A DNA stretch of 64,000 bases from Nitrospinales bacterium (GTDB lineage: Bacteria > Nitrospinota > Nitrospinia > Nitrospinales > VA-1), in contig OZ253496.1 of the NCBI GenBank assembly GCA_965262115.1, positions 2,176,001-2,240,000 on the forward strand. Direction: 5' to 3'. The translations under genes and the position numbers were made by a program. The notes under the pieces were generated by a model. The model ran no database searches, had not been told where the DNA came from, and was given only the letters and a program-made list of their open reading frames with translations. Positions 1 through 64,000 of this stretch are shown piece by piece. The stretch's first letter is position 1. The number at the start of each line of letters is the position of its first letter.

Positions 1-80
1 CAAAATTATACTTTCGACTGAAGGTTTGTTACACTCTCCTTAACCAAATTTAAGATTTAATCCAAACAAAGGAGGAACCC

Positions 81-380
81 ATGAAACTGACGCGCTTTCT
101 CCTCCTGGCCCTTTGTACGCTTGTGGTTGGTTGTGGTACGGTCGGGAAAGATTTTGATGGCTCCAAGGTTAAAAAAATTCAAAATAATGTAACGACCCAG
201 ATTGAAATTCTCGACTGGTTTGGCGTGCCCTACAAAGAAGGCACCGAAAACAAACACACCATGTGGACTTATCAACTCGATACCTGGCAGGCTATCGGTG
301 AAGGGCAGTCAAAGGGGTTGGTCATCTTGTTTAACGACAAAAACATCGTCAAAGCCTATCGTTACGAATCAAACTATTAG
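81..380 (+). CDS. Small lipoprotein, SmpA/OmlA(BamE)-like domain
   Basis: AGGAGG RBS; lipobox-like LVVG-C after a hydrophobic signal; TTQIEILDWFGVPY...WTY resembles the BamE fold. Confidence 0.7.
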   Translation: MKLTRFLLLALCTLVVGCGTVGKDFDGSKVKKIQNNVTTQIEILDWFGVPYKEGTENKHTMWTYQLDTWQAIGEGQSKGLVILFNDKNIVKAYRYESNY

Positions 381-395
381 CCGCTAGGCCAGTGT

Positions 396-434
396 GCAAA
401 ACTTTATTTGGCTAGCAAAAGGTATAGGCGGCTT
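396..434 (+). repeat. Diverged copy of dispersed ~40-bp GCAATAG...CGGCTT repeat
   Basis: gcaaaactttatttggctagcaaaaggtataggcggctt aligns with copies at 15271, 26608, 28202 and 57473. Confidence 0.5.
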
Positions 435-479
435 TAAATGCTCTTGCCCAGTTCTCATCAAGAGCTTCGCATAATCCTG

Positions 480-621
480 GATTCTTCGTCACTTTGTTCC
501 CCAGAATGACAAGCAGACTAGGAGCCGACGATGGCCGAGTCCACCAATGACCGATCATTGATCAAATCATAAAGGGCTCCAGCGGCAAATTGTCATGTCA
601 TTCTGAAGGGAGTGAAGAATC
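480..621. repeat. REP-like inverted doublet
   Basis: gattcttc...cagaatgac (480-510) is inverted relative to gtcattctg...gaagaatc (597-621). Confidence 0.6.
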
Positions 622-651
622 TCGTTCCTACCGGGCGTGGCCCGGCGGCCA

Positions 652-1299
652 GTGAAACGAAAAATCTCTCTCATTGTCTACGATTTTGACGGCACTCTGG
701 TCGATACCCTTTTCGACATTGCCGATGCTGTCAACCTTGCCTTGAATGAACTCGGGTTGAGAACCCTGGGCCGTGAAACGATTCGCAAATATGTTGGCAG
801 GGGAGTCGAAAAGTTGATGGCCCAGTCGACAAACGGAACGGGGTATACCGACCTTCCTCCGGCTGTGGAGCTGTTCCGCAAGCATTACTCGGATAATTTG
901 ATGAACCATACCCGGTTTTATCCTTCCGGGCGCGAAATACTCGATCATTTCCGCGACAAAAAGCAGGCCATCTGTTCCAACAAACCGGAAGAGCTTGTAC
1001 GGCGCATACTGCAATCCCTGGAAAGCCTGGATTCCTTCGATGCCATTCTTGGCGGTGACAGCTTGAAATCCAAAAAACCCGACCCGGAGGGACTGCTCTA
1101 CTTGCTCGACCGGTTTCAATGTTCTCCGGAACAGGCGGTGCTGATCGGCGATAGCCCGGTGGATATTGAAACCGGTAAACGCGCCGGGGTTCACACCTGT
1201 GTGGTCAACTTTGGATTTGGGGACCCGAAAGAGATTGCCTTGGTCGAACCCGATTGTTCCATCGACCACCTTTCAGAACTCAAGGACCTATTTCATTAA
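652..1299 (+). CDS. HAD-IA hydrolase, phosphoglycolate phosphatase-like
   Basis: DFDGTLVD motif I, SNK, KKPDP and GDSPVD motifs; GTG start at 652 chosen (ORF open from 637). Confidence 0.85.
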   Translation: MKRKISLIVYDFDGTLVDTLFDIADAVNLALNELGLRTLGRETIRKYVGRGVEKLMAQSTNGTGYTDLPPAVELFRKHYSDNLMNHTRFYPSGREILDHFRDKKQAICSNKPEELVRRILQSLESLDSFDAILGGDSLKSKKPDPEGLLYLLDRFQCSPEQAVLIGDSPVDIETGKRAGVHTCVVNFGFGDPKEIALVEPDCSIDHLSELKDLFH

Positions 1300-1385
1300 C
1301 CAGCGAAGAATCGAAGCGGTTCCGGCAGGCCCACATCCCATCCTGTTGACTTTGTCGAGGGGTGTATCTACAATGCCTCATTTCT

Positions 1386-2780
1386 ATGGAAGATATTAAA
1401 AACATTTATCTTATAGCGATCTGTGGCACCGGCATGGCGGCGTTGGCGGGATTGTTGAAAGGTGCCGGTTATCGTGTGTCTGGGTCCGATGCCAATGTCT
1501 ATCCGCCGATGAGCACGCTTCTTAAAAATGCCGGAATTCCGGTTCTGCCCGGATACCGAAAAGAAAATATCACAGGCGATATCGATCTGGTCATTGTCGG
1601 CAATGCGGTTTCCAAAACCAACGAAGAAGTGCAGGCTGTTCTGGAAGCCGGGTTGGATTACACATCTTTTCCTGAGGCCATTGCGCGTTTTTTTCTGGGC
1701 GGTCGAAAATCCCTTGTGGTGACCGGGACGCATGGCAAAACCACCACCACAGCACTTTTAAGTTGGGTGCTCCAGGCATCTGGAAGAAAACCCGGTTTCA
1801 TGGTGGGCGGCTGGTTGAAAAATTTCGACAACAACCATCAGGTTCCTGATGGAGATTATTTTGTAACGGAAGGTGATGAGTACGACAGCGCTTTCTTCGA
1901 TAAGGGACCCAAGTTCCTGCATTATCGTCCTGACGCTTCGATTCTGACGGGCGTTGAGTTTGACCACGCCGACATTTTTAACGATCTGGAGCAGATTAAA
2001 GACGCTTTCCGCAAGTATGTGAGCCTGATTCGGCCCGATGGGGTTATACTGGTCAACCACGCCGACGCAAATATTGAGGATGTATTGGGAGAGGCCGTTT
2101 GCAAGGTCGAGACCTACGGCTATTTGGATGGAGCGGATTGGCGGATCAAAGATTACCGGTTTGAGGCTGGGTGCGGTCATTTTTCCCTGTCTTATCGGGA
2201 TGAAAAAAAAACAGAGTTTCAGTTGGCCATGATTGGCCGGCATAATGTGGAAAATGCGGCGGCGGTGGCGGCCCTTTGTCTGCGGTTGGGCCTGACGGCT
2301 GATGAAATAAACTCTGCCTTTAAAACTTTTCAAGGTATCAAACGGCGGCAAGAGGTGGTCGGGGTTAAAAACGGTATAACGGTGCTGGACGATTTCGCCC
2401 ATCACCCGACGGCCATTCGCTTAACGTTAGAAGCGGTGAAAGAGGCCTATCCGGGGCAAAGGTTGTGGGCTGTGTTTGAACCCCGGTCGGCCACTTCAAG
2501 GCGAAAGGTGTTTGAACAGGATTTTCCAGATAGTTTCCTCGCTGCCGACCGGGTTATTATTGCCGGTTTGTTTGCGCCTGAAAAAATCAGCGAGGAAGAA
2601 AGGCTGGACCCGGAACAGGTCGTGACCTGTTTACGGCAAAAAGGAACGGATGCCCATTTCATTGAGGAAGTGGATGACATTGTCGCCTTTATGGCTGAAA
2701 ATGCTGAAAGCGGCGATGTAGTGCTGGTCATGTCATCAGGCGGGTTCGGTGGCATCCACCAGAAGATTCTGGATCGATAA
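1386..2780 (+). CDS. mpl: UDP-MurNAc:L-Ala-gamma-D-Glu-mDAP ligase (murein peptide ligase)
   Basis: ICGTGM, GSD..VYPPMST, GTHGKTTT, EGDEYDSAFFDK, DDFAHHP, FEPRS, MSSGGFGG. Confidence 0.93.
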   Translation: MEDIKNIYLIAICGTGMAALAGLLKGAGYRVSGSDANVYPPMSTLLKNAGIPVLPGYRKENITGDIDLVIVGNAVSKTNEEVQAVLEAGLDYTSFPEAIARFFLGGRKSLVVTGTHGKTTTTALLSWVLQASGRKPGFMVGGWLKNFDNNHQVPDGDYFVTEGDEYDSAFFDKGPKFLHYRPDASILTGVEFDHADIFNDLEQIKDAFRKYVSLIRPDGVILVNHADANIEDVLGEAVCKVETYGYLDGADWRIKDYRFEAGCGHFSLSYRDEKKTEFQLAMIGRHNVENAAAVAALCLRLGLTADEINSAFKTFQGIKRRQEVVGVKNGITVLDDFAHHPTAIRLTLEAVKEAYPGQRLWAVFEPRSATSRRKVFEQDFPDSFLAADRVIIAGLFAPEKISEEERLDPEQVVTCLRQKGTDAHFIEEVDDIVAFMAENAESGDVVLVMSSGGFGGIHQKILDR

Positions 2781-3913
2781 TGGCTATGGATAAAATTTAT
2801 CACGGACAAATAAAACTTGGATTGATCCAGAGAGGGCTTACGGTTCCGAGTATTTTGCAGGGACTTTCTGAGGTCGCGGGTGGACTCTGTTCCGGTGAGC
2901 CGGGCGAGGAGATCACTCTGGCTCTGGCGGAAGACTTCATCGTCAAGGCCAACCTGAATGCACCGGGAAAGGACGGGCCAAAACTGGTCTGCCACGAAGA
3001 CCGCTTGCGGCTCCATATGAGTGAAGGGGAGATTGATGTCGGCATCATCACGATTCCGGAATTTCTCAAACAGCAGTTGAAGCAGCGCACCCCGGTTTCT
3101 GAAAATATTTGTCTCGATGGCTATTGTCTGAACATTTTTCTCCGCGCCATCGGTCGGGGCAAAAAACTGAGCATGCCGGTCGAAGCCATTCTTTCTGTCA
3201 TCCAGTCGGCTTTCGAAGAAGGGGCCGCAGATCTGGTACAACTGAATATGGACTTCTGCGAAGAGGCCGACCGGGGATTCAACCGGCTGGCACCGTTGGT
3301 GGAGGCGATCAAAAAACGTTTTAACACTTTTGTTGCGTTGAAAGGTTTCCCGCCTTCGAATTCGAGCACCATTAACCTCATGTATGCGTCTGGTTTTGAT
3401 ATCATTGATTTTCCATTGGGTGGTTTTTCCGGAACGGTCAAGTCGAAAAAAAAGATGACGGCAAAACAGGTTCATTCTGCCTTGGAATATGCCGCAGGAG
3501 TTTTCCCATCTGGCACAGTTTGGACAGATCTGGTTCTGGGGCCGGAACCCCTTTCGCGATTTAAGGAAGGTGTTGATAGGCTGGCCGACTCGGGGATCAT
3601 TCCTTTAATCTATCTGCAACGTGGCAGTAGCGAAAAGCCGGATAAATATCGTGATCTGGTAGAACTGGCGGAACATATGGACAAGGCGATTCAACGCAAC
3701 CGCCTGCCATTAAAATGGTTGTATCCGACATGCCGTTTTCTGAGTCCGCTCGACACCCGGTTTTTTACTGGAGACCCGCTTCAGGCAAAACTTGCAGTGA
3801 CACCGGTTTATCGATCGGGACTGGAAAGAAAAACTTCGGCAGGGTTCGCCGCGCTCAGGCGCAAACTGCGCATCCGCAGCGTCAGCGACTCTTTCGAGTC
3901 TGCGGGGCTTTAA
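2780..3913 (+). CDS. Radical-SAM-fold-like protein lacking CxxxCxxC
   Basis: Layout resembles the MSMEG_0568-like radical SAM group; no cluster-binding triad; start overlaps the mpl stop. Confidence 0.55.
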   Translation: MAMDKIYHGQIKLGLIQRGLTVPSILQGLSEVAGGLCSGEPGEEITLALAEDFIVKANLNAPGKDGPKLVCHEDRLRLHMSEGEIDVGIITIPEFLKQQLKQRTPVSENICLDGYCLNIFLRAIGRGKKLSMPVEAILSVIQSAFEEGAADLVQLNMDFCEEADRGFNRLAPLVEAIKKRFNTFVALKGFPPSNSSTINLMYASGFDIIDFPLGGFSGTVKSKKKMTAKQVHSALEYAAGVFPSGTVWTDLVLGPEPLSRFKEGVDRLADSGIIPLIYLQRGSSEKPDKYRDLVELAEHMDKAIQRNRLPLKWLYPTCRFLSPLDTRFFTGDPLQAKLAVTPVYRSGLERKTSAGFAALRRKLRIRSVSDSFESAGL

Positions 3914-4016
3914 CCACTAGCCGTGGGGGCAGTGGGTAAATAGTTTGTGAGGCCGAGAAAACGTTTGTGTGTAGACAACGATATTGCAATTTGCCAGCGG
4001 CGGCTCGCCGCATGAC

Positions 4017-4913
4017 ATGGACACTCAAGTAAAAAAAACTGATAAGAGAATTATTCCGGAAGTGCCTTTGAAAAACCTGGAGACATTATGGTTGCAGGTT
4101 GGAGGCACGCTCTGCAATCTTGAATGCACTCATTGTTTTATCAGTTGCGGACCGAAGAACGACACCATCGCCATGATGACTCTGGCCCAGGTTAAAGAAA
4201 GACTGGAAGAATCCAAAACCCTGGGGGTGAAAGACTATTACATCACCGGCGGTGAAGTATTTATCAATCCGGAGATTTTTGAAATTCTTGCTTTGATTCT
4301 CGACTATGGGCCTCTCGACGTTCTAACCAATGGAACACAGATCACCGCGGAGGAGGCTCAGCGGTTGAGAGGGATTCAGGACGCTTCCCATCATCCCTTG
4401 CGTTTCAGGGTGAGTATGGAAAATTTTGAGGAAGCGGCCAACGATGCCATACGTGGAAAAGGAGCTTACCGAAAAGCGGTGACTGGAATCAAGCACCTCG
4501 TCGAGGCCGGGTTTTCGCCGATACTCACCATCACGCGATCCTGGGAAGAGGAGCAGGACGCGGAAATGGAATTGCAGTTTATTGAATTTATCCGCTCTAA
4601 CCGGGTTTCCCAGCCGAAAATCAAGATATTGCCGGGTTTTATGCTGGGGCAGTTGGCTAAGAATGAACGCGGCTATAATGATGAAGAACGGGTGACGCAA
4701 GCATGTTTCGAAAATTTTGATATCACCCAGCTCCAGTGCGCAACGTCGCGCATGGCGACTGGCGAAGGCGTTTACGTCTGTCCGATTCTCGTTGATAACC
4801 CGAAGGCCCGCATGGGAAACAATATTGAGGAGACCCTGCGCCCCTTTCCCTTGTCACACTCTGCCTGTTATACCTGCCGCGTTACGGGAATGACCTGCAA
4901 GTCGTCCACTTGA
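4017..4913 (+). CDS. Radical SAM protein
   Basis: CNLECTHC, TGGE, LTNG; C-terminal Cys set (QC..SRM, VCPIL, CYTC...C). Confidence 0.9.
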   Translation: MDTQVKKTDKRIIPEVPLKNLETLWLQVGGTLCNLECTHCFISCGPKNDTIAMMTLAQVKERLEESKTLGVKDYYITGGEVFINPEIFEILALILDYGPLDVLTNGTQITAEEAQRLRGIQDASHHPLRFRVSMENFEEAANDAIRGKGAYRKAVTGIKHLVEAGFSPILTITRSWEEEQDAEMELQFIEFIRSNRVSQPKIKILPGFMLGQLAKNERGYNDEERVTQACFENFDITQLQCATSRMATGEGVYVCPILVDNPKARMGNNIEETLRPFPLSHSACYTCRVTGMTCKSST

Positions 4914-5002
4914 AAAACTTTATATTGAGCCGGTCCCGAAAGGCTGGTAGCATACCCCATCAATCCTTTTTAAAAGACGCTCATTGTCTTCAATAATTCA
5001 CA

Positions 5003-5557
5003 ATGGCTTTAATGCATTCCATCATGGTTCCTTTGGGAACCCCGGCTGCCGGTTTCCAGCTTCCCGGAGTTGATGAGAAGGAATATTCTCTGGAAAGTTT
5101 TTCGGATAAAAATATTCTGGTGGTCATTTTCATGTGCAACCATTGTCCTTATGTCAAGGCAGTGCTTAAGCGGTTGATTGATTTGCAGGCCGAGACAGGG
5201 CATCAGGGAGTCCAGTTAGTTGGCATCAATTCCAATGATGCTGAACGCTACCTCGATGACTCTTTGGAAAACATGAAGAAGGCCACCAAGGAGAAGGGCA
5301 TAAATTTCCCCTATTTGTTCGATGCTTCGCAGGAGACGGCCAGGGCTTATGATGCGGTGTGCACACCTGATATTTATGTTTATGGTCCGGAACGAAAACT
5401 TTTATACCGGGGCAGAATTGATGACAGCTGGGAGCATGAAGAAAAAGTGACCCAGAGAAATTTAAAAGAGGCTCTGGATTGTATTGTTGCCGGGAAAGAA
5501 GTTCCGACCGAGCAGATATCCTCAATGGGTTGTTCCATAAAATGGAAGGAAAATTAA
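5003..5557 (+). CDS. Thioredoxin-fold AhpC/TSA family protein
   Basis: CNHCPYV, AVCTPD, YRGRIDD, SMGCSIKWK. Confidence 0.92.
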   Translation: MALMHSIMVPLGTPAAGFQLPGVDEKEYSLESFSDKNILVVIFMCNHCPYVKAVLKRLIDLQAETGHQGVQLVGINSNDAERYLDDSLENMKKATKEKGINFPYLFDASQETARAYDAVCTPDIYVYGPERKLLYRGRIDDSWEHEEKVTQRNLKEALDCIVAGKEVPTEQISSMGCSIKWKEN

Positions 5558-5566
5558 GGGTAAACG

Positions 5567-8314
5567 ATGGAAACAATTAAAAAGTGGTTGTTCATTCTGG
5601 TGGCAGTGGTTTTTGCCGGTTCGCTCTTTGCCGATAAAATCCTTTCTTTTTATATTGATTGGTTGTGGTTCGAAAGTCATGGCATCACCTCGGTCTTGTG
5701 GACGGTGGTGATATCGCAGTTCGGGTTTGGGTTGCTGACGGGTGTTGTGTTTTTCCTGCTGACATTCGGATTTTTAAATCATGTGTACAAGAAAACTTCT
5801 CACCTGCCGATTCTTTTGTCAGATCAGGTCCGGCGGGAAGTTCCTTTGCTGGATGTCATGGCCAGCAATTTAAAATTGTTGATTCTGATAATCCCTTTGG
5901 TTTTGGCAGTCATGACCGGACTGGTGATGGCCCAGCAATGGGAAACCCTTTTGCAATACTTGAATGCTTCCCCGTATGGAGAGATTGATCCTATCTATGG
6001 CAAAGACATCTCCTTTTACTTTTTTACCCTGCCCCTCTGGTTGCTGATGAAGTCTTTATTGTGGGAAACCATGATCGTGCTTTCCATTGGCATGGGGCTG
6101 ATCTATTTTTTCAAGCGTTTTATTTATGTCGGGCCGACCGGAGTGGTTCTTCTTCCTGACGCCAGGCGCACTCTTTCGGGGCTTGCTGGTTTGTTTTTTC
6201 TTTTGTTTGCCAGCGAATTTTATCTTCAGCGTTATGAATTGTTGACGGAGGGAAGCAGTTTGATCGCTGGGATCGGATTCTCCGATGACAATGGGAAAAT
6301 CCCTGTCCTCTATATTTTGGTCATTACTTCGTTGATTTCTGCTTTGATTTCATTTATGGGGCTGGTTCGACCTGGTATGAAAAAGGTCATGCTTTCAGGT
6401 GTAGGATTGGCGCTGGTGTTTTTTGTTGCCAACTTGTATCCAAAGATTTTACAGAAATTTGTGGTGGTTCCTAATGAATTGGTCAAGGAAGCCCCTTATA
6501 TCGAGCACACCATTGCCGGCGCGTTGACAGCATATGGGCTTAGTCAGACCGAGACGCATGAGCTTTCCGGTTCTTCGTCTTTGACAGCCGAAAGCATACG
6601 GAAAAACGCGATAACGATCGAAAATATTCGGCTCTGGGATCAGGAACCGCTTCTCGATACCCTGGGTCAGATCCAGGAGATCAGGACTTATTACCAGTTC
6701 CAGTCTGTTGACAATGACCGGTACCACATTAACGGGAATTACCGCCAGACCTTGTTGTCGCCAAGGGAACTGCTTTCCTCCAACCTGCCCAACCGCACAT
6801 GGATCAACGAGCACCTGACCTTCACACATGGGTACGGAGTTGCGCTGAGCCCTGTAAACCAGGTCACTCCGGAAGGGTTGCCGGTGTTGCTCATTAAAGA
6901 TATTCCACCGCAATCGAATATAGATCTGGTGGTGACTCGGCCTGAAATCTATTTTGGAGAACTGGCCAACGATCATGTTTTTGTCAACACCGAAACCAAG
7001 GAGTTTGATTACCCGAAAGGTGAGAAAAATGTATACAAGAATTATGAAGGCAAAGGGGGTTTTGAAGTCGGTTCCTTTTTCCGCAAGCTTGTTCTGGCGG
7101 TCCGGTTCAAAGCTCTTAAAATTATTTTTTCTAATGATATTAATAGTGAAAGTCGGGTTCTGATGTACCGGAATATCACTGACCGGGCGCAGAAAGTGGT
7201 GCCATTTCTTAGGCTGGACGACGACCCTTACCTGGTGATTTCAGAAGGCCGTCTGATCTGGCTTTATGACGCGTATACGGTGAGTGACCATTTTCCTTAT
7301 TCTCCGAAAATTCCCCGGTTTGGTAATTATGTGCGCAACTCTGTAAAAATTTCCATTGATGCTTATGACGGTTCGATGAATTTTTATATCGCCGATCAGG
7401 CGGACCCGGTCATCCGGACGTACCGCAATATTTTTCCCGATCTGTTTAAAGATTTGAGCGAGATGCCGGAAGATTTGCGCAGTCATATTCGTTACCCCTC
7501 CGACCTGTTTATGATTCAGACACATATTTATGCCACTTATCATATGAAGCGGTCGCAGGTTTTCTATAACAAGGAAGACCAATGGGAAATACCGGAAATT
7601 GATGGGCGCATCATGAAGCCTTATTACACCATCATGAAACTGCCGGGCGAGGATCACGAGGAATACATTCTCATGCTTCCATACACGCCCAGAGGAAAGA
7701 GCAATCTGTCAGCCTGGATGGTGGCGCGAAGTGATGGAGAACAGTATGGTAAGCTGGATGTGTATACCTTTCCCAAGCATAAGCTGGTGTTTGGACCCAG
7801 CCAAATGGTGGCCCGGATCAATCAGGATGCGGAGATTTCCCGGCAGATATCATTGTGGGATCAACGAGGATCAAGCGTTATACAAGGAACCCTTCTGGTC
7901 ATTCCCATTGAAGAGTCGCTGGTTTATGTGCGGCCTTTATACCTGAAAGCCGATGCTGGTAAGATCCCCGAGCTCAAGCGCGTCATTGTAGGTTATGAAG
8001 ACAGTATCGCCATGGAACGGACTCTTGATGAAGCGCTGGAGAAAATATTCACTGGCTTTGCCAGTGAGCCTCGCGAAGATTTGGGCCTACGTGTTGCCGA
8101 AGCCGACCCTTCCACTTCGTCGAAACCTGCAAAAGATCAGAAACTGATTTTGAGCAAGAGCGACTATGACAAGATCCGCAGCACTTATCGCCGCATTCTG
8201 GAATCACAGGGAAAACTGGATCAATCACTGGCGCAATATCGCAAAGACCTCAAAGGACTGGGGAAACTTCTGGAAAATAATCGGGCATCGCCACAGGTTA
8301 AAGCCGCTCCTTAA
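5567..8314 (+). CDS. UPF0182 family membrane protein
   Basis: DWLWFES, D.SFYFFTLP, NIRLWD, QEIRTYYQF, HLTFTHGYG, NYVRNSVK. Confidence 0.92.
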   Translation: METIKKWLFILVAVVFAGSLFADKILSFYIDWLWFESHGITSVLWTVVISQFGFGLLTGVVFFLLTFGFLNHVYKKTSHLPILLSDQVRREVPLLDVMASNLKLLILIIPLVLAVMTGLVMAQQWETLLQYLNASPYGEIDPIYGKDISFYFFTLPLWLLMKSLLWETMIVLSIGMGLIYFFKRFIYVGPTGVVLLPDARRTLSGLAGLFFLLFASEFYLQRYELLTEGSSLIAGIGFSDDNGKIPVLYILVITSLISALISFMGLVRPGMKKVMLSGVGLALVFFVANLYPKILQKFVVVPNELVKEAPYIEHTIAGALTAYGLSQTETHELSGSSSLTAESIRKNAITIENIRLWDQEPLLDTLGQIQEIRTYYQFQSVDNDRYHINGNYRQTLLSPRELLSSNLPNRTWINEHLTFTHGYGVALSPVNQVTPEGLPVLLIKDIPPQSNIDLVVTRPEIYFGELANDHVFVNTETKEFDYPKGEKNVYKNYEGKGGFEVGSFFRKLVLAVRFKALKIIFSNDINSESRVLMYRNITDRAQKVVPFLRLDDDPYLVISEGRLIWLYDAYTVSDHFPYSPKIPRFGNYVRNSVKISIDAYDGSMNFYIADQADPVIRTYRNIFPDLFKDLSEMPEDLRSHIRYPSDLFMIQTHIYATYHMKRSQVFYNKEDQWEIPEIDGRIMKPYYTIMKLPGEDHEEYILMLPYTPRGKSNLSAWMVARSDGEQYGKLDVYTFPKHKLVFGPSQMVARINQDAEISRQISLWDQRGSSVIQGTLLVIPIEESLVYVRPLYLKADAGKIPELKRVIVGYEDSIAMERTLDEALEKIFTGFASEPREDLGLRVAEADPSTSSKPAKDQKLILSKSDYDKIRSTYRRILESQGKLDQSLAQYRKDLKGLGKLLENNRASPQVKAAP

Positions 8315-8329
8315 ACCCTGACTGATTTA

Positions 8330-9742
8330 TTAGGAATTCTCGTTAGCGAATAAACCCAGCTGATGGGTGACCGGTTTTTTGTCGGGGATCGGGACGGGGT
8401 AATTGCCGTCGAAACAGGCGGAGCAGAATTTTTTCTTGCCATTTTGCAGCACTCCCAGCATTTTTTCCAGGCTGAGGTAGGCCAAAGAATCTGCTGCCAG
8501 ATACTTGCACGTTTCTTCCAGATTGTATTTGTGGGCGATCAACTCTTCCTGGGTGGGCGTGTCAATGCCGTAAAAACAGGAATGCAGGATCGGCGGAGCT
8601 GAAATGCGAAGGTGGACTTCTTTGGCTCCTGCATCCCGGAGCATTTTTACGATCTTACGGCTGGTGGTACCGCGGACGATGGAATCGTCAATGATAGCGA
8701 TGCGTTTGCCAGCGATCATTGATTTTACCGGATTCAGTTTAAGCTTAACGCCAAAATGCCGGATCTGTGATTGCGGTTCAATGAAAGTCCTGCCGATATA
8801 ATGGTTTCGGATGAGACCCATTTCAAAGGGAATGCCGCTTTCTTCGGCGAAACCCATTGCTGACACAACTCCCGAGTCAGGCACGGGAACAACGAGGTCG
8901 ACATCGGCGGGGCTTTCCTGAGCCATAGCCCGGCCCATGTCTTTACGCACGGTGTAGACATGCTCCCCAAAGAGAAAGCTGTCTGGGCGCGCGAAATAAA
9001 TATGTTCAAACACACAATGTTTGGGGTCGACTTTTTTAAACGGAAAAAAGGATTGTAACCCTAGATCGTTGATCAGGATGACTTCGCCTGGCTCAATCTC
9101 GCGGATGAACTCCGCTTCGATAAGATCCATCACACAGGTTTCGGAGGCTACGATGTAAGCGCCATCGAGTTTGCCCAGGCAAAGAGGACGAAATCCGTGT
9201 GGGTCGCGGGCGGCCACCAATTCTGTCTCCGTCATCAGGACCAATGAATAGGCACCGTTGACTTGCCTCAAAGCTTCGGCGGCCCGATCCACGAAAGAAT
9301 CGGCTTTCGATTGTGCCATTAAATGCACGATGACTTCGCTGTCGTTGGTGGATTGGAATATCGCTCCTTGGGCACCCAGTTCTTCACGTATGGTCTCGGC
9401 GTTAACAAGGTTGCCGTTATGAGCCAGGGACAGAGACCCGGCTGAATAGTTGATCATGCAGGGTTGGGCGTTGACCAGTTCGCTTTTCCCTGCTGTGGAA
9501 TAACGGTTATGGCCAATAGCTATAGGGCCCGGTAGTTTCAGGATTCGGGTCGGATCAAAGATGTCAGCGACCAGTCCCATGCCGACTTCAAGACGCATTT
9601 TGGAATGCGTGCTGGCGGCAATGCCGGCGCTCTCCTGGCCCCGGTGTTGCAGTGCGTAGAGTCCGAGATAAACCAGATTGGAGGCTTCAGGATGGCCATA
9701 GACCCCTACAACTCCGCATTCTTCATGTAGCTTATCCAGCAT
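8330..9742 (-). CDS. purF: Amidophosphoribosyltransferase
   Basis: [32 protein letters not shown]. Confidence 0.97.
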
Positions 9743-11978
9743 AATTCCCCAGTGAAATTTTCCAGATTTCTTTCAAAACCTCAATGTCCTGTTTAACAAC
9801 TTCTTTTCCGTTGACCGTCACCGTGAAATGAGAACCCCCCACTTTGCCAATCAGGGAAAAGTCGACCTGAAATGCCATCGCCAGATCTTCGATCTCGTTA
9901 ATTCGTTCTTCGGGAAAAGAAATAACAATGCGCGACTGGGTTTCCCCGAATAACAAGGTGTCGTTTCTTAATGTAGATTCCAGTGTGAGCGTGGCTCCCA
10001 ACGTCTGGCATCCCGGCGAGAAACAAGATTCAGCCACCGCGACCGTCAGCCCTCCTTCAGAGCAATCATGAGCCGAAGAAATGAGGCCCTTTTGAATCAG
10101 CTCCCGGCAGAAATCCTGTACCTGTTTTTCGTGTTTTCGATCGAGAACGGGGGGCTTCCCCTCACTGCGATCAAACATGACTTTCAGGTATTCGGTTCCT
10201 CCCAATTCCTCCATGGTAAAACCGATGAGAGCGATTTGATCCCCGGATTTTTTAAACCCCTGGGTCATGATCTGTTGCTGATTCTCGATCAGGCCAACAA
10301 CGGCAACGGTCGGGGTTGGGTAAATCGCGTCTCCTTTGGTTTCATTATAGAGGCTGACGTTACCACTGACTACCGGAATATCAAAAAACCTGCAGGCATC
10401 GCCCATGCCTTCCACCGCTTGTTGGAATTGCCACATGATTTCGGGTTTTTCCGGATTGCCAAAATTGAGGCAATTGGTCAGGCCTATTGGTTCGGCGCCG
10501 GAGCACACCACATTACGACAAGCTTCGGCCACGGCGATGGCGGCACCCTCATAGGGGTCGAGATAGCAGTAGCGGCTGTTGCAATCCACCGAAATGGCCA
10601 CCGCTTTATTTGTATCCTTGATGCGCAGGACGGCCGCATCCGAGCCGGGCAAAACCAGCGTATTCAGGCGCACCATGTGGTCGTATTGTTCGTAGACCCA
10701 TTCCTTGCTGGCGATATTGGGGCAGGCCAGAAGTTTTTTCAAAGCCCTGTCTCCGTGTGAAAAGTCGGGAAACTCGGTCAGGCTTATATGCACCACCTCA
10801 TCAAGATATTGAGGACGTCTTGTTTCCCGCTTCAGATCCAGAGCGCCATCCACAACCGGAAAGATCGGCAGGTTCACCACTTCATGGCCTTCAAACTGGA
10901 TGCGCACACTGGATTCCTCGATCACTTCGCCGATGATGGCTGCGTCCAGTCCCCATTTGTCGAGAATGGCAAGAGCCTCTTTTTCATGGCCGGGTTTGAT
11001 CACGAATAGCATACGTTCCTGCGACTCGGAAAGCAGAATCTCGTAGGGGATCATGCCTTCTTCTCTTAAGGGAACTTTTGACAGATCCATAGACACCCCG
11101 GTTTCGGCCCGGTGCGCCATTTCAAACGAAGACGAAGTGAGCCCCGCGGCCCCCATATCCTGCACACCCACCACCCAATCGCACTCAAACAATTCCAGGC
11201 AGGCTTCGATCAGCAGTTTTTCGGTAAACGGGTCCCCCACCTGCACGGTTGGGCGCTTGTCTTCCGTCGTTTCATCAAACTCGGAAGAAGCCAGGAGGCT
11301 CGCGCCATGAATTCCGTCGCGTCCGGTTTTTGAACCGACATAAAGAATCTGGTTGCCCACTCCGCCAGCTCCAGCCAGGAAGATTCGATCTGATTTAACC
11401 AATCCCAGACAGAACGCGTTGACCAGAATGTTGCCGTTGTAACAGGCATCAAAATAAATTTCCCCGCCGACAGTGGGAACGCCGGTACAGTTTCCATAAC
11501 TGGAGATGCCATCGACCACACCATTGAGCAGGAACCGGGTGCGCGGTTCTTCCAGTTCGCCGAACCGCAATGAATTCATCAAGGCAATCGGCCGTGCCCC
11601 CATAGTGAAAATATCCCGCATTATGCCACCGACACCGGTTGCCGCGCCCTGATGGGGTTCGATAAAGGAGGGGTGGTTGTGACTTTCAATTTTGAATGCA
11701 ACCGCCAGACCGTCGCCAATATCTATGACTCCCGCATTTTCCCCCGGGCCTTGCAGCACCCTGGGGCTTTCGACCGGTAGTTTCCTCAAATAAGGCCGGG
11801 AACTTTTATAACTGCAATGCTCGCTCCACATGACGGAAAAAATACCCAACTCCGTCAGGTTCGGAGTGCGGCCGATCAGGTCGAGGATGCGTCGGAACTC
11901 TTCCACAGTCAAACCGTGTTCCTTAACAATCTCGGGGGTGATCTCGGGGCCTGGGCGGATTTTTTTTGGTTTGTCCAC
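9732..11978 (-). CDS. purL: FGAM synthase subunit PurL
   Basis: [35 protein letters not shown] start at 11978 just after the purQ stop. Confidence 0.96.
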
Positions 11979-11982
11979 AGCG

Positions 11983-12672
11983 TTAGGAATTTGAAATAAG
12001 GGATTGAAAAATGATCTGGCCATCTGTTCCCGCTAACTCAGGATCAGCACAACGTTCCGGATGTGGCATCAGTCCCATCACGTTTTTTTGCTCATTGGCC
12101 ACACCCGCCACAGAACCTACAGAGCCGTTGGGGTTGGACTCAGCGGAAACATTTCCCGACGTGTCGCAATAGCGGAAAAGGATTTGCCCGTTTTCTTCCA
12201 GGTGATTCAAGGAAAAAGGATCGATATAGTAGCTGCCCTGATGGTGGGCGATGGGAATTTCCAGTACCTGGTTTTTCCCACATTGCTGGGTGAAGGGGGT
12301 GTCCGTATTTTCAATACGGACGGACACATTTTTGCAAATGAATTTCCGCGACTGGTTCTGGATCAACGTCCCAGGCAGCAGGTTGCATTCCAAAAGAATC
12401 TGGAATCCGTTGCAGATACCCAGTACCTTGCCTCCGCTTTCGGCAAAACGGATGATGGAATTCATGATCGGAGAAAAACGGGCAATGGCTCCGGCCCGAA
12501 GGTAATCCCCATACGAGAAGCCGCCCGGTAGAACCACCAAATCGAAAGACTCCAGATTGGCTTCCTCTTTATGCCACAGCCAGTGGGTCTCCTGATTCAG
12601 GATATGTTTGAGGATATGGTAACAATCGTGGTCACAATTGGACCCCGGGAATACGACAATGCCACACTTCAT
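11983..12672 (-). CDS. purQ: FGAM synthase glutaminase subunit
   Basis: [30 protein letters not shown]. Confidence 0.97.
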
Positions 12673-12702
12673 TTTAGGCCGGTTTCGATTCGTTTTGGAG
12701 TG

Positions 12703-12951
12703 TTATTCAGTGGGAACAAGGGTGAAACGGAAGGATTCAATCACCGTATTGGCCAGGAGCTGTTCGCACATTTCCCGGACCCGTATCTCGGCTTCCTCCT
12801 CCGATGCAGAATCAAGTTTGATTTCCAGATATTTGCCGATATTGACATCCAGCACTTCGTCATAACCCAAATCGTTCAACGCGTGGTGGACGGTTTTTCC
12901 CTGTGGATCAAGAACACCTTCCTTGAATGTCACGTGTATTTGAGCAAGCAT
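12703..12951 (-). CDS. purS: FGAM synthase subunit PurS
   Basis: VLDPQG, LLANTVIE; position in purSQLF. Confidence 0.96.
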   Translation of the reverse strand: MLAQIHVTFKEGVLDPQGKTVHHALNDLGYDEVLDVNIGKYLEIKLDSASEEEAEIRVREMCEQLLANTVIESFRFTLVPTE

Positions 12952-13186
12952 TTTTTCAACCTTAGCACAGAAGTTTATTCAATTCAGCAGGCTTTGTAAC
13001 AGGAAAACGCCGAAAGCCAAAGACCAATTTTTGACCGACCTGAAATATTATGTTAAACAAGGAGTTAGGAAGTTCGGCCCGAAGGGTTTTCTTGCCAAAG
13101 TTTCTATTCCGCAATGACGTAGCCCAAAACCTGCTTGTACCGGGATACCGGTGACCCTTAATGCAAAACATTTTTTCGGAAGAACT

Positions 13187-15247
13187 ATGGAAAATAAATG
13201 GAACGATTCAGAGGCCAAGGCGGCTATTGAAAAATATAAGGATGTCTCAGAAGATGTTGCGCTTCGTGTTTACACTTCGCGATTGATAGGCGCAGATCCC
13301 TCGCTAGTTCTCCACGGTGGAGGCAACACCTCGGTCAAGTCGTGCACCCGGAACAAGGTGAACGAAGAGGTGGATGTGCTTTATGTGAAAGGCAGTGGAT
13401 GGGATCTCGATACACTGGAGCCCCCGGGCCTTCCAGGAGTCCTGCTCGATCATCTGCAGAAACTGAGAGGCCTCGACCAGTTGAGCGATGAGGATATGGT
13501 CAATGAACAGAGAACACACCTGTTGGACGCGTCCTCTCCCAACCCCTCGGTGGAAACGCTTTTGCACGCATTCTTACAGCATAAGTTCATTGACCATTCG
13601 CATGCGGATGCCAGTTTGATCATTGCCAACCAGCCGGACGCAGAGAAAATCTGCAAGGAGATCTATGGAGACAGGATCGCTATCGTCTCATACATCATGC
13701 CTGGTTTTGCGCTAGCTAAAGCTTCTGCCGAAGTGTATGAAAAAAATCCGCAGGTGGAAGGACTCCTGCTGATCAATCACGGGCTGTTCACCTTCGGGGA
13801 TACGGCGAAAGAAAGTTACGACCGCCATATTCATGCGGTGACTCTTCTGGAAGAATATATCGGGAAGAGTACGCTAAAATCCCTCACTCCTCTCAAAGGT
13901 CCTGCCCTGAAAGCTGGGGAGGAAACCTTAATGAATGCGCTGGCGCCTGTGCTTCGTGGGCTCTATAAAGAGCAGTCCAGTAAGGACTGGGTTCTCCATC
14001 ACCGTGCCGATGCCGGGGCAAAAGCGTTTGCTTCCAGTAAAGAGTGTCAGGTCTGGTCCCAGATCGGCACCGCCACTCCGGATCATGTGATCCGCACCAA
14101 ACAAAAACCCCTGCTTCTGAATCTGCAACAATGGCAGGATCCGGACAGGTTACGGGAGGAAGTCCTCCAGACCCTGAACGCTTATTGTGAAAGTTATCAC
14201 CAATATTTTGAAACCAACAAGTCTGCCAAGAAGGTGGATAAAACTGAACTGGACCGATTGCCCCGAGTTTTTCTGGTGGCCGGATTGGGGTTGGTGACGA
14301 TTGGTAAAAGGGTCAAAGAGACCATGATCTCAGCCGATATTTATCAGCACACTATTGATATCGTCCACAAATCTTTTTCGGTGGGCAAGTATGAACCGCT
14401 CGATTCCAGCGACTTGTTTGATATGGAGTACTGGTCTTTAGAGCAAGCCAAGCTAGGCAAAAGCAAAGCTCCGATCCTGCAGGGCAAAGTGGCCTACATC
14501 ACCGGTGCCGCTTCCGGCATCGGTCTGGCTACTGCCAAACTGTTTGCCGAGCAGGGAGCCAATCTTTTTCTTGTCGATGTGACGGAAGACAAATTGAACG
14601 AGTCGGCGGAGGCAATACGCAAAAAGTCCAAGGTCGGCGTTACCAGCTGGGTTTTGGATGTGACCGATGAGTCGGCCGTGTGCCAGTCGTTTGAACAACT
14701 CCTGCAGACCTTTGGCGGTATTGATATCCTGATCTCCAATGCTGGCAATGCTTTGCAGGGTGCGATTGGTGAGATGGATATGAAAGATTTGCGTGCCAGT
14801 TTCGAATTGAACTTTTTTGCTCACCAGGCACTGGCCTCTGAAGCTTTGCGGTTGTTTCTGATTCAAAAAACCGGAGGTGTTTTGTTGTTCAACGCATCCA
14901 AGGCGGCGTTCAATCCGGGAAAACATTTTGGTCCTTATGCGCTTCCCAAGGCGGCGGTGGTGGCGCTCACCAAACAGTATGCGCTGGACTACGGGTCTTA
15001 CGGCATCCGCTCCAACGCCATCAATGCTGACCGCATTCGCACGGCCCTGTTTTCTGAAGACGTGCTGAAAGAAAGGGCTGCAGCGCGCGGACTTTCGCCC
15101 GACGACTATTTCAAAAACAACCTTCTGCAACAGGAAGTCTATGACACCGATGTGGCGCAGGGATTCCTAAACCTGACGTTGGCAGAAAAAACAACGGCAA
15201 GCATCCTCACTATCGATGGCGGCAACATCGCCGCCAGTCCCCGCTAA
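13187..15247 (+). CDS. Bifunctional class II aldolase / short-chain dehydrogenase
   Basis: HGGGNTS, KGSGWDL, PSVETLLH, HSH, TPDH; SDR TGAASGIG and YALPK. Confidence 0.9.
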   Translation: MENKWNDSEAKAAIEKYKDVSEDVALRVYTSRLIGADPSLVLHGGGNTSVKSCTRNKVNEEVDVLYVKGSGWDLDTLEPPGLPGVLLDHLQKLRGLDQLSDEDMVNEQRTHLLDASSPNPSVETLLHAFLQHKFIDHSHADASLIIANQPDAEKICKEIYGDRIAIVSYIMPGFALAKASAEVYEKNPQVEGLLLINHGLFTFGDTAKESYDRHIHAVTLLEEYIGKSTLKSLTPLKGPALKAGEETLMNALAPVLRGLYKEQSSKDWVLHHRADAGAKAFASSKECQVWSQIGTATPDHVIRTKQKPLLLNLQQWQDPDRLREEVLQTLNAYCESYHQYFETNKSAKKVDKTELDRLPRVFLVAGLGLVTIGKRVKETMISADIYQHTIDIVHKSFSVGKYEPLDSSDLFDMEYWSLEQAKLGKSKAPILQGKVAYITGAASGIGLATAKLFAEQGANLFLVDVTEDKLNESAEAIRKKSKVGVTSWVLDVTDESAVCQSFEQLLQTFGGIDILISNAGNALQGAIGEMDMKDLRASFELNFFAHQALASEALRLFLIQKTGGVLLFNASKAAFNPGKHFGPYALPKAAVVALTKQYALDYGSYGIRSNAINADRIRTALFSEDVLKERAAARGLSPDDYFKNNLLQQEVYDTDVAQGFLNLTLAEKTTASILTIDGGNIAASPR

Positions 15248-15270
15248 CCCCTTAGCAGGGGAAGCAGAGG

Positions 15271-15310
15271 GCAATAACTTTTGCTGGCCGACAAAGAGTT
15301 GTCTCGGCTT
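15271..15310 (+). repeat. Dispersed ~40-bp GCAATAG...CGGCTT repeat
   Basis: gcaataacttttgctggccgacaaagagttgtctcggctt. Confidence 0.7.
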
Positions 15311-15400
15311 GATGAGGTTTTTTCACCCTCTTCCTCAAAGAGAGTGGAGGTGATTCACCTTCAGGTGTTAGTTAGAGCACGCTGACCCTATGCCTGGTGG

Positions 15401-16132
15401 TTAGTAGTCGGTGATTTCTCCACCGGGAATTCTTCGGGGTTGTTTTCCATACTCAAGAGGATGATCTGTTCCGGGCAGGATGGTGCCGTCCGGTGAGTAA
15501 GGTCCGATTTTGCTCCAGGTTCCCGCCTGTTGCTCGGCAACATATTCCATTTCCAGAATCGCCTTGGGGTTTTTGTAGCCATATTTGGAGGGAGCGATCA
15601 ACCGCAGAGGGAACCCGTGCGCATCGGAAAGGGGTTTGCCGTTCATGGTGTGCACCAGCAGAACCCGATCCCGATTTAACGCCTCAAGCGACAGGTATTC
15701 CTTGTATTCGCCACCGCAATGGAACAGCACTCCTCGGGCCGACGCATGGGGCTGAACGATTCGTTTGAGTTCTTTTATCGAGAACCCGCTCCATTGGGCA
15801 CGGGCCGACCAGCACTCCACACATTTGAGCCGGGAAGATTGCGACCTGGTGGGTAGGTTCCACAATTCGTTGAACGTAAAGGTTTTTGGAACTTCGCACA
15901 AACCGCTTATCTTCAACCTCCAGGTTTCGGCGTTGATGCGACGCATCGGTTTCCAGAAATTGATATAGAAAGAGCGGTGTTTGCCTGCCCGGGTTTTGCC
16001 AACAAAATCGGTACCCGAGAATGAATCGGCGGCTTTTGCGGGATGGCGAAACCCGTCCCACAAAAGCAGAGCCGCTGTCCAGAGTCCACTTTGCAGAAAA
16101 AGCCGACGTGTTAATTTTGCGATTTGGCGCAT
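15401..16132 (-). CDS. Tat-exported molybdopterin oxidoreductase, sulfite oxidase/MsrP-like
   Basis: TRRLFLQ twin-arginine signal; LKCVECW Mo-ligand Cys; HGFPLRL, YGYKNPK. Confidence 0.85.
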   Translation of the reverse strand: MRQIAKLTRRLFLQSGLWTAALLLWDGFRHPAKAADSFSGTDFVGKTRAGKHRSFYINFWKPMRRINAETWRLKISGLCEVPKTFTFNELWNLPTRSQSSRLKCVECWSARAQWSGFSIKELKRIVQPHASARGVLFHCGGEYKEYLSLEALNRDRVLLVHTMNGKPLSDAHGFPLRLIAPSKYGYKNPKAILEMEYVAEQQAGTWSKIGPYSPDGTILPGTDHPLEYGKQPRRIPGGEITDY

Positions 16133-16761
16133 CGGAATCCTAGAAAAATCAATCGCTCGGAAGGCGCGATCAGATTGCGGTCAAAAGTTTTGCCGTATTC
16201 GTAATCCAGATGATGGTTCCATAGTCCGCCACGGGCAACTTTTTTTCCATTTTCAGAACTGGCAGTCCATTCCCAGACCGAACCTGCCATGTCGCGGACT
16301 CCGTATGGGGAGTTATCCTTTTTATTGAGTCCGACCCGGCGTTTGATGATTCCCAAATAAAACGGATGCGGTTTTTTTCGCAGCGGTTTGTTCCCCCAAG
16401 GATAGAGACGGGCATCGGCGCCCCGGGCTGACTTTTCCCATTCTTCTTCCGTGGGCAGGCGTTTGCCCGCTTGTTCACAATAGGCTTTAGCCTGATGCCA
16501 GGTTATGCTGGTGACGGGGTGGGCCCCCGCGCCTTTCCAGAAAAAAATTTCCGGAAACAACCGGGCAAACTCTTCGTTGGTCACCTCAAATTGGTCAATA
16601 GAAAACGCCTCAAGCAGTATGGTCCTTTGAGGAAGGGCATAGCCGTCCGTATTGTCTCCCATGACAAATTTCCCAGATGGGATTTCCATCATTTCAGAAG
16701 AAAAAGAGTATTCTGCCTCTGGCGCAAGTATCAGGAATGCTAATAGGGCGGACGTTTTCAT
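16111..16761 (-). CDS. FGE-sulfatase (SUMF1/EgtB/PvdO fold) domain protein
   Basis: EVTN, RLPTEEEWEKSARG, DMAGSVWEW, GFRCA. Confidence 0.88.
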   Translation of the reverse strand: MKTSALLAFLILAPEAEYSFSSEMMEIPSGKFVMGDNTDGYALPQRTILLEAFSIDQFEVTNEEFARLFPEIFFWKGAGAHPVTSITWHQAKAYCEQAGKRLPTEEEWEKSARGADARLYPWGNKPLRKKPHPFYLGIIKRRVGLNKKDNSPYGVRDMAGSVWEWTASSENGKKVARGGLWNHHLDYEYGKTFDRNLIAPSERLIFLGFRCAKSQN

Positions 16762-16792
16762 AAAGCTATTATAAATCGAATGATAAGGGTCT

Positions 16793-17262
16793 GGGGAACA
16801 TCAGATAGGATTATTTCTTAATTTTTTGAAAAAAATAGCATATAAATCATCATCACGGTGGCTAAACCTGTATTGGCATTTCTTGAGGTGCAGGTAGAAA
16901 GTTATCTCGGCAATCCCGTTGAATTGGGCCAACCGTCTTTTGGCAAATGACCAAAAGCTTTCGATGCCATTGACGTGACATTTTCCCTGCGCAAATTCAT
17001 TTTTAGAGTGGAAGACCCTGTAGTGATCGTATCCATTTAAAATAAGGCTGTCATAAGCTTTCCATTGATGATACTGCCTTCGAGGATTTTCCCTTTATGA
17101 CAGGCATTAAGCTCTCTTTCGGGCAGTTTTTCACAATCTCAACATAAACCTTTCCGTCTCTTTTCAGGAGCCCAAAGACAGGTGTTTTTCCTGCGGTGCC
17201 CCGGGGCCGCGCCTACCTCGTACACGACGAGGTCCAAAGATAACCATATCCAGTGTTGCCCG
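16793..17262 (-). mobile_element. IS1595-family transposase remnant (frameshifted, 5'-truncated)
   Basis: Translation across frames gives FGPRRVRGRRG, VFGLLKRDGKVYVEIV, WKAYDSL, HYRVFHSKNEFAQGKCHVNGIESFWSFAKRRLAQFNG, stop at 16801. Confidence 0.85.
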
Positions 17263-17263
17263 G

Positions 17264-18820
17264 TCATTCCCACTCGATGGTGCCGGGGGGTTTGGAACTG
17301 ATGTCATAGACCACCCGGTTGACCCCATGTACTTCGTTGATGATGCGGTTAGAGAGTTTTCCCAACAGTTCATAAGGGAGGTGGGCCCAGTCGGCCGTCA
17401 TGCCGTCGGTGCTGGTAACGGCGCGAATGGCTACTACATTTTCGTAGGTGCGGGCATCGCCCATGACCCCTACTGTTTTTACCGGAAGCAGGACCGCGAA
17501 CGATTGCCATAAATCGTTGTACAAGCCTTCGGCTTTCACTTCCTCCAGAATGATCTTGTCGGCAGCGCAAAGGATGTCGAGGCGCTCGCGGGTCACCTCT
17601 CCCAGAATGCGGATGGCCAGGCCCGGACCGGGGAATGGCTGGCGGTTGATGATTTCATCCGGCATGCCCATCTCGCGTCCCAGCACACGAACTTCATCCT
17701 TGAACAATTCGCGAAACGGTTCGAGAAGCTTCAACTGCATTTTTTCCGGCAGGCCGCCAACGTTGTGATGCGACTTGATAACTGCTGACGGGCCGCCTTT
17801 GAAGGAGACCGACTCGATGACATCCGGATACAATGTGCCTTGAGCGAGAAAAGTGAAGTCCCCCAGTCGTTTGGCTTCCTCCTCAAAAACTTTGATGAAG
17901 GTATTGCCGATGGATTTTCTTTTTTGTTCCGGGTCGGTGATGTCTTTAAGTTTATTAAGAAATTTGTCGGCGGCATCGATGACATCAAGGTTGATGTTGA
18001 AGTTGTCGCGAAACGTGCTTTCCACTTTTTCTTTTTCGCCGGACCGCAAAAGTCCGTTGTCGATGAATAGGCAGTACAGGTTGTCGCTGATGGCTTTATG
18101 AATCAGCACTGCCGCGACCGAAGAATCCACCCCGCCGCTCAACCCGCAAACCACTTTTAAGTTCCCCACACGGCTGCGGATATCGTTGATCATGTGATCG
18201 ACCAGTGAATCCATTTTCCAGTTCTTCGCGCATTGGCAGATTTTAAACAGGAAGTTCTTGAGGACCTTAACGCCCTCCACCGTGTGGACCACCTCTGGAT
18301 GAAATTGCAGGCCATAAATATGTGCTAATGGATTTTCAATGGCCGCCAGAGGCGAATTATCTGTGAAGGCAATGCCTTTGAATCCGTTCGGCAGTTTTGA
18401 GATGCGGTCGCCATGGCTCATCCACACGATGGAATTATTTTTCACCCCTTCGAACAGATGTGAAAATTCTTTCAGCACCAACTCGGCCCTGCCGAATTCG
18501 CGATGCGGGGAAGGGTCGACCTTGCCACCCAGCGCATGGGTGATGAGTTGCATGCCATAGCAAATACCGAGAATAGGGATATCCAGTTCAAACAGTCTTC
18601 GGTCGCAAGCCGGTGAGTCTTTTTCCAGAACGCTCGCGGGTCCGCCGGAGAAAATAATGCCTTTTGCATTGAAAGCTTCGACTTTGTCAAACGGCAGGGT
18701 GCAGGGATGGATCTCGCAATAGACCTGGCATTCCCGCACTTTGCGGGCAATGTTCTGGGTGTATTGCGACCCAAAATCAAGAATGAGAATTTTCTGTTCG
18801 TGCAGAGCGTCTGTGGTCAT
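17264..18820 (-). CDS. guaA: GMP synthase (glutamine-hydrolysing)
   Basis: [35 protein letters not shown]. Confidence 0.98.
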
Positions 18821-18868
18821 GGCAATAGCGGGATTTTCTCTGGCTTGTCCGGAAAAATTCCGGCGGGA

Positions 18869-20335
18869 TCAGTCGATATTATAATTTGGAGCTTCTTTGG
18901 TCACGATCACATCGTGAACATGGCTTTCGCGAAGCCCGGCCGGGGTGACCTTGATGAACGAAGCGTTCTTTCTCAACTCGTTAATGGTAGCGGCTCCGCA
19001 ATATCCCATCCCCGCACGCAGTCCCCCTAACAGTTGGTGGACGGTGAATGACAATGCGCCGCGGAAGGGAATACGTGCTTCAACCCCCTCCGGAACCAGT
19101 TTGCTTTCAGAGAGCGCCCATTCCTGGAAGTACCGGTCACTGGAACCTTGTGACATGGCACCGATGGAACCCATGCCCCGGTATTCCTTGTAGCTTCTGC
19201 TCTGGAAAAGAATTTTTTCTCCCGGGCTTTCTTCTGTTCCGGCAAACAGGGAGCCGATCATCACCGTGCTGGCCCCGGCGGCAATGGCTTTGGTGATGTC
19301 GCCGGAAAGCTTGATACCACCATCGGAAATAACCGGGATATTTTTTTTCTCTGCCACCTTCACGCATTCCGCGATGGCGGATATCTGCGGCACGCCGACT
19401 CCCGACACTACACGAGTGGTGCAGATGGAACCGGGGCCAATGCCAACCTTGACGGCATCGACTCCGGCTTTGATCAGGTCGGCGGCTCCTTGGGCGGTAG
19501 CCACGTTGCCGCCTATCAGTTCAAGTTTTGGAAAAGTCTTTTTAATTTCCCGGATGGTCGCTAGAACTTTCTCCGAATGCCCGTGGGCGCTGTCGATCAC
19601 CAGAACGTCAAGCCCGACGCGGATTAAATCTTCAATATGTTCTATGGGATTCTGGGTCACACCCAAGGCAGCTCCGACCAGAAGTCGGCCTTTGGAGTCT
19701 TTGGCGGCGTTGGGGAATTGCCCGGCTTTTTCAATGTCCTTGATGGTGATCAGCCCCTTGAGATACCCTTTTTTGTCGACCACCAGCAGTTTTTCGATAC
19801 GGTTATCATGCAGAAGTTGTTTGGACTTTTCCAGCGGCGTGCCTTCCGGAATGGTGACCAGATCGTCTTTGGTCATCAGGGAACTGATTTTCTTGTTGAG
19901 TTTTTTCTCAAACCTGAGATCCCGGTTGGTTAAAATCCCCACCAGTTTTTTCTTTTGCGTGATAGGGATGCCCTTGATGTTGTATTTCCGCATGACTTCA
20001 AAGGCTTCGCTGATTTTCTGGTCGGGGCCCATGGTGATCGGGTCGGGGATCATGGCGCTCACCGAGCGTTTGACTTTGTCGACCATCTTGCGTTGTTTTT
20101 CCGGTGGAAGGTTGCGATGGATGATACCGATTCCGCCTTCCTGGGCCAGAGCAATGGCCAGATTGGTTTCGGTCACGGTGTCCATCGGGGCGCTGATCAA
20201 CGGACTGTTCAGTTTGATCTTTCGGGTCAAACGGGTCGAGAGTTTTACGTCTACAGGCAAAACTTTCGAATGGGCAGGCAGGAGCAATACATCGTCGAAA
20301 GTAAGATAGGTTGGGACATTCTTGGGTTCAATCAT
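18869..20335 (-). CDS. guaB: IMP dehydrogenase
   Basis: [13 protein letters not shown] pair, [17 protein letters not shown]. Confidence 0.98.
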
Positions 20336-20502
20336 GAGATATTATAACAGAAATTTATTAAAAACGTAAAACGGCAATATTAGCATGCCTGCCTGACGGG
20401 CGGAATTTTTTGGAGCATCAAAACTTGGCTTACAGAGAAATCTTTCATATTTTTCTATAAACAGGCGCTTCTATTGTCGCTGGATACGGTTGTCTGACAC
20501 CC

Positions 20503-20531
20503 TAGACAAAAGTCAACTTTTAATCTATACT
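20503..20531 (+). promoter_or_regulatory. Putative sigma70 promoter for the cytidylyltransferase-methyltransferase unit
   Basis: TAGACA-N17-TATACT. Confidence 0.5.
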
Positions 20532-20699
20532 CTGTCCACCTCAGAGTATCACCCCTACATATCTTTCTCTAAGGTTTTCCGGCTTCTTTAGGCTTGAACG
20601 CGCTGTTGTATGTCTTGGAATCCTTCTGGACCCCTTTACGTAAAGTAAGGGATTGGCTTTCTCCGTCTTCTGGAAAAGAGCTGGCGGGGTTTGTGCGGG

Positions 20700-20725
20700 T
20701 TTTTGTGGATACTTTTTGTGGATAC
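20700..20725. repeat. 13-bp perfect tandem duplication TTTTTGTGGATAC
   Basis: Copies at 20700-20712 and 20713-20725. Confidence 0.85.
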
Positions 20726-20794
20726 TTATAGAAGGCCTCAGGATTAGTTGCCTATTTGCAAAGTACTGATACTAAACTATTTAACGAGGTAGTG

Positions 20795-21567
20795 ATGACC
20801 AACAATCATATTCAGGAAAGTCGTGTGACCACAGCGTTGTTGTTAGCTGCTGGCACTGGAAATCGTTTACAGCCCTTCACAGATGCTATTCCCAAATGCC
20901 TCGTAGAAATCAATGGGATCCCTATCCTTGAGAGATTGATCGATAATCTCTGTGATAATGATTTTAAGCGGCTGGTTATAGTGGTCGGCTATATGGACCA
21001 CTGCATCCGAAGGTTCGTGAACGAATATGCTGGGGATCTGACCATAGAAATAATTTTCAACCCGGTATTTCAAACGACCAACAATATTTATTCCTTATGG
21101 CTGGCTCGAAACCAAATCCGGGAATCCTTTCTTTTGGTTGAAAGTGATCTCGTGTTCGAGCCCACCCAACTGGAAGGCCTTCTCTATCCAAATAAAACAG
21201 CTCTTTCCCCCCTGCAACCCTGGATGAATGGAACCACAAAACGATAGACTCTCTGAACAGGGTCCAATCTTTTAATATGGGTGGTAACGGATATAGAGAA
21301 GGTGCTCACTATAAGACGGTCAATATATACAGCCTTTCTGATTCAACGTGGCGAAATGTCATTGAACGGTTAGAGCTTTATATTTCCTCTGGCAAGGTGA
21401 ACGAATATTACGAGGTGGTTTTCAAAGAGATGATCGCGGATGGCAGTCTTTCCATGGATGCCGTTTTCTTTGATCCTGACCGCTGGTATGAAATTGACAC
21501 CCCAGCCGATCTTGTAAATGCGGAACGTATCCTGGAAGAAACCGATACGTATCCTGAGGCCTGCTAA
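20795..21567 (+). pseudogene. Phosphocholine cytidylyltransferase (LicC-like) NTP-transferase with one frameshift
   Basis: LLAAGTGNRL..T..IPKCL, TTNNIYSLWLA, ESDL in the first frame; frame changes at ~21237-21241 (acaaaacg) into TIDSLNRV...KTVNIYSLS...WYEIDTPADL. Confidence 0.8.
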
Positions 21568-21624
21568 GCCAGTTGTTTTTGCTCCAGCCTTTTTTTCTGG
21601 AGCCGCACCCCCTAGAAAACAAGA

Positions 21625-22515
21625 GTGAACATCCTGATGAATGGTGAAACGGAACCTGCCGCTAATACACTGGATTATTCAGTTATTAACAGCTATTGGA
21701 AGAAGGCAGATCCCTCTATCATGGGACCCTATATGATGGAAGGTTTTGGTTTTCCTGCCAGTGCCGGGCGTTTTCGTTTTCGCGCCGAGTCCATTATTGT
21801 CCAACAACTCATCCACAATGCCAAGGTCGATACTACTGGGGCCGTTCTTGATTTGGGAGGTGGTGTCGGATTTTGGGCGGAATTTTTTGCGCAGAAATTC
21901 AAGAAGGTCTTTGCTGTTGAAGCAAGTGCGCCACTATATGAGAGCATGGTGCAACGTTGTTCTTCCTACGACAACTTCACTCCCATCCATGACGATGTAT
22001 TATCTTTTGAACCAGAAAGTCGATGTTCCCTTATCTTCCTCGGTGGACTATTGATGTACCTCAATGAAAAAGATGTTGTCGCACTGCTACGGAAATTGAA
22101 GTCCTTTCTTACTCCGGGAGGTATCATCCTGTGCCGGGAAAGTACGATGCGGAATGGAACGGTCACACGAAATGGAGAATACCAAGCTGTCTACCGATCC
22201 GTCCCGACCTATCTCAGCCTGTTTAACAGCTGCGGTCTGAGAGTGACCCAAACCTGTTTAAACGTACCGTATGTTCTCCTGCAAATGGGTTGTGAATTGA
22301 TTAAGAAGTGGAAGGATAATGTGCCAGGAAATCTTCAAATGATACCTGCCGTGGGGCATCTGGCATACTGGGGTTTGCGTTTGGGCAATCCTTGGATAGC
22401 ACGTGTTCCTTCGGCAATGGGGATTGATTTCCCTGAACTGACAAACCATTTTTTTCTGATTCGCTCCGGTTCCCAACCGCACTCCAGCGGCAAGACGAGT
22501 CCCGTCAGTCTGTGA
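21625..22515 (+). CDS. Class I SAM methyltransferase, phosphoethanolamine N-methyltransferase-like
   Basis: VLDLGGGVG motif I; LIFLGGLLMYLNEKDV...PGGIILCRES resembles the PEAMT/PMT-1 signature. Confidence 0.75.
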   Translation: MNILMNGETEPAANTLDYSVINSYWKKADPSIMGPYMMEGFGFPASAGRFRFRAESIIVQQLIHNAKVDTTGAVLDLGGGVGFWAEFFAQKFKKVFAVEASAPLYESMVQRCSSYDNFTPIHDDVLSFEPESRCSLIFLGGLLMYLNEKDVVALLRKLKSFLTPGGIILCRESTMRNGTVTRNGEYQAVYRSVPTYLSLFNSCGLRVTQTCLNVPYVLLQMGCELIKKWKDNVPGNLQMIPAVGHLAYWGLRLGNPWIARVPSAMGIDFPELTNHFFLIRSGSQPHSSGKTSPVSL

Positions 22516-22613
22516 AGAGTTTCGTCACCCAGATGTTTGAACAGTTGCTGATTCTGATTATAAAGCAGTTGCCTTCAGGATGACCTGCGAGTTGCCTTAG
22601 AAGGACCCATTAA

Positions 22614-22642
22614 TTGACAGAGTGATGTAAAAAGGGGATAAT
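22614..22642 (+). promoter_or_regulatory. Putative sigma70 promoter of the ino1 operon
   Basis: TTGACA-N17-GATAAT. Confidence 0.6.
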
Positions 22643-22805
22643 GCTTGGTCGATCCTAAAATTTTGATCTCAAAAGATAAAAGGCAACTCGTTTAATCGAG
22701 ATTGATCTTCAAGAGCATTACCGATTGAAATAAGAAATCCCTGTTGAAAATCTAAAAAATGGATTCCTTTGTGTTTGGTTTTGTTCAAGGACACCTACGC
22801 TCGTT

Positions 22806-22851
22806 TCGACTTTATTAGTTATTTCTGGTCGACTTTATTAGTTATTTCTGG
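22806..22851. repeat. 23-bp perfect tandem duplication abutting the ino1 RBS
   Basis: TCGACTTTATTAGTTATTTCTGG twice, running into GGAGG. Confidence 0.9.
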
Positions 22852-22865
22852 AGGGTATTTTGCTG

Positions 22866-24050
22866 ATGGAAAAAATAAAAGTTGCTTTGATTGGTGTTGG
22901 TAACTGTGCCAGCTCTCTTATTCAGGGAATCTATTATTATAAAGATAAAGATCCTCAAGATATTATCGGCCTGATGCATCATGAAATTGGGGGGTACAAA
23001 CCAGAGGATATTCAGGTTGTGGCAGCCTTTGATATAGACAAGCGAAAGGTGGGAAGTGATGTCCATCAAGCCATTTTTGCCAAGCCGAATTGCGCTGTTG
23101 TTTTTTGTTCCGATATTCCGTTATCCGGGGTCAATGTGCAGATGGGTAAAATTTTGGACGGTTTCGCGGATCATATGAGCGATTATGATGCGGACAGCTC
23201 TTTTGTTTTGGCTGATAACCCTGAACCCACTAAGGAAGAGGTTGTACGGATTCTCAAGGAGTCAGGTGCGGAAATTCTCCTCAATTACCTTCCGGTAGGC
23301 TCCGAAGAAGCGACCCGGTTTTATGCGGACTGTGCGTTGGAGGCTAATGTTGCCTTTATCAACAATATACCGGTATTCATCGCAAGCGACCCTGTATGGG
23401 CCAAGCGTTTTGAGGAAAAAAATATTCCCATTGTCGGTGATGACATCAAATCACAGGTTGGGGCGACCATCACTCACCGGGTTCTGACCGACTTGTTCAA
23501 GAAGCGCGGTGTCAAGTTGGAACGAACCTACCAGCTCAATACCGGCGGCAACACCGATTTTCTCAACATGCTCAACCGCCATCGCCTGGCCTCGAAGAAA
23601 AAATCCAAAACGGAAGCGGTTCAATCCGTTACCGCCCATCGCTTGGCCGACAAAAACATCCATGTTGGTCCCAGCGATTATGTGCCTTGGCAAAAGGACA
23701 ACAAAATCTGCTTCATTCGAATGGAAGGCAAACTCTTCGGCGATGTGCCCATGAATATTGAGCTTAGGCTTTCCGTGGAGGACTCGCCTAATTCCGCTGG
23801 AGTTGTCATCGACTCTATCCGATGCACGAAATTGGCATTGAGCCGTGGTCAGGGTGGAGTTCTTTTTGCCCCATCAGCTTATTTCTGCAAGCATCCTCTC
23901 CACCAGTTCACTGATGATGAAGCCTTTCAAATGATTGAGAGGTTTATCGATGGCACCCAGCTTGTCCAGGATAATAACATCCTGCGCATAGAAGAGCCAA
24001 GGCTGGAGACATCTCTAGATTTGGTTGCAGAAAATCTAAACAAAAATTAA
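22866..24050 (+). CDS. ino1: L-myo-inositol-1(3)-phosphate synthase
   Basis: GVGNCASS, NYLPVGSE, GDDIKSQVGAT, GGNTDFLNM, SKKKSKT, DSPNSAG. Confidence 0.95.
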   Translation: MEKIKVALIGVGNCASSLIQGIYYYKDKDPQDIIGLMHHEIGGYKPEDIQVVAAFDIDKRKVGSDVHQAIFAKPNCAVVFCSDIPLSGVNVQMGKILDGFADHMSDYDADSSFVLADNPEPTKEEVVRILKESGAEILLNYLPVGSEEATRFYADCALEANVAFINNIPVFIASDPVWAKRFEEKNIPIVGDDIKSQVGATITHRVLTDLFKKRGVKLERTYQLNTGGNTDFLNMLNRHRLASKKKSKTEAVQSVTAHRLADKNIHVGPSDYVPWQKDNKICFIRMEGKLFGDVPMNIELRLSVEDSPNSAGVVIDSIRCTKLALSRGQGGVLFAPSAYFCKHPLHQFTDDEAFQMIERFIDGTQLVQDNNILRIEEPRLETSLDLVAENLNKN

Positions 24051-24056
24051 AGCCTA

Positions 24057-25379
24057 GTGAAGTGTCTAATTATTGCGGCAGGTAAAGGCCACCGCTTGTG
24101 GAGTAAGGGCGATAGCAAGCCCCTTGTCCCACTTTTTGGTATCCCTTTAATCGAGCGGGTTGTTCGTTGCGCCTATGAGGCTGGAGTGGACGACTTTTTT
24201 GTGGTCACTGGTTACCAGGGGGAGAGTGTTCGCTCTTTTCTTGGTATATTGGCCGACCGTCTTGATATTCGTATCACCTCAATCGTTAATGAGGATTGGG
24301 AAAAAGAAAATGGCCTTTCAGTGCTCAAGGCACGGGATTTCCTGAGCGAACCCTTTTTGTTGCTGATGGCGGATCACCTCTTTGATCCATCTATTGTCCG
24401 TAATTTGTTTGAGCAACCCTTAGCCAGAGGTGGAATGGTCTTAGGCGTGGATACAAACATGACCAATCCGCTGATTGATTTAGAGGATGTTACTCGAGTT
24501 AGGACCGAAGGCGGAAAGATCCGGAATATCGGCAAAAACCTGAAGGATTACAATGGATTTGATACGGGTTTATTCGTATGCGATCCCACAATTTTCGATG
24601 CATTAGAACGGTGTGCAGAAACCACTGGCGATACTTCATTATCTGGGGCGGTCCAGGAACTTGCCGACAATGGCTTGGCGAACGCAATTGACATAAACGG
24701 TCAGTTTTGGGTCGATGTAGATGATCCCAATGCTTTCCAGTGGGCGGAAAACGCGCTCTTGTTCAATATGCGAGGAAAGGTCAGCGATGGTCCCGTGGCT
24801 CGTTTTTTGAATCGGCCTTTATCGATTTGGGTTTCCCGTCGGCTGGTGAATTATTCGATTACCCCGAATCAGATTTCCCTTGTCTCGTTCTTGTTTTCAA
24901 TGCTGGCCGCAGGTCTGCTCGCCCTTGGCGATTATTTTTCCCTTTTCATGGGCGGTGTTCTCGCGCAATTCGCCTCGGTGATCGATGGTTGTGATGGTGA
25001 AGTGGCACGGCTTAAATTCCAAGCCAGTGAATATGGGAAATGGCTGGATGCCGTGTTGGACCGCTATGCCGATGCATTCCTTCTTTTTGGCCTCACCTGG
25101 CACGCTTATGGGGATAGGACGGAAGGACTTGTCCTGTTTGTCGGATTCATGGCGATCATTGGGTCATTTTTGTTGAGTTACACGGCAGACAAATACGACC
25201 ATCTTATGAGTCGCCAGATTCGCCAAGGCAAAGGGCTCCGAATGGGCCGGGATATTCGTGTCTTTATCCTATTTCTCGGCGCTGTATTCCATATACCTTT
25301 TTGGTCGCTGCTGCTGATCGCCGTGATGATGAACCTTGAAACCATACGCAGAATCATCGTTTGCCGAAATTATGAATAG
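24057..25379 (+). CDS. Bifunctional CTP:inositol-1-phosphate cytidylyltransferase / di-myo-inositol-phosphate-phosphate synthase (IPCT/DIPPS)
   Basis: N-terminal NTP transferase (IIAAGKG.RL, KPL, ENGLS, MADH, DTG, WVDVD) fused to a CDP-alcohol phosphotransferase (NRPLS, TPNQIS, DGCDGEVAR...G.WLDAVLDRYAD); follows ino1. Confidence 0.88.
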   Translation: MKCLIIAAGKGHRLWSKGDSKPLVPLFGIPLIERVVRCAYEAGVDDFFVVTGYQGESVRSFLGILADRLDIRITSIVNEDWEKENGLSVLKARDFLSEPFLLLMADHLFDPSIVRNLFEQPLARGGMVLGVDTNMTNPLIDLEDVTRVRTEGGKIRNIGKNLKDYNGFDTGLFVCDPTIFDALERCAETTGDTSLSGAVQELADNGLANAIDINGQFWVDVDDPNAFQWAENALLFNMRGKVSDGPVARFLNRPLSIWVSRRLVNYSITPNQISLVSFLFSMLAAGLLALGDYFSLFMGGVLAQFASVIDGCDGEVARLKFQASEYGKWLDAVLDRYADAFLLFGLTWHAYGDRTEGLVLFVGFMAIIGSFLLSYTADKYDHLMSRQIRQGKGLRMGRDIRVFILFLGAVFHIPFWSLLLIAVMMNLETIRRIIVCRNYE

Positions 25380-25959
25380 CATCGAATATGCAAAAGGGAG
25401 AATCAAGGAAGTCATCGCCGTCTCCAAAGTTCCGGAAGATCCCGGCCATGCCGATAACACGCTTGCATGGCTTTTTAAATTGGACCCCAAAACCGATCCA
25501 GCCATGCAGATTGCCGCGCTCGCCCATGATATTGACAGGGCGGTGGAGGCGCAAAAAGTCCGCCGTTCCGATTTTGACGATTATGATGTCTTCAAAGCTG
25601 CGCATGCCCAAAACGGGGCGAAGATTCTGCGGGAAATTCTGCATGATTGCCAAGTTACAAAAGACATTACCGATGAAGCTTGCCGTCTTGTAAAGCTTCA
25701 TGAAGTAGGTGGAGATTCCCGTTCTGACCTTTTAAAGGATGTCGATAGTATTTCCTATTTTGATGTGAATATGCCTTTATACTTTCAACGCGAGGGTTGG
25801 GATGAAACGAAACGCCGATGTGTTTGGGGCTATCGGCGCCTTTCTTCACAGGGAAAAGAGATAGTCAAAGGCATCACTTATGAAAAACAGGCTCTGACGA
25901 GATTGTTAAATGAGGCCATTGGGCAGGCTGAAGAAAAACATGTTTTAGATATAATCTGA
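25372..25959 (+). CDS. HD-domain (DUF4202-like) putative phosphohydrolase
   Basis: H..NT, ALAHDIDRA, H...G, HE, LKDVDSISYF; start overlaps the upstream stop (ATGAATAG). Confidence 0.7.
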   Translation: MNSIEYAKGRIKEVIAVSKVPEDPGHADNTLAWLFKLDPKTDPAMQIAALAHDIDRAVEAQKVRRSDFDDYDVFKAAHAQNGAKILREILHDCQVTKDITDEACRLVKLHEVGGDSRSDLLKDVDSISYFDVNMPLYFQREGWDETKRRCVWGYRRLSSQGKEIVKGITYEKQALTRLLNEAIGQAEEKHVLDII

Positions 25960-25969
25960 ATTGCAGATT

Positions 25970-26614
25970 ATGATATACAAAAATCTACCCAATATTGTTT
26001 CCCTACTCGGAGTTCTTCCACTCTCAATCCTCTTTTTTAAAGACGGGTTTCAATATTTGATTCCCTTGATTATCTACAACAACATCATGGATGATCTCGA
26101 TGGTATACTTGCCATCAAGCTGAATCTCAAGAGTGATTTTGGCGCAGCGTTGGACAATGTTTGCGATGCTGTTGCTCATATAATTATTGTCATGGCACTT
26201 GGCATTCACTACGGGTTTGCCTTTAGCATAGTCAGCCTTGTGGCGGTGACCGCAATCTTACTGCGTGTTACCTCTCGATTAACGTCTGCTGAAACGATCA
26301 GCGCGGGATCGCCCACCAACGAATTGATGCGGCACCTGCTCTTGGTACTCCTGACAGCAAAGTATTTTGAAATTGCCCCAGAACCATTCTTGATTGCAGT
26401 AATGCTTTTGAACTCCATTTCTATGCTTTCGCCCTTTCCCATGCCCTACTTGATAAGGACTTTGACTAAATCAGCCGCAGCGATTGGGTTTGTCAATGTC
26501 GCGTTGTTGGTGGCGTGGCTCATTCCCATTGCCGCACCGGTCATTGCTTTCGGTTTCTTCGCCACCCATCTGTATTCTCTCGTCCGGCCAAACGACCGGT
26601 GGCTATTGCAATAG
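25970..26614 (+). CDS. CDP-alcohol phosphotransferase family membrane protein
   Basis: DDLDGILA...G..LDNVCD matches DxxDGxxA...GxxxDxxxD; multiple TM segments. Confidence 0.85.
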   Translation: MIYKNLPNIVSLLGVLPLSILFFKDGFQYLIPLIIYNNIMDDLDGILAIKLNLKSDFGAALDNVCDAVAHIIIVMALGIHYGFAFSIVSLVAVTAILLRVTSRLTSAETISAGSPTNELMRHLLLVLLTAKYFEIAPEPFLIAVMLLNSISMLSPFPMPYLIRTLTKSAAAIGFVNVALLVAWLIPIAAPVIAFGFFATHLYSLVRPNDRWLLQ

Positions 26615-26647
26615 CTTATTCTGGCGAGCAAAAAGTTGTCCCGGCTT
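26584..26647 (+). repeat. Dispersed repeat overlapping a stop codon
   Basis: Core 26608-26647 is 33/40 identical to 28202-28241; similarity extends ~24 nt upstream. Confidence 0.85.
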
Positions 26648-26738
26648 GAGGAGCCCTTACCCTTTGGGTCCGGCGTCACGCTGGTCAGCTGAAAATACTA
26701 TTGTTTATTGAGTCTGGTGTCACGCTGGTGGTAATCTG

Positions 26739-28208
26739 ATGAGCATGAAATTATTAGCGCAATTTGTTTTTGTCTTGTGGGTGTTTTGTGGGTCGGTTTA
26801 TGCCCAGCCCTTATTCCAAGGCACCGGTGAGCGGGAAGACTGGATGGGAACCTATTTTCAAGGCAAGAAGATGGGGTTTACCCGAGTGCAAATCCGCTGG
26901 ACTCCCAAATCTATTGAGGTGGACTCCAGGGTTTTTTTTCAGATTCGTTCCAAGTCCATCGACCAATCCACCACCATCAATCAAACGACACGGCTCAGTC
27001 CGGATTTCAAACTTCTGGGTTTTTCCCTCCTGCAGGAGATCACCGGGCACCGGCAACAAGTCGAAGGCAGGATGGAAGGCAATCGACTGACCTACCGGGT
27101 GAAGTCGCGAGGGTTCGACAAGGAGGAGTCCATCGATCTCCCGCCCGGGGCGCTTCCTTCATCGACCTTTCTTTTAAACTTGATGGTGAACGGATTTAAA
27201 GTGGGACAAAAAGGAACCCTGCCTTTGTTTCTGGAGCCGTTCCAAATGATGGTGGATCTAGAGTATGAAGTTCTGCGCCGGGAAACTCTAGAGTACGAGG
27301 GCAAGCCCGTCAAAACTTTTGCGATCAAACAAAAATTCAGCGGCATCGAAACCATCTTGTGGGTGGCCGACGATGGTTCGGTGATTAAAGAAACCACCAA
27401 CCAGGGTTTTGAATCGTTCAGAGAATCTGCCGAAGTTGCGCAGCAACTCGATGAACCGTTGACGGTCAGTAGCCTGATCACCATGAGTCTGGTCAAGCCC
27501 GGTAAGCCGATCGACCGGTCAGACCGGGTGAGGGAAATCATCTTTCACCTTAAGCCGCTCCGTTCGCCCGACCTTGTCCCGCAAGATCATCGGCAAAAAA
27601 TTCTCGAAACAGAACTCCTGCCGAATGGATTTTATCGTGCTACGCTGGAAGTTAAAACTGAACCGGAAACAATCGCCAACCACTCAAGCTGGCCGAAAGA
27701 GTTGTCACAGGATAAAAAGTATCTAGAAGACTCGGCCGAGGTGCAGTCCCGTCACCCCATGATCCGGGCCCTGGCCAGGGAACTTGCCGCAGACACACAA
27801 AATGACTGGCAGGTGGCGCAAGACATCAACCGTTGGGTGCACAACAATTTGGAAAAAGAATTGGTGGACACGGTAACGGCATTGGATGCTTTGTATGAAA
27901 GGCGAGGTGAGTGCCAGTCGCACACTTACCTGTTCACGGCAGTGGCCCGTGCGGTGGGCATCCCCACCCGCATCGTGAACGGACTGGTGTATTCGAAAGA
28001 GTATGAGGGATTTCTTTATCATGCCTGGCCCGAAGTTTATGTGGGCGAGTGGCGGGCTCTCGACCCGACTTTTGGCCAGGACGTGGTGGACGCCACCCAC
28101 ATCAAACTGACTGAAGGAACCAGGGAAGGCTCGTTCCGCCTGATAGAGTTTGTCGGCAAGGTGGAAATCGATTGGTCTCCGGCCAGCGGTCGGCGGCTAC
28201 TGCAATAG
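26739..28208 (+). CDS. Secreted transglutaminase-like domain protein
   Basis: Signal peptide; GECQSH, HAWPEVY and LDPT (Cys-His-Asp triad). Confidence 0.88.
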   Translation: MSMKLLAQFVFVLWVFCGSVYAQPLFQGTGEREDWMGTYFQGKKMGFTRVQIRWTPKSIEVDSRVFFQIRSKSIDQSTTINQTTRLSPDFKLLGFSLLQEITGHRQQVEGRMEGNRLTYRVKSRGFDKEESIDLPPGALPSSTFLLNLMVNGFKVGQKGTLPLFLEPFQMMVDLEYEVLRRETLEYEGKPVKTFAIKQKFSGIETILWVADDGSVIKETTNQGFESFRESAEVAQQLDEPLTVSSLITMSLVKPGKPIDRSDRVREIIFHLKPLRSPDLVPQDHRQKILETELLPNGFYRATLEVKTEPETIANHSSWPKELSQDKKYLEDSAEVQSRHPMIRALARELAADTQNDWQVAQDINRWVHNNLEKELVDTVTALDALYERRGECQSHTYLFTAVARAVGIPTRIVNGLVYSKEYEGFLYHAWPEVYVGEWRALDPTFGQDVVDATHIKLTEGTREGSFRLIEFVGKVEIDWSPASGRRLLQ

Positions 28209-28241
28209 TTCTATCTGGCGAGCAAAGAGTTGTTGCGGCTT
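28179..28241 (+). repeat. Dispersed repeat overlapping a stop codon
   Basis: Near-copy of 26584-26647. Confidence 0.85.
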
Positions 28242-28266
28242 AAAAAGGTTTTGCTCCCCCTTAACA

Positions 28267-28432
28267 GGGACCTTTGCATAACCCCGAGATTCTTCGAGAT
28301 ACCCCTACGGGGCAAGAATTCAAAGGTCAAATATCACTAGCTCAGCATGACAATCTTGGTATTTTTGTGATGTCATCCTGAGTTCATCGAAGGATTTTGC
28401 TTTTCTGTTTTATTGACTTACGCAAAGATCTC
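28267..28432. mobile_element. MITE-like element, 166 bp
   Basis: Ends GGGACCTTTGCATAA / TTACGCAAAGATCTC match the element at 35178-35467; internal REP-like doublet. Confidence 0.7.
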
Positions 28433-28655
28433 TTTAAAAAAGAGGGGTCCATTGCAGTTCCCCCGCGTTATATCTTCCGTTAGTTCGCAGAAAATTCCCA
28501 GCCTCTTAAAAGTCAGTAGTAAAAATTAATTTTTTTATTTATTGCGGCATTTATTTTTTGCTTTTTATTCGTCTATAGTTGGGGTAGGGAAGGGGCACGA
28601 AACCGTTATGTTTTGTGGCCTTGAAAGAAAGTTTTTCAGGCACTCTAGAATTTCG

Positions 28656-28708
28656 TTGACATACTACATCTTGTATAATATTTTGCTGAACAACACAAAA
28701 TATGGATA
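28656..28708 (+). promoter_or_regulatory. nrdJ promoter with two tandem NrdR boxes
   Basis: ATACTACATCTTGTAT (28661-28676) and ACACAAAATATGGATA (28693-28708) fit acaCwAtATaTwGtgt, 32 bp apart; TTGACA at 28656 with TATTTT 17 nt later. Confidence 0.8.
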
Positions 28709-28840
28709 TTTTGTGGTTTGAGGCACCCAAGAATTTTAAGGAAAAAGGGCAGTTAAGAGTTGTTGTTGTCCTTCGAACCTTTGACCCATAACTGATTCAA
28801 TTTGTTGGGGTTACATTTTTTTAGCGAAGTGGAGCGTTAT

Positions 28841-31800
28841 ATGCGAATCGATCGGGTATTTACCAAGGATCATCAGGACCCCTACGAAGGAATTGGCTTT
28901 ATAGAGCGAGTTTCTAAAATCATCAATGCCGATGGTTCTTTAGTTTCTGAAATCAAGAACGTTTTGGTGCCTGACACCTGGTCACAGGTGGCGGTGGATA
29001 TCATGGCGCAGAAATACTTCCGCAAGGCGGGAGTTCCGGCCCGGTTGAAAAAGAAGTTCGAACCCGGGCTGCCCGAATGGCTTTGCCCATCGGTACCGGA
29101 TGAAGAGGCGCTGAACCAGCTTCCTCAATCGGCGCAGTTCACCCACGAAACCACATCGCAGGAAGTTTTTCATCGACTGGCCGGATGCTGGACATATTGG
29201 GGCTGGAAAAATAATTGTTTCAGCAGTGAGAAAGACGCACGCAATTATTATGATGAGATGCGTTATATGTTGGCGCGGCAGTTGGCAGCACCCAATTCTC
29301 CGCAATGGTTCAACACTGGCATGAACTGGGCCTATGGCCTCGAAGGACCGGCGCAAGGACATTATTATTTCGACGAGGAAGCAGGCGGACTGCAAAAATC
29401 CAAAAACGCATATGAACGACCGCAACCACATGCCTGCTTCATTCTTTCTGTTAGTGATGATCTGGTGGGTGATGGCGGGATCATGGATCTGTGGCGGCAG
29501 GAAGCTCGGCTGTTCAAGTTCGGGTCTGGAACCGGGAGCAACTTCTCCAATCTTCGTGGAGATGGCGAGTCCCTTTCCGGTGGTGGAAAATCTTCCGGGC
29601 TGATGAGTTTCTTAAAGATCGGCGACCGGGCGGCGGGAGCGATCAAATCTGGTGGAACCACCCGACGCGCGGCCAAGATGGTCACTCTTGACATGGACCA
29701 TCCTGACATTGAAGAGTTTGTTGAATGGAAGGTCCGAGAAGAGCGCAAGGTTGCTGCTCTGGCGGCGGGAAGCAAGATGACCCGTCGGTGCTTGAAAGAG
29801 ATCATCCGTGCTTGCTGGTCAAAGGATGAAGGGGAAGAAACCCGGTTTGATGTGCAGAAAAATAAAGCTTTGAAAAAAGCCGTCCGCAATGGATTGGATT
29901 GCTTCATCCCTGAAAACTATATTTATCGCGTTATCCAACTGGCCCGGCAAGGGGTCAAGGATATTGAGTTTGAAGAGTATGACACCAATTGGACTTCAGA
30001 AGGTTACCTGACTGTTTCAGGCCAGAACTCCAACAACTCGGTCCGACTCACCAATGAGTTTCTGCGCGCAGTGGAATGCGACGGAGACTGGAACCTGATC
30101 CGCAGAACCGATGCAGGGATTGCCAGAATCCTACCTGCTAAAGATCTGTGGGAAAAGATCAACTACTCTGCCTGGTCCAGCGCTGATCCGGGACTGCAGT
30201 TTCACACGACGATCAACGAGTGGCATACCTGTCCGGAAGATGGGCCGATCCGTGCTTCCAATCCCTGCTCCGAATACATGTTCCTCGATGACACCGCCTG
30301 CAACCTCGCGTCCATCAACCTGATGCGTTTTTACGATGAGGAAAAGGGAGTGTTCGCCATAGAAAACTATCGGCATGCTTGCCGCATGTGGACTCTCACG
30401 CTGGAAATTTCGGTGATGATGGCGCAGTTCCCCAATCAGGCTATCGCCAAAAAGAGTTTTGAGTTCCGCACCATGGGTCTCGGTTATGCCAATTTTGGAG
30501 CCATGCTCATGGTAATGGGTATTCCTTATGACTCGGAAAGCGGTCGGGCCATCGCCGGCGCAATTTCCGCCATGACCACCGGAGCTTCTTATGCCATGTC
30601 GGCAGAAATGGCTGGAGAGTTGGGTCCCTTTGTGGGCTTTGAGAAGAACCGGGACGCCATGCTCCGGGTTCTGAAAAATCACCAGCGTGCCGCGCATAAT
30701 GCGGAAGTTCGTGAGTATGAGGGACTCACCGCATACCCGCAGGGTATTCAGGCGGAACATTGTCCAACCTATCTCCTCGACGCGGCCCAAAAAGAATGGG
30801 CGGATGCGCTGGACCTGGGCGGGAAGAACGGATTCCGCAATGCCCAGACCACTTGTATCGCGCCGACGGGTACGACCGGATTGCTGATGGATTGCGATAC
30901 CACAGGCATTGAGCCGGACTACGCTCTGATTAAATACAAGAAGCTGGCAGGCGGCGGTTATTTCAAGATCATCAATCAGTCGGTTCCTGGCGCGCTTCGC
31001 AGGCTGGGTTACAATCCCGATGAGATCAAGGACATTGTTGAATATTGCGTGGGTTCGGGGAGTCTGGAAACCGCTCCTTACATCAATCGGAATTCCCTGC
31101 GCAAAAAAGGGTTCACCGATGGAGTGCTCGATAATGTTCAGCTTGAATTACCAAAGGCTTTCGATATCAGTTTCGCGTTCAATAAATTTGTTCTGGGGGA
31201 ATCGTTCTGTAAGGAAGTGTTGAAGTTGACCGATGAGCAGTTGGACTCTATAACCTTAAATCTGCTGGAGCATCTGGGTTTTACCGATGAAGAAATCCAG
31301 TCGGCCAATGACAGCATTTGCGGAAGAATGACGGTTGAAGACGCTCCGCATCTGAAAGAGCGCCATTACTCTGTTTTCGATTGTGCCAACCAGTGCGGAA
31401 AATATGGTAAACGTTTTATTCGCCCCGAGGCACACATTCGCATTATGGCGGCGGCCCAGCCTTTTCTTTCCGGCGCAATATCCAAAACTATCAATATGCC
31501 CAACGATGCTACCATTGTCGATGTCGAACGGGCGCATATGCTGAGTTGGAAGCTGATGTTGAAGGGAACCGCTATCTATCGCGATGGCTCCAAACTCAGC
31601 CAGCCGCTAAACAGTGTGGCGACAGACAGCTTTAACCAACTGAAAATGGAAGAGGCTGCCCCGGCAATGCAGGCGGCCAAACAGATCATTGAAGTGGTGC
31701 GTGAACACAGGCGCAAAGTTCTGCCGCACCGCAGAAAAGGTTATACCCAGAAAGCCTCCATTGGCGGTCATAAGGTTTATCTCAGAACCGGTGAATACGA

Positions 31801-32443
31801 TGATGGAACTCTCGGCGAAATTTTCATCGACATGCATAAAGAAGGCGCCGCCTACCGCAGTTTGATGAACTGCTTTGCCATCGCGATTTCGCTGGGACTG
31901 CAACACGGTGTTCCGCTGGAAGAATTTACCGATGCGTTTGTGTTCACCCGGTTTGAACCGAACGGGATTGTTACCGGCAACCAGGCAATCACCATGTCCA
32001 CCTCAACCATCGACTATATTTTCCGGGAACTGGCGATTACTTATCTGGGCAGGACCGATCTGGCTCAGGTGACTCCGGATGATTTGCGGGCCGACTCCAT
32101 CGGCAAAAAGAATCAGCAATCCAGTGACGATGATGCCGGGTTCGGCTCCAATGGGTCGTCGTCGGGTTCGTTATCACCGGAGACTTCCACGAGCACCGAA
32201 ACGGCACCAAAGATGTCCCATGCAATCGCAAAGGCTCCGTCCAATGGAAATGGCAATGGTGCCTCGGCGGCGGATGCTCTTAAAAATTCTCCGTCTGCGG
32301 GAGTTGCGTCCGCGACGGCCGTGATTGCCAAACTAAAAGGCTATGAAGGCGATGCCTGTCAGGAATGCGGAAGCTTGACATTGGTTCGAAACGGAACCTG
32401 TTTGAAGTGCATGACTTGTGGAGCGACATCAGGTTGCTCCTGA
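28841..32443 (+). CDS. nrdJ: Class II (adenosylcobalamin-dependent) ribonucleotide reductase
   Basis: [46 protein letters not shown]-terminal TSCPD-like domain, S/A-rich linker, Cys4 ribbon. Confidence 0.96.
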
Positions 32444-32481
32444 TTCACCCTCCCACCTGAATAGAATGTTTGCAGGGGTTC

Positions 32482-32516
32482 AGCCAGCGAGTTCTTCGCT
32501 GGCTTCTCTTGTTTTT
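32482..32516 (+). terminator. Intrinsic terminator after nrdJ
   Basis: AGCCAGCGA-gttct-TCGCTGGCT followed by a T-rich tract. Confidence 0.7.
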
Positions 32517-32526
32517 CATCCCGGTT

Positions 32527-33408
32527 TTATCTTTTTTGCACCAGAGATTTTGCGCAACGAAACCCAAATGTTGGGTTATTCATTTTAAGATCGACGTGGT
32601 TGCGAAATGAAATGCGCGCCTGTCTTTTATCGCTGGTCCATCCCCCGCCTTTGACAATGCTGGTTCCAGGCTGGGGCCGTTCAGATTTTTTATCGTCCAC
32701 CCATTCCCAGACGTTCCCGGTCATATCCATCACACCGCTGGCACTGGCGCCAGATAGAAAAGAGCCTACCGGTGCGGCAAACAGGTGCCCGTCTTTTTCC
32801 CCCAGTAAATTGGAGCGTTCAGGAAGAAACATCTCTCCCCAGGGATAAGTGAAGTTACTGACACCCCGAGCGGCGGCTTCCCATTCTTCTTCCCGCGGCA
32901 GGCGTTTGCCTGCCCACCGGCAATACTGACTCGCTTGAATCCAGTTGATGCCCATGGCCGGGCAGTTCGGGCAGTCTTTTCCACCCACGAAGGGTTTTTC
33001 GTCATAGGCAGATTGGTATTTGCGAAATTGAGTGACGGTGATTTCTGTCCGGTCGATGTAAAATGCCGTCAGATTTGTGAATGGCGATTGGTTTTCACTC
33101 AGCGTTCCACGGCTAGACAGTTCCTTCTTACCGACACGGTATTTGCCCACATTGATGAGGATCATCAAAGCCTGGTCTTTTTCGCTCAAGAGAGTCGGGA
33201 GTAAAGAAGTTTGCATTGAACCGCGTACAATGGGATCTGACGGCTTGAGGGTAGGCCTCGGTTTGGCGGATTTTGATGGACGGTTTTGTTTTTGTGCTGA
33301 TTGTTCTGTCGGGTGAGCTTTTCGGTAGCGTTTTCGGTGCTTTTTGCTGGCAGGGGCGCAGGCGCTGACCCAGGCGAACAGGAGGATGAAAAGTATTAAT
33401 GGCCTCAA
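32527..33408 (-). CDS. FGE-sulfatase domain lipoprotein
   Basis: VSAC lipobox, basic linker, RLPREEEWEAAARG, GNVWEW, GFRCA. Confidence 0.85.
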   Translation of the reverse strand: MRPLILFILLFAWVSACAPASKKHRKRYRKAHPTEQSAQKQNRPSKSAKPRPTLKPSDPIVRGSMQTSLLPTLLSEKDQALMILINVGKYRVGKKELSSRGTLSENQSPFTNLTAFYIDRTEITVTQFRKYQSAYDEKPFVGGKDCPNCPAMGINWIQASQYCRWAGKRLPREEEWEAAARGVSNFTYPWGEMFLPERSNLLGEKDGHLFAAPVGSFLSGASASGVMDMTGNVWEWVDDKKSERPQPGTSIVKGGGWTSDKRQARISFRNHVDLKMNNPTFGFRCAKSLVQKR

Positions 33409-33821
33409 GGCTTCTCCTTGTTCATGATGGAATCCATTTTTCCCTTGAGTCGGCGGTATTTCCCATAGCTTTTTTCGGCATCCTCTTTTTTGCCCATCAG
33501 TTCATAGGTGTAGCCCAGGCTGTACCAGGCATTGTAGTGGGTGGGGTCGATCTGGATGGCTGACTTGAAAGCCTTCTCTGCGTCTTCATATTTTTTTTCA
33601 AGATTATAGATTCCTCCCAACCCATAATGCCCGTCAATATTTTTAGGGTCTTTTTCTACGGCCTTTAAGAAAGATTCCCCTGCGCTGTCATATCGCCCCT
33701 GCTTGGAATACTCAATGCCTTCCTGGACATATTGGGCACTCGTCTTTTCCCCGCATTGGGTTAAAATGAGTCCGGTGAGGACAATGGCAAAACATTTCAG
33801 TAGTGGTTTGAGATGGATCAT
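33405..33821 (-). CDS. TPR lipoprotein
   Basis: LTQC lipobox-like signal; three TPR-like repeats. Confidence 0.8.
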   Translation of the reverse strand: MIHLKPLLKCFAIVLTGLILTQCGEKTSAQYVQEGIEYSKQGRYDSAGESFLKAVEKDPKNIDGHYGLGGIYNLEKKYEDAEKAFKSAIQIDPTHYNAWYSLGYTYELMGKKEDAEKSYGKYRRLKGKMDSIMNKEKP

Positions 33822-33979
33822 GGCAGGGACCGGATTGAAAAGAAGTAGAGAAAATAAAAAACGAACTCAATGAACAGCTCCGCCGCAAGCGGACGAGGTA
33901 TCCTATTATAAGCACTATTTAAAAAAAACACGGCAAGCTACGGGCAATAAAACCCACTTGTGGGTTCAATATAACACCA

Positions 33980-35116
33980 ATGCTTCTTCCCTCTTATAGA
34001 AAAAAATTCATGTCTTTTATTAATCTTGTAATAGGGATCTTTAAGCTCTGGCGATTCATGGATGCCCGGCAAAAACAATTCCAGAAGAGGAGAGGCGTTT
34101 CTCCCGAGGAGAGCAAGTCCTTGGAACTTGTGCTGGAAACCTGTTCTGCTTGTCGCAAGGGAAATTTTTCATGTCAGGAAGAGATTTTACCGGACACTCT
34201 GCATCTGGTTTCCCGCCTTGCAGCTATTTATCATCCCGATGAGAAAAAGCCATTGGAAAAAGCCCGCATTGGAAATGTGCTCGCTGCCTTTCTGGAAATG
34301 AATCGTCGAATTTTGGATATGCTGGAGCTCCCCGGTCTGGAAAGACTGACTCAGTTTCGTCTCCGTGAGGTGGTTCCCGGTTTTGCTGCTAATAAAAATA
34401 ATGCGGACCCGTCATGGGTTCCGGCCTTCTTCCGGCTCCGGGTGATGCGAGCGCTTCAGGTTCAATGGCTCCTGTCAGCGGGTGAAGCTGCAATAAAAGT
34501 CTATGGCGAACACCGGGCCGACGAAATCCCCGAGCCCGAAATCCTGCTCAATGAAATGGATCAATTGCAGGAAGAAACGGAACGGTCTTTGCCGGATGAG
34601 GTTCGTGATATCGTCGAGGCATCGAGAAAAAATATTTTGTTTTCGGTGAAACCGCTACCGTGGGCTGAAGTGAAATTGCTTTTTATTTCTCTGGCCAAAA
34701 ACATTGCCAAAGCCTGGCACCCTGAATCCTCAGCGCCGTTATATGAAGCGCGGGTTTATGATTTGCTGAACACTCTTGCGGATTATCTGGAATGGGTCGG
34801 CAATTTAAGCCAGAAACCGGTGCTGAACAAAATGCTTGGGTTGCGGATATCCCATTTAACCGGGGCCAGGGAGGTGGCGGTCCCTTTTGCCAATAGCAAA
34901 CTCTTTGATTGGGTGCAGAAATATCAGGTTGGGCGGACGGCGAAATGGTCGAGAACCATTTTTAAAACTTTGCAGAAGAAACAACCGGCAATCCTGTTTC
35001 GCGATGTGGCGATAGGGGTTGTCAAGGAAGGCGGCAAACGATGGTTGATCCTTTACCTGCACGATAAAATCGCCGGTGAGACAAACAAACTGTACAAGGC
35101 CACCCCGTTTGCATGA
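33980..35116 (+). CDS. Hypothetical protein
   Basis: 378-aa ORF with no recognised motif; start uncertain. Confidence 0.65.
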   Translation: MLLPSYRKKFMSFINLVIGIFKLWRFMDARQKQFQKRRGVSPEESKSLELVLETCSACRKGNFSCQEEILPDTLHLVSRLAAIYHPDEKKPLEKARIGNVLAAFLEMNRRILDMLELPGLERLTQFRLREVVPGFAANKNNADPSWVPAFFRLRVMRALQVQWLLSAGEAAIKVYGEHRADEIPEPEILLNEMDQLQEETERSLPDEVRDIVEASRKNILFSVKPLPWAEVKLLFISLAKNIAKAWHPESSAPLYEARVYDLLNTLADYLEWVGNLSQKPVLNKMLGLRISHLTGAREVAVPFANSKLFDWVQKYQVGRTAKWSRTIFKTLQKKQPAILFRDVAIGVVKEGGKRWLILYLHDKIAGETNKLYKATPFA

Positions 35117-35177
35117 CCCTGAGTCTTCAAAGCATTATCATAAACATTTGAAACTTGAGAATGGCTCTTTTAACAAG

Positions 35178-35467
35178 GAGACCTTTGCATAACCCCGGAT
35201 TACCCCTTCTACCCGTTCCGGGCATGAATTTAGCGTAGGGGATATCACAGGCTCACGAAGGTTAGGGAAATACCCGTGCCGGGCATGAAGACTAATGTTG
35301 GGGATATTAAAAATATCACGTCTTCGTCGCCTTCGGCTCCTCAAGGATGACAAACCGGTGTTTCTTGTCATTCTGAACGCAGTGAAGACGTGATGTTTCA
35401 CCTAAGCTCTCGTGCCCCGAAAGGGTAATCTCGCTTTTCTGTTTTTTTCGACTTACGCAAAGGTCTC
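35178..35467. mobile_element. MITE, 290 bp, 15-bp TIR, 9-bp target-site duplication
   Basis: GAGACCTTTGCATAA ... TTACGCAAAGGTCTC (1 mismatch) flanked by TTTAACAAG at 35169-35177 and 35468-35476. Confidence 0.88.
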
Positions 35468-35609
35468 TTTAACAAGTGGAACAATGGCCAAGGTTTGTGC
35501 AAATTGAAAAAAAGCGTTCAGTCATCCATTTGGCTTGCCAGTATCTGGGGCCGGTGATAGTCTTTTCTTTAATCAAGTGAGATCATTTGTTCCCATAAAA
35601 GGGTCCAAG

Positions 35610-37130
35610 ATGCCTTTTCTTTCTACAACCCTCCGGTTTTATTTAATTGCCAGCCTTATGTGCCTGTCGCTGGTTTCCTCCTCTTCCGGCGTCGAATCCA
35701 GCAAGGTAGAAAAAATGATCGAAGAATCCGAGTCCCAAACGGGGACGGAGTTGTTGGTGGAAAATAGAGGAAAAGCTCTCTATTACAAGTTCTGCATTCC
35801 TTGCCATGGAGCGAAAGGCAACGGAAAGGGCAAGGCCTCTTATTATTTATTCCCCAAACCCAGAAACTTAAACCTGGGAATTTTCAAATTCCATTCCACC
35901 AGAACCAATACCCTCCCGCTCAACGAAGACCTTTATAAAACTATTCAAAACGTAATTCCCGGGACTGCTATGCCACCCTGGATCGATGTTTTAAGTGAGG
36001 AGGAAATTCATCTCCTGGCAGAATTCATTAAAACCTTTTCCAGACGCTTCAGCATGGAGCTGCCTGACTACGAAATTCCCGTCAGTCTGGAACCTCCCTT
36101 TGACAAGTTATCCATAGCCAACGGAAGGATCATATATAAGCAACTAAGGTGTGGCCGATGCCATGGGAACGAGGGCGATAGCGAGGATCGGCTTTCAGGT
36201 TCTATTCAAGAGTTCGGTGGCAACCTGTCTTTCGTTTACGACCTGCGTCGGCCCGACCAATACAAGGCTGGGGCGGCAGGACCCGATATCTACCTAACCC
36301 TTATTACCGGATTGGACGGTTCCCCGATGAATGCTTATGAATACATGAGTGATAGGGAGCTATGGGACCTGGTTCATTATTTACAATCTCTTTTTGTCAT
36401 ACAAAATTCCAAACCCGCACTTACCGACCGGAAAATTTATTCACAAACCATTGAGGAGAAGATCGACCTAAAACCCGATAGCTCAATCTGGAACGGCGTT
36501 GTTTCTTTTGAGATCAGCCTGACCCCGGTGAGAGCCCGTAAAAATCCAATCACCCGGTTGACCGTTCAATCCGTTCACAATGATAAAGAAATTGCCTTTC
36601 GTCTGGAATGGGAGGATCCCATACCCAATGGTGCCATTAACGGCACCTATTTGGACCAGAGCGCGGTTCAGTTTGCCCTCAATCAGGACAATATTTCAGA
36701 CGGTCCTTTTTTTGGAATGGGGGAGAGAAACAAACCCGTCAATATCTGGCATTGGAGAGCGGACGTGCGGCAGAAGATTTATAATGGTGACAATCTCAAA
36801 CCAAACCGGTCTCATTCCATTTTGCAGCCGCAAAGCGGATTACTGCTGAATCCATTCATGGAGTCCTCCGTCGAAGAAATAAACTCCGAGGGATTTGGAA
36901 CACTTAGCCTTCAACCCGTGGAAGATCAGCAGTTAAAAGGTATGGGCCAATGGAAAAATGGCCGCTGGAGTGTGGTGTTCTCACGCGACATAAAAACCCC
37001 GAGCCGATGGGACATTAAGTTTTCAAGTGAAAAACCGGTTTTGCTGGCCTTTGCTCTTTGGGATGGTGACAACAAAGATAAAAACGCCAACAAAATGGTT
37101 AGTTTCTGGAATATATTGACCTTAAAATAA
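35610..37130 (+). CDS. Diheme c-type cytochrome with C-terminal EB_dh/DOMON-like heme-b domain
   Basis: CIPCH and CGRCH, PGTAMP, GSPM; C-terminal FRLEWED, D..AVQF, MG, VNIWHWRA, W.VVFSR, AFALWDG. Confidence 0.85.
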   Translation: MPFLSTTLRFYLIASLMCLSLVSSSSGVESSKVEKMIEESESQTGTELLVENRGKALYYKFCIPCHGAKGNGKGKASYYLFPKPRNLNLGIFKFHSTRTNTLPLNEDLYKTIQNVIPGTAMPPWIDVLSEEEIHLLAEFIKTFSRRFSMELPDYEIPVSLEPPFDKLSIANGRIIYKQLRCGRCHGNEGDSEDRLSGSIQEFGGNLSFVYDLRRPDQYKAGAAGPDIYLTLITGLDGSPMNAYEYMSDRELWDLVHYLQSLFVIQNSKPALTDRKIYSQTIEEKIDLKPDSSIWNGVVSFEISLTPVRARKNPITRLTVQSVHNDKEIAFRLEWEDPIPNGAINGTYLDQSAVQFALNQDNISDGPFFGMGERNKPVNIWHWRADVRQKIYNGDNLKPNRSHSILQPQSGLLLNPFMESSVEEINSEGFGTLSLQPVEDQQLKGMGQWKNGRWSVVFSRDIKTPSRWDIKFSSEKPVLLAFALWDGDNKDKNANKMVSFWNILTLK

Positions 37131-37136
37131 AGACTT

Positions 37137-37880
37137 ATGAAACACCGCTTATCGGAGGCAGAAAAACTTCATTTATTTTTTTTAATCGCGGGGATCAGCT
37201 TCCTAATCTTTTTTCCATTTTCAAAAGGCCAGGCCGCGGAAAAGGGAAACCTGGAGCTGATTCCTTCAGGTGAATTTTTCATGGGAACGGAGGATGGAAC
37301 GGAATCCGAACGGCCCATTCACAAAGTGAACTTGGAGGCATTCAAAATAGGCCGTTACGAAGTGACCAATTTGCAATTTGAAACCTTTGATCCTGACCAC
37401 ACCCGTAGCGTTGCTTCCGCTTGCGACCAATGCCCCGTTACGCTGGTTACATGGATGGAGGCCAATGATTATTGCAAACATCAAGGGGATCGTCTTCCCA
37501 CAGAAGCGGAGTGGGAGCGAGCCGCCAGAGGGCCCGAAGAGTTTTCCTATTCCTTCGGATCGAAGGCGGATACTTCCAAAGCCAATTATGGGAACGAATT
37601 TAAAGCGGGTGCCAAACCCGTCCACTCCTTTCAACCTAATGGTTTTGGCTTATACAATATGAGCGGAAATGTCTGGGAGTGGGTGCACAATTGGTTTTCA
37701 TTCTACCCTCAACCATCGGGTTCTACCGTTAGAGAAAACAAAAAGTCAGGAGAAAAACTTCTCCGCGGGGGAAGCTGGTACAATAAGGCTTATTACGTTC
37801 ATGCTGGAATGCGCTTCACATTGAAACCAGGAACGATGTTGAACTCAGTCGGTTTTCGTTGCGCCCGTGAGGCCGGATGA
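37137..37880 (+). CDS. FGE-sulfatase domain protein
   Basis: F.MG, YEVTN, RLPTEAEWERAARG, NMSGNVWEW, RGGSW, GFRCA. Confidence 0.88.
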   Translation: MKHRLSEAEKLHLFFLIAGISFLIFFPFSKGQAAEKGNLELIPSGEFFMGTEDGTESERPIHKVNLEAFKIGRYEVTNLQFETFDPDHTRSVASACDQCPVTLVTWMEANDYCKHQGDRLPTEAEWERAARGPEEFSYSFGSKADTSKANYGNEFKAGAKPVHSFQPNGFGLYNMSGNVWEWVHNWFSFYPQPSGSTVRENKKSGEKLLRGGSWYNKAYYVHAGMRFTLKPGTMLNSVGFRCAREAG

Positions 37881-37933
37881 ATCCTTTTACTCATCGTCCA
37901 CATTAAATTAATTTTTAAAACAAGTGCGAGGCA

Positions 37934-38842
37934 GTGTCCAATATAAAAATTCCTTCTTCATGGCACCTCCCAGAAAACCAGATTACTCTGGAAGAGGTGT
38001 ACCTGAACCGAAGAAGCTTTCTAGAGCAAATAGGAAAGGCGACGGCTGGCGCCTTGGCGCTTTCCGTGCTTCCCAGTTTTTTGTCGCCGACACAGGCTTC
38101 CGAGAATCCTCAAGATCGCATAACGCCGGAAAACCTGGTCACCCGTTACAATAATTTTTATGAATTCGGCACCAACAAGGAAAGCATACAGTATCTAGCC
38201 AAAAAACTGCCTCAGGAAAACTGGACTCTGAAAATCGCTGGGCAAGTCGCAAAACCACGAATGCTTGACTTGGAAAAATTTTTGCGGGGGATGTCGTTGG
38301 AACAACGTGTCTACAGATTACGATGCGTTGAAACCTGGTCGGCAATTATCCCGTGGACTGGTTTTCCCCTTCGCGATCTGATCAAGGCATTGGATCCGCT
38401 TTCCACCGCACGCTTTATCAAGTTCCAGACGTTTCTCAATCCCAATGTGGCGGCAGGTCAAAAAGAGCGGTTTTGGGAGCCCTGGCCCTATACCGATGGA
38501 TTGAGCATGACCGAAGCGATGCACCCTTTGGCATTTCTGGCCGTAGGCATCTATGGCCATCCCCTACCTCCCCAAAATGGAGCTCCCATTCGTCTGGTGG
38601 TTCCCTGGAAGTATGGATTCAAGAGCATCAAATCCATCGCTTCCATGGAGTTTGTCCGCGAGGCTCCCACTACATTCTGGCAGACAACTGCTCCATTGGA
38701 TTATGATTTCTGGTCCAATGTTAATCCCAACGTTCCCTATGCCCGCTGGGACCAACATTATGAAACCCTGCTCGGCAAAAACCAAAAAGTAAAAACTCTC
38801 CTTTACAATGGTTATGCCCACGAAGTTAGCGGCTTGTATTAA
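37934..38842 (+). CDS. msrP: Protein-methionine-sulfoxide reductase catalytic subunit
   Basis: ITLEEVYLNRRSFL Tat signal, YNNFYEFG, RLRCVETWS, PQNGAPIRLVVPWKYGFKSIKSI, NVNP, TLLYNGY. Confidence 0.92.
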   Translation: MSNIKIPSSWHLPENQITLEEVYLNRRSFLEQIGKATAGALALSVLPSFLSPTQASENPQDRITPENLVTRYNNFYEFGTNKESIQYLAKKLPQENWTLKIAGQVAKPRMLDLEKFLRGMSLEQRVYRLRCVETWSAIIPWTGFPLRDLIKALDPLSTARFIKFQTFLNPNVAAGQKERFWEPWPYTDGLSMTEAMHPLAFLAVGIYGHPLPPQNGAPIRLVVPWKYGFKSIKSIASMEFVREAPTTFWQTTAPLDYDFWSNVNPNVPYARWDQHYETLLGKNQKVKTLLYNGYAHEVSGLY

Positions 38843-38855
38843 AGGGATCCAAAAA

Positions 38856-39503
38856 TCAATCTGGCTTGCGCTTGGTGACCGGCGGCTTGCAGAACTTTTC
38901 TATATCTTCCGGCCGGGCCCGAACAGCCTTCACCCGCCACTCATTTGTGGAAATGGAAATACGTGCCCAGAAGTCTCCTAATCGTCCCATATCCCAGTTT
39001 GAAATTCGCAGCGGCCCCCAATATTTTTGCAATCGCTCAAAAATAAGGTTGTTATGAAAGCTGATCATTTGCTGACTTTTCACTACCCGTTCGAGCAGTG
39101 GAAAAAAATCCCGCCCATGAATAGCGACACCCTTCAATTCCAGACCGCGCAACATTTCGAGTCCGGAACCTGAAATCATTTTCAGGCGTAATGCGCCACC
39201 ATTCCGGAAAGAACGGACGGGCCATTGCTCTTCCGCCAAAGGGGCGGCGACCTGATAATCTCCCTCCGGCACACCCTCCTTCTCAATCGAGCTTAGGAAC
39301 TTTGCATCCAATTTTCCCTTCGCTCCCACACCCAAAAAGCAAACTCTCTCGAGTTGAATGCTCTTGGTCTTCAATGACAAATCGCCTGGAAAATCGGTTT
39401 TCCCTGTTAGCCTGACAACAATTTCCGCTCCCATGCAGGCAACCGGGTTTAAACCAGTCATAGATAAAACCGTCAAACCAATCACAATCGACTTGAATTG
39501 CAT
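38856..39503 (-). CDS. Hypothetical exported protein
   Basis: ORF with a signal-like N-terminus; no confident family. Confidence 0.6.
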   Translation of the reverse strand: MQFKSIVIGLTVLSMTGLNPVACMGAEIVVRLTGKTDFPGDLSLKTKSIQLERVCFLGVGAKGKLDAKFLSSIEKEGVPEGDYQVAAPLAEEQWPVRSFRNGGALRLKMISGSGLEMLRGLELKGVAIHGRDFFPLLERVVKSQQMISFHNNLIFERLQKYWGPLRISNWDMGRLGDFWARISISTNEWRVKAVRARPEDIEKFCKPPVTKRKPD

Positions 39504-39567
39504 TGTCAAGTCATCCTCCGTAGATTCATTTCCGCAACATTGAGAAACTTCCTGTTGTCATCCATGC

Positions 39568-40700
39568 TCACATTTTTTTTTCAATGAAAATAAAATTTTT
39601 CTTAAAGGCATTCGATGAAATTTTCAATTCCATCGAATCATCCTCAACAGTTTTTTCAGGGAGACGGCCAGGTTTTGCAGGCCCGGGCAAACCAGATAAA
39701 ATTTGGAGCAGATAGGACGATTTAACGGCAAAACTGGCTCTTTTTGGAGCTTCCTCCATATATGTGAAAGTCTTTTTTGCGAAGTGATGGGTGAGCACCA
39801 TTCCTATTACCTGGCCCTTTTCGTTTAAAAGCGGTCCACCGCTATGATCCTCTTTGACCTGTAAATCCAGCTGAAATACTTTCGTACTCTTCTCTACCGC
39901 ATTTTTTTAAGAATGGTTCCCTGGAATAGGGGTGTGTCGGGATGGGGCAATTTGGAAAAATCGACAGCGTATACCGGATCTCCGACTTCAAGGTGAGAAT
40001 CATCTCCAAAAAATAAAATCCTCGAGGACCTGCTTTCAGGGTGGGTCAATTTTAATACGGCAATATTATAAATTACAAATTCCTTGACCAACTCCAGCGG
40101 TGCCGTAGTGCCATCCATGAACCTGGCGCGAAATTTCTTTGCATCCCCCAATACATGATAAGGGGTAATGACCTGTCCAATATTTCCGATCTGAAAACCA
40201 ACGCCGGTAGTTTGCCATCCGGGATCCGCATGGAGTTGAATACCAATTCCGAAATCTTCAGGGGTTAACCCCAGTTCTTTATAGGCCTTCTCCAGATTTC
40301 TTCGCACGATGGTTAGATTTTTCTTAGCCTTCTCATCCTTGCGATTCTGGTAATGTTTTTCCGCTTTTCTGAAATGATCAATGGCTTCCACGCCTTGTCC
40401 CTTGGAAAAATAGAGAACGCCCAAGGCATGGTGAGCCTCCGCAAAATCCGGTTTGATCTCCAAGGCTTGAAGATAGGCCTGTTGAGAAGCTTCTGACTTT
40501 CCGTCAACAGAAAGATCAAATCCTTTCCGATACAAATCTGCGGCAGTATTGGCCTCACCGATCCCTACAGAAAATATCAAACCAGACAGCAAAACAAACA
40601 TTAGTAGAATTCTTTGTCTGATTGTAACCATGAGGGCATCAAACTCCCAGAGAGAGTGAGAATACAATGAAATCATCTTAATGAAATGTGGCCCGGTCAT
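39568..40700 (-). pseudogene. TPR + trypsin-like peptidase domain protein, frameshifted
   Basis: TPRs, then TGVGF..ITPYHV; frame changes in the A7 run (39902-39908) into NAVEKSTKVFQLD...HSGGPLLNEKGQVIGM, continuous with ORF 39568-39801. Confidence 0.75.
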
Positions 40701-40981
40701 TTATATTTTTCTGCGCAGGAGCTGCCGGGGGTTTTGAGGCAGCAATAGTAATCGTACTGGATATAATTTTGATACAGAGCCAGGTTTTCTGCCTTCATCC
40801 GGCATTGTGAGATGCCGGTCACGGTGTCGACTTTTTTCTCATGGCCTTCTTTATCGATGAGATAGACATCGAAGATTTCTTTTTCCAGGTCTTTCCCGCA
40901 AGCCGAAAACAAAAATAGACACAGCATCACTGTGGCATAAGTCTTGATCTTTGAGGTTTTACATAGACTGAAGTTTCGCAT
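40697..40981 (-). CDS. Small Cys-rich lipoprotein
   Basis: LFSAC lipobox; GAGG RBS; stop overlaps the next start. Confidence 0.65.
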   Translation of the reverse strand: MRNFSLCKTSKIKTYATVMLCLFLFSACGKDLEKEIFDVYLIDKEGHEKKVDTVTGISQCRMKAENLALYQNYIQYDYYCCLKTPGSSCAEKYK

Positions 40982-41160
40982 AGCTCACCCTCAGTTATTT
41001 TAACCGATATTCCGGGCTAGGGTTCTTCAATAATATTGGGGCGATCCGGGTCTATTTTTTTAAGGTCAGGAAACTCTCATGCTTTGCTGCCACACAGGGA
41101 ACTCCGATTTGCGTGACCCCGAGTTTTTAAATCACTTTATAGATACCCGAAATTTGAGAG

Positions 41161-41248
41161 TTGGTTCCTTTTTTTACACGACAAAATCGCCGAGGAAACG
41201 AACAAACTGTACAAAGCCCTGCCCGATGCAAATGAGAACCGCCCATAA
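41161..41248 (+). pseudogene. Diverged 3'-end fragment of the 33980-35116 gene
   Basis: Encodes FLHDKIAEETNKLYKALP versus YLHDKIAGETNKLYKATP at ~35054-35107. Confidence 0.75.
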
Positions 41249-41441
41249 ACAGAGACGGGTAATATGGATTGCCCTTTCCCTCCAGAAAATAAGAGGTTAA
41301 CCTTCAAATTGAGGCAAAGCTACAGGCGGGAGGCTTTCCTTAATGGTGGGAGAGGAAAAGAGGGTCGAAATAAACACTCCAAAATATTTTTATTTTGGTT
41401 AGAATGAGGTTGCTTGGAAAATTTTTAAAGGATTCGCACAA

Positions 41442-42095
41442 TTGAAGCCAAAATTGAACATTGAAACTCTAATTAAAGAAGCTTCTGTTTTTTCCGAAAG
41501 CGAGAGCAAACATGACGAACCATCGCTTTTTGGTGTTACCGATGGCAAAGCAGTTGGAACATATTTGGAACATAAATTTTCCGACTACCTGGAAAATATT
41601 TATACCTATCAGTCGGGAAATTCTACTTTGGGTATAGATTTCCCGGATCTCGAGGTAGACATAAAGGTAACCAGCATTAAGCAACCTCAATCCTCCTGCC
41701 CTTTTAAATCTGCACAACAAAAAATTTATGGTCTTGGATACCATTTATTGGTTTTTGTTTATGAGAAAATCGATAACCATAGCAAAAAAACATGCAAGCT
41801 GGATATTCAACACAACATATTTGTAAATAAAGAAAGAACAGCCGATTTTTAGATGACAAAAGGAATAACTGATATATTGAAAAATGATGGCAACGCAGAT
41901 GATCTTGCGGCGTTTGTTCAGGAAAAAAATCTTCCAGTCGATGACATAGGTGCAAGAGATTTGGCAGAGGAGATTCTGAGTAATCCACCCAAACAGGGTT
42001 ATTTAACCATCTCTAATGCCCTCCAGTGGCGGTTGCAATATGGACGAGTGATTCAAGAAGCTGGAGAAGTTGAAGGCGTGGATAGGGTAAGATAA
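41442..42095 (+). pseudogene. Type II restriction endonuclease-like gene with internal TAG
   Basis: TDGKAVGTYLE, GIDFP...VDIKVTS (PD-D/ExK); in-frame TAG at 41850-41852 between TADF and MTKG. Confidence 0.75.
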
Positions 42096-42100
42096 AGGCT

Positions 42101-43645
42101 ATGGCATCGAAAAAAACAAAAGAAATTTGGGAGTTTGGAGATTTTCAGACACCATGTGAACTTGCACATTTAGCGACAAAGGTTGTTAGCAAATTTGGCT
42201 TCAAACCTCTTTCTATAGTGGAGCCAACATGTGGACGTGGTGCCTTTTTGTTTGCCGCGCTTGATATATTTCATGAGGCTAAATCGTTTGTGGGTATCGA
42301 TATTAATGATTTTCACTTAGATTGTTTGCAGGAACAAATAATTAAAAAATATCCAAATGCCCCAGTAAAAATATTTAATGCTGATTTTTTTTCTTTTGAT
42401 TGGGCAAAATTCTTGGAGAATTTGCCCGAACCCTTTTTGATACTTGGGAATCCGCCTTGGGTGACAAGTTCAGAGTTGGGAATGCTTCAAAGTTCAAATA
42501 TCCCGGAGAAATCAAATTTTCAAGCAATGAATGGTCTCGAAGCTCTTACAGGAAAGAGCAATTTTGACATTTCTGAATGGATGCTTATAAAGCAGTTAGA
42601 GTGGTTAAAGAACCGAAATGGTCAGATTGCGATACTTTGCAAAACGGCTGTAGCTAGAAAAGTTCTCAATTATGCGTGGAAACACGATTATCCGCTGAGA
42701 ACCGCACGTTTTTATAAAATTGACGCAATGAAATATTTTGGCGCCTCTGTTGATGCGTGTTTTTTCTTAATGGATTGTGCTGAAGTAAATGGCAGCTTCT
42801 CTAAAAATTGTGATATTTATGAAACTCTAACTGACTCTGAACCTTCTTATGCCATTGGTTATCATGACGGCAGTGTTGTGTCAGATGAAGAGTTGTACCT
42901 AAAAAGTAAATTTTTACAGGGTGCAGATAAAAACTATATTTGGCGCTCTGGGGTTAAGCATGATTGCGCCAAGGTGATGGAATTGACACGTTCACCGGAT
43001 GGTTTTCTTAACGGTTTTGGAGAATTAACCCATTTAGAGGGGAAATATGTTTTTCCACTTTTTAAAAGCTCAGATATTGCAAACGGCCATGTCAGCAATT
43101 GCCGCAAATATGTCTTGGTCACGCAACAATTTATTGGGGAAAACACAGCGCATATAAAAAGAGATGCTCCCAAAACATGGAATTATTTGGAGCGGAACTC
43201 AACATTACTTGGCAAACGTGCTAGCTCAATTTACCGTGATCGTCCACCGTTCTCGATATTTGGTGTTGGCGATTACACTTTTACCCCATGGAAAGTAGCT
43301 ATATCAGGTTTTTACAAAAGTTTAGACTTTAAAGTAATTGGTTCTATTGAGGATAGGCCGGCAATATTTGATGACACCATATATTTTCTACCGGCTTGGT
43401 CAGAGGAAGAGGCAAGTTTTCTTGCAGAAATCTTAAATTAAAAGCTAGCTAATGAATTTTTGACTTCGATGATTTTTTGGAGTGATAAACGGCCTATTAC
43501 TATTGATTTATTGAAACGTCTCAATCTGCACACCCTTGCTCGAAAATTGGGTCGAGAAAATGAATATCAATCTTTTATTGCAATGCGCTTGATCCCACCC
43601 TCATTGGAAGACCAACCACAACAAGTCCTACCTTTTTCTATGTAG
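42101..43645 (+). pseudogene. Amino-DNA methyltransferase with internal TAA
   Basis: FGDFQTP, EPTCGRG motif I, GNPPW motif IV; in-frame TAA at 43439-43441 and the frame continues to 43645. Confidence 0.8.
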
Positions 43646-43681
43646 AAACAATAATTATATTGAGGCTTATTGCCTTCACGG

Positions 43682-44515
43682 CTAGTGGTGAAGTAGATAA
43701 GAGACTCTCACACCACTGGTGTAGACATCGGCCCAGTGTGAAGCTTTTTTCTGGTCGGGGGTGAGCAGGTCATGATAGGTGCAGGGCCGGGTCTGGTATT
43801 CCTTCCAGTCGATTCGGGTGTAGCTCATTCCTAACGACTGGAACCAGATTTCGAGAAGCGCCGGTGTGGGTAGAGTGATGAGGCTGAGTTCTTTGTTGCG
43901 GTGCGGAAACGAATGCGGCAGGCGATAGTCTTTCTTTTCCGGCTGGGTCAGGGCGGTGAGCATCAGTGGCAGTTTAATATTTTCTTCATCGATGGATTTA
44001 TAAACCTCTGGCGCGTCTTTCCCTTGAATGGCGGCGTAGGCGGCGGTGAAGGTGTCGAGTAGCACCGTTTCTTTCGCCACTTTCTGCATGAGTTTCAACA
44101 GTCGATAAGGCTCGACCATATAATAGAGCGTGCCGAGACAGAGCACGGTATCAAAACTCCCCTCCTCAAGATTCTCCAGATAAGCAAACGCGTCATTAAC
44201 TCTAAGGTTAAAGCTGGATCCAGGAACCTCTAATTGTCGAAACAGTTCCTGACCCCGCTCGATGGTTTTTTCTTCCGTGTCGATCCCCTGAACAAATTCG
44301 GCGCCGAGTTCGAGAGCTGCGTAGGCGAACGTTCCCATATGTGAGCCGATGTCGAGAATTCTTTTGCCCTTTATACAATCCCGATTGCGAGTCAGCAAGT
44401 GATCGATCCGGGCATTCAGGCATTCAAAGTTGTAGGGAATGGCCCAGCGGGTTTGCCGGGTTTCGGTGGTCAAAAAGGGAGAGTCTTTGCTGATGACAAC
44501 GGGAATATTTTTCAT
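43682..44515 (-). CDS. Class I SAM-dependent methyltransferase
   Basis: ILDIGSHMG, GID, FDTVLCLGTLYY. Confidence 0.85.
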   Translation of the reverse strand: MKNIPVVISKDSPFLTTETRQTRWAIPYNFECLNARIDHLLTRNRDCIKGKRILDIGSHMGTFAYAALELGAEFVQGIDTEEKTIERGQELFRQLEVPGSSFNLRVNDAFAYLENLEEGSFDTVLCLGTLYYMVEPYRLLKLMQKVAKETVLLDTFTAAYAAIQGKDAPEVYKSIDEENIKLPLMLTALTQPEKKDYRLPHSFPHRNKELSLITLPTPALLEIWFQSLGMSYTRIDWKEYQTRPCTYHDLLTPDQKKASHWADVYTSGVRVSYLLHH

Positions 44516-44690
44516 GATTTTTTAATGGATCTAGTCTGCATATTGCCAAGAGGTTGTAAATCACCCCAGCCCCTCTTTAAAAAAGAGGGGTTCATTGAGC
44601 CTCCTTCTTTTAAAGGAAGGGGACAATCTTGTAAAGCACTAACTTTAAAGGGTTTAGTAGCTGCGGAGGAACTTGGGGGCGGTTTGATTA

Positions 44691-44821
44691 TAAGTTGTTG
44701 ATTTTATTGGTTTGATCTGCTTTAATGATTTATGTTATTGAAATATTGGTCTTTATTTTTATAGTGAGGGTGTAAAAAGCGGCTGAAAAAGTTCAAATAT
44801 TCATAACTTGTTGAAATTATT
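44691..44821. promoter_or_regulatory. Three IHF-consensus-like sites
   Basis: Reverse complement of 44691-44703 is AATCAACAACTTA (WATCAANNNNTTR); related motifs at 44731 and 44804. Confidence 0.4.
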
Positions 44822-45000
44822 ACTAGTGCCTTATTTGCACCCACCACTTGCCGTGGGAGCAGACAGTAATGGCCTGTCAAGCCGAGGCCAGGGTTGCTCG
44901 CAGGGGAAAGCCAGTGCGCATTACAGGCGGAGGTTCTCCGCAAATGTAATGCTTTCGCGCTTGTTTTGTCACGGTGTTCGCCGATAATAACGCCCCCCCC

Positions 45001-45840
45001 GACCGAGCGTGAACGCGCAGGCATGACCTGATGGCGAAGCTCAATCAGGCTTACGACGGCTTGGATGAGGGGGCTATACGCGCCATCATGCTGGAGTGGG
45101 AAGCGGAAGAGCCTATCCACGAAAAGTTGGATTTGGATGAACAGTTGGTTCGGGTGGTGGGCCAGATCGCCCGGGTGCGCAAACGCTTGCATGAAATTTC
45201 CGATGAATTAGAAGACTTGACGCTGACTGAAATGTTTCAACTGAAAAAAATATCGAGTCTGCCGAGTTGGAGGGGCGTGACCTGCTTCAGGAAATCGCCA
45301 AAGGCTCAATACAACCTCGGTGTGGTCTATTTCAATGGCGTCGGGGTTCCCTGCGATCACGAGGAGGCTTTTAAATGGTTCGCCAAGGCGGCCGAAAAAG
45401 GTTCTGCTCCGGGCCAGGGTTTTCTGGGAGTGATGCATGAGAAGGGACTGGGTGTAGACCAGAATGATGAAATGAGTTTGCACTGGTACCAGAAGGCGGC
45501 GGAACAAGAAGACAGCACGGCGTAATTCAACCTTGCCAGAATGTATCATCAGGGAAAAGGTACCGGCAAGGCCGCAAAATGGTATCGGAAATCCACTCCG
45601 AAAAATGCGGAGAAAGAATGGGACAGCCCGTCAGGAAGAATGAATATTGGATGGTTGCGCCTGGCCGCCGAGCATGGCCACAGCTCAGCTCAATATTATC
45701 TCGGATTGATGTACCGCAATGGACGGGGCACCCCCGTCAACTTTGAGGAAGCCATCCACTGGCTCCGCCGTTCCGCCGAACAAGACCACTCGCCTGCTGT
45801 CGGCGCCCTGCAAAAACTTGAGCACTCCCTAAAAGGATAA
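45001..45840 (+). pseudogene. Chimeric remnant: J-domain-protein-like fragment joined to Sel1 repeats
   Basis: ERER/RHDLMAKLNQAY helix then coiled coil; AQYNLGVVYFNGVGV, AQYYLGLMYRNGRG; in-frame TAA at 45523-45525 within A*FNLARMY. Confidence 0.65.
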
Positions 45841-45956
45841 GCTAAACCCGTCTGCTGTAAGGTTTATCCTTTAACGCGACTTTAGTTTGTGTTACGATTT
45901 GCATGTCTTTTTATATATGATTATCTATATACTTCAATATAAAGATTAGGGGATTT

Positions 45957-46820
45957 ATGGGTCGATACCAAAGGGGCTGGATCGGGTTGGTTTTATTTCT
46001 ATCCATTGGATCAGGGAGTCCGCCTGCAACCAACGCGGGAACAGGATTGCGGATCCAAGTCGTCGGGTCGACCACGGTTTTACCGGTAGCTTCACGAGTA
46101 GCACAAAAGTTCATGGAATCGTCATCAAGTCGGATTCTGGTCAACGCCGGAGGCTCGGGGGTGGGCATTCATTCTGTGGCCGGCGGCCGCGCTGATATTG
46201 GCATGGCTTCGCGCGCAATCTCCCAAGATGAAAAGAAACGATTTGAAAAGTCCCACCTAAAAATCTACCCGGTAGGACTCGATGCCGTGGCCTGTGTGGT
46301 CTCTTCGGAAATTTATCAGGCTGGGGTTCGGCAATTAACACCCCAACAGATTGCCGGTATATATTTAGGAAAAATCCGCAATTGGAAGGAGGTCGGGGGA
46401 CCGGATCGGCAAATTGTTGTCGTTGATAAGGAGCGACATCGGGGAACCCGCCATGTGTTCATGCAATATATTTTCGGCAACGCGTCGCAAAGAACACCGG
46501 GAACGCTTCTGGTTACCGGATCGAATAATGAAGAGCAGGCCAAGATCGCGCAAAGCGATGCTGCCATTGGCATGCTGTCCTTTGCCTGGATCAACGATGA
46601 TGTGAAAGCGGTATCGCTCTTGGATCAGGAAAAAGAAATTTTACCGACATGGGAAACAGTTCGGCGGGGAAACTATCCCATTGTTCGAAAATTGAATTTT
46701 ATAACGGCCGGGAAACCGGAAAGTGAAATTAAAGCTTTCATAGGTTTTGTCAAAGGCCCGGAAGGTCAGAAAATTGTTGAAGAGAGCGGTTACATACCGA
46801 TCGGAAATTTCCAGCCATGA
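45957..46820 (+). CDS. pstS: Phosphate ABC transporter substrate-binding protein
   Basis: GSTTVLP, GGSGVG, DIGMASR, GKIRNWKEVGG, YPIVRKL. Confidence 0.9.
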   Translation: MGRYQRGWIGLVLFLSIGSGSPPATNAGTGLRIQVVGSTTVLPVASRVAQKFMESSSSRILVNAGGSGVGIHSVAGGRADIGMASRAISQDEKKRFEKSHLKIYPVGLDAVACVVSSEIYQAGVRQLTPQQIAGIYLGKIRNWKEVGGPDRQIVVVDKERHRGTRHVFMQYIFGNASQRTPGTLLVTGSNNEEQAKIAQSDAAIGMLSFAWINDDVKAVSLLDQEKEILPTWETVRRGNYPIVRKLNFITAGKPESEIKAFIGFVKGPEGQKIVEESGYIPIGNFQP

Positions 46821-47701
46821 AAGCTGATTTCGGGCGGGGTCTTTTCGGCACTCATCATTCAGAACCGGTGGGTTGGGTTTTTGCCTCCATGAATTTTATT
46901 TTTTTCTTATGCGCCGTGGGTCTCGGTCTTTTTCTGGTTGTGGAGTCGGTTCCGATTCTGCGTTCGGAGGGATGGGGCTTCTTGCTGGGAGAAAACTGGT
47001 GGGTGGGCGAAACGCTTGGCGCCTTGCCTATGATTTGCGGTTCCCTGATCGTTACTGGCCTGGCGATATTTCTGGTATTGCCGGTGGCTCTTTCCGGCGC
47101 TTTGTTCACTTCCGAATATCTGCCGTCTTCCTTCAGGAGAAGGGTGAAAGGGATCATGGAATTGTTGGCCGGTGTGCCCGGCATTATTTACGGTCTGCTG
47201 GGTGTTTCTTTTTTGACTGTTGGGGTCAAGGATGTATTAAACCTGCTTGATGGAAACACCCTCTTCACCGCCGGTTTCCTGTTGGCGATTATGATTTTAC
47301 CGACGGTCTTGACTTTGTCGGAAGATGCCCTCCATTCGGTTCCTTCGGAATTTCGTGAAGCCGCCGAAAGCCTGGGTCTCACTAAACTGCAAATCGCCTT
47401 GTGGGTGGTTTTACCCCAATCTCTGCCGGGCATCGTGGGAGCGGTGCTGTTGGGAATAGGACGGGCGATGGGAGAAACGATTGCGGTGATGCTGGTGATT
47501 GGCAGTCTCGACCGGGTGCCCGGATTCAACCTTTTTGTTTCAGGCCAAACCATTCCTTCCAAACTGGGCCGTGAGGCGGTGGAAGCTCTGGGCAGTGGAC
47601 TGCACTGGAGCGCGCTGATGGGTTTGGGTTTGACCCTTTTTATCATGGTGGCGGTCTTAACATTTTTCGGAAACCTTTTTGTCAGGCGGAGCAGTCAGTG
47701 A
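46817..47701 (+). CDS. pstC: Phosphate ABC transporter permease
   Basis: ELLAGVPGIIYG, LAIMILPT, GRAMGETIAV. Confidence 0.9.
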   Translation: MKADFGRGLFGTHHSEPVGWVFASMNFIFFLCAVGLGLFLVVESVPILRSEGWGFLLGENWWVGETLGALPMICGSLIVTGLAIFLVLPVALSGALFTSEYLPSSFRRRVKGIMELLAGVPGIIYGLLGVSFLTVGVKDVLNLLDGNTLFTAGFLLAIMILPTVLTLSEDALHSVPSEFREAAESLGLTKLQIALWVVLPQSLPGIVGAVLLGIGRAMGETIAVMLVIGSLDRVPGFNLFVSGQTIPSKLGREAVEALGSGLHWSALMGLGLTLFIMVAVLTFFGNLFVRRSSQ

Positions 47702-48546
47702 ATGCGATAACGGCGGAGAAAATGGTGCTGGCGTTTATTGGATGTGTCACTTTTTTAATTGTGGCTCTGCTGTTTTCCATTCTCGCTATCATGTTTATCA
47801 AAGGATTGCCCGCGATGCATGGCGGGTTCCTTTTTGATGAGTCGAGAGATTTTGGGCGTGCGGGCGGTATTTTTTACCAGTCTGCAGGAACGCTGATTCT
47901 GATGGGGGTTGCGGTTTTATGGAGCTTGCCGATGGCCTTGGGGTCGGTGCTTTTCCAGACGGAATACCTTGAGTCTGGAAAATTTAAAACTTTTTTAACC
48001 CAGTTGACTTATATTCTCAATGCCACGCCGACGATTTTGTTTGGGTTGGTGGGTTATCTGTTTTTTGGGGTTTACCTGAAGGCAGGCGTTTCATGGGTGA
48101 CGGGCTCGTTAATTCTGGCGGTGATGATTCTGCCGACTTTGCAGGTGAGCATCCGTGAGGCAGTGGAAGCCTTGCCGGAAAAATACCGTGAGGCGGGGAT
48201 GGCACTGGGGCTTTCAAGACCTGCACAAATCTGGCGCATTATCCTTCCGCAGAGTTTTTATGGAATGGTGACGGGGGTTTTGTTGGGGTTGGCCCGAGCC
48301 GCCGGAGAAACAGCGGCGATTATGTTCACGGCGACCACCTTTTCCGGCATTCGATTTCCGCAATCGTTTTCTGATCCGGTCCCCACTTTGCAGACTCATA
48401 TTCTGGTTCTGGCCCAGGAAGCGGCCAACCCGGAATCTATCGCCCAAGCCTGGGGTGCTGGCCTGGTGTTGCTGGGTCTGGTATTCTTGTTGACGCTGGC
48501 GGCCTGGGCATTCAGGACCCGGATGGTTATGGAGTCGGAACTATGA
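47698..48546 (+). CDS. pstA: Phosphate ABC transporter permease
   Basis: PTILFGL, ARAAGETA. Confidence 0.9.
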   Translation: MNAITAEKMVLAFIGCVTFLIVALLFSILAIMFIKGLPAMHGGFLFDESRDFGRAGGIFYQSAGTLILMGVAVLWSLPMALGSVLFQTEYLESGKFKTFLTQLTYILNATPTILFGLVGYLFFGVYLKAGVSWVTGSLILAVMILPTLQVSIREAVEALPEKYREAGMALGLSRPAQIWRIILPQSFYGMVTGVLLGLARAAGETAAIMFTATTFSGIRFPQSFSDPVPTLQTHILVLAQEAANPESIAQAWGAGLVLLGLVFLLTLAAWAFRTRMVMESEL

Positions 48547-49286
48547 TCCAATTTAAAAATTTCTCCGCTGCTTTTGGCGAAAGAAAAATTCTTCAAGAAC
48601 TAACCTTCAGCCTGCCTGCAAACTCCATCACCAGTATTATTGGAGCATCTGGTTCGGGAAAAACCACTCTCCTGCGCGTTCTTTGCCGGATGAATGACCG
48701 CATTGAAAATTTTCGTATTGAGGGAAGCGTTTTTGTCGATGGAATGGATGTTTACCGATCCGGTACTGATGTCTATGCGTTGAGAAGAAAGGTCGGCATG
48801 ATTTTTCAAAAGCCCTGTGTGTTTCCAAAAAGCATTATAGACAATGTTATTTTTGGAGTCAGGAAGAAAATTTCCAAAAAGGATTACCCGGACGTGGCAG
48901 AGAAAGTATTGCGTGAAGTGTTTCTCTGGGAGGAAGTCAAAGACCGGCTCGGGGAGAAAGCCACCAGGCTTTCCCAGGGGCAACAACAACGGCTCACTCT
49001 GGCCCGTACGTTGGCAGTAGGGCCGGAGGTTTTGCTGATGGATGAGCCGACCTCCTCCCTGGACCCTAAATCAACCGCAGCGATTGAAAAACTGGTTCAA
49101 TCTTTAAAGAACAGACATACCATATTGTGGGTCACGCACCAGCACGATCAGGCCCAATCCATCGCCGATCAGGTTCTGGTTATTGAGAAAGGTCAGGTTC
49201 TCCCTTTAAGCGTCCCAATCGTGCGACCGGCAAAACCCGCCTCTTTCACCAGTGTCTTGCAGAACGTGCAGGGGTATCCCGAATAA
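48543..49286 (+). CDS. pstB: Phosphate ABC transporter ATPase
   Basis: GASGSGKT, GMIFQKP, LSQGQQQR, MDEPTSSLDP. Confidence 0.92.
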   Translation: MIQFKNFSAAFGERKILQELTFSLPANSITSIIGASGSGKTTLLRVLCRMNDRIENFRIEGSVFVDGMDVYRSGTDVYALRRKVGMIFQKPCVFPKSIIDNVIFGVRKKISKKDYPDVAEKVLREVFLWEEVKDRLGEKATRLSQGQQQRLTLARTLAVGPEVLLMDEPTSSLDPKSTAAIEKLVQSLKNRHTILWVTHQHDQAQSIADQVLVIEKGQVLPLSVPIVRPAKPASFTSVLQNVQGYPE

Positions 49287-49360
49287 AAACTCCCCCTCTT
49301 TCAATCAGCTTTCCAACCACCTATAATTGAACCATCATGATTTTTTAATGAGGCGGGGGT

Positions 49361-50938
49361 TTGACTAAAAAGAAAACCAGAAAAAAACAGGAGTTTTCAT
49401 CCTTCACCAGCGGGGATAAGGGACTTTCAACGCTGGGGGAAAAGCTCAAGAGCAGTGATCCCGATTTGGTGGAACGGTTTGAGGCCATTCGAGGCATTGA
49501 ACTGACGGTGCCAAGGTTGGCGCAGGTCATCGAAGACCTTCTGCCTTACCCCTGGGATGATATTGAATTGTTTGAGGAGGCGATCAAACTCACGGCCCAG
49601 GGATTTTATGGGGAAGCGGTTGCAGTTTGCGTTGACGTATTGCGCCTTAGCCCCAACGCCTATCCTGCCTACCATCTTCTGGGACATATTTTCGGGGCGA
49701 TGGGGAATCCTCGGGAAGAAATTGAGCATTATCGCAAGGCCGTCCGGCTCAAACCCAATTACCCGCAAATCTATTTTGATCTGGCTACGGCCTATTGGGT
49801 TTCCGGCAAGGAAAAAAAATCGTTCGTCACCTTAAAAAAAACCATACCGATGGCGTCAGATTTTGCGGTGGCGGATTATTGGCTGACTTTCATCTTTGAC
49901 CGGTTGGGAAGAAACCGTGATATCTATCAGGTTTCTGAAAAGGATGCTGTGGTGGCGACCGAGACCTTCGCCCATATTTGCGGGCTTCTTGGCGCCGCGT
50001 TTCTGGAGTATGGCTATCATGCCTCGGCCCGCCAGGCTTTTAAGAAGGCGGTACGGGTGTATTCGGAATTTGCCGAAGGCCATTATCAGTTAGGGGCGCT
50101 TCATCTTAAAAAACTGCGGAACCCCAAACGAGCAGAAAAATATTTAGAGGTGTCAGAGCAACTTTATATTCGCCAGAATGATTTTCCAAGGGCGACTCTG
50201 GCACACCAGTTATACCGGTCTAAGGATGAGGTGCATGATAAAAACAAGGCTTCCGAAGAATGGTTGAAAGAAGGGTTGCGGCTCCAGGGGTTGGGCCGGT
50301 ATCAGGGGGCGGTGGATGCCTATCGGATGGCTCAGGGTTTTAAATCTAATTTTATTGATGCCTTCTACAATGTGGGGGTGGCTTATGGCTGTATGGAGGA
50401 AAATGGCATGGATGCCCTGCATAAGGCCGTATGGGTTTTCAAAAAGGCGATAGATATCAATCCGGAATTTATTCACTCCTATACGGCACTGGGTGCATCT
50501 TATATCAAGCAGGGCGAGTTAGAGTTAGCCATTCATGTGCTGACCCGAGCTGTGGGTGTCGACCCTGAAGACTCAAATGTTTATTATTATCTGGGAATTG
50601 CCTGCCGCATGAACACGCAAATTTCCCAGGCTGTGGATTATATGAGGCAGGCCGTAGCTCTTAAACCCCATTCGGTCCAGATGCAATTTTATTTCGGGTT
50701 GTCTCTTATGGACTTGGAACTGTTTGATGAAGCCTGTGCGACGTTTCGGGAAGTGGTGCGGATTAAACCTGATTTTGCCGAAGGGCATTTAGTGTTGGGA
50801 AAATTATATCGCGAAAAATTATCGGATCAGGACAAGTCACTGCAACATTTAAAAAAGGCCGAAAAACTTTTTGTGAAACTGGAAGATTATCAGCGGGTTG
50901 GGCAGATTCGTCAGCTTCTCATCCGCCGTTCTGCATGA
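49361..50938 (+). CDS. Multi-TPR protein
   Basis: Many TPR-like repeats along the length. Confidence 0.85.
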   Translation: MTKKKTRKKQEFSSFTSGDKGLSTLGEKLKSSDPDLVERFEAIRGIELTVPRLAQVIEDLLPYPWDDIELFEEAIKLTAQGFYGEAVAVCVDVLRLSPNAYPAYHLLGHIFGAMGNPREEIEHYRKAVRLKPNYPQIYFDLATAYWVSGKEKKSFVTLKKTIPMASDFAVADYWLTFIFDRLGRNRDIYQVSEKDAVVATETFAHICGLLGAAFLEYGYHASARQAFKKAVRVYSEFAEGHYQLGALHLKKLRNPKRAEKYLEVSEQLYIRQNDFPRATLAHQLYRSKDEVHDKNKASEEWLKEGLRLQGLGRYQGAVDAYRMAQGFKSNFIDAFYNVGVAYGCMEENGMDALHKAVWVFKKAIDINPEFIHSYTALGASYIKQGELELAIHVLTRAVGVDPEDSNVYYYLGIACRMNTQISQAVDYMRQAVALKPHSVQMQFYFGLSLMDLELFDEACATFREVVRIKPDFAEGHLVLGKLYREKLSDQDKSLQHLKKAEKLFVKLEDYQRVGQIRQLLIRRSA

Positions 50939-50947
50939 TAGTTGTTT

Positions 50948-52216
50948 ATGTCTGAAAATATTTCCAGGGTAAAAATATGTTTCCTTCTGACCGGGGTTTT
51001 GTTTCTTGCCCTGACTTCGGCCAAGGCGAACTCTGCCACCAGCGCCGAGTTGAAAAACCTGACGGCTGACGAAATGTCCTTCCTGGCCCTTAAAGATTCC
51101 ATGTACTACCATTTTGATGAGTGGTTCTCCCGGTTTCAGGGAGAAATCAACCGTCTGGAGTCTGCGGTGCCTTCTCTGGAAAACCGGGTGGAGCTGATGA
51201 AGTTTCATTTCAATTATGCAGGCTTGTTAGGGGAGCTTTGTCACACGCTGGCTTTCACCAGTAAATATCAGGATGAAAAAATAGCTGCGAAATTTCTGTA
51301 TCACAGTAGGCGGGTGAAAGATATGGCCCATGATGTTCTGGACGATGCCGCCGTGACGCCGGGTCAGGAAGCACAAGCGAATTTGTTCCTGGGTGCGGCA
51401 GAAGGTTATATTGGTATCTTTGAATATGGGCAGGGCAACCTCATCCAAGCTCTAATCAATGGGTTTCAGGCCGATACCCATCTTGAAAAGGCTCTCCTTC
51501 TAAACCCCAAACTTGTTGATGCCTATTTCGGTCTGGGAATGTATCGTTATGGAAACAGCCGACTGGGAGGATTTGGCAACCTGATCATGCAGGGCGGAAG
51601 AGACCACCGTCTCGTTGGCCTGAACCATATTGAGCATGCCATTTTAAATGGCGGGGCAACGCAACCGCTGGCATTAAAAACCCTGGCATGGTTTTATATT
51701 TCTGAACAAATCAATCCGGCAAACAAGGGGCTTCCCCCTGAAAACCCTTTATCACAAAAGAAGACCCGACAAAACGCCATCGGACTGTTGATCGATTTAG
51801 AAAATCGCTATTTCAAACAACCGGTGCCTCATCCCCATTTTCAGGGTAATAAGGAACTGGCCATCATGAAAGCGCTCCAGTCTGTGCTGGATAAGGATTA
51901 TGCCAAGGCCGGTATTGAGTTTAAAAAGGTGCTGCAAATTGTTGACCATTTGCAGAACCGGGGATTCCAAATCAACCCGCAACTGACGCAATCGGTGGAG
52001 GCGGGCATCAATTTTTGTGAGTTGATGTTATTGCAGACATCGGAAGGGGAAGAAAAACGTTCCGCCTGTATAAAGGTTAACGAGCAGATGAATTTTTTAA
52101 ACGGCGGAGGCTCTATGGTCGAATACGATTCTAAAAAAATCCGCCGGGAGCTTCACGCAGTATTTTCGGAGGCTTTACAGCAAATGGCTGAAAAGTTAAA
52201 TTGTGAGCAGGGTTAA
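50948..52216 (+). CDS. Exported TPR-like hypothetical protein
   Basis: Signal peptide; LEKALLLNPKLVDAYFGLGMY. Confidence 0.7.
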   Translation: MSENISRVKICFLLTGVLFLALTSAKANSATSAELKNLTADEMSFLALKDSMYYHFDEWFSRFQGEINRLESAVPSLENRVELMKFHFNYAGLLGELCHTLAFTSKYQDEKIAAKFLYHSRRVKDMAHDVLDDAAVTPGQEAQANLFLGAAEGYIGIFEYGQGNLIQALINGFQADTHLEKALLLNPKLVDAYFGLGMYRYGNSRLGGFGNLIMQGGRDHRLVGLNHIEHAILNGGATQPLALKTLAWFYISEQINPANKGLPPENPLSQKKTRQNAIGLLIDLENRYFKQPVPHPHFQGNKELAIMKALQSVLDKDYAKAGIEFKKVLQIVDHLQNRGFQINPQLTQSVEAGINFCELMLLQTSEGEEKRSACIKVNEQMNFLNGGGSMVEYDSKKIRRELHAVFSEALQQMAEKLNCEQG

Positions 52217-52319
52217 CGGGTAAGGATTTGGAGTTTTCTTTTAAAGTATTTTGGAAATGGGCATTAAAAAAACCGGAACCCGAAGGAAACCAACAAGACT
52301 TCTGACAATTCGCATATCT

Positions 52320-52937
52320 TTAAAACGAATGCCTGAATCCGAGTTAAAAGTTGTGGCTATCCGCCGTGGCGGTAGCGGTATATTTGCTGCCGGTGTAGTC
52401 AATTTTATAATCCAGATCGGTCATGCCTGTGTAGCGGTAGCCAAAGATCAATTCGTTGCGGCTGTGCACTTCATAACTTATTCCGGCCAAAAATTGATAA
52501 GCGAACTCCGTTCCTTCCGCCTCTTCTTCCCAGCCGATGCCGATGCCCGCACCCAGATAGGGTGTGATCATGGTGTTGTTTTGTATATCGTAAACCAGAT
52601 TAGACATAATAATGTGGGTATTAGTTTTTTCATCCAACCTAGAGGTGGGAAGGATCAGATTCCCCAGCGTTAAATCGCCAATATCATTTTTTCTGTAGGA
52701 GTATTCAAGCTCTGCCCGCCAGCCGTTGCCGAATTTTTTACCGGAGGCCACGGAAAGCCCAAAGCCGGTATCTAACTCCAGACCTGCTTTGACGCCACCA
52801 CTCTCCAGCGTGGAATCTTCCGCAACCGCAACCATTCCCGAAAGTCTGACATAGGTAGAATTATCTTTATTCCCAGCCAAAGCCAGCGATGGGAACAGCA
52901 ACAAGGCACAAACAACGATGGATATAATCTGTTTCAT
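52320..52937 (-). pseudogene. Outer-membrane beta-barrel protein with nonsense codon in the last strand
   Basis: Signal peptide, RAELEYSYR, TPYLGAGIG, FAYQFLAG; DSHNF*LGFRHSF* with TAA at 52344-52346 and natural stop at 52320. Confidence 0.8.
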
Positions 52938-53029
52938 TTCTATCTCCGATAAAATTATACAGTTTTGTCTTTTATTTTTTCGTAAGTCCGCAACCCGCCC
53001 AACCCCAGCATAGCGAGCAACACTCTTTT

Positions 53030-53375
53030 TCAGATAAATTCGCCTAATGTGTTTATCACTACTGGGCTTAAATTTCGTTTTCTGATTCTCCCATTTAGTT
53101 GCAGCCATTCTCTGTACACCCATCACACCTGCAAGCTCATCGGCTGTATAGCCAAGAGACTTCCTTCCCTGTCAGGTTTTTTGGTTTCAATGCAAGCATA
53201 AAACCAATCATTAGGTGCAAATCTTCTGAAGGTGCAAATCTTCTGAGCATGGCACCTCCCATTCCTGCTCTCCGCATTTTGAACAGGTGTAATTAGGGAT
53301 GTTAGCTAGCGTTATATTGTCTAGCCCAGATTGGGTATATTTATAGTTACCCTTTCCTTACTCTAAGCATTTCAT
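53030..53375 (-). pseudogene. MqsA/YgiT-type Zn-finger + HTH antitoxin, decayed
   Basis: Across frames: MKCLE*, YKYTQSGLDNITLANIPNYTCSKCGE, LTGKEV, LGYTADELAGVMGV...KWEN; 17-bp tandem duplication 53213-53246. Confidence 0.7.
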
Positions 53376-53398
53376 TATTGTCTCCTTTTTTGCCTCAT

Positions 53399-53728
53399 TT
53401 AAACTACTTTCCAATAACGGTAATGAGTCTTACCTTTCGCGGGTTTCTTGCTTATTACTTCAAAAACTACTTTTAACGCTTCTCCCGGGTGTTCAATCCT
53501 ATATGTCCAAGCCCCTGTCCTTATATGGGGCTCGGGAGGATTAAAAACAAAGCCCGGCTTTCCTAATGCTAAAACATCATTGGCATCGAACCCATGCTCT
53601 TTCATTTTTTTAGGTGCATGAGGCCCCCAAATAATAGAACCTAGGCCACAAGTAGCCTTAAAAACATTACAGGCCTGAGTTGTTGATAGTGGTTTTGGTT
53701 TGCCTGTAGGTCTAGTCAATTTCTTCAT
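53399..53728 (-). CDS. DUF4258-like putative toxin (possibly decayed)
   Basis: HA.KKM.E.GFD..DV...G, WTYRIE; directly upstream of the antitoxin remnant. Confidence 0.55.
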   Translation of the reverse strand: MKKLTRPTGKPKPLSTTQACNVFKATCGLGSIIWGPHAPKKMKEHGFDANDVLALGKPGFVFNPPEPHIRTGAWTYRIEHPGEALKVVFEVISKKPAKGKTHYRYWKVV

Positions 53729-53820
53729 GATGTATCATAAATATACATTACTTATCGTGATTGTAAATAGGAATATTAGGGATTTCTAGGGATATTTCAT
53801 TCGAAACGGATGAATCAGTT

Positions 53821-54627
53821 CTACCATTCCTCCTTTCCGAGTGGAATTTTCATGTTTCCATCGGGGCTAGTCAACTCGGTCCACGATCTTCTTCCGCCTT
53901 GGGATGCATAATAGTCTCCATCGCTTCCCCACCCTCCCTCAAGGGGGGTTGGAGAACGGATTATTTGGACTCCATTACATTCAACTATTAAATATCCTGT
54001 AACATCATCTTTTAAAGCTTTCTCTATCAGGGTAGGCCCCATTTTTCTCGGGTAAATTCGCCAGTCATCTTCTTGCAAGGTTTCAGCAAGGTATTTTTTA
54101 ATGTCTGGTGATAACGGTTCCTTGACCACTTGCACTGTATTTCCGTCAGTGATGTAACGGTCGTTTTTCCCGTTGATATCCATGGCGCGAATGGCATCGG
54201 AGACTGCATAGGCCGGTGTGACAAAATAAATCGATTGGCTGTTGGGAGAAAAGGTTTTGCTCATAAAAGAATAAATCACTTTCTCTACATCTTTCTCTTC
54301 TACCCGTGGCTCAAGGAGCATTCGTTTGGATTTGCTTTCAAGATTAATGAGCCACAGTTGATCGCTGGGGCATTCCCATACTACTTCTTGTTCACATTCC
54401 TTGATCGCGCCTTCTATTTCTCGGTTAAAGGCAATCCACTTGCCGTTAGGGGACAGGATCGGTTTGCTGTCCCTGCCCTTGCTTGTGAGTTGCGTGACCT
54501 TATCGTTAGACTGGAAAAAAATATTGCCCTTCTCTTCAAAGACGCCCGGTTTTTCACTTTCGGCCTGTGTTGAAAACAAAAAGAGAGAAGTGAGTAAAAC
54601 GCACAGAACCCAAATTTTTATCCGCAT
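53821..54627 (-). CDS. Exported protein with TolB/PD40-like repeats
   Basis: Signal peptide; QLTSKGRDSKPILSPNGKWIAF, FSPNSQSIYF. Confidence 0.7.
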   Translation of the reverse strand: MRIKIWVLCVLLTSLFLFSTQAESEKPGVFEEKGNIFFQSNDKVTQLTSKGRDSKPILSPNGKWIAFNREIEGAIKECEQEVVWECPSDQLWLINLESKSKRMLLEPRVEEKDVEKVIYSFMSKTFSPNSQSIYFVTPAYAVSDAIRAMDINGKNDRYITDGNTVQVVKEPLSPDIKKYLAETLQEDDWRIYPRKMGPTLIEKALKDDVTGYLIVECNGVQIIRSPTPLEGGWGSDGDYYASQGGRRSWTELTSPDGNMKIPLGKEEW

Positions 54628-54829
54628 AAAAATCTCCAACTATTCAGCCTGATAAAAACCACGGCAAAACCAAGCCCCTTATAATATAGAAGAAAAGTAA
54701 AGGTATCAATCAGTCAAGTTCTTAAATCTATATGAGTTTTGGGAAATTATCATGAGGGTGTTGAACTCCGCCGGATTCTCAGTGTAAGGTATCTCAGCAT
54801 GATCCGACCAACCAGAAAGTTTAACTTTG

Positions 54830-55782
54830 ATGAATCGATTAATGCCGATGCTGACAGGGAGTTATTTATTTAAAGGATTATGCGGACTATTTGCGTTCAT
54901 CGCGCTTTGCGGATTTGATACCTCCCGGCACAGTAATCCCGTCGATGGTATTTATGATGGGGGGGGGGGGGGCCGGGTAAGGACGGAATCCCCGCCATCC
55001 TCCACCCGAAGTTCATATCTGCGAAAGAAGCCGATAAAACGTTTAAAAAAAAACATGACCGTGTTCTGGGGTACGTTAATAACGGTCAGGCGAGGGGGGC
55101 GTGCCCCATTAAAATCCTGAACTGGCATGAAATTGTCAATGATCGTGTTGGCGGGACATTGATAGTTGTGACTTGTTGCCCTCTTTGTGGCACCGGGATG
55201 GTGTTTGATCCCCAAGTGAAGGGACGCAAGCTCACTTTTGGAGTTTTGGGTACGCTCTACCAAAGCGATATGTTGCTTTACGACCATCAAACGGAAAGCC
55301 TCTGGTCGCAAATTAAATCGGAGGCGGTGACTGGCAAACTGACCGGTGCCAGTTTAAAACTTCTTCCTTCCAAGCATACGAACTGGGCGAGTTGGAAAGC
55401 CAATCATCCGGGAACCCGGGTCTTATCTGATAAAACGGGCTACTGGCGTGATTATGACCGCGATCCTTATCAGGGCTATGAAACCAGTGAGCGACTGATG
55501 CTCAATGTGGACCAGAAGAGCTGGGAATACCATCCCAAGGAAAAAATGATCGGTATAGAATTAGGCGGAGTCACTAAAGCCTACCCTTTTTCTGAGTTGA
55601 ATAAATTGAAATCGCCTGTCAAGGATGTTCTGGGAAAAACACCCATCCGTATTTTTTATGACCACAGATCAAAAACGGCGTTCATTCGGGACGAAAAAAA
55701 CGGGGAGATACCTTCCGTCGTAGGGTTTTGGTCTGCCTGGTACGCGTTTCACCCTGAAACTCGTATATTTTCTGCCAAGTAA
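54830..55782 (+). pseudogene. DUF3179 family protein out of frame at a G14 tract
   Basis: After G14 (54959-54972) one frame reads PGKDGIPAI...ILNWHEIVND...CPLCGTG...LYDHQTESLWSQ...FWSAWYAFHPET. Confidence 0.85.
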
Positions 55783-55796
55783 TTTTTTGTTTGGAA

Positions 55797-56201
55797 TCAG
55801 GAAGATTCTGCCTTGTGCAGGACGAGAGAGGCGGAGTTGATGCAGTAGCGAAGCCCGGTAGGGTCCGGACCGTCTTCAAAGACATGGCCCAGATGGCAAT
55901 CGCATTTGCTACACAACACTTCAGTCCTACGCATAAAGAAAAGAGTGTCCTGTTCGGTGGCAATACTTTCGGGGCGGAGAGGCTCGTAATAACTCGGCCA
56001 CCCGGTGCCTGAATCAAATTTAGCGATGGAAGAAAACAGAGGCGTATCGCAACATACGCAATGATAGTTTCCCCGGTCATGACAGTCCCAATGCTTTCCG
56101 GAGAAGGCCTGCTCGGTTCCTTTTTTCCGACAGATTTTAAACTGTTCTTCGGTCAGAATTTCCCGCCACTCGCTTTCGGTTTTTGTGATTTTTTCCGACA
56201 A
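55797..56201 (-). CDS. msrB: Peptide-methionine (R)-S-oxide reductase
   Basis: KFDSGTGWPS, HLGHVFEDGP, RYCINSAS. Confidence 0.96.
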   Translation of the reverse strand: MSEKITKTESEWREILTEEQFKICRKKGTEQAFSGKHWDCHDRGNYHCVCCDTPLFSSIAKFDSGTGWPSYYEPLRPESIATEQDTLFFMRRTEVLCSKCDCHLGHVFEDGPDPTGLRYCINSASLVLHKAESS

Positions 56202-56215
56202 ATCCTGTTGCCTCC

Positions 56216-56509
56216 CTAAAAAGTTCTGATTAATTTTTTTTCTGCGATCAATCGTTTAATTTTTTCTTTTACTTCAGGACTCATATTTATGTCCTCGAGA
56301 ACTTTGGATTCATCCTTTCCCATCGACCGGGTTATCCTGCAGATGATTTCCAATTGTTTCCGATATATTTCGCAAAGCTCGCATATGGCAAGATGCATTT
56401 TAAGCCGGATCCTGCTCAAAAAAGTGAGAGGATGGTCCTGGCTTTCCGAAATAAGTGGATAGACATCCTTGCATGCCATTTTAAGCGTTTTTAGCATTCC
56501 ATTCATCAT
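56216..56509 (-). CDS. zf-HC2 (ZAS) anti-sigma factor
   Basis: MAC...HLAICELC (HxxxCxxC); downstream of the ECF sigma. Confidence 0.85.
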   Translation of the reverse strand: MMNGMLKTLKMACKDVYPLISESQDHPLTFLSRIRLKMHLAICELCEIYRKQLEIICRITRSMGKDESKVLEDINMSPEVKEKIKRLIAEKKLIRTF

Positions 56510-56521
56510 AAAATCCTATCC

Positions 56522-57082
56522 CTATTTTGCGTTGAGCCAGTTCGACTCCAGGCAAAGTTTGAGCTGGTTTCTGGCACGGTGCAATATGACCCACAAATTA
56601 GTCGGTTTTATATTGAATTCTTTACAGATTTCGTCGGAACTCAACCCATCCATTTCTTTCAGGACAAAGACCCGGTGAAATTTTTCCGGCAACCCTTTCA
56701 TGCATTTAGCCAGAATCTGGGCAAGTTCTTTATTTTCAGCGGCTTTTTCATGGTCCACGTTCCAGTTCACCGGCTTGGGAACCATATGTTCGGCGGCATC
56801 AAAATGAATCCGGTCGGATTCCTCTGCAGTCAAATCGATGGAAATATTCTTTTTGGAGCTTCTAAAATAATCCATGGTTTTATGTTTCAGGATTCCGAAT
56901 AGCCAAGTTTTTTCCGATGATCTACCGGCAAAGCTGTGTTGTGATTTTAATGCGGCAAAAAATGTGGCCTGAACCAGCTCTTCAGCGGCCTCAGGGTCTT
57001 TCACCCTGACAAGCGTAAAGCGGTACATCATATCCGCATAGTTTTCCACCCATTGTTGTGGTTCTAAAGTCTCTTGGCTCAT
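56522..57082 (-). CDS. ECF sigma-70 factor
   Basis: AEELVQATF, TWLFGILKHK, EIC..FNI...NLWVILHRAR. Confidence 0.92.
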   Translation of the reverse strand: MSQETLEPQQWVENYADMMYRFTLVRVKDPEAAEELVQATFFAALKSQHSFAGRSSEKTWLFGILKHKTMDYFRSSKKNISIDLTAEESDRIHFDAAEHMVPKPVNWNVDHEKAAENKELAQILAKCMKGLPEKFHRVFVLKEMDGLSSDEICKEFNIKPTNLWVILHRARNQLKLCLESNWLNAK

Positions 57083-57142
57083 AATTCTCGGTGATCGGGA
57101 TTAGACTTGAACGTGATAGAAGGAGCCCATATACTTGGCCTT

Positions 57143-57457
57143 ATGGAAGAGCCATCCACAGATTCCGGGGAATGCGCCAGAATCCTGAAAGCACTGGGGG
57201 ATGAAGCCCGATTAAAAATCGTCCAGTTGTTACTTAAAGGGGAAAAGAGTGTTTCCGAAATTGTTCGGTCTTTATGCATGGGGCAACCACAAGCCTCCCA
57301 TCATCTTTCCATATTAAGAGCCTCGGGCCTGGTTGGCACCCGAAGAGAAGGCAATAAGGTTATCAATTTTATCCATCCGGGTAAATATTTTTTAAATAAA
57401 AAAGAGACGGGGCTGGATCTGGGTTGTTGCTCCGTAAACTTCGACACCCACCACTAG
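57143..57457 (+). CDS. ArsR/SmtB family regulator
   Basis: KALGDEARLKI, QPQASHHLSILR..GLV..RREG; C-terminal LDLGCC. Confidence 0.88.
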   Translation: MEEPSTDSGECARILKALGDEARLKIVQLLLKGEKSVSEIVRSLCMGQPQASHHLSILRASGLVGTRREGNKVINFIHPGKYFLNKKETGLDLGCCSVNFDTHH

Positions 57458-57628
57458 GCGTGGGGCCAACGAGCAATAGCTTAGATTGGCTGGCGAACTC
57501 TTTCTCGGCTTAACGAGCCCTTGGTGTCTGCCTCCCCTGTCAAAGGGGCTAGCCGCGGGGCCAACTAGCGACCCACTCCCGTCGGAGGGTGCGATACTCC
57601 TTCATTAACTTCATGCCCCGCAGGGATA
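57454..57628. repeat. Mosaic intergenic repeat cluster
   Basis: CTAG(G/C)CG(T/C)GGGGCCAAC twice, a 40-bp repeat copy (57473-57511), ACCCACTCCCGTCGGAGGG shared with 62703-62728, and a TTCATGCCC hairpin. Confidence 0.65.
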
Positions 57629-57663
57629 AATTGGAAGGATTCTTTCATCTGGCAACCGCACAC

Positions 57664-58647
57664 TCAGTGCAAGGGGCCTTTGCTCACTGGCTTCACGCCT
57701 AGTGGTTCTTTGATGGCTACCTCATAAAACTGCTTCACAAATGATTTGAACAGTTTGACCGGATTGAATGAAATATCTATCGGGTAAGCCTGTTTGAAAT
57801 CCTCAACAGCGAAAGTCCGGTAATCTGTGATCCCTGAAATCTCCATGTTTTCCAAATGAAACTGGCCGAACTGTTTGAGCCTTGCTGCTTCCAAAGCATA
57901 AACCCTGTCCAGAGGAATGTTTAACAGATCGGCAAAAACCCGGTCGAGAGCGGTCATGTCTTTCGATGCCCCCATCACTCCAAGGGGGTAGGGCGTTCCG
58001 TTGATCGGGCCTTGCCCCTGCATGGCCTGAATACCATCGGCGATGGTCAGGCAGGGGTTGACGTGACGAGCAATATCTATCAGCATTTTCCCGAACTTAA
58101 GCTTGTCGTTTTTAACCAGGCAATGAAGGGCCGGCTTGCGTTTGCCGATCACCAATCCGAACAGGTTTTTAATGCCCAGCGTCATGGTCATCTGGCAATG
58201 CGATTTAACTTTTGGGAGATTAATGATTTGGTCATAGTGTTCCAGGCAACCGGCTATTTTCAGATGCGGAACCTGTTCTGTATTTTCGAATGGGATAGGG
58301 TCGGTCAAGGGCAGGATCTGCGCGCCATATTTTTTTTCCAGAAAGCCATACCCGGCTTTGTCAGCCACCGCCGATAAACTGCCCAGAGCGGGACTATCGC
58401 TGACAACGATTTGTTGGACCGACAGGTCCTTAAGAACCCGGCACACTGCCTCCACCACCACGGGGTGAGTGGTGACACAGCGTTCGGGTTTGAACCCCCG
58501 TAAAAGATTGGGTTTCAAAAGAACCCTCTGACCTAGGCCGAACAGGGCTGCTTCAGGGTCCAGGACTTTCAGAGAGTTCCGGACAAACTGCTCCACGTTC
58601 TCCAGTGAATAATCTTCAATTTTTTGTAAGTGGACTTTTGATTTCAT
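57664..58647 (-). CDS. DUF362 domain protein
   Basis: VLLKPNLL, TTHP, INLPKVKSH, KNLFG, MQGQGP. Confidence 0.88.
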   Translation of the reverse strand: MKSKVHLQKIEDYSLENVEQFVRNSLKVLDPEAALFGLGQRVLLKPNLLRGFKPERCVTTHPVVVEAVCRVLKDLSVQQIVVSDSPALGSLSAVADKAGYGFLEKKYGAQILPLTDPIPFENTEQVPHLKIAGCLEHYDQIINLPKVKSHCQMTMTLGIKNLFGLVIGKRKPALHCLVKNDKLKFGKMLIDIARHVNPCLTIADGIQAMQGQGPINGTPYPLGVMGASKDMTALDRVFADLLNIPLDRVYALEAARLKQFGQFHLENMEISGITDYRTFAVEDFKQAYPIDISFNPVKLFKSFVKQFYEVAIKEPLGVKPVSKGPLH

Positions 58648-58716
58648 GAAAAGCTCTTTAAAGTTTTTGGCATTATAACCTCTTTATGACGGTTAAACAT
58701 GCGAATTTGGAGGTTT

Positions 58717-61700
58717 TCAGGAGGGGGAATATAGCACTTTATAGATGCCCATATTTCTCAGCACATGTTTGACATAGCGGCGGGTTTCAGGGTAGGGGAT
58801 GGATTCGATGAATACGTCCTGATCGCTCAAATGTCCGAATCGTTTCAGCCATTTCTTCAGGACATGGGGGCCGGCATTGTATGAAATCAGAATATGCATC
58901 CCGTTTTTGTTGAACCGTTTTTTCAACTGGCTGACATATTTCACACCCAGCCGGATGTTCAGATCAGGATCAAAGAGGGCATCGGTCTCAAAAGGTTTTT
59001 TCAATTTTGTTTTCGGGTAAAGTTCTTTTCCGGTGGCTGGCATGATTTGCATGAGCCCGCGAGCACCGGCAGGGGAAAGTGCCTGACTGTCAAAAAGACT
59101 TTCCTGGCGGATAATGCCGTTCACGAAAAAGGGGTCGACCTTGCGCGATTTGGCATAGGCCAGAACTGCTTCTTCGTAGGCGAGAGGAAAAAAATGCTTC
59201 CAGAATTTTGAAGAAATATTTTTCTCTTTGGCTTTGGTGGCGAAGTCTTTGTATAGATGTAAAAGCCTGAGTGATTCTGCATAGCCCTGCGCCTGATGAT
59301 AAAGCTGGGAAAGCCACAAAACCCCGGTCAGGTTTTTCCGCACAGTTTTTTGTAATTCTCCAATTTCGTTGCGGGCTTCCTGCGTCAATCCAAGCGTAGC
59401 CAGTTCGTTGGCCCGGATGTGATGAAACTTTTCCCGCTCGCTGAGAGGCCGTCCCAGTTGCAGGCTTTCTTCTTTGGAAGATGACTTTTGTTGGGGCGTT
59501 TCGAGTTTGACATCCAAGGCCAGGAGCCTGTCTTTAGCGCGGATGCCGTGAAACGTGTAGGGGTAAAGCTCAGCGACTTTGGCATACAAATCGCGGGCCA
59601 CATCTTTTTTGTTCAGTTTTTCTGCCGATTTGGCGCTCCAATACAAGTTGTATTCGATAAACGATTTATCAGGGAATCGAGTGGCCGCGTCCTGGAACTT
59701 GTTGAAGGCTTGTTCAAATTTTCCATCGAGATAATGGACCCAACCCAGCCGCCAGCCGGCCCACTGCGCATAACCTTCATTAGGATATTTTTCCAAAGCG
59801 GTCTTGTAGTTTTTTAGCGCTTCAGGAAAGTTTTTGCGTTCTTCATAAATCTTTCCGAGAAAAAACTGCGCCTTCACTGCCAACTCTGTTGAAGGGGCGT
59901 CCTGCGTGACTTCCTTAAAATATTTGGCCCCCGCCATCGGTTGGCCCAGGTTCCAAAAGTTTCTGCCGATGTCGAATTTGGCGTTTTGCACCTTGGCGTG
60001 GTGAGGATATGTTTTCAAAAATTGTTTTAAAACTTTGTTGGCTTTTTTACGATCTCTAAGTCCTCCATGCGCCCGGGCCAGGAAAAAATAAAATCGTCCC
60101 GGTAAAAGCTTGTTTTTCTTTTGCAGTTTCTGGCCTTCCTGAATGATTTCTTTGTAACGCACGTTTTCAAACAACCCTTGAATGCGGTTGGTGTACTCTC
60201 TTAAAGTTAGCGGAACCTCTTTAACCGCTTGCAAAGCCGACAGATGCTTGAGTGCCATTTCTGCCTCAGGCGTCTGATCATGGTTGGGATATTGGATGTG
60301 AAGTTTGCGGAAATTCAAATAAGCTTCGGCTGGTTTTCCGGACTGTTCCTGAGTCCTTGCCAGTTGGAAAATCAGGTCAGGCAGAAATTCGCAAAACTTG
60401 CGGCGGCTGAAATCCTTAGTGATCGACCGGATAGTTTCTTCCAGCGTTTTCATTCCTGCTTCTGTATTCTGCAACCGGATTTGTGCATGGGCAAGAATCA
60501 GTTGGAGTTTGGCATAGAGAAGGGTGTTTGGGCTGTGCTTGAGGAGTTCGAGAGTGTTGTCGCGGGCTTTTTCATGTTTGCCTGCTTGCACCTGTGCCTG
60601 GATTAAATGGAAGCGGATATAATCTTCCACCTCTTTGTAATTTTTGCTCAATGGTTCGAGAAGCTTTATGGTTTCTTCCGGCTTTCCCTGTTCGGCGTGA
60701 ATGAGGGCGAGTAAAAACCGGGCGCGTTTGGCTTCCATTGAACCTGGTTTTTGATTTTGCAGTGCAAGAAGGCTGTTTTTAGCCTTGCTCCAATGTTTTT
60801 TCTGGAAAAGTTTTTTAGCCTTTTCATAGTGCGTAGGCTTGGCTTCGCCTGTTTGTGCAAAGCCCAGGAACATGGCCAGGAAGCAGGCGGCGACTTTGGG
60901 TAGAAGGGAAAGCAGTTTATCCGCCATGGTTTTGGGCGTGTCTTTGGAGCCCACCGGCAGTTTATCGGCGTTATTCATTTTTCTGAACCAGGTCAACTGT
61001 TTTTTAGCGTAGTGCCGGGTTTCCCTTTTAATCTCATAGGTGGCGCGGTCCAGATCCAAACTGCCTTGAAGATATTGAATCATTTGTGCGTAACCGATGC
61101 TTTTGCAGGGTTTCAGATCCGGACTGTAGCCACGCTCCAAAATGCTTTGAACTTCTCGGGCAAGCCCGTCCTTAATCATTTTGTCCACACGCTGATCGAT
61201 TTGGGAATATAGCTCGGTCCGGTCACTCTCCAGAATGAAGGTGTGGATAGGGAACTGGCTTGCGGTCGGGGAGTCGCTTTCATGAAATTCCGAAAAACGT
61301 TTTCCCGTGTCGAGATAAACCTCTAAAGCGCGTTCGATGCGCAGGGAGTCTGTTTCAGAAATTTTTGTGGCATATTCAGGGTCAACGCGTTGGAGCTCCT
61401 GATAAACTTTTTCAACGCCCTGGTCACGAATGTCCTGCCGGATTTTTTCCCGGATTTCGGGAGAGGCTCCTTCGGCGCAATCGTAATCTTCGGTCAGGAC
61501 CTTTATATAGAGTCCGGTGCCGCCAACCAGAATAGGAATTTTATTACGACTCATGAGTTCGCGAATGATTTCCAAGGCCCGTGTTTTAAAATCGAAAGCG
61601 TTAAACTCTTCATCAGGTTCGAGAATATCGATCAAATGATGGGGGGTCTCCTCCCTCACTGCCAGCGGAGGTTTAGCGGTGCCGATGTCGAAATATTTAT

Positions 61701-61815
61701 AGACCTGCAACGAATCGGCGCTGATGATTTCCGTGTCCAGCTTTCGGGCAAGGGCCAGAGCTGTTTCACTTTTTCCCGAATTCGTTGGGCCGGTTAATAT
61801 AATTAAAGGAAGCAT
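58717..61815 (-). CDS. miaA: tRNA dimethylallyltransferase fused in frame to a TPR / soluble lytic transglycosylase
   Basis: GPTNSGKS, DSLQVY..DIGTAKP, VGGTGLY, YAKKQLTWFR; then a hydrophobic segment, TPRs, RQES, GLMQIMP, YNAGP, ETRRYV; no stop between. Confidence 0.88.
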   Translation of the reverse strand: MLPLIILTGPTNSGKSETALALARKLDTEIISADSLQVYKYFDIGTAKPPLAVREETPHHLIDILEPDEEFNAFDFKTRALEIIRELMSRNKIPILVGGTGLYIKVLTEDYDCAEGASPEIREKIRQDIRDQGVEKVYQELQRVDPEYATKISETDSLRIERALEVYLDTGKRFSEFHESDSPTASQFPIHTFILESDRTELYSQIDQRVDKMIKDGLAREVQSILERGYSPDLKPCKSIGYAQMIQYLQGSLDLDRATYEIKRETRHYAKKQLTWFRKMNNADKLPVGSKDTPKTMADKLLSLLPKVAACFLAMFLGFAQTGEAKPTHYEKAKKLFQKKHWSKAKNSLLALQNQKPGSMEAKRARFLLALIHAEQGKPEETIKLLEPLSKNYKEVEDYIRFHLIQAQVQAGKHEKARDNTLELLKHSPNTLLYAKLQLILAHAQIRLQNTEAGMKTLEETIRSITKDFSRRKFCEFLPDLIFQLARTQEQSGKPAEAYLNFRKLHIQYPNHDQTPEAEMALKHLSALQAVKEVPLTLREYTNRIQGLFENVRYKEIIQEGQKLQKKNKLLPGRFYFFLARAHGGLRDRKKANKVLKQFLKTYPHHAKVQNAKFDIGRNFWNLGQPMAGAKYFKEVTQDAPSTELAVKAQFFLGKIYEERKNFPEALKNYKTALEKYPNEGYAQWAGWRLGWVHYLDGKFEQAFNKFQDAATRFPDKSFIEYNLYWSAKSAEKLNKKDVARDLYAKVAELYPYTFHGIRAKDRLLALDVKLETPQQKSSSKEESLQLGRPLSEREKFHHIRANELATLGLTQEARNEIGELQKTVRKNLTGVLWLSQLYHQAQGYAESLRLLHLYKDFATKAKEKNISSKFWKHFFPLAYEEAVLAYAKSRKVDPFFVNGIIRQESLFDSQALSPAGARGLMQIMPATGKELYPKTKLKKPFETDALFDPDLNIRLGVKYVSQLKKRFNKNGMHILISYNAGPHVLKKWLKRFGHLSDQDVFIESIPYPETRRYVKHVLRNMGIYKVLYSPS

Positions 61816-62503
61816 AAATCTTTTCCATTTCATTTGAATAGGCACCATCTTCATTATAGACCGCCAGCACAGGGGCCACGCTAAATTCGGCTTTTTTTCC
61901 TTTAAGGGCGGAAACCAGAACGATTTTTGCCGGAGCTTGATAATTGCCATGGACAAAACGTGCTTGGTTGGGATATAAATTTTTGCATTCCAGTTCCCGC
62001 ATGAGTTCGCCCAGTCGCTTGGGCGGATAGGCCAAGCTTATCTGTCCGCCTTTTTTCAGTAGCGGAGCAGATTTCTCCAGCAGGGAACTCATGCTGAGGG
62101 ACAGTTCGTGCCGGGCCAGGGCTTTGCCGGAATCGGGATTGGTCTGTCCCGTCTGAACCTTACGGTAAGGCGGATTGGAAACAATATGGTCAAAAGATTC
62201 GGGCTGCAGGTTTTCTGCTTCTTTCAGGAAATCACCTTGAATGAGAGTAATCTGCTGATCCATTGCATTTTTGTGAATATTTTTTTGTGCATGGGTGCAA
62301 TCCTGAATTTCAATGGCGGTTACTTCAAGCGTCGGTTGCCGGTGAACTATCAATAGAGGAATGATGCCGCAACCGGTGCCGATATCGAGCACCGACTGAT
62401 CCGGCAACAAGGGCATGAAATTGGCCAGCAGAAATGGTTCGATGGAATAGCGGTAGCCGGTATTTTCCTGGTCAATGACCAGTTCGGTTTTGGTGCTGTT
62501 CAC
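61766..62503 (-). CDS. tRNA1(Val) A37 N6-methyltransferase-like (TrmN6/YfiC)
   Basis: Q...GYRYSIE, LDIGTGCG, SNPPY, ARHE. Confidence 0.85.
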   Translation of the reverse strand: MNSTKTELVIDQENTGYRYSIEPFLLANFMPLLPDQSVLDIGTGCGIIPLLIVHRQPTLEVTAIEIQDCTHAQKNIHKNAMDQQITLIQGDFLKEAENLQPESFDHIVSNPPYRKVQTGQTNPDSGKALARHELSLSMSSLLEKSAPLLKKGGQISLAYPPKRLGELMRELECKNLYPNQARFVHGNYQAPAKIVLVSALKGKKAEFSVAPVLAVYNEDGAYSNEMEKIYASFNYINRPNEFGKK

Positions 62504-62812
62504 AATGGCGTCGCCAAATAACGGTTTTACAACGAAATTTCGATTAAAGTTTAACCCATGTCCGAGGGGGTGGCAACCTTTTGTGGTTCTGAACTATTTG
62601 TTTATTAAGAAGTAATTGTTGTAATAGGGCCCGGTCCCCATGTTCATGAAGAGGGGGTTTTCCTGAAACCCCAATTGTTTCGCTCGGAGTACCTCCGCTG
62701 GTAACTAGCACCCACTCCCGTGGGAGGGAACTAGCTTTATCCGCCTAGATAACCCTTTGCTAGCCTGTTAACGCTATTGCAGTCGGCCCCATGCCGAGTG
62801 GAAGGAGAGAGA

Positions 62813-63050
62813 ATGGATTTTTTAGTGGAAGAACAGGTCTGGGCGATAGCGATGGTTGTTGTGGGCTCTTTTATCCTCAGTCTATGCGCCAAATGGGGAA
62901 AAGCACATGAGGAAGCCTTTAAGGACCCGCGCGATTACTACGGTAAAACTAAAGGAGATGAAACCCAAATCTACGCGGGGAAACATCATGACTGTGGTGG
63001 GTGGTGGCCTGTGCTTCGGCGGCATGACCCTCTTCTTGATACATATCTAA
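62813..63050 (+). pseudogene. Small two-TM membrane protein, probably frameshifted
   Basis: GGAG RBS then MDFLVEEQVWAIAMVVVG; second hydrophobic segment lies in another frame, joined by removing one A at ~62945-62948. Confidence 0.35.
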
Positions 63051-63216
63051 CTACTAGCCGTAAGGGCAAACTAACCCCGGTGAGCCGCCGATGGTAGCAC
63101 TGCATTGCCCATATAGCGGACGGAACACTCAAGCGCAACACTTTAGTAATCCTCCCCCTGATAACTCGAACAATAGGAGCACGTTTTGTTCGATGGAGCC
63201 GAGGGGGTTACTTAAA

Positions 63217-63283
63217 TTGTCATCGCCACGAAGCGGCGTGGCGATCCAGTCTCTGGATTGCTTCGTTGCACTCGCAATGACAA
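63217..63283. repeat. REP/RPE-like palindrome
   Basis: TTGTCATCGC...GCGATCCAG-tct-CTGGATTGC...GCAATGACAA. Confidence 0.65.
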
Positions 63284-63356
63284 GCTAAACCCTCTCCCAA
63301 CCTACCCTTGTCAGAGGAAAAACTTATCTTTGCTCATTTGCGTTTGCTACATTTTA

Positions 63357-63617
63357 TTATCTATAGGATTCTCTGCGGTGCAGGACACCGATTATGTCGA
63401 TGATTTTTTCTTCTTGCTGGATGGAATAGAGAATCCGGAAATCGCCGACACGGATTCTCCAGAGGTTCTTTTTACCTTTTAGTTTAATGCAACCTTGGGG
63501 GCGGGGTGTTTTGGCTAGGGACTCAATCTTTGGGAAAATTCTTGCAACAGTGGGGGAATCCAGTTTTTCCAGTTCTTGACGGGCGGATCGGGCAAAGGTG
63601 ATGGAAAAATCACTCAA
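63357..63617 (-). CDS. RelE/ParE family toxin
   Basis: PRPQGCIKLKG, WRIRVGDFRILY, HRRESYR. Confidence 0.92.
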   Translation of the reverse strand: MSDFSITFARSARQELEKLDSPTVARIFPKIESLAKTPRPQGCIKLKGKKNLWRIRVGDFRILYSIQQEEKIIDIIGVLHRRESYR

Positions 63618-63801
63618 CCAGATTGCCTCCGTTTTTTAGTTTTTCTTTCACCGCTTCCAGGGTTTCACGGGGTTCGTGGGCTCTCTGGTCGGCAATCAGG
63701 CTGTCTTCCAGATCCTCCCAGAGTTGGCCGTGTTGTTTCAGGTCGATAACCACTGCCTTTTTTTTGCCCTTGTCATCGATAATATATTCAATGCCTTCCA
63801 T
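63610..63801 (-). CDS. Cognate antitoxin
   Basis: YIIDDKGKKKAVVID...WEDLED; overlaps the toxin start; GGA RBS. Confidence 0.8.
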   Translation of the reverse strand: MEGIEYIIDDKGKKKAVVIDLKQHGQLWEDLEDSLIADQRAHEPRETLEAVKEKLKNGGNLVE

Positions 63802-63902
63802 CAGCTTTCCTTTCTCTGGACATTTTTGATAGTCCCGATATTTTACATGAGTATTGCTGGATTGAGAAAGAAAAGTTGTAATGACAAACCCCTGAATGTG
63901 AA

Positions 63903-63995
63903 TACCCCTACGGGGCATGAAGTCTAAGGTTAGTCATCACATCACCCCAGCCCTTCTGGTATCTCTTCATTAAGTCTTCATGCCCGGAACGGGTA
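63903..63995. repeat. Inverted pair of TACCC-N-GGGCATGAA hairpin repeats
   Basis: tacccctacggggcatgaag ... cttcatgcccggaacgggta; same motif at 28300, 35210, 35271. Confidence 0.65.
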
Positions 63996-64000
63996 CTTTG

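Follow-up and report, generated by a model that had tools for sequence, protein, structure and literature searches.

In Bradyrhizobium japonicum a single gene product, the cytochrome b-c1 precursor FbcH, gives rise to two mature proteins by being split at an internal signal-like segment, and both products are membrane subunits of one complex. The protein described here differs in that it joins a soluble cytoplasmic enzyme, the tRNA-prenylating MiaA, to a periplasmic one, a lytic transglycosylase of the Slt type, with which it shares no pathway. RodZ and similar N-in single-pass proteins likewise have a folded cytoplasmic domain ahead of the targeting segment, and SecA is described as targeting RodZ, whose segment is internal (PMC5674894); the RodZ segment is, however, more hydrophobic, free of the cleavage motif and retained as an anchor, and it is described with a basic cluster (PMC5674894), whereas the n-side of the fusion is weakly basic. 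RsiV of B. subtilis and C. difficile shares with the fusion a cytoplasmic part, one membrane segment, a signal peptidase site and an external domain, and is reported to be processed by signal peptidase and then, in a second step, by the site-2 protease RasP (PMC9044953). In RsiV a short inhibitory N-terminal part is destroyed by ligand-gated cleavage (PMC9044953), whereas both halves of the fusion are full enzymes of unrelated pathways.

The window, by which we mean the whole analysed stretch of 64,000 nucleotides from a Nitrospinales bacterium, contains a reading frame (58717-61815, reverse strand) that translates without a stop into 1032 residues and holds, as the original prediction had it, a complete MiaA, a signal-like segment, TPRs and an SLT domain (Table 1). 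Contigs from all four sequencing runs, which come from four studies, run across the junction, and no indel is listed for them; the fusion gene is the only miaA copy in the 2.68-Mb single-contig genome. The product of the methyltransferase gene upstream had as its best NCBIfam match TrmN, a tRNA A37 N6-methyltransferase, at 78.9 bits, far below the cut-off of 350. A search of article texts found no account of a MiaA-lytic transglycosylase fusion or of a Nitrospina miaA fusion, and the main text of the N. gracilis genome paper (PMC3578206) contains neither "transglycosylase" nor "fusion".

Table 1. Features of the fusion gene and its neighbours, in window coordinates.
Feature	Position	Strand	Evidence or remark
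MiaA - internal signal peptide - TPR - SLT, single ORF, 1032 aa, 119.2 kDa	58717..61815	(-)	
Complete MiaA fold, residues 1-305	60901..61815	(-)	TIGR00174; alignment to 2zm5_A up to residue 304; model and Foldseek
Met297, in-frame ATG; MiaA last-helix position, not a conserved start	60925..60927	(-)	Column and codon counts
Pro306, hinge between MiaA last helix and hydrophobic core	60898..60900	(-)	Near-invariance
h-region, residues 308-319; charge-free, sequence-variable	60859..60894	(-)	Alignment, tree changes
c-region, residues 320-325; Gly323 (-3), Ala325 (-1)	60841..60858	(-)	Predicted signal peptidase I cut Ala325/Lys326
TPR-like alpha-helical superhelix, ~residues 328-770	59506..60834	(-)	Pfam, model, Foldseek
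SLT catalytic domain, PF01464, residues 885-1000	58816..59163	(-)	Pfam
Glu905, catalytic residue of SLT domain	59101-59103	(-)	Aligned to Pseudomonas Slt E503
SAM-dependent methyltransferase gene, upstream	61766..62503	(-)	Overlaps miaA start by 50 nt
DUF362 gene, downstream; frequent, not constant neighbour	57664..58647	(-)	Pfam, neighbourhood comparison

The first half of the protein scored 306.8 bits against TIGR00174 (miaA; cut-off 148.65), and the Pfam IPPT match covers residues 37-279, followed by the TPRs and the SLT match. Among the homologues the P-loop, Asp34, TAK, GGT and KRQxTW columns are conserved: T11 and K15 are kept in all 99 rows having letters there, D34 in 103/103, and R159, R162 and R209 in all 107 proteins. 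We take T11 and K15 to belong to the P-loop, D34 to be the catalytic aspartate and the three arginines to be the conserved ones of MiaA. The structural model closes the fold with a last strand at 283-287 and a confidently predicted last helix at 294-304, and Foldseek gave TM-scores of 0.83-0.85, normalised by target length, against E. coli MiaA. The whole fold is thus that of known MiaA (TIGR00174; E. coli 2ZM5/3FOZ, B. halodurans 3EXA) up to the last helix, behind which, unlike in these proteins, there is no stop and the chain runs on into a predicted export signal and a periplasmic enzyme. The signal-like segment does lie where it was originally placed, but its first nine residues (297-305) are not a signal-peptide n-region: they pair with residues 303-310 of E. 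coli MiaA and belong to the last helix. Substrate tRNAs for the predicted i6A37 formation are encoded, all nine tRNAs with A36 having A36-A37-A38, and MiaB is present over its cut-off.

In the second half the SLT domain (PF01464) scored 95.9 bits against a cut-off of 21.3, and the catalytic ES (E905-S906), GLMQ and YNAG motifs are intact and sit where the original prediction located them, an ET motif being present as well; E905, G920, M922, Q923, Y979-G982, E1010 and T1011 are invariant in 107/107 proteins. E905 corresponds to E503 of Pseudomonas Slt, the residue changed in the inactive mutant (E503Q) according to the title of structure 6fc4. The N-terminal superhelix of the model matched 5OHU and 1QTE in Foldseek over 650-700 columns, so that superhelix, SLT domain and catalytic Glu are those of Slt70-like enzymes (Pseudomonas Slt 5OHU, E. 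coli Slt70 1QSA/1QTE, Neisseria LtgA). The fusion differs from these in an N-terminal region that scores as TPR, and it reached 120.6 bits against the Slt70 equivalog PRK11619 (cut-off 536) and 178.4 against the flagellar model NF047373 (cut-off 234); this predicted enzyme is Slt70-like, yet outside both models. In annotation the fusion proteins are called MiaA and nothing more, which masks a Slt half that is apparently the sole TPR-Slt in the genus of the window.

The original prediction could have been undone by a stop or frameshift between the domains in relatives, but of the 96 Nitrospinales genomes in which miaA was matched, 93 have an open junction frame and none has a stop there; in the other three the junction is absent from the assembly (G008, G033) or the frame stays open until the contig ends at about residue 326 (G104). 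The open-frame fusions cover four families, at identities down to 36%. In the sister orders, by contrast, miaA stands alone and ends in a stop in all 15 genomes with a match, with slt directly behind it in nine, about 0.8 kb later in one and nowhere nearby in five. When 1.84 billion representatives were searched exhaustively with a profile, 14 full-length fusions headed the list with scores of at least 1109 bits, followed by partial pieces; stand-alone Slt scored at most 550 bits and stand-alone MiaA at most 436, and the best 150 matches included no second MiaA+Slt lineage. The search supports a single origin of the fusion, which is conserved throughout the order.

In the nine sister-order loci with adjacent genes the possible slt starts range between -14 and +136 nt, counted from the miaA stop, and such adjacency and overlap is enough to account for the fusion: a single joining of the two frames in the order's ancestor would have removed the miaA stop and the slt start while keeping the h- and c-regions of slt itself. 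The stand-alone TPR-Slt of these orders can be aligned to the fusion from its own signal peptide onward, the difference being that the fusion holds this signal peptide internally, without a start codon.

Small residues at -3 and -1 are described as the signal peptidase I motif (PMC3509430). We examined the junction with rule-based signal-peptide criteria devised in this analysis. A positive N-side, a short uncharged core and small -3/-1 residues were all found, whereas the segment does not begin the protein behind a start codon, as a signal peptide normally would, 305 residues preceding it. The net charge of residues 298-307 is at least +1 in 64/70 loci, mostly +1 or +2, with K/R300 in 107/107 proteins. 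Although the h-region has changed 265 times on the tree, just one of its 1422 aligned residues is charged, and the hydrophobic core has a rule-based median of 14 residues over 70 loci. At -1 (position 325) Ala is found in 100/107 proteins, the exceptions being six Thr and one Arg, and it changes only five times on the tree, against 24-39 times for positions 320-324 and 326-329; position -3 (323) is small in 103/107 and, while changing residue 26 times, departs from the small class only four times. Small-x-Ala occurs in 99/107 proteins (shuffle mean 62, maximum 77) and, in an alignment-free test, in 65/70 genomic loci (shuffle mean 38, maximum 51), although the sequences are related and the shuffle controls therefore overstate significance; the remaining five loci offer Gly or Ser sites only. 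Since residues 307-327 form a linker with pLDDT below 50, packing gives no explanation for the conservation of Ala325.

We consider it probable that the gene encodes a polyprotein cleaved by signal peptidase I into a periplasmic Slt and a MiaA that stays in the cytoplasm, attached to a short membrane stub. MiaA (1-305) would be made first and fold in the cytoplasm, residues 308-319 would then engage the Sec translocon in an N-in orientation, the TPR-SLT part would be exported, and LepB would cut at 325/326 to give an 82-kDa Slt and a 37-kDa MiaA on a 20-residue stub. If cleavage occurs, chances are about equal either way that RseP then removes the stub and frees MiaA; RseP is described as degrading detached signal peptides, HA-MBP-tagged signal peptides having served as substrates (PMC10470546), and lepB and rseP genes are both present over cut-off. 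The outcome would be two unrelated housekeeping enzymes made 1:1 and sorted into two compartments, on opposite sides of the membrane of marine nitrite-oxidising bacteria. Were the cut real, bacteria would here provide a natural polyprotein whose leader, placed before a periplasmic enzyme, is a complete cytoplasmic one. Its captured signal peptide would function behind 305 folded residues and be fixed order-wide, and the protein would lend itself readily to testing how internal signals are handled by Sec, LepB and RseP.

The original prediction left a choice between a cleaved and a membrane-spanning protein, and the latter, an intact single-pass inner-membrane chain with MiaA in the cytoplasm and TPR-SLT tethered in the periplasm, is in our view unlikely. 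It draws on residues 301-319, whose hydropathy of 2.03 exceeds that of every other 19-residue window in the chain and comes near anchor values, on an uncharged span of 16-22 residues past residue 307 in most homologues, and on RodZ, which proves the topology workable (PMC5674894). Residues 301-305 of that window, however, are part of the last MiaA helix, which leaves a core of about 14 with a median of 9 strongly hydrophobic residues, as against 13 for both RodZ and PBP2, 10 for a secreted TPR protein and 12 for outgroup Slt, although core length, by the same rule, does not set PBP2 (15) apart from the junction (14). By one method, small-x-Ala follows the core in 60/70 junctions, 9/12 secreted TPR proteins and 5/10 outgroup Slt (9/10 with Gly or Ser allowed), but the anchor core in 1/30 RodZ and 0/30 PBP2, counts that retain about six wrong-frame RodZ rows and one of PBP2. 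The junction, being neither strongly hydrophobic nor motif-free as an uncleaved N-in anchor would be, thus resembles the predicted cleavable signal peptides of these organisms and not their RodZ or PBP2 anchors, and selection at -1 and -3 within a variable linker is hard to account for without cleavage. The cleaved branch of the prediction is accordingly the stronger, given the conserved -3/-1 residues, the short core and the same-organism controls, and the spanning branch the weaker, true anchors being more hydrophobic and without the motif.

The original prediction further proposed that the fusion holds tRNA prenylation at the membrane and couples it to turnover of the wall; we found no support for this, and cleavage would separate the enzymes. 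A trans-membrane sensor, in which MiaA is tethered or cleared depending on export and cutting of Slt, strikes us as improbable. If it did exist, Sec export or wall status would set the level of i6A/ms2i6A37 and how marine nitrite oxidisers decode codons starting with U.

We give a small chance to the proposal that Slt is made also or mainly from an in-frame internal start, so that its signal would be N-terminal and the full-length product would supply MiaA. The ATG at 60927 pointed out originally is present, but Met297 is a last-helix position by alignment and model and no conserved start, with Met in 2/107 proteins and ATG in 4/70 loci. Codon 280 is ATG in 50/70 loci, and just ahead of it synonymous change is reduced (codons 265-290 in the genus of the window; z about -2.3, combined). 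In the combined analysis two other non-overlapping windows of the gene score lower than this dip, which falls to z -1.4 without that genus, as against -5.2 at the true start. There is, however, no ATG between codons 266 and 307 in 20/70 loci and no ATG, GTG or TTG in 12, including all seven of one genus, and Met280 was rejected as a universal start, remaining a minor rival. A Shine-Dalgarno-like word preceded codon 280 in none of 29 loci checked and codon 297 in one, and Met at position 280 also occurs in the stand-alone MiaA L039. Given that miaA has neither a stop nor a second copy, an internal start would still leave a full-length chain needing processing.

Very improbable, to our mind, is conditional cleavage of the RsiV kind, in which an envelope signal would admit signal peptidase and RseP and so alter the location or activity of MiaA. 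The topology does match that described for RsiV (PMC9044953), the Trp276-Pro306 spacing is 31 residues in 107/107 proteins, Pro306 is nearly invariant (106/107 proteins with one tree change; 68/70 loci), and no reversion to two genes was seen in 93 genomes. The fixed spacing is nevertheless explained by the MiaA fold, no feature shielding the site was seen, the c-region is short and variable as in ordinary signal peptides, and the MiaA active site looks functional whether tethered or free.

Other arrangements were tried and rejected. A lipoprotein (signal peptidase II) signal would require a lipobox, and a lipobox-like word occurs in just 23/70 loci, Cys311 (69/107 proteins) lying at the start of the core and not at its end. 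The Ala-Cys bond 310-311 recalls the one described at the RseP site of RseA (PMC4597795), to which we gave no weight because RseP substrates are reported to share no motif (PMC10470546). A programmed frameshift ending MiaA is countered by the absence of synonymous constraint past codon 290 in the combined analysis, and before 305 it would truncate the MiaA fold. As for an internal promoter, three promoter-like sites were found against 3.9 expected, none ahead of the junction. A rule-based scan of 1267 ORFs genome-wide yielded 35 with one internal hydrophobic segment, nine of them with the motif; seven of these looked by eye like ordinary enzymes or unrelated segments, and the one other candidate (G000 2466631-2467827) is a secreted TPR protein of the ordinary kind, preceded by a tandem repeat that is not conserved.

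Sporadic read-through does exist elsewhere, but an assembly error or recent chance read-through has next to no probability here, being refuted by the 93 genomes in four families and the indel-free junction in four studies. Among other long MiaA proteins, 3 of the 47 long-tailed ones have a hydrophobic segment after MiaA, and all are single-member clusters. In one such cluster, P0128, miaA reads through into a secreted protein, and its 75% identical relative L162 retains two genes with a 4-nt overlap.

The predicted single frame of 1032 codons carrying MiaA, TPRs and an SLT domain was borne out by translation, Pfam and TIGR00174 (miaA), the last passed at 306.8 bits with a cut-off of 148.65; the Slt70 and flagellar transglycosylase models also matched the fusion protein, below cut-off. 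The genome is one contig of 2.68 Mb, and no second miaA was found in it.

Fused gene, domains of its product and neighbouring features (nucleotide positions in the window; residues of the fusion protein)
Feature	Position	Strand	Basis
Fusion frame, 1032 residues, no stop	58717-61815	-	translation
IPPT domain	residues 37-279	-	Pfam
TPR matches	between IPPT and SLT	-	Pfam
SLT domain	residues 885-1000	-	Pfam
SAM methyltransferase gene	61766-62503	-	best NCBIfam match TrmN (tRNA A37 methyltransferase), below cut-off
RelE/ParE-like gene and small upstream partner	63357-63918	-	by eye
ECF sigma factor, small Cys-rich partner and MsrB-like gene	55797-57082	-	by eye

We took the order to be Nitrospinales because the homologues carry the names Nitrospina, Nitrospinaceae and Nitrospinales. 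MiaA was matched in 111 of 120 genomes of the phylum, 96 of them in the order, and relatives there do share the fusion, at identities down to 36%: the frame is open through the junction in 93 of the 96, and no stop was found at the junction in any, it being missing from the assemblies of G008 and G033 and the frame open up to the contig end in G104. In the remaining 15 genomes, from five sister families, miaA always stops shortly past its last helix; slt lies directly downstream in another frame in nine (possible starts between 14 nt upstream and 136 nt downstream of the miaA stop), about 0.8 kb downstream in one, and not nearby in five. When 1.84 billion representatives were searched with a profile and the best 150 matches examined, 14 full-length fusions scored at least 1109 bits, with stand-alone Slt at no more than 550 and stand-alone MiaA at no more than 436 bits, and no second MiaA-Slt lineage appeared among those 150. 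On parsimony, without a rooted tree, we infer a single fusion event in the order's ancestor, from adjacent genes. Genome G079 (contamination 5%) holds two fusion copies, on contigs C12 and C39, and in G095 (contig C6) the frame breaks within MiaA, the junction being intact.

Both enzymes look intact from conserved residues and modelling, as the motifs had suggested. In an alignment of 107 near-full-length homologues (at least 990 residues among the first 115 proteins of the homologue listing, together with the protein encoded in the window) MiaA retains its P-loop, Asp34 and conserved arginines, and in the Slt half E905, GLMQ, YNAG and E1010-T1011 are essentially invariant; E905 aligns with E503 of Pseudomonas Slt, the residue altered in an inactive mutant according to the title of structure 6fc4. 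The structure model (mean pLDDT 88) matched E. coli MiaA at a TM-score of 0.83-0.85, by target length, and Slt structures over 650-700 columns. The genome also encodes MiaB and nine A36-A37-A38 tRNAs; a MiaB-family methylthiotransferase paralogue (G000, the window's genome, C1 1584316-1585583, minus strand) was matched in two separate frames. Since there is one TPR-Slt match per genome in the window's genus (14 of 14 relatives), the Slt half probably must be exported; with this query at E 1e-25 no second TPR-Slt was found in the genus. Many order members (G024-G060) have a second TPR-Slt in a frame of 800-900 residues, the match being confined to the C-terminal 400 residues.

The segment joining the halves resembles a signal peptide. 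Pro306, nearly invariant, precedes a hydrophobic core that through 265 changes on the tree has one charged residue in 1422. Ala325 (-1) changed five times, against 24-39 for neighbouring positions, and position 323 (-3) left the small class in four of its 26 changes; small-x-Ala occurs in 99 of the 107 proteins and in 65 of the 70 loci, exceeding every shuffle, a contrast inflated by kinship. Stand-alone Slt relatives align with the junction via their signal peptides. This pattern makes cleavage by signal peptidase at the junction likely. MiaA would fold in the cytoplasm, the core would engage Sec with its N-side in (residues 298-307 are net positive in 64 of 70 loci), the Slt half would be exported, LepB would cut after Ala325 to give products of 82.3 and 37.0 kDa, and RseP may afterwards clear the membrane stub; the genome encodes both LepB and RseP.

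FbcH is one bacterial protein that signal peptidase processes at an internal site. RsiV is another, processed first by signal peptidase and then by RasP (PMC9044953); two other papers describe a RodZ internal segment targeted by SecA (PMC5674894), and RseP degrading signal peptides once detached, as well as N-in segments whose external part is small, with HA-MBP-tagged signal peptides used as substrates (PMC10470546). By analogy each proposed step is plausible, and those papers concern other proteins.

The original prediction had allowed either a membrane-spanning or a signal-peptidase-cleaved polyprotein. An uncleaved anchor we consider unlikely but credible. Against cleavage stand the Thr in six proteins and Arg in one at -1, the five of 70 loci with Gly or Ser sites only, and the hydropathy of 2.03 over 301-319 when residues of MiaA's helix are counted; uncleaved signals are described as having a longer hydrophobic stretch (PMC9360617). 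By one rule applied to all sets, 60 of 70 junctions have small-x-Ala after the core, against 1 of 30 RodZ and 0 of 30 PBP2 rows (these counts still include some rows read in the wrong frame, about six for RodZ and one for PBP2); signal peptides have it in 9 of 12 cases for a secreted TPR protein and 5 of 10 for outgroup Slt, or 9 of 10 with Gly/Ser permitted. The conserved -3 and -1 residues and the RodZ/PBP2 contrast thus favour the cleaved branch over the spanning one, the cut itself being predicted. Of 31 genomes searched, G000 is the only one whose RodZ C-terminal match (C1 1492688-1492891, locus L126) contains a TAA stop; either the gene is broken or the assembly is wrong there.

An added internal start for Slt seems improbable. 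The proposed ATG at 60927 (Met297) did not hold up, being present in 2 of 107 proteins and 4 of 70 loci and lying within MiaA's last helix: that of E. coli MiaA aligns with residues 297-304, a confident helix in the model, where 307-327 fall below pLDDT 50. Codon 280 is a commoner ATG (50 of 70 loci), and synonymous variation dips ahead of it (combined z -2.3), but the dip shrinks to -1.4 once the window's genus is left out (the true start scores -5.2), and in 12 of 70 loci codons 266-307 include no ATG, GTG or TTG. To gated cleavage we give very little credence. That the fusion is an assembly or other artefact can practically be dismissed, since contigs from all four sequencing runs (four studies) span the junction, no indel being listed.

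The fusion exists, is surprising and could be tested at little cost; both halves are ordinary enzymes and the cut is a prediction. We found no published description of a MiaA-Slt fusion in the openly accessible literature searched. What we take to be new is one frame for two unrelated soluble enzymes destined for opposite sides of the membrane, lacking a conserved internal start, with a predicted cut. No analysis supports the suggestion that tRNA prenylation is linked to wall turnover by the fusion, and the genes would already have been neighbours before fusing. MiaA fuses readily at its ends, in protein clusters to PF01168, PF06838, PF01790 and other domains, and a hydrophobic segment follows it in 3 of 47 long-tailed MiaA proteins, P0128 among them. 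Such read-throughs arise sporadically; order-wide fixation is the unusual part here. Single-member clusters P0125, P0128 and P0120 join MiaA to a lipoprotein-like signal, signal peptide or membrane segment of unrelated proteins; a verrucomicrobial relative of P0128 (75% identity; locus L162, 2495-4632) has two separate genes with a 4-nt overlap, behind an lgt-like gene. Fusions to PF01168 recur (P0126 and many clusters of about 530 residues, some named Clostridia), as do those to PF01790 (P0132, P0147 and P0159 are among recurrent MiaA fusions).

Immediately before miaA in the window sits the methyltransferase gene with TrmN as its best match, an arrangement shared by several members of the order and by one sister family but not by every locus (observed at L040, L054, L082, L085, L087 and L088). 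ECF sigma and SelR were confirmed in relatives only. Elsewhere in the genome, a 96-bp tandem repeat (L089 2594-3192; G000 C1 2466594-2467192; 6.2 copies, 98% identity) adds about 200 codons to the reading frame of a secreted TPR protein; the extension is absent from most relatives, and in G019 a similar stretch occurs at another place.
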